From the IMG/VR virus record IMGVR_UViG_2513020041_000003: a stretch of DNA of 3,166 nucleotides; one strand, 5' to 3'. This DNA is from a virus (lineage: Duplodnaviria; Heunggongvirae; Uroviricota; Caudoviricetes). The notes beneath the pieces are model-generated. The model was not told the origin of the DNA. It did no database searches and worked only from the letters and a program-made list of their open reading frames with translations. The position numbers and the translations under genes were made by a program. Below are positions 1 through 3,166 of this stretch, one piece after another (position 1 is the stretch's first letter; the number at the start of each line of letters is the position of its first letter).

Positions 1-144
1 GCTGCTTATCTGTCTGATAGTGTTAACCAGTTGCGTGCCGAAGCAAAAAAATATGCCATACGCAAACCCGCTGATGAGCGGGTTTTGTGCTTTAAATGGG
101 GCAATGGTAATGTTGAATCTCATCCCGGGACTCATGTCTGTTAA
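1..144 (+). CDS. Rz-like i-spanin C-terminal coding fragment, 5' end outside the window (or a remnant copy)
   Basis: Nt 1-20 are identical to nt 3147-3166 and in the same codon phase as the Rz ORF at the 3' end. Translation from nt 1 reads AAYLSDSVNQLRAEAKKYAIRKPADERVLCFKWGNGNVESHPGTHVC*, which is coiled-coil-like at first. The frame reads through a terminator-like hairpin at 64-93, so the true coding end is uncertain and may be near nt 63. Confidence 0.4.
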   Translation, partial: AAYLSDSVNQLRAEAKKYAIRKPADERVLCFKWGNGNVESHPGTHVC

Positions 145-163
145 CTTATTATTTAGCTGGTGA
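2..163 (+). CDS. Rz1-like o-spanin lipoprotein frame (lipobox and mature region), 5' end outside the window or a remnant
   Basis: The +1 frame relative to Rz encodes LLICLIVLTSCVPKQKNMPYANP..., with lipobox L-T-S-C (Cys codon 32-34) and a Pro-containing mature region. This continues the signal-peptide start [18 protein letters not shown] found at 3112-3166. Downstream of ~nt 63 the frame crosses the hairpin and becomes hydrophobic, so the end is uncertain. Confidence 0.4.
   Translation: MLICLIVLTSCVPKQKNMPYANPLMSGFCALNGAMVMLNLIPGLMSVNLLFSW
64..93 (+). terminator. Terminator-like hairpin, plus-strand orientation
   Basis: Perfect 9-bp stem AAACCCGCT (64-72) / AGCGGGTTT (77-85) with loop GATG, followed by the T-rich stretch TGTGCTTT. 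It lies inside the formally open spanin frames. Confidence 0.45.
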
Positions 164-378
164 CTTGGTTATTTGCCTGATGTTTAAAATGTTTTCTTCC
201 AGTACAATGTCCCTAAACACAATGAGTCTGCTTATTATATTATTAGCAGAGCTATTACGGCCAAAGTACAGCATAAGCTTTTAAAGCCAATCAACCAGTC
301 ATCAAGACAGACGGGGTTATTCATAAAAACTCTCCATGTGTGATCCGATGGGGCCTGAAATTAAAGCTTTAATATAGC

Positions 379-591
379 TCATGAAAGGTAAACATTGGCA
401 GCTGAAGGGCCACGCAGACCATTTATCCGGCAAAATTCCACGCGTAATCCGGTGGTAATTTCTTCTGCATCGCGGAGATTGAGCGCTGAAACATGAAGCT
501 GGACATCGATACGACCATCGGATGGGGTGATAAGACCCTTGCCGCTTTTGCCGTCAAAGGTTTTGACAATTCCTGTCATTTTACGGGACAA
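379..591 (-). CDS. cspF: Cold-shock protein, CspF/CspH subfamily (70 aa)
   Basis: The 70-aa product has the cold-shock-domain hallmarks ([14 protein letters not shown]-terminus, [20 protein letters not shown]-terminus). The apparent start codon is TTG at 589-591, preceded by AAGGA with a 6-nt spacer and an in-frame TAA four codons upstream. The first ATG is 4 codons downstream (577-579). It is divergent from cspB, as I recall for Qin. Confidence 0.85.
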
Positions 592-891
592 AAAAATTCC
601 TTAATACTGATAACTTGGCGCACTATACACACGTTCCTGAAGAAAGCTATAGTTTTTTGATGGGGTTGAAGATGGCTGGATGTCTAAAATAAACATTGCT
701 TCATATGTTCAACTATGCGTTAATGATTGCGTCGGTTTGAAGAACAGACGATATACGAAGTAGTTTACTAAAGCAGTTCTCATTTCAGGTGTTATTCACT
801 TATTCCTTCTTTGAGTCTCTCCAATTAAGTACGAAGTCGTTTCTGTTATGCAAACCATTTATGCCGAAAGGCTCAAGTTAAGGAATGTAGA
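592..891. promoter_or_regulatory. Divergent cspF/cspB control region (promoters and long 5' UTRs, not mapped precisely)
   Basis: A 300-bp AT-rich intergenic region lies between the two divergently transcribed csp genes. Both genes share the ribosome-binding context TTAAGGAAT about 6 nt before the start codon. Csp-family mRNAs are known to have long 5' UTRs. No confident -35/-10 assignment could be made. Confidence 0.35.
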
Positions 892-1107
892 ATGTCAAAT
901 AAAATGACTGGTTTAGTAAAATGGTTTAACGCTGATAAAGGTTTCGGCTTTATTTCTCCTGTTGATGGTAGTAAAGATGTGTTTGTGCATTTTTCTGCGA
1001 TTCAGAATGATAATTATCGAACCTTATTTGAAGGTCAAAAGGTTACCTTCTCTATAGAGAGTGGTGCTAAAGGTCCTGCAGCAGCAAATGTCATCATTAC
1101 TGATTAA
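892..1107 (+). CDS. cspB: Cold-shock protein CspB-like (71 aa, CspA family)
   Basis: ATG start at 892 with AAGGAA (880-885) 6 nt upstream. The product [38 protein letters not shown]... carries the RNP1-like KGFGFI and RNP2-like VFVHF motifs of the CspA family. Confidence 0.92.
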
Positions 1108-1218
1108 AATTCATCGCTCGTCTGTATACGATAACGAAGAAGGCTGATGCCTGAGTAGAGATACGGACAGAGTAGTGAATATTGGATCTCTTTAATAAAA
1201 AGTAAGGAGGTCCAATAC

Positions 1219-1254
1219 ATGAAACAATGGCTAGCATATTTGGCAAAATCTTAA
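1219..1254 (+). CDS. Candidate 11-codon small ORF (MKQWLAYLAKS) behind a consensus Shine-Dalgarno
   Basis: TAAGGAGGT at 1203-1211, an 8-nt spacer, ATG at 1219 and TAA at 1252. No homology is recognised. It could be a leader peptide, a small protein, or a chance motif. Confidence 0.2.
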   Translation: MKQWLAYLAKS

Positions 1255-1388
1255 TCAGGAAAAGTATGCTAACCATTGTGGTGAAGTGCAGGTTTGCTGC
1301 ATGAATAGTTTTACAGCAGAAGCTAACTGCTGGCATGGCAAAACAAAGTGCGTAAGTGGATGACTCCCACAAAAAGCACCACAATCTC

Positions 1389-1416
1389 AAACCCGCTCAG
1401 GCGGGTTTTTTATTAT
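1389..1416 (+). terminator. Rho-independent terminator, probably bidirectional
   Basis: Stem AAACCCGC (1389-1396) / GCGGGTTT (1401-1408), loop TCAG, then a T-tract TTTTTTATTAT on the plus strand. On the minus strand the same stem is followed by TTTGAG, a weaker tract. It sits between the cspB-side unit and the convergent zinc-ribbon ORF. Confidence 0.7.
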
Positions 1417-1470
1417 CTGCTTTAAATATATTATTAAAATATAAAAAATACTTGTTACTAATAAAATCAA

Positions 1471-1641
1471 TCAGGCTACAGCTTTAAGATTTGTCTGGAA
1501 TACTTTGTTGCAATGAGGGCAGATCAAAAGGGCACCTTTTTGTACTCTTGAAAAACTGTGTTCTGACTCTTGGGTGCAGTTTGGGCAGGAACATTTAACG
1601 AGATAATTACGGCGTGATTTTGAGTTTTTACGTTCTGACAT
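1471..1641 (-). CDS. Small C4 zinc-ribbon protein (56 aa; alternative 73-aa form from ATG at 1690-1692)
   Basis: MSERKNSKSRRNYLVKCSCPNCTQESEHSFSRVQKGALLICPHCNKVFQTNLKAVA has CxxC-x18-CxxC and a basic N-terminus. The internal ATG (1639-1641) is preceded by AGGAAAAG with a ~7-nt spacer, whereas the upstream ATG lacks a good SD and adds a hydrophobic 17-aa extension. It may correspond to a small putative zinc-binding protein annotated in K-12 Qin (ynfU, if I recall correctly), but I cannot verify that. Confidence 0.55.
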   Translation of the reverse strand: MSERKNSKSRRNYLVKCSCPNCTQESEHSFSRVQKGALLICPHCNKVFQTNLKAVA

Positions 1642-1860
1642 AGGCTTTTCCTGTATAAATGGCCGTATACAGTACACTAAATATGAAAACATTTCTCGTA
1701 TTATTATTTTATATATGACTTTCTTTCAAAATAATTACCCACATTTTTAATGTGTATGTTTTTTTAGCGCCGTTGAGAACAACGTGTGCTGTCAAAACTA
1801 CCCCGTAGACTCCGATCTTTTCAAACATATTGCACCATCCGTGTACATCGGGGTGAGGAT

Positions 1861-2076
1861 ATGAAATCAATGGATAAGTTAACAACAGGTGTTGCCTATG
1901 GCACATCGGCGGGTAATGCTGGTTTCTGGGCATTGCAGTTACTCGATAAAGTAACTCCGTCACAGTGGGCTGCAATCGGTGTGCTGGGTAGCCTGGTTTT
2001 TGGCCTGCTGACGTATCTGACAAATCTTTATTTCAAGATTAAAGAAGACAGGCGTAAGGCTGCGAGAGGAGAGTAA
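1861..2076 (+). CDS. essQ: Class II pinholin, phage 21 S-type (71 aa) with dual-start motif
   Basis: N-terminus MKSMDK gives two in-frame starts (Met1 at 1861, Met4 at 1870), as in the S21 antiholin/holin pair. It has two predicted TMDs ([19 protein letters not shown], Gly/Ala-rich; [23 protein letters not shown]) and a charged C-terminal tail [24 protein letters not shown] purine tract lies immediately upstream. The gene name is by remembered synteny with K-12 Qin. Confidence 0.9.
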
Positions 2077-2080
2077 TCCA

Positions 2081-2388
2081 ATGACTCAAGACTATGAACT
2101 GGTTGTGAAAGGAGTCCGTAATTTTGAGAATAAAGTTACGGTAACTGTAGCCTTACAGGACAAAGAACGCTTTGACGGTGAAATTTTTGACCTGGATGTC
2201 GCCATGGACCGTGTTGAAGGAGCTGCGCTGGAGTTTTATGAGGCAGCAGCCAGAAGGAGCGTCCGGCAAGTCTTCCTGGAAGTAGCAGAAAAATTGTCAG
2301 AAAAAGTTGAGTCTTATCTGCAGCATCAGTACTCCTTTAAGATTGAAAATCCTGCCAATAAGCACGAGCGTCCTCATCATAAATATCT

Positions 2389-2392
<4 letters not shown>
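2081..2392 (+). CDS. ydfR: DUF1327-family protein (YdfR-like, 103 aa), function unknown, inside the lysis cassette
   Basis: ATG at 2081 lies 4 nt after the holin stop, with AGAGGAGAG 7 nt upstream. The product is acidic and soluble with no TMD. Its stop (TGA 2390-2392) overlaps the endolysin start (ATG 2389-2391) as ATGA. The position between essQ and rrrQ matches what I recall of Qin. Confidence 0.85.

Positions 2393-3166
<774 letters not shown>

Follow-up and report, generated by a model that had tools for sequence, protein, structure and literature searches.

The window (the whole 3,166-nt stretch of DNA analyzed here) carries a hairpin followed by ynfS, cspF, cspB, ynfU, essQ, ydfR, rrrQ and the spanin genes rzpQ/rzoQ, and keeps their native gene order. 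The hairpin, a stem-loop with a T-rich tail (64–93, plus strand), is succeeded by ynfS (235–324, minus strand), which annotation and its open reading frame assign to a 29-aa small protein, and by cspF (379–591, minus strand; open reading frame and annotation). The next gene, cspB (731–1123, plus strand), has a leader of the cspA thermoregulator type ahead of its coding sequence (892–1107) and was identified by annotation and by a match to Rfam RF01766 (158.8 bits). This match is full-length over the cspB leader and coding region, as expected for a cold-shock gene. The interval between cspB and ynfU (1471–1641, minus strand; annotation) contains a second hairpin similar to the first (1389–1408), recognized by folding and by a Term-seq 3′ end on the opposite strand. 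The lysis genes follow on the plus strand: the essQ/essD holin (1861–2076; annotation), ydfR (2081–2392; open reading frame and annotation) and the rrrQ lysozyme (2389–2922; open reading frame and annotation). The lysozyme gene overlaps the start of rzpQ at 2919, which places the i-spanin gene in lysis-cassette position.

The two spanin genes are split between the ends of the window. The i-spanin gene rzpQ (2919–3166, plus strand) is represented at the right end by codons 1–82 and 2 nt, which are identical to positions 8856–9103 of the E. coli K-12 MG1655 locus (L001) and match Pfam DUF2514 and PHROG 312. In its +1 frame lie the start and first 18 codons (3112–3166, plus strand) of rzoQ, the gene for the o-spanin lipoprotein (b4689; annotated at NC_000913.3 1639080–1639334). 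Both genes resume at window position 21. From there to position 63 (plus strand) the sequence equals that of K-12 and takes rzpQ up to codon 97 and rzoQ up to codon 33, including the Cys codon (32–34) of the rzoQ lipobox, LTSC.

The entire window is 100% identical to the Qin prophage of E. coli K-12 MG1655 (complement of NC_000913.3 1639237–1642382) in circularly permuted order. Window positions 64–3166 align with L001:6001–9103 and positions 1–63 with L001:9084–9146, both with 0 mismatches, so the window represents a single piece of the Qin cryptic prophage, 3,146 nt long. Both ends carry the same 20 nt (GCTGCTTATCTGTCTGATAG) as a terminal direct repeat, with a left copy at 1–20 (L001:9084–9103 in K-12) and a right copy at 3147–3166, where public contigs also end; this wrap-around overlap is the longest prefix of the window that equals a suffix. 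Since the ends overlap by exactly 20 nt, the window is one 3,146-nt unit plus 20 nt, and positions 64–3166 followed by 21–63 form a single unbroken K-12 stretch. The layout is that of a circle cut open 63 nt ahead of the point where it closes, and its last 20 nt repeat the first 20. A preliminary description of this DNA, made from the sequence alone, overlooked the terminal repeat and the Rz and Rz1 starts at the opposite end of the window (2919 and 3112) and took positions 1–63 for a 3′ fragment of a spanin gene. They are instead rzpQ codons 77–97, which continue the 5′ part of the gene (2919–3166) through the 20-nt overlap; the true 3′ third of rzpQ (codons 98–165) is missing from the window.

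The point at which the circle closes lies between positions 63 and 64. Here, the alignment joins L001:9146, inside rzpQ, to L001:6001, which is 107 nt downstream of the stop codon of the antiterminator gene quuQ/ydfT. The join thus fuses codon 97 of rzpQ (codon 33 of rzoQ) to the first base of the hairpin core, two sites that are 3,146 nt apart in K-12. A junction near nt 63 had been proposed in the preliminary description, together with a change in the character of the encoded sequence beyond it; the alignment fixes its exact position and explains the change, with rzpQ/rzoQ sequence at 1–63 and intergenic DNA from 3.1 kb away at position 64 onward. The 5,426 complete E. coli genomes searched gave the same picture: more than 1,400 of them, including K-12, carry window positions 64–400 at 100% identity immediately upstream of cspF, and bases 1–63 matched at a second, separate place.

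Past the join, the Rz frame stays open for 26 codons to a stop at 142–144, and the Rz1 frame for 32 codons to a stop at 161–163; the preliminary description had reported both frames open to these stops. The DNA that supplies these tails (64–163, plus strand) is non-coding sequence of the quuQ-cspF interval, as indicated by its identity to the genomic copies and by the lack of any Pfam or PHROG family match to either tail. Of the frames read from random points in the intergenic DNA at this locus, 22% are open for at least 27 codons, and two of the three frames are open as long as observed at 13% of such points. The open length is thus within chance and provides no evidence of coding. The sequence after position 63 in both spanin frames is intergenic DNA that happens to be free of stops, and it encodes nothing. 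The frames appear to cross a terminator because a 3,146-base piece of Qin is closed head-to-tail, which brings the middle of a spanin gene against a terminator that natively lies 3.1 kb upstream.

The native proteins continue very differently from the chimeras written in the window. The chimeric frames read ...KKYAIR|KPADERVL... (Rz) and ...NMPYA|NPLMSGFC... (Rz1). Native RzpQ (165 aa) reads ...KKYAIR|LDAAKHTADL..., and native RzoQ (b4689, 84 aa) reads ...NMPYA|LTQRSIPQILPLP... (LTQRSIPQ onward), both continuing as normal spanins. The functional phage HannyBb has an Rz of 165 aa (148/165 residues identical to RzpQ) and an Rz1 of 84 aa with the same continuation. Furthermore, RzpQ matches DUF2514 from residue 3 to 159 (positions 3–159 of the 161 in the profile) as well as PHROG 312, the “Rz-like spanin” family, and RzoQ matches PHROG 11621 and carries its lipobox cysteine at residue 23. 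The i-spanin product of the window contains only 97 of the 165 native residues and matches DUF2514 at residues 3–96 only. The o-spanin retains its start (3112) and lipobox and has 11 mature residues versus 62 natively. With both subunits cut off, the spanin pair is incomplete as written. If the join were true, both spanins would be non-functional, reduced to 97/165 residues of the i-spanin and 11/62 of the mature o-spanin.

We also searched for the chimeric products among approximately 15 billion public proteins. Neither the chimeric Rz (123 aa, with three possible starts) nor the chimeric Rz1 (65 or 70 aa) was present among them, and native RzpQ, the control for this search, was found on at least 1,000 contigs. 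P0003, a protein in the RzpQ cluster, is 123 aa long like the chimera; it proved to be an N-terminal truncation with a normal C-terminus and was rejected as a chimera. The 47-aa product at the left edge of the window had no record among public proteins. These results bear on the proposal, also made in the preliminary description, that the Rz/Rz1 pair of this prophage overlaps in an unusual way and that its coding sequence contains the terminator. Such an architecture would account for two frames that remain open to positions 144 and 163, and this is the one observation in its favor. The proposal is refuted by the identity of positions 64–400 to intergenic DNA in more than 1,400 genomes, by tails that match no family and are open within chance, by the different and conserved C-terminal parts of the native and phage spanins (LDAAKHTA and LTQRSIPQ in place of the chimeric tails, with no homolog matching the tails through 144 or 163) and by the absence of the products from the protein collections. 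We therefore give this architecture practically no credence.

The hairpin downstream of the join is a genuine element of the native prophage. It consists of two arms separated by a 4-nt loop (AAACCCGCT-GATG-AGCGGGTTT; 64–85) that form the 9-bp stem of the preliminary description, with 5 G-C pairs, and is followed by the T-rich tail that extends to about position 93. Window positions 55–100 fold at -18.7 kcal/mol (z = -3.2), and one in 200 shuffled sequences folds as well. The combination of a G+C-rich stem-loop and a T-run (TTTTGTGCTTT) is that of an intrinsic terminator. Indeed, Term-seq of wild-type MG1655 maps an RNA 3′ end, classed as “orphan”, to NC_000913.3 1642356 on the minus strand; the two entries located for it give averages of 103,591 and 55,368 reads (PMC7815308, supplementary file 1). 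This position corresponds to window nt 90, 5 nt past the stem and within the range (~86–93) in which the preliminary description had suggested looking for termination. The 3′ end was mapped in the native K-12 context, not in the chimeric one, and supports termination in vivo just past the native stem.

The surroundings of the hairpin in K-12 point to its role. In K-12 and seven homologs, including the functional phage, the stop codon of the Q gene is followed by TTGCAT-17-TAAAAT, six bases, AACGAT-GGG, approximately 30 nt, the CCCGC/GCGGG hairpin and a T-run, and past the T-run all similarity ends. A Q gene upstream, a sigma70 promoter and a pause element, the components of a Q/pR′/tR′ unit, are therefore found in all eight and lie outside the window. 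At the lambda pR′ promoter, AACGAT (+1 to +6) and the GGG after it form the sigma70-dependent pause element, where Q loads (PMC4005639). The best reading of the hairpin is that of a tR′-type terminator of the Qin late promoter, with a predicted read-through in the presence of QuuQ that would lead to the expression of the lysis genes. A transcript starting at the A of AACGAT (L001:5961) would be approximately 67 nt long. In K-12 the stem is lengthened by an outer helix (AAAGUAG/GUGCUUU). In the window, the join leaves the hairpin with neither its promoter nor its pause element, and its outer helix without a 5′ arm. The preliminary description was correct in considering the terminator unrelated to the spanin genes. 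On the opposite strand, CTACTTTTTC comes after the hairpin, which may, judging from these bases, also terminate the cspF-ynfS transcripts.

Several other features of the terminator region deserve mention. Compensatory changes were considered as support for the hairpin and rejected: among the eight homologs, CCCGC/GCGGG is invariant and the sixth pair is lost in two, which amounts to conservation without covariation. The K-12 T-run is short and interrupted (TTTTGTGCTTT, window 83–93) compared to the five to seven consecutive Ts of most diverged homologs, suggesting that the terminator could be leakier in the Qin lineage. The supplements of Adams et al. contained no 5′-end entries and no plus-strand 3′-end entries near the hairpin. 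In phage HannyBb (L013 3700–5540), the K-12-type promoter-pause-hairpin unit lies approximately 1.8 kb downstream of the annotated Q gene, and many tiny ORF calls of approximately 30 codons each fill the interval between the Q gene and the promoter. Another Term-seq 3′ end on the strand of the late operon (NC_000913.3 1642188, window nt 258) is antisense to ynfS and falls just past a small hairpin (CTGCT...AGCAG, 229–250); transcripts that have read through the first terminator may end here.

We also identified transcript ends around the cold-shock genes. The second hairpin (1389–1408; AAACCCGC-TCAG-GCGGGTTT, with the flank TGCTTTAAAT) closely resembles the hairpin at 64–85 and its flank, and the opposite-strand Term-seq 3′ end mapped there fits a terminator for ynfU. 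The two similar hairpins flank the cspF-cspB pair, an arrangement suggestive of a terminator duplication that accompanied the insertion of the cold-shock genes. Two very abundant Term-seq 3′ ends (604,404 and 1,233,565 average reads) map to window positions 1220 and 1222, approximately 115 nt downstream of cspB, and no hairpin or T-run is evident near them. Both fall on the ATG (1219–1221) of an unannotated 11-codon ORF, MKQWLAYLAKS (region 1203–1254), which is preceded by a near-perfect ribosome-binding site (TAAGGAGGT).

Taken together, the identification of the window as a permuted K-12 excerpt joined at 63|64, with non-coding tails and with clear identities for the terminator and the spanins, is secure. 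The origin of the join is a separate matter. The join has zero microhomology between its native sites (...CCATACGC|CTTGAC... and ...AAAGTAGA|AAACCC...), and the longest word common to their neighborhoods is 10 nt and lies away from the join. We therefore rejected a repeat-induced assembly cycle as a sufficient cause: with a common word of only 10 nt, the de Bruijn graph of K-12 alone cannot make the join. As no shared repeat is present at the join, it must either have existed in a read or molecule or have been introduced by concatenating sequences on purpose. We also rejected natural prophage mosaic boundaries as an explanation for the two breakpoints and the window end (L001:6000/6001, 9146/9147 and 9103/9104). 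Approximately 2,140 genomes are continuous across the two rzpQ sites (9103/9104 and 9146/9147), and the similarity among diverged prophages extends from Q through the hairpin, with a boundary after it (L001:6023) and not before it.

Searches for the join in public sequences were negative. The join was found in none of the 5,426 complete E. coli genomes, none of the PLSDB plasmids and none of the INPHARED phages. Queried as a 30-mer and as a 22-mer, it was also absent from species-representative genomes, IMG/VR viral contigs and JGI metagenome contigs. The positive controls were found, with the native 22-mers at the two sites each present in at least 120 viral contigs. Thus, no independent genome or assembly searched provided the join that a natural structural variant would be expected to leave. 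These results give no indication of the recombination or deletion within a natural prophage favored in the preliminary description, since the join is the closure point of a permuted K-12 excerpt and occurs in no public sequence searched. The junction and the unrelated terminator proposed in that description stand; the 3′ fragment and the unusual architecture do not, and the natural remnant is not supported.

A linear prophage remnant would require a second, truncated copy of Rz/Rz1 upstream of a Qin-like tR′-csp-lysis module. It is compatible with a junction exactly at 63|64, and a contig running between two copies of the 20-mer could in principle span two Rz copies. However, positions 1–63 continue base-perfectly from the window’s own 3′ end and are therefore the same allele, at 100% identity. 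Furthermore, no spanin fragment adjoins this hairpin in any of the 5,426 complete E. coli genomes, and a second copy of the rzpQ region is found in only approximately 2% of the genomes that carry the region. These observations make a linear remnant very unlikely.

The ends of the window also carry information about its assembly. In the public gene index, 106 blocks contain the 82-aa RzpQ fragment that is cut off at the right edge, and ten independent contigs from Logan, NCBI and ENA (L003–L012) end at the last base of the window or within 2 nt of it. The ten contigs, produced by several assemblers from different samples, are ordinary linear contigs without the join. Their ends at the terminal 20-mer indicate that the 20-mer is a common branch node in E. 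coli assembly graphs, and the last base of the window is probably the last one shared before two copies or alleles of the cassette diverge. These features point to an assembly-graph origin for the window, as a loop with an overlap of k-1 = 20, and leave the join itself unaccounted for.

We also identified two small records of Qin DNA presented as independent molecules. NZ_CP069920.1 (L225) is a 9.5-kb linear “plasmid” in a Klebsiella oxytoca FDA-ARGOS assembly that shares several RefSeq proteins with the K-12 locus, including RzpQ, lysozyme, YdfR and EssD. CP088536.1 (L226) is a 19.7-kb “circular” E. coli record that extends from flxA to tfaQ and has an IS5 downstream of the Q gene. In both, the genes keep their native order and rzpQ is intact. 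The records resemble products of contamination or misassembly, though excised or amplified Qin is possible.

Against this background, the join is probably an artifact of assembly or of sequence representation and not a rearrangement in a bacterial genome. The closure of the 3,146-bp Qin segment would reflect a looped or circularized contig, or a chimeric join. Through this closure the interior of both spanin genes abuts the hairpin, which in the native prophage is read as the terminator of a short RNA from the Qin late promoter. We favor this reading because the join is seen nowhere else and has no microhomology, and because the window consists of one unit plus a k-1 overlap and ends on a graph node. 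The occurrence of Qin fragments as spurious small “plasmid” records was also counted in its favor. Three considerations weigh against it. The K-12 sequence alone cannot yield the join in a de Bruijn graph, a looped contig with a k-1 overlap is also expected from a real circle or tandem array, and absence from public collections is compatible with a rearrangement that is private to one strain.

These same considerations lead to a real join as the alternative, in which the 3,146-bp tR′-cspF-cspB-essQ-ydfR-rrrQ-rzpQ′ segment would be tandemly duplicated, amplified or circular in a K-12-like strain or sample. The join would then have formed by homology-independent end joining, with a breakpoint at the foot of a strong hairpin, and the assembler would have collapsed the structure to a looped contig. 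Such a contig is recognized by a length of exactly one unit plus the overlap, here 20 nt, the identity to K-12 is perfect on both sides, and the lack of a shared repeat that explains the join implies its presence in some molecule or read. Spontaneous duplications in E. coli usually use short repeats, IS or REP elements. The zero microhomology of the join is atypical of such events, and contigs from K-12 with a simple tandem duplication should stop where the duplication does, not 43–63 nt away as the window ends do. Furthermore, a real join has to be reconciled with its absence from the 5,426 complete E. coli genomes and all other collections searched and with chimeric proteins that have never been recorded. 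We consider a real join unlikely, though less so than a linear remnant. If real, it would leave every internal junction with shortened spanins, an i-spanin with 97 native residues and an o-spanin with 11 mature ones. Such a structural variant, private and within a defective prophage, would inactivate spanin genes that were already cryptic, and would be of minor interest.

The preferred reading, an artifactual closure, has a practical consequence for quality control. Sequences with identical first and last 20 nt need to be unrolled before frames at their ends or closure are read; otherwise, the closure point mimics a gene fusion. The window holds no new spanin architecture, and nothing in it shows a natural prophage remnant. 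The underlying elements, a Qin lysis cassette and a lambda-type late terminator, are textbook and already known in every case. The analysis also has a small by-product: the hairpin of Qin can now be assigned to a lambda-like pR′ unit as its terminator, and the 3′ end there is mapped. We did not find this assignment in the literature searched.

Like looped or circularized contigs from de Bruijn assemblers, whose terminal overlap serves as a sign of circularity, the window has a prefix equal to its suffix, with a length (20 nt) that is the typical k-1 for k = 21, a total length of one unit plus the overlap, and ends on a node where public contigs commonly break. Unlike in such contigs, the closure is not explained by a repeat in the reference genome, and the graph alone is insufficient to explain it. 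The window is also base-for-base the same, over 3,146 nt and with the same gene order, as the K-12 Qin lysis cassette (essQ-ydfR-rrrQ-rzpQ/rzoQ) with its cspF-cspB insert. It differs from the K-12 cassette in being permuted and self-closed and in lacking rzpQ codons 98–165, rzoQ codons 34–84, quuQ and the late promoter.

The native rzpQ/rzoQ pair resembles the embedded two-component spanin of lambda in having the o-spanin wholly inside the +1 frame of the i-spanin gene, downstream of the endolysin gene. As in lambda, the native i-spanin has an N-terminal membrane segment, and the native o-spanin is a lipoprotein with the lipobox LTSC. Unlike lambda Rz, RzpQ belongs to the DUF2514 Rz-like family and is no sequence homolog of lambda Rz by Pfam. 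Similarly, the K-12 hairpin has the position of the terminator in the Q-pR′-tR′ unit of lambda, which produces the short 6S RNA: it follows the Q gene, a sigma70 promoter and AACGAT-GGG at the predicted +1, and the late lysis genes are downstream of it. The lambda 6S RNA is 194 nt, whereas the RNA predicted for Qin is approximately 67 nt and the K-12 T-run is short (UUUUGUGC). Furthermore, the cold-shock gene insert of K-12 separates the terminator from the holin, unlike in the lambda late unit, and, unlike lambda tR′, the terminator in the window is severed from its promoter.

Follow-up and report, generated by a model that had tools for sequence, protein, structure and literature searches.

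The divergent cspF-cspB gene pair of the Qin prophage and the probable UUG start of cspF

Two cold-shock-domain genes lie upstream of a phage holin gene in the 3,166 nt stretch of DNA analyzed here (the window), and one of them appears to begin with TTG instead of ATG. The locus thereby raises the question of where translation of this gene is initiated, and whether a non-ATG start on what an earlier note on this DNA called an RNA-chaperone gene could be a translational control point.

Identity and genomic setting of the gene pair

By direct BLAST, positions 64-3166 of the window are 100% identical, with zero mismatches, to NC_000913.3 (E. coli K-12 MG1655) in reverse orientation, and the two genes are cspF and cspB, whose home is the K-12 feature annotated as 'cryptic prophage Qin'. 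The cspF gene (b1558, NP_416076.1) spans 379..591 on the minus strand including the stop codon, corresponds to NC_000913.3 1641855..1642067 with 100% identity and encodes a protein of 70 aa. The cspB gene (b1557, NP_416075.1), which is also 100% identical to K-12, spans 892..1107 on the plus strand and encodes a CspA-type protein of 71 aa from an ATG codon. As the RefSeq cspF is a 213 nt CDS whose first codon is TTG (window 591-589), the finding re-describes two named reference genes, start codon included. The gene, its TTG start and the paired arrangement are the standard reference annotation of E. coli K-12, and are already known and ordinary.

The reference annotation gives the gene order in Qin as quuQ(ydfT)-ynfS-cspF-cspB-ynfU-essQ-ydfR-rrrQ-rzpQ. 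In phage orientation, cspB is read along late transcription and cspF, ynfS and ynfU against it. The ynfS gene (b4750; 235..324, minus strand), which encodes a small protein of 29 aa (Pfam YnfS, 80.9 bits), lies 54 nt downstream of cspF on the same strand. The interval between cspB and the holin is occupied by ynfU (b4776; 1471..1641, minus strand), encoding a small zinc-knuckle protein of 56 aa (Pfam YnfU, 107.3 bits) that has been described previously (10.1101/511675). The lysis cassette starts with the holin gene essQ (1861..2076, plus strand; PF04971, 116.7 bits) and continues with ydfR (2081-2392), rrrQ (2389-2922; PF00959, 84.5 bits) and rzpQ (from 2919); all these genes are annotated in K-12.

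The cspF and cspB genes are divergent, with a gap of 300 bp between their 5′ ends. The earlier note had described them as back to back upstream of the holin; their adjacency and upstream position hold, but the two genes are oriented head to head and ynfU intervenes before the holin. The same note took the pair for cargo (a moron) in the Q-to-S interval, with Q itself out of view. This reading holds because the pair is placed between Q and the holin both in K-12 (quuQ to essQ) and in phage 2H10 (Q-cspF-cspB-holin), and quuQ indeed lies just outside the window, 106 nt past position 64.

K-12 strains match the region 300-1200 of the window at 100% identity. Of the 5,426 complete E. coli genomes, 1,611 contain 80% or more of this region, and in nearly all of these the identity is ≥95%. 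Besides this variable presence, the pair is found in another context, by the integrase, in phage PHB10. Among 185,579 species genomes, close CspF/H matches were confined to the Enterobacteriaceae, comprising Escherichia/Shigella, Citrobacter, Salmonella, Klebsiella, Enterobacter and others. The CspF/H gene is paired divergently with a CspA-type gene across a gap of 284-303 bp in 20 of 26 intact loci, and the Salmonella and Klebsiella copies stand alone. E. coli-type sequence was also found in a Mucilaginibacter sp. MAG bin (L018), which carries an intact cspH-cspG pair, and in a Veillonella parvula MAG bin (L028), which carries a decayed cspF-like copy beside cspB; both contigs are probably mis-binned or contaminants.

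The two proteins and their expression signals

The assignment of the two genes to different subfamilies in the earlier note agrees with the family models. The cold-shock domain PF00313 (cutoff 27) is found in CspF with 77.8 bits, beginning at residue 5, and in CspB with 109.1 bits. CspF matches the NCBIfam CspF model NF012007 at 160.4 bits (cutoff 111) over residues 1-70 of 70, whereas CspB matches the CspA subfamily model NF007679 at 144.3 bits (cutoff 130). As CspF does not reach the cutoff of the CspH equivalog NF012008 (129.5 bits against 141), the protein is CspF and not CspH. The cspF gene is under purifying selection, with 0.93, 0.71 and 3.89 parsimony changes per site at codon positions 1, 2 and 3, respectively, among 22 distinct loci.

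The RNA-binding motifs RNP1 (KGFGFI) and RNP2 (VFVHF) are intact in CspB. In CspF, RNP1 (SGKGLI) and RNP2 (VQLHV) are degenerate, and its alignment with CspA gives the substitutions W11T, F18K, F20L, F31Q and F34V, so that five of the aromatic residues of the CspA RNA-binding surface (W11, F18, F20, F31 and F34) are missing. The lack of these residues has been reported (PMC6719143; PMC9947658), and CspF fits the motifs of clade V, in which RNP1 is SGKG[FL]I, RNP2 is VQ[VL]H[IV] and aromatic residues are few (PMC6719143). Moreover, CspF and CspH accumulate upon overproduction without an effect on the tested Csp target RNAs (PMC11648934; PMC9765468). Because the five aromatic residues are missing and overproduction is without effect, the label 'RNA chaperone', under which the earlier note had listed cspF, is doubtful and in our view not justified.

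Published accounts of cold induction disagree. Only CspA, B, E, G and I are cold-induced according to one report (PMC6719143), whereas another, citing ribosome profiling, counts CspF and CspH among the cold-induced proteins too, and reports cspF to be cold- and urea-inducible (PMC9947658). The cspF transcript is plausibly expressed, since YnfS, whose gene lies immediately downstream on the same strand, has been seen as a tagged protein, and strong Onc112 and retapamulin peaks mark its start (PMC6001520; 10.1101/511675).

Upstream of cspB lies a 5′ untranslated leader of the cspA-thermoregulator type of about 161 nt (731..891, plus strand). The match to Rfam RF01766 extends over 731-1123 and covers model positions 1-428 (158.8 bits, gathering score 78, E = 8.5e-43). 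A leader of this type implies a dedicated promoter for cspB. A putative promoter at 696..724 (plus strand), composed of a -35 element TTGCTT (696-701), a TGn motif (716-718) and a -10 element GTTAAT (719-724), ends 7 nt upstream of the start of the RF01766 model at 731, and we take it to be the cspB promoter by analogy with that of cspA.

No Rfam RNA family overlaps cspF or its leader on either strand at E ≤ 1, and a cspA-type leader for cspF was ruled out, the Rfam match being limited to cspB. Conservation points to a putative -10 box TATAGT for cspF at 622..627 (minus strand): the sequence GTATAGT occurs at a nearly constant distance in all CspF/H loci, which belong to five genera, and the leader of cspF would therefore be only about 25 nt long. 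The sigma-70 consensus scan of the window called neither csp promoter, and the positions given here for both are placed by conservation and analogy only.

Downstream of cspB, the consensus scan marked a terminator-like hairpin AAACCCGCTCAGGCGGGTTT followed by a T run (1389..1408, plus strand). A near-identical hairpin is located at 67-86 (plus strand), immediately past Q, at the place expected for a terminator of the late operon; in both hairpins, AAACCCGC-loop-GCGGGTTT precedes T-rich sequence. The stretch of 280 nt from cspB to the terminator-like hairpin contains, at 1203-1254 (plus strand), a perfect Shine-Dalgarno sequence TAAGGAGGT, a 7 nt spacer and an ATG that opens an 11-codon ORF (MKQWLAYLAKS, then a stop codon), which is unannotated in K-12. 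Qin-like prophages and phage 2H10 also carry this ORF, but with amino-acid changes (MKQWPAYLAIT), and because of these changes it is doubtful that the ORF is under coding constraint. A small gene like ymcF or ynfQ, which follow cspG and cspI, respectively, was considered downstream of cspB and rejected, as no similarity was found.

The start codon of cspF

The TTG codon at 589..591 (minus strand), which is the RefSeq start, is preceded by the Shine-Dalgarno sequence UAAGGA (598..603, minus strand). The latter forms a 6-bp duplex with the anti-SD sequence at -6.1 kcal/mol and is separated from TTG by the 6 nt spacer ATTTTT (597..592). In cspB, the Shine-Dalgarno sequence is likewise UAAGGA (879-884, plus strand), with the same duplex energy of -6.1 kcal/mol and a spacer of 7 nt to the ATG. 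The first three bases of the cspF Shine-Dalgarno sequence constitute the in-frame TAA (603..601) that the earlier note had seen four codons upstream of TTG, and no in-frame start codon lies in between. The rival start is the internal ATG encoding Met5 (577..579, minus strand). It is 18 nt away from the Shine-Dalgarno sequence and is left with only a clipped anti-SD duplex of -3.8 kcal/mol at the 13-nt limit and no other SD-like match within 3-13 nt. The spacing thus favours TTG (6 nt versus 18 nt), as had been argued before.

A common RBS context of the two genes had also been pointed out. The 9-mer TTAAGGAAT is present in exactly two copies in the window, at 604..596 (minus strand) and 878..886 (plus strand), compared with 0.05 expected by chance. 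As a distinct regulatory motif it was rejected: across loci only the AAGG/AGGA core is retained and the flanks differ, for example AGTAAGGAAT in cspH and TGAAGGAAGT in cspG, so that TTAAGGAAT is just an ordinary Shine-Dalgarno sequence in an A/U-rich context, possibly homologous between the two genes. RNA structure masking the cspF start was rejected as well, since the leader and the first 60 nt fold no better than shuffled sequences (z = -0.58).

For comparison across species, a scan of one genome per species (the 185,579 species genomes) retrieved 30 CspF/H loci. Together with two phage loci and the window, they include 26 intact copies, which represent 22 distinct sequences. Escherichia contributes E. 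coli, E. albertii, E. ruysiae, E. whittamii and others, and the rest are from four Citrobacter species, two Salmonella subspecies, two Klebsiella species, Enterobacter, two other Enterobacteriaceae and the phages 2H10 and PHB10.

TTG is found at the homologous start position in all 22 distinct loci. There are zero parsimony changes in this codon and in the AGG core of the Shine-Dalgarno sequence, and the spacer between them varies (ATTTTT, ATTTGT, TTTCTAT, TATTTAT, AAATAT and others) with up to five changes at one site. Codons 2 and 3 vary mainly at their third positions (TCC/TCT for Ser and CGT/CGA for Arg), the exceptions being Klebsiella (TTC CAA) and a degenerate-looking copy in S. arizonae (TGT), and codons 4 (AAA) and 5 (ATG) are invariant. 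The coding-type pattern of substitutions begins at TTG. At the equivalent position, the divergent CspA-type partner starts with ATG in 13 of 13 distinct loci. The four frameshifted copies (L027, L028, L031 and L033) have CTG at the start in two cases, have lost the first codons in one and keep TTG in one. In 5,389 E. coli genomes (6,721 places), no exact match was found for an ATG or GTG allele replacing the TTG of cspF or cspH; the best matches of these queries all carried at least one mismatch.

The protein sequence read from TTG is consistent with these results. The alignment of the MSRK N-terminus of CspF with the Csp consensus, on which the earlier note had relied, is borne out, as MSRKMTG corresponds to MSNKMTG of CspB, CspG and CspI and to MSGKMTG of CspA, with M1, S2, K4, M5, T6 and G7 invariant. 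The comparison with the K-12 start regions that it had proposed gives the same picture: cspF is annotated from TTG, and cspH has the same layout. We found no N-terminal peptide or start-site profiling value for CspF or CspH in searchable papers and supplements, and the case for TTG is therefore a comparative one. On this basis, initiation of cspF translation at UUG is by far the best reading and very probably correct.

Taking the locus as a whole, we are confident, short of certainty, that it is best explained as the Qin cspF-cspB cold-shock cargo module with cspF starting at UUG. The two cold-shock-domain genes would form a dispensable cargo module lying between Q, the late antiterminator gene, and the lysis cassette. 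The cspB gene would be expressed from its own promoter with a cspA-type thermosensing leader of about 161 nt and an AUG start, and would be followed by the terminator-like hairpin. The cspF promoter, predicted to lie about 95 bp from the likewise predicted cspB promoter and to face the opposite direction, would provide a short leader, in which UAAGGA 6 nt upstream would position the 30S subunit at UUG (591-589) in vivo. Initiator tRNA would read UUG, and CspF would thus begin with Met-Ser-Arg-Lys, matching the N-termini of other CspA-family proteins. The UUG start is conserved throughout the CspF/H clade and ancestral to it, and most likely keeps translation below the level that AUG would give.

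Whether TTG is kept by selection can be judged from the four-fold degenerate sites, which have undergone about 5.2 parsimony changes each across the tree of CspF/H loci. By our own rough estimate, about 2-2.6 T-to-A or T-to-G changes would therefore be expected at a neutral site, and the probability of seeing none is about 0.1. The argument that selection has kept TTG in preference to ATG is only moderate, suggestive but not conclusive.

It is unlikely that UUG acts as the translational control point suggested in the earlier note, a dedicated regulatory switch that would couple CspF/H synthesis to the level of IF3, to ppGpp or to temperature. No structure is associated with the cspF start region, and our estimate of about P = 0.1 makes the statistics for selection on TTG modest, but TTG is retained in every lineage although one transversion gives ATG, and the partner gene of the module always has ATG. 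Non-AUG mRNAs were more sensitive than AUG mRNAs to nutrient limitation and ppGpp in vitro (PMC5499595). In the same study, however, the UUG mRNA, assayed in vitro in an optimized context, behaved like the AUG mRNA at 20-40°C, and UUG was the non-AUG start least affected by ppGpp (PMC5499595). AUG, GUG and UUG are the three canonical start codons, initiating at 10-100% of the AUG level (10.1101/063800). Given these published measurements, the simple setting of a lower level is likelier than a dedicated temperature switch. Quite improbable is the further-reaching idea that a weak UUG start has been selected as the defining feature of the CspF/H clade, and that CspF/H, being deficient in RNA binding, is a low-dose modulator gated by its start codon, which phages would for this reason spread together with the AUG-initiated CspA-type partner with which it almost always forms a fixed divergent module. 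If true, this modulator would act on the partner or on the cold, stringent or another stress response.

We consider it very unlikely that cspF instead starts at the internal ATG (579-577) to produce a protein of 66 aa, with TTG and the next three codons forming a conserved untranslated leader. The ATG is a canonical start codon that is invariant in 22 of 22 CspF/H loci, and the Pfam domain of CspF begins at this very Met residue; Met5 is, however, also invariant in CspA, CspB, CspG and CspI, whose ATG start sits four codons earlier, where cspF has TTG. The 12 nt from TTG to ATG change like codons, as most substitutions there fall on synonymous third positions, and the spacer between the Shine-Dalgarno sequence and TTG is free to vary; the sole Shine-Dalgarno sequence lies 18 nt from the ATG, as described above, and both RefSeq and the NCBIfam models have the 70-aa form. 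The GenBank record of phage PHB10 does annotate its cspF-like gene (L035 3001-3213) from the internal ATG with 66 aa. In that phage, TTG is conserved 12 nt upstream together with an SD-like AGGAAA, and the annotated start is probably mis-called. Because the ATG is as invariant as TTG, conservation alone leaves room for some initiation at the ATG. The use of both starts, with UUG giving the 70-aa form and an SD-independent AUG5 giving a 66-aa form without Lys4 as a second N-terminal proteoform, is highly improbable: both codons are invariant, the A/U-rich start region without significant structure (z = -0.58) favours ribosome access, and Lys4 influences which targets CspA-type proteins choose (PMC11648934), but the conservation of Met5 is accounted for by that in the whole CspA family and the Shine-Dalgarno spacing is unfavourable for AUG5.

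With UUG as the preferred start, the present comparison makes a modest addition to the annotation, namely the contrast between the unchanging TTG of the CspF/H clade and the ATG with which the paired CspA-type gene starts in every case. The coding boundary at TTG can help to correct records that start at the internal ATG, such as that of phage PHB10. The true N-terminus of CspF/H and its design with a short leader and a weak start are also useful background for students of these proteins.

Comparison with known csp loci

The closest known system is the cspF-cspB pair of K-12 Qin itself. The sequence over window 64-3166, the CDS boundaries and the gene order from ynfS to rzpQ are all the same, and no difference falls within the finding; the one exception is the way in which bases 1-63 of the window are joined on. 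These bases are foreign to the cspF-cspB neighbourhood, and the window as a whole is collinear with no genome. Bases 1-20 repeat bases 3147-3166. Bases 1-63 carry on inside rzpQ, after which the sequence switches, at 63/64, to a site located 106 nt downstream of quuQ. The window reads as a 3,146-bp circle or as a tandem-duplication junction of the segment from cspF to rzpQ. There is no microhomology at the 63/64 junction, and searches of the 5,426 complete E. coli genomes, of viral contigs and of metagenome contigs did not find this junction.

With respect to cspA and its thermosensing leader, the two members of the pair differ. The cspB locus matches the whole RF01766 model and keeps RNP1 and RNP2; unlike cspA, cspF lacks the RF01766 leader and five of the aromatic RNA-binding residues.

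In K-12, the divergent cspH-cspG pair (b0989/b0990) is paralogous to cspF-cspB, with about 77% nucleotide identity over a region that runs from the CspF/H gene through the intergenic gap into the 5′ portion of the partner. Like cspF, cspH has a TTG start, a TAAGGA Shine-Dalgarno sequence, an upstream in-frame TAA and a TATAGT box at equal distances, its start region reading TAA GGA ATT TGT TTG TCC CGT AAA ATG, and its partner cspG starts with ATG like cspB. The two pairs differ in that the intergenic gap is 285 bp in cspH-cspG and 300 bp in cspF-cspB, and that cspH-cspG occupies a chromosomal locus by IS1D and gfcA with no recognizable prophage around it. Furthermore, cspG is followed by ymcF-ymcE-gnsA, whereas in Qin such a set follows cspI and not cspB. 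The arrangement cspG-ymcF-ymcE-gnsA parallels cspI-ynfQ-ynfR-ynfN-gnsB in Qin, which is split there from cspF-cspB by the lysis cassette. From this parallel, it seems that chromosomal cspH-cspG is itself what remains of a prophage, or else a rearranged copy. The zinc-ribbon-like proteins of 62 aa encoded directly after cspI (ynfQ; L002 2257-2445, minus strand) and cspG (ymcF; L003 2685-2873, plus strand) have Ile as the first residue; ynfQ and ymcF are therefore annotated with a start of the AUU/AUA type, which is rarer than the TTG of cspF.

Among phages, the csp pair of PHB10 (MK524177.1) is more distant and adjoins the integrase. Phage 2H10 (NC_049950.1), a complete lambdoid phage of 46 kb, differs from the decayed Qin prophage in being a full phage genome and in having another gene between the holin and the lysozyme, but it carries the genes in the order Q-cspF-cspB-holin-lysozyme-Rz, and its CspF, annotated from TTG, is 98.6% identical.

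Follow-up and report, generated by a model that had tools for sequence, protein, structure and literature searches.

Messages encoding cold-shock proteins are controlled mainly through their stability, and csp regulation has so far been explained almost entirely through 5′ UTRs. The described system nearest by gene family is the cspA thermoregulator (RF01766), in which the structure and stability of the message control how csp genes are expressed. Its model covers the 5′ UTR and coding region, and it matches the corresponding parts of the cspB gene considered here over positions 731–1123 at 158.8 bits, with the model's terminal hairpin missing. The structures that we describe, in contrast, lie wholly 3′ of the cspB stop codon and outside the model. 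They are also absent from the K-12 cspG and cspI loci, and a covariance model search run with filters off near cspH–cspG and cspI of K-12 returned no homologue.

Other comparisons come from RNAs that act at or derive from the 3′ ends of transcripts. CpxQ, SroC, and DapZ are short Hfq-bound RNAs that carry a single-stranded seed and accumulate with a terminator 3′ end. The cspB tail resembles them in its origin at an mRNA 3′ end, its conserved distal UTR, and a terminator shared with the mRNA; it differs in that conservation falls on a hairpin and four-way junction spanning 157 nt, for which no terminator 3′ end is given in the thresholded Term-seq lists and which is not named in the RIL-seq table searched. 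In lambda sib, RNase III cuts one long hairpin, with an effect that depends on N antitermination. As in the sib/int case, the cspB tail is a phage RNA structure downstream of a gene, with a proposed control of stability through a nuclease and 3′ exonuclease trimming; unlike sib, it is multi-domain and is known here from sequence rather than genetics. Among tRNA-like 3′-end signals are MALAT1 mascRNA and RNase P substrates such as the C4 RNA of phages P1 and P7. These share with the cspB tail a compact fold of several helices that follows the mature 3′ end, and an upstream RNA that ends in a protective structure, whereas the cspB tail has no detected tRNA-like features and no consistent RCCA-type tail. 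Finally, FourU and ROSE thermometers recall one hairpin of the tail (hairpin B, Table 1), which pairs a U-rich strand, G·U pairs included, against a Shine-Dalgarno (SD) sequence. The match to hairpin B, however, scores 16.6 bits (E ~0.9), far short of the gathering score of 60, and the hairpin has a 14-bp stem and sits in a 3′ UTR ahead of a non-conserved 11-codon ORF. In function, the cspB tail most resembles 3′ mRNA stability devices such as lambda sib and the 3′-UTR-derived RNAs, while having the defining features of neither.

The window analyzed here is a stretch of 3,166 nucleotides, of which positions 64–3166 match the Qin cryptic prophage of Escherichia coli K-12 continuously at 100% identity. 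The region under study, 1108–1416, shares this full identity with K-12 Qin. A position x in the window becomes minus-strand coordinate 1642446 − x of NC_000913.3, a conversion verified against the flanking sequence printed in the table of Adams et al. The gene order is cspF, cspB, ynfU, essQ, ydfR, rrrQ, and the first half of rzpQ, and the Qin segment is carried by 1,640 of 5,426 complete E. coli genomes. An earlier sequence-only reading had proposed that no conventional gene lies between the cspB stop and a terminator, and both the curated MG1655 record (NC_000913.3) and the PGAP annotation of K-12 indeed place no feature between cspB and ynfU. The same reading had pointed to a consensus SD followed by an ATG at 1219 and 11 codons, to a CAGCAG-aagctaa-CTGCTG hairpin at 1314–1332, and to a strong terminator after the hairpins. 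All of these are present (Table 1): the hairpin is P3, one arm of a conserved four-way junction, and the terminator has the intrinsic form, a G+C-rich hairpin followed by a U run. No reading frame stays open across lineages on either strand. A 97-aa minus-strand ORF at 1097–1390, annotated in phage PhiR42_1, was rejected because stops interrupt it in other lineages.

Table 1. Features of the cspB tail and its neighbors, in window coordinates; paired segments are separated by a slash
Feature	Position	Strand	Description
cspF	379–591	−	
cspB CDS	892–1107	+	stop TAA at 1105–1107
Element A	1120–1168	+	outer stem 1120–1128/1160–1168; inner hairpin 1141–1144/1149–1152
Hairpin B	1181–1216	+	14-bp stem; −16.4 kcal/mol; fold z = −6.7; 3′ arm is the SD TAAGGAGGT
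Linker	1217–1228	+	single-stranded; contains the mapped 3′ ends; conserved A-Y-A-W-Y just before H1
11-codon ORF (MKQWLAYLAKS)	1219–1254	+	ATG at 1219; stop TAA at 1252–1254; overlaps the 5′ arm and loop of H1
H1	1229–1240/1263–1274	+	12-bp hairpin; variable loop; conserved C·A mismatch at the third pair
Four-way junction	1275–1385	+	covarying stems, invariant loops
P1	1275–1283/1377–1385	+	
P2	1286–1291/1297–1302	+	
P3	1314–1319/1327–1332	+	invariant loop AAGCUAA
P5	1356–1360/1366–1370	+	
Intrinsic terminator	1389–1414	+	hairpin and U run; 8-bp stem 1389–1408 with 5 G-C pairs, then TTTATT; bidirectional in form
ynfU	1471–1641	−	zinc-ribbon small protein; convergent neighbor

The reading that we favor, with a probability of roughly 0.5, is that 1108–1416 is a long, non-coding, multi-domain 3′ UTR of cspB that serves as a cis-acting module for 3′-end formation and message stability. 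The structure itself is on firmer ground than its role. The plus strand of 1108–1416 folds to −105.2 kcal/mol, compared with −71.2 ± 5.4 kcal/mol for shuffles (z = −6.3). When phage records were searched by BLAST, two unrelated elements, phage PHB10 and the phage-plasmid Cyrano, proved to carry the distal half at 75–82% identity after their csp genes. Scanning viral, genome, and metagenome collections with patterns added more than 200 loci, which after removal of duplicates gave 60 and then 47 distinct cores.

Across the 47 distinct sequences, 93.3% of cells in H1 and the junction are paired and 15 of 39 pairs have changed on both sides, several of these double changes being single events common to many sequences, since the core diversity amounts to about five lineages, all Enterobacteriaceae. 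No shuffle out of 500, a control that ignores shared descent, reaches either the paired fraction or the covariation score, and sliding the 3′ partners leaves 27–55% of cells paired. The slid control and the independent folds described below go some way toward meeting the problem of shared descent. The 60-sequence set gives a similar covariation picture. Within H1, 88% of cells are paired and 5 of the 12 pairs have changed on both sides. RNAalifold recovers P1, P2, P3, P5, and the core of H1 with no structure supplied, and single-sequence minimum free energy folds of Qin, PHB10, and Kosakonia contain an identical junction in all three lineages. Nucleotide identity to the window is 77–85% in the junction, 72–81% in the cspB coding sequence, and 38–66% in the flanks. 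A covariance model of H1 plus the junction (R1) finds one match per locus, at 98–176 bits.

The unpaired strands of the junction (GAA, UGAAnAGU, AAAGUGCGUAAG, and AAAAGC) are invariant or nearly so, and the invariant junction loops suggest a specific ligand or partner. A tentative tertiary contact would join 1308–1310 to 1362–1364 in the P5 loop; its three pairs can form in 47 of 47 sequences, with one-sided changes only. RNAduplex, applied to the junction and the cspB 5′ UTR, returned only long, loose, non-homologous duplexes.

In the proximal part of the tail, Element A covaries as well. Among 22 distinct sequences, 87% of Element A cells are paired and eight of the nine outer-stem pairs have changed on both sides, with a covariation score of 0.473 versus 0.206 for shuffled and at most 0.093 for slid controls. 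Its internal loop is invariant, with CGAUAACGAAGA (1129–1140) opposite GAGUAGA (1153–1159). Element A occurs in the Qin, Cyrano, Klebsiella-type, Kosakonia, Kluyvera, and Phytobacter lineages and is missing from the PHB10/Enterobacter group. Qin- and Cyrano-type copies have the terminator hairpin and U tail, whereas in PHB10/Enterobacter and Kosakonia copies P1 is followed by no more than a U-rich stretch. Given that PHB10/Enterobacter lacks both Element A and a canonical terminator, not every part is required everywhere. In the predicted folds of Cyrano and a Klebsiella-type locus (L104), the place of hairpin B immediately before the linker is occupied by a hairpin of unrelated sequence.

Taken with the position of the tail close downstream of cspB in a fixed orientation, the covariation in Element A, H1, and the junction strongly supports the long structured cspB 3′ UTR that the sequence-only reading had offered as one of its options. 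Hairpin conservation in relatives, the lack of which was part of what that reading had named as refuting, is seen: most helices are kept through compensatory changes. Compensatory changes beyond both shuffled and slid controls, together with no conserved ORF, are the generic marks of a conserved structured non-coding RNA motif, and we consider it very likely that 1108–1416 is a real, conserved RNA structure of this non-coding kind.

Searches against Rfam 15, run on the entire window and on cores from two lineages, placed no family at its gathering score within 1108–1416. The best matches there were Trp_leader (21.7 bits, gathering score 41) and isrK (18.3 bits, gathering score 50); both are driven by the terminator, and neither recurs in the PHB10 homologue. 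A literature search found no description of an RNA element downstream of cspB. We classify the element as a new family within a known kind, the conserved structured RNA motifs of bacterial and phage UTRs.

The distribution of the core points to the gene upstream of it. Chromosomal copies come from Escherichia, Shigella, Enterobacter, Kluyvera, Kosakonia, Phytobacter, and Pseudescherichia, and further copies come from phages and from non-mobilizable ~100 kb plasmids in Escherichia, Klebsiella, Citrobacter, and Enterobacter. The mobile elements represented are of three kinds: Qin-like lambdoid prophages, PHB10-like phages, and SSU5-like phage-plasmids. At every checked locus with an intact upstream flank, the core lies 116–221 nt past the stop of a cspB-like gene (64–100% amino acid identity) on the same strand; L080, which is rearranged, L143, which has decayed, and copies truncated at a locus end depart from this. 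Upstream there is usually a divergent cspF-like gene. A ynfU-like gene accompanies most prophage loci, either convergent downstream or ~1 kb off beyond cspF, and the phage-plasmid version has neither cspF nor ynfU. Because the core keeps to a cspB-like gene while cspF and ynfU may be absent, the RNA is tied to cspB itself. A search for related loci based on CspB retrieved only 100%-identical Qin copies.

Published Term-seq data locate an RNA 3′ end within the tail. In supplementary file 1 of Adams et al. 2021 (PMC7815308), an end at 1641226 on the minus strand (U1220) has 604,404 reads in LB at OD 0.4, and an end at 1641224 (A1222) has 1,233,565 reads in LB at OD 2.0 and 2,464,295 reads in M63. 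For scale, most of the minus-strand ends on the table's first page have ~23,000–300,000 reads (PMC7815308). A discrete end within 1108–1416, which the sequence-only reading had named as a check, is thus listed as abundant in all three conditions, and it is the sole curated cspB-strand end between the cspB coding sequence and ynfU in the K-12 Term-seq lists. U1220 and A1222 fall inside and just after the ATG, 4–6 nt past hairpin B and 7–9 nt upstream of H1. For the terminator, no cspB-strand end (164102x–164104x, minus) appears in the lists for these three conditions, which are thresholded, so that weak ends would be missed, and which come from cultures at 37 °C rather than in the cold. As far as these lists go, the distal RNA fails to build up in any of the three conditions. 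Hairpin B probably blocks 3′ exonucleases and caps the mature RNA. The abundant species ending at 1220/1222 would fit a stable RNA consisting of the proximal UTR or of the entire mRNA, and it could be a short fragment rather than the mRNA.

A cis-acting module would bring these observations together as follows. The primary cspB transcript would extend to the intrinsic terminator and would be cut in, or trimmed back to, the single-stranded linker. Hairpin B would then cap the upstream RNA and block 3′ exonucleases, its 3′ arm being all that the apparently perfect SD represents, and the distal domain of H1 and the junction would be removed. Because the invariant junction loops indicate a specific partner, we propose the junction as the recognition element of the module: H1 and the junction may be recognized by a factor that sets the rate of processing, which could be a nuclease or an RNA-binding protein and might act in a temperature-dependent manner. 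Under such a scheme, 1108–1416 would be a retroregulator of cspB expression. The scheme agrees with a general property of E. coli transcripts, in which 3′ ends made by Rho-dependent termination or by endonucleases are trimmed to the nearest stable hairpin.

Among the alternatives, the one that survives best is that 1108–1416 yields one or two trans-acting, 3′-UTR-derived small RNAs, also among the options of the sequence-only reading; it is possible, though we rate it well below the cis-acting module. The proximal piece would comprise Element A and hairpin B (~115 nt, 3′ end at 1220/1222), and the distal piece would comprise H1, the four-way junction, and the terminator (~190 nt). Target pairing, or the binding and titration of a protein, would fall to invariant single strands such as AAAGUGCGUAAG or the AAGCUAA loop. 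An abundant, discrete 3′ end in three growth conditions at 37 °C is what such an RNA would leave in the published lists, and at this temperature full-length cspB mRNA is expected to be scarce, given the instability of csp mRNAs. The covarying stems flanked by invariant unpaired segments, and the terminator hairpin and U tail of the Qin and Cyrano types, also fit. The distal piece, however, lacks the listed terminator end that it should have on the cspB strand. Upstream of H1 there is no conserved promoter, the sequence there being wholly different between lineages, and no sigma-70-like site was found on the plus strand of 1108–1416. In addition, in the supplementary tables of the one Hfq RIL-seq paper searched (Bar et al. 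2021, PMC8175672), the names found were cspF.cspB.IGR and the cspB coding sequence alone, with no entry for a cspB–essQ intergenic region or 3′ UTR.

The position of the mapped end raises a further alternative, in which H1 and the junction are themselves the processing agent: a self-cleaving ribozyme, or tRNA-like punctuation cut by RNase P or RNase E, that makes the cspB 3′ end at the linker. A precise and abundant 3′ end lies only 7–9 nt upstream of a complex conserved fold, a conserved motif in the linker precedes H1, and the invariant nucleotides of the junction are of the sort seen in catalytic or ligand-binding RNAs. The topology, a closing helix with three hairpins, is also cloverleaf-like. 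Against this, no ribozyme or tRNA-like family of Rfam 15 matched at E values up to 10, ARAGORN found no tRNA- or tmRNA-like gene in the whole window, and the linkers in the junction, at 11 and 23 nt, exceed what a tRNA-like cloverleaf allows. Term-seq ligates 3′-OH ends, whereas self-cleavage leaves a 2′,3′-cyclic phosphate, so the captured ends are unlike a self-cleavage product. Exonuclease trimming alone, moreover, gives a 3′ end a few nucleotides past a stable hairpin. We consider direct processing by this domain unlikely. The broader proposal that H1 and the junction constitute a new functional RNA class, either self-processing or acting as punctuation that recruits a nuclease or protein and so defines the 3′ end, stability, and cold induction of a csp message, is a long shot.

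Translation of the 11-codon ORF, the remaining option of the sequence-only reading, has an attractive start site in its favor. An SD, a start codon, and an in-frame stop, the sequence features expected of a small protein, are all found within 1203–1254. The SD TAAGGAGGT at 1203–1211 is a perfect 9-nt sequence placed 7 nt ahead of the ATG and is the sole copy in the window, against 0.01 expected from 200 shuffles; the in-frame stop falls in the H1 loop. Nearly all Qin-type copies keep the SD, ATG, and reading frame. The product could be a functional peptide, or translation through the 5′ arm of H1 could remodel the downstream RNA in the manner of a leader peptide. The same SD, however, lies entirely within the 3′ arm of hairpin B, where it is fully base-paired, and the SD and ATG are confined to the Qin-type lineage; the other lineages that retain the downstream RNA structure all lack them. 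At the homologous site, Cyrano reads ATCGAC, PHB10 reads ATCATT, and the Kosakonia, Kluyvera, and Phytobacter types read TTCTTA or similar.

The peptide itself fares no better within the Qin type. Its alleles are MKQWLAYLAKS, MKQWPAYLAKS, MKQWPAYLAIT, MKQWPAYLVIT, and a truncated form that stops after MKQ, so that the differences are replacements only (L5P, K10I, S11T, and A9V) plus one nonsense change (W4stop). No Qin-type variant combines an unchanged peptide with an altered SD or start context. The conservation check on the 11 codons across relatives therefore came out negative: neither the start site nor the peptide is conserved, and there is no sign of purifying selection. In some Qin-type alleles the SD changes from GGAGG to GGAGA, which turns a G·U pair of hairpin B into an A-U pair and thus makes a stronger hairpin and a weaker SD. 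Lastly, the dominant RNA lacks the ORF because its 3′ ends fall within or just after the start codon. In the ribosome-profiling supplement of the Stringer et al. preprint, no entry matched the peptide, its coordinates, cspB, ynfU, or any nearby coordinate, so that data set speaks neither for nor against translation here. A functional micro-ORF is for these reasons very unlikely, although read-through transcripts may be translated at a low level, and the 11-codon ORF is almost certainly a structural by-product with no function of its own.

Least probable of all, and by our estimate highly so, is that the conservation stems from the opposite strand or from the DNA, as a ynfU 3′ UTR or terminator structure or as a site for protein binding or recombination: many loci have a ynfU-like gene convergent with the element, the reverse complement of 1108–1416 folds well (z = −4.7), and the conserved C·A mismatch of H1 would be a G·U pair on the other strand, yet orientation and distance are fixed to cspB while ynfU is variously downstream, ~1 kb upstream beyond cspF, or absent, the K-12 ynfU mRNA in the Term-seq lists ends on its own strand at 1641060 (window 1386), short of the junction, Qin- and Cyrano-type copies have a terminator after the domain, and a DNA site is disfavored because the compensatory changes point to RNA pairing. 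Wobble pairs also favor the plus strand, with 137 G·U versus 64 A·C cells and 93.3% of cells pairable on plus versus 89.3% on minus, evidence that is modest to weak taken alone.

The cspB tail thus adds ~270 nt of covariation-supported, multi-domain RNA that is missing from Rfam and unannotated in the thoroughly annotated genome of E. coli K-12. Its end at 1220/1222 is among the stronger orphan RNA 3′ ends in the published Term-seq data set. Hairpin B also carries a caution for small-ORF hunting, in that the arm of a structural hairpin can yield a perfect SD, good spacing, and an ATG. The element accompanies csp genes on mobile elements of three kinds, a pattern that speaks for a function linked to how phage-borne cold-shock proteins are expressed, and the cspB tail offers a testable case of 3′-UTR-based control of csp mRNA.

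The cspB 5′ UTR and coding sequence score 158.8 bits against the Rfam cspA model. The final hairpin of that model, which lies 3′ of the coding region, appears as a deletion in the cspB alignment; this deletion fits a reading in which cspB exchanged a short 3′ end for the long structured one. Within Element A, the first structured part downstream of cspB, an invariant internal loop places CGAUAACGAAGA opposite GAGUAGA and thereby includes AGUA facing GAA. This arrangement is the signature of the sarcin-ricin/loop-E (bulged-G) motif, for which the loop is a candidate. Sarcin-ricin/loop-E motifs often serve as protein-binding or tertiary-contact modules.

Features discussed in this section, with their coordinates and strands
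Feature	Record	Position	Strand
rzpQ frame continued from window end	window	1-63	
Junction to terminator region	window	63/64	
Terminator hairpin AAACCCGCTGATGAGCGGGTTTT	window	66-90	
Term-seq 3′ end at AAACCCGCTGATGAGCGGGTTTT hairpin	window	90 (NC_000913.3 1642356)	- (NC_000913.3)
Second upstream hairpin	window	~225-254	
Term-seq 3′ end of second hairpin	window	258 (NC_000913.3 1642188)	- (NC_000913.3)
ynfS	window	235-324	-
cspB 5′ UTR and coding sequence	window	731-1123 (extent of Rfam cspA match)	
ORF opposite structured region	window	1097-1390	-
Element A internal loop	window	1129-1159	
ynfU mRNA 3′ end	window	1386	
ynfU	window	1471-1641	-
Terminal duplication	window	3147-3166 = 1-20	
Unannotated csp gene	L004 (phage Cyrano, OV696614)	2130-2336	
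Variant with rearranged H1	L080	~2919-2990	
Variant with shortened upstream part	L138 (Escherichia sp. E1V33)	7466-7660	
Degenerate copy	L143	7729-7891	

Three natural variants stand out. In L080, a rearrangement junction falls within stem-loop H1, and the sequence 5′ of AACCATTGTGG is unrelated; in L138, only 116 nt separate the cspB stop from the motif, and unrelated sequence replaces both hairpin B and H1. The four-way junction is intact in both loci. In the degenerate copy at L143, stem P2 is broken. The csp gene of phage Cyrano, roughly 85% identical to CspB and located between hicB and dnaE, is unannotated in the phage record. The same sequence occurs on plasmid records, where it is annotated as cspG; one of these is a 108,379-bp plasmid from E. 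coli LF82, which matches the Cyrano record in length.

In the annotation of phage PhiR42_1, the strand opposite the structured region carries a hypothetical protein that spans this region in full. The corresponding ORF in the window has 97 codons and a TTG start, and stops interrupt it in other lineages; it was rejected as a gene, and the annotation is in all likelihood spurious.

Upstream of cspB, the AAACCCGCTGATGAGCGGGTTTT terminator hairpin lies 3′ of a Q-like antiterminator gene and coincides with a Term-seq 3′ end. Its stem is similar to that of the cspB/ynfU terminator, and it is probably a tR′-type terminator of a short transcript from the late promoter. A further 3′ end, listed for LB at OD 2.0 only, follows a second hairpin, which lies antisense to the small gene ynfS.

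Relative to MG1655, the window is circularly permuted: the rzpQ reading frame runs on from its end into its start, the terminal 20 nt are duplicated, and the sequence then jumps to the terminator region 3′ of the antiterminator gene ydfT/quuQ. That junction is absent from K-12, which points to a source that is either an assembly product of circular or tandem form or a 3146-bp circle or duplication that genuinely exists.

The mRNA of the convergent neighbor ynfU ends immediately adjoining junction stem P1, so the terminator is functional for the ynfU strand. In most prophage loci the csp module is joined, at either of two positions, by a YnfU-like zinc-ribbon gene whose product has a basic N-terminus. 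YnfU is on this ground a candidate partner of the RNA, but the phage-plasmid version of the module lacks it.

Follow-up and report, generated by a model that had tools for sequence, protein, structure and literature searches.

The small protein YnfU of Escherichia coli was found by ribosome profiling with retapamulin and Onc112, in which its gene gave a Ribo-RET start peak, and was detected by western blotting after SPA tagging on the chromosome (Weaver et al., bioRxiv 10.1101/511675). Its level was the highest among the newly identified small proteins of MG1655, and it was present in cells grown in LB at 37 C without prophage induction (bioRxiv 10.1101/511675). The same authors saw a 'pair of zinc knuckles' in the protein, and threading matched it moderately to the PA0128 zinc domain (Weaver et al., bioRxiv 10.1101/511675). 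A second, independent detection of ynfU came from PIRT-seq (PMC12350097). Both ynfU and its translation, as well as the zinc-knuckle motif, have been in print since 2019, and curated families exist in Pfam (PF23499) and NCBIfam (NF038384), of both of which YnfU is the founding member. The later literature on ynfU offers only 'possible metal binding' or a place among the uncharacterised genes of the Qin prophage. In the literature that mentions the gene, YnfU is called uncharacterised, and neither a functional experiment on the protein nor cold induction of ynfU is reported.

We analyzed a stretch of 3,166 nucleotides (the window) that is Qin prophage DNA of E. coli K-12, with 100% identity to MG1655. 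In its K-12 equivalent the window begins just 3' of the antiterminator gene quuQ/ydfT and ends inside rzpQ of this defective prophage. Window positions 1300-1900 are matched in 1,661 of 5,426 complete E. coli genomes. The minus strand carries a 73-codon ORF at 1471-1692, within which a 56-amino-acid product is read from an internal ATG at 1641-1639: MSERKNSKSRRNYLVKCSCPNCTQESEHSFSRVQKGALLICPHCNKVFQTNLKAVA. The resulting coding region, at 1471..1641 on the minus strand, consists of 56 codons and a TGA stop at 1473-1471. Its equivalent in K-12 is named ynfU in RefSeq (b4776, WP_211180497.1, 'putative zinc-binding protein YnfU'). The product contains the motif CPNC-x18-CPHC, in which C19-x2-C22 is separated by 18 residues from C41-x2-C44, with C17 as an additional, non-ligand cysteine. 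The protein has a basic N-terminus and a strong positive charge overall (ten lysines and arginines against three aspartates and glutamates, pI 9.6).

A sequence-only reading of this DNA had described the ORF as a small basic C4 zinc ribbon and proposed a profile search for zinc-ribbon families. That search matches the product to PF23499 at E = 3.5e-31 (107.3 bits, cut-off 27) and to NF038384 at 79.4 bits (cut-off 36), both well above the cut-offs, and the ORF does not differ from this family, which has no assigned function. Small ORFs are common in the AT-rich window, and the size of this one proves little by itself because 35 ORFs of at least 30 amino acids are present. It is virtually certain that the ORF is ynfU and that the gene is real. 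The sequence-only reading had thus correctly spotted a known gene, to which it attached a functional guess that is mostly unsupported. The ribosome profiling and epitope tagging that it put forward as a check on translation had already been published, with a positive outcome (bioRxiv 10.1101/511675; PMC12350097).

The family is small and phylogenetically narrow. A word-indexed search of 5.8 billion proteins identified 49 YnfU clusters, and an HMM scan of all 1.84 billion cluster representatives returned only 46 proteins at E <= 0.001. A second search, using the distant hits as seeds, showed the family to be confined to Enterobacterales, with members in Escherichia, Citrobacter, Klebsiella/Raoultella, Enterobacter, Kosakonia, Cronobacter, Hafnia, Serratia, Yersinia, Erwinia, Brenneria and Edwardsiella. 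The members fall into about three subfamilies, each of 50-60 amino acids and each basic (pI 8.5-9.8). YnfU has the form typical of the family, a stand-alone protein of ~50-60 amino acids with CPxC-x18-CPxC and a SEHS..RV.K loop.

Taking one genome per species, we assembled 74 ynfU loci, 73 of which are intact. Every one of the 73 intact homologues begins at an ATG equivalent to that at 1641 and keeps C19, C22, C41 and C44, the outcome expected by the sequence-only reading, which had pointed to cysteine conservation as a further check. C17 is absent from distant members. On the protein surface, conservation is highest in the SEHSFSRVQKG loop and not in the basic tail, which varies between subfamilies. 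The median pairwise dN/dS (Nei-Gojobori) is ~0.10, and pN/pS is 0.23 in the ynfU frame compared with 1.1 and 1.9 in the remaining two sense frames; the low ratio is limited to the ynfU frame and, partly, its antisense mirror frame. YnfU is a real, translated and strongly constrained Cys4 micro-protein.

The sequence-only reading listed the ORF at 1471-1692, with translation from the ATG at 1639-1641. An ORF of that extent exists, but only 1471-1641 is coding, and the 17-codon upstream extension is not. A 73-amino-acid product starting at the ATG at 1692 was rejected, as the 73 homologues all share the downstream ATG and the extension contains an in-frame TAA in several genera, which read GTGTAAGGT in this block. 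The variation in the block is not codon-like, falling at first and third codon positions, and the block is best read as a DNA signal, not protein. The long 73-codon ORF, and several over-extended database entries, exist because this promoter-like block happens to be in the ynfU frame.

The regions upstream of ynfU from 45 loci align over their last ~60 nt, and the sequence farther out is unrelated. Going towards the ATG, the conserved elements are an A-rich stretch, nnGCwA, 17 nt, GTG-TAnnGT, CC, and ATCAGGA. A Shine-Dalgarno sequence, AGGA (1649..1652, minus strand), can be read 7 nt 5' of the ATG, and the CAGGA block to which it belongs is nearly invariant among the 45 aligned regions. The TAnnnT hexamer at 1669..1674 (minus strand) is TACTGT in the window and TATGGT in most genera, and its T, A, G and T are invariant in the 45 upstream sequences, which come from many genera. 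This hexamer is a candidate -10 element of ynfU, with a predicted transcription start near 1662. Seventeen nucleotides 5' of it lies a weak -35-like block (1692..1697, minus strand), GAGAAA in the window and GAGCTA or AAGCAA elsewhere, with an invariant G (G27 of the upstream alignment); it may serve as the -35 of ynfU.

An alternative promoter-like site, TTGAAA-18-AATAAT at 1700..1729 on the minus strand (10/12 matches), looks better than the conserved block as a promoter, yet it is specific to Escherichia; its use would put the transcription start near 1693. We regard this site as a candidate only, because promoter-like sites are not more frequent in the window than expected from shuffling (8 found, 7.0 expected). 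RNAalifold found no consensus pairs in the 5' leaders of the 45 sequences. A CTGTATA/TATACAG hairpin over the Shine-Dalgarno sequence was rejected as a conserved leader element, being Escherichia-specific, and a sigma-32-like or sigma-S-like reading of the conserved block was set aside by eye, since its spacing and -35 do not fit. Judging from the aligned upstream regions, ynfU appears to be a self-contained, monocistronic gene, accompanied everywhere by a promoter-like block and a Shine-Dalgarno sequence of its own.

An initial AlphaFold2 model based on 37 close sequences was too weak (pLDDT 64) and was superseded by a model based on 54 diverse family sequences, which has a mean pLDDT of 76 and values of 82-88 over residues 11-50. 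The modelled order is a beta strand (14-18), the C19/C22 knuckle, a second strand (25-29), a helix (30-35), a third strand (38-40), the C41/C44 knuckle and a final strand (47-49). The N-terminal 12 residues form a low-confidence tail. In the predicted structure the two CxxC knuckles lie at the turns of two beta hairpins, the arrangement that defines a zinc ribbon. According to the model, YnfU is very likely a single zinc ribbon with a disordered, positively charged N-terminal tail, and its two CPxC knuckles presumably hold one zinc ion. We infer zinc binding because the four cysteines are invariant and the modelled fold is a ribbon.

The sole structural neighbours returned by the fold search were small zinc ribbons, namely LysW, L37Ae, eS27, ZitP and IBR domains, and the Vps36 NZF is also among the closest folds. 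A two-knuckle beta-ribbon topology, small size and an often basic character are shared with L37Ae, eS27, L44e, LysW and the Tim15 DNL finger. The best match in a PDB sequence-profile search had E = 0.035, and the best zinc-ribbon matches in it were Tim15 (E = 0.16), L44e (0.29) and PA0128 (0.4); the DNL zinc finger family (PF05180) scored under its gathering threshold. We were able to reproduce the weak likeness to the N-terminal zinc ribbon of PhnA/YjdM (PA0128, PDB 2akl) reported by Weaver et al. The match to Zn_Ribbon_YjdM (PF08274) has E = 1.3e-4 and 22.4 bits, under the gathering score of 30.8. However, PhnA has an additional C-terminal domain that YnfU does not.

The gene order in the window is cspF (-), cspB (+), ynfU (-), essQ (+), ydfR, rrrQ and rzpQ. 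The cspB gene and its cspA-type thermoregulator leader lie at 731..1123 on the plus strand, with the CDS at 892-1107; the leader matches Rfam RF01766 (158.8 bits, E = 8.5e-43), and cspB is the conserved convergent partner of ynfU. Divergent from cspB is cspF (379..591, minus strand), the third member of a recurrent ynfU-cspB-cspF block. On the other side, ynfU sits 219 bp upstream of the holin gene essQ (annotated essD; 1861-2076, plus strand) and is divergent from it. The sequence-only reading had placed the gene correctly between a convergent cspB and a divergent holin, and its description of ynfU as antisense to the late transcript holds as a statement of orientation, quuQ and the lysis genes being on the plus strand.

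A GC-rich hairpin (1389..1408) separates cspB from ynfU at their 3' ends and is a strong terminator for cspB and a marginal one for ynfU. It had been taken for a bidirectional terminator. That description is plausible and half borne out: a terminator scan calls the hairpin on the cspB (plus) strand but not on the ynfU strand, where it is followed by TTTGAGAT. The hairpin is kept between the two genes in Escherichia, Citrobacter and Superficieibacter, with the long T-run always on the cspB side.

The 74 species loci were searched with the window's own proteins, and all neighbouring ORFs were clustered. The only widely shared neighbour of ynfU is a cold-shock-domain gene. A csp gene is found within 470 bp of ynfU at 49 of the 74 loci; the median gap is 236 bp. 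It is convergent with ynfU in 31 cases (as in the window), in tandem downstream in 10 and upstream in 8. The genes flanking the ynfU-csp pair on the outside form at least 31 distinct pairs, so the pair recurs in many independent settings. Phage PHB10 and the distant Hafnia subfamily show the pairing again, and a csp gene is also near the Cronobacter ynfU. Physical linkage of ynfU with csp genes thus extends across lineages. The link is not obligatory, because no csp gene is nearby at 25 of the 74 loci (Kosakonia, Atlantibacter), and the loci of the Yersinia, Serratia and Citrobacter subfamilies are also without one.

Other small genes are often part of this neighbourhood, with YdfK-like genes beside ynfU at 14 loci and YmcF-like genes at 8. 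The YmcF/YnfQ proteins (PF23641) resemble YnfU in being tiny stand-alone CxxC...CxxC proteins of Enterobacteriaceae that occur in the same prophage-associated islands, and their genes adjoin csp genes (cspG, cspI) as ynfU does. However, their cysteine spacing and motifs are unlike those of YnfU, and homology between the two, which we considered, is not detectable (hhalign probability 2.7%).

In most Enterobacterales other than E. coli, ynfU is to all appearances an ordinary chromosomal gene. Inspection of cluster representatives showed ABC transporters, dehydrogenases and fliF among its other neighbours and, in Klebsiella/Raoultella, a LysR regulator and acetolactate synthase. Among the distant subfamilies, the Yersinia locus reads fadR-nhaB-dsbB-ynfU and that of Citrobacter mgtS-ynfU-dcp. 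In Serratia ynfU adjoins a small TolA-like gene and icd, and in Hafnia the order is ynfU-DUF2058-CSD. The Cronobacter gene is near queH, with a csp gene and a YmcF-like gene 2 kb away. Lysis genes resembling EssQ, RrrQ or RzpQ occur within 6 kb of ynfU at only 11 of the 74 species loci.

YnfU is also encoded in eight phage records. In HannyBb a 3.1-kb block 98.5% identical to the window lies between Q and the holin gene. The many tiny ORFs annotated in the Q-ynfU interval of this phage were considered as a possible tRNA array; the region contains no tRNAs and holds cspB and cspF, which are unannotated. The phages Tritos, 2H10, PhiR42_1 and PhiR63_1 have the same Qin-type arrangement, as judged by the same tblastn pattern as in HannyBb. 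Klebsiella phage ST13-OXA48phi12.4 carries a ynfU with 59% identity, divergent from a different holin and 3' of a Q homologue, without a csp gene, and in PHB10 the gene lies with a cspB/cspF pair close to int and umuDC. The record descriptions indicate that ynfU-bearing phages are inducible, having been isolated as plaque-forming or induced phages. YnfU has no convincing PHROG match (best E = 0.0023) and no match in PADLOC, and for want of the latter a role in anti-phage defence was rejected.

The Q-S interval and the int-proximal sites occupied by ynfU are what we take to be classical lambdoid moron positions. Like lambdoid morons such as bor, lom and stx in the Q-S interval, ynfU has its own promoter-like block and a hairpin, and is oriented independently of the late operon; its protein is seen in uninduced MG1655. 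It differs from them in that members of the YnfU family are mostly chromosomal and not phage-borne. From what is established for lambdoid phages, an insertion site for morons in the Q-S interval accounts better for the location 5' of the holin than regulation of lysis does.

Considering these contexts together, ynfU is probably an accessory gene of a csp module and not a lysis regulator. In E. coli it rides on Qin-type lambdoid phages and prophages in the Q-to-S interval, opposite to late transcription, and on phages it would behave like a moron that is active in the prophage before induction. It would belong to a mobile module linked to csp genes of the cspB/cspF/cspI type, often accompanied by YmcF- and YdfK-like genes, and not to a lysis cassette. 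The basic ribbon would most likely act by binding RNA, the ribosome or a partner protein, in the same physiology of stress or low temperature in which the csp genes work. On balance we favour this reading as a whole, a self-contained accessory gene, counting as a moron where a phage carries it, within a csp-linked module of small genes, with somewhat less assurance than its first element. The adjacency to csp genes could also arise from co-mobility of small AT-rich accessory genes and not from shared function.

This analysis adds to the published record the true start and likely promoter of ynfU, a clear negative on its proposed roles as a lysis regulator and TraR/DksA relative, and the linkage with csp genes, often with YmcF- or YdfK-like genes, in many independent contexts. 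The linkage is the only fresh lead, and for this small orphan protein, encoded in the best-studied of all bacteria, it supplies the first concrete, cheaply testable hypothesis.

That YnfU itself binds RNA or the ribosome is a tentative suggestion, which we rate as well short of an even chance. An RNA, ribosome or acidic-protein partner is suggested because the positive charge is conserved (pI 8.5-9.8). Nucleic-acid binding is deduced only from this charge and the fold class, and that class includes the purely protein-binding LysW, IBR and NZF ribbons.

It is possible, though a minority view in our estimation, that the micro-protein YnfU binds other proteins or handles metal, for instance as a zinc-dependent adaptor or inhibitor of a larger host protein, with no direct role in nucleic-acid binding and with its csp adjacency reflecting shared mobility. 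Most characterised bacterial small proteins bind larger proteins, as Weaver et al. have argued (bioRxiv 10.1101/511675). The ribbons of LysW, IBR and Vps36 NZF among the closest folds, and the better conservation of the SEHSFSRVQKG loop than of the basic tail, point in the same direction. However, the genomic context suggests no partner, csp being the only conserved neighbour, and every subfamily stays basic.

A more specific version of the csp-linked reading would have YnfU act as an RNA- or ribosome-binding zinc ribbon in functional partnership with Csp paralogues carried on phages and islands, its gene and those of the cspB/cspF type moving as a unit among Enterobacterales chromosomes and lambdoid phages and serving RNA metabolism at low temperature or under stress; on phages, its antisense placement in the Q-S interval might also damp read-through of the late operon. 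Taken with all its parts this proposal is doubtful. A position-specific role in the Q-S interval, such as antisense interference, keeps a small chance because the Klebsiella phage provides a second, independent Q-S placement without a csp gene.

We consider it improbable that ynfU acts mainly at the RNA level, its transcription or mRNA opposing Q-dependent late read-through by interference or antisense pairing and so quieting the lysogen, with the function of the protein being separate. In two unrelated Q-S intervals the gene runs antisense to the late operon, it is strongly expressed in the lysogen, and its weak own-strand terminator makes read-through antisense to cspB possible. However, selection acts strongly at the protein level and the gene is mostly found outside phages. 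The phages that carry it are inducible, and Q-modified RNA polymerase is highly processive.

The sequence-only reading had proposed that YnfU, with a cysteine spacing resembling TraR/DksA-type fingers, regulates lysis-gene expression. On this view it would be a TraR/DksA-like or other DNA- or RNA polymerase-binding regulator of the adjacent essQ-ydfR-rrrQ-rzpQ genes. YnfU is basic, and shares with the TraR/DksA family (PF01258), whose TraR members are frequent on phages and plasmids, four cysteines and a similar gap of ~17-18 residues. However, the YnfU model has four beta strands and a 6-residue helix in place of a helical finger, and nothing in it corresponds to the N-terminal helix or coiled coil of TraR/DksA. 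The zf-dskA_traR family was not among the best 25 of 30 Pfam matches, the remaining five of which have E > 0.48. A BLAST comparison of YnfU with a DksA sequence entered by hand gave no alignment at E <= 100, and neither TraR nor DksA appears in three fold-search lists. On the Pfam scan, BLAST, the predicted secondary structure and the three fold searches, kinship with TraR/DksA was rejected, and nothing points to a TraR-like mode of action.

The genomic position had been the other ground for proposing a lysis regulator, and ynfU is indeed divergent from the holin gene both in Qin and several inducible Escherichia phages and, with a different holin, in Klebsiella phage ST13-OXA48phi12.4. In lambdoid phages, however, transcription of S starts at pR', beside Q, and no promoter immediately 5' of S drives it, so the logic of a divergent promoter has no obvious target. 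The scarcity of lysis genes near ynfU (11 of 74 species loci), the many members in core chromosomal loci without phage genes, and the lack of a PHROG match better than E = 0.0023 also argue against this role, as does the abundance of YnfU in uninduced MG1655, whose Qin is defective. We therefore regard regulation of the lysis genes as very improbable. That the ORF is no gene and arose by chance, as might be supposed from the 35 ORFs of at least 30 amino acids in the AT-rich window, is a negligible prospect given the profile matches, conservation in 73 species, a dN/dS of 0.10 and two independent experimental detections.

The cspF-cspB-ynfU-lysis block of the Qin prophage is bounded on both sides by a 63-bp direct repeat. 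Positions 1-63 of the window match a segment from the interior of rzpQ with 100% identity (5848-5910 in the ynfU-bearing locus L001), so that a fragment of an Rz gene lies immediately 3' of quuQ; a terminator-like hairpin comes next, at 64-85. The second copy is the segment of rzpQ itself, of which window positions 3147-3166 cover the first 20 bases, with the rest continuing into rzpQ (L001 5848-5910). The repeat is a relic of an earlier recombination in Qin. The lysis cassette within this block carries an unusual additional gene, ydfR (DUF1327, E = 1.1e-53; 2081-2392, + strand), which separates the gene for the P21-type holin from that for the lysozyme.

The ~280 nt between the cspB stop codon and the cspB terminator (1108-1388, + strand) are well conserved in Escherichia, Citrobacter and Superficieibacter. 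Conserved stretches on the + strand include 1108-1170 and 1270-1370, and within such stretches there are hairpins, for example at 1286-1302 and at ~1315-1343 (CAGCAG...CTGCTG). Comparison of 1108-1388 with Rfam gave weak, sub-threshold matches only (isrK-like, E = 0.75). The region could be a structured 3' UTR or the source of a 3' UTR-derived sRNA. It also contains an 11-codon ORF (MKQWLAYLAKS; 1203-1254 with its Shine-Dalgarno sequence, + strand) preceded at a distance of 7 nt by a perfect Shine-Dalgarno sequence, TAAGGAGGT. The ORF with this ribosome binding site is restricted to E. coli, being deleted in Escherichia sp. E1V33 and unconserved in Citrobacter, and it is therefore probably not a conserved gene.

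Two kinds of small gene are found divergent from and upstream of ynfU. YmcF-like genes (PF23641, Cys4, ~62-67 aa) occupy this position in 8 species, and YdfK/YnaE-like genes (~75 aa) do so in 14 species. Examples of these small genes are found at 5408-5874 of the ynfU-bearing locus L059 and in similar loci, and ynfQ is found at L001 6703-6891. Together with the csp genes, the YmcF-like and YdfK/YnaE-like genes form a recurring island of cold-shock-associated micro-genes. A small protein (~125 aa) whose C-terminal domain is of the TolA/TonB kind is encoded near ynfU, by chance or through linkage, in Serratia, Hafnia and Klebsiella phage ST13-OXA48phi12.4 (loci L083/L084, 4393-4776; L081, 7215-7598; and the Klebsiella phage, L077, 986-1354).

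In phage HannyBb (PP925841; locus L076, ~3800-6850), the interval from the antiterminator gene Q to ynfU contains intact cspB and cspF genes that are 100% identical to those of K-12 and are not annotated as such. In the deposited annotation this interval is instead filled with ~20 very short ORFs, each 30-55 codons long and labelled as a 'hypothetical protein'. A search of the interval for tRNAs returned none.

Several ynfU loci (L004, L025, L035 and L037) come from assemblies titled Veillonella parvula MAG, Vagococcus, Kocuria and Bacillota MAG. The sequence of these loci is typical of Escherichia or Enterobacter, and the contigs are therefore most likely the product of contamination or mis-binning.
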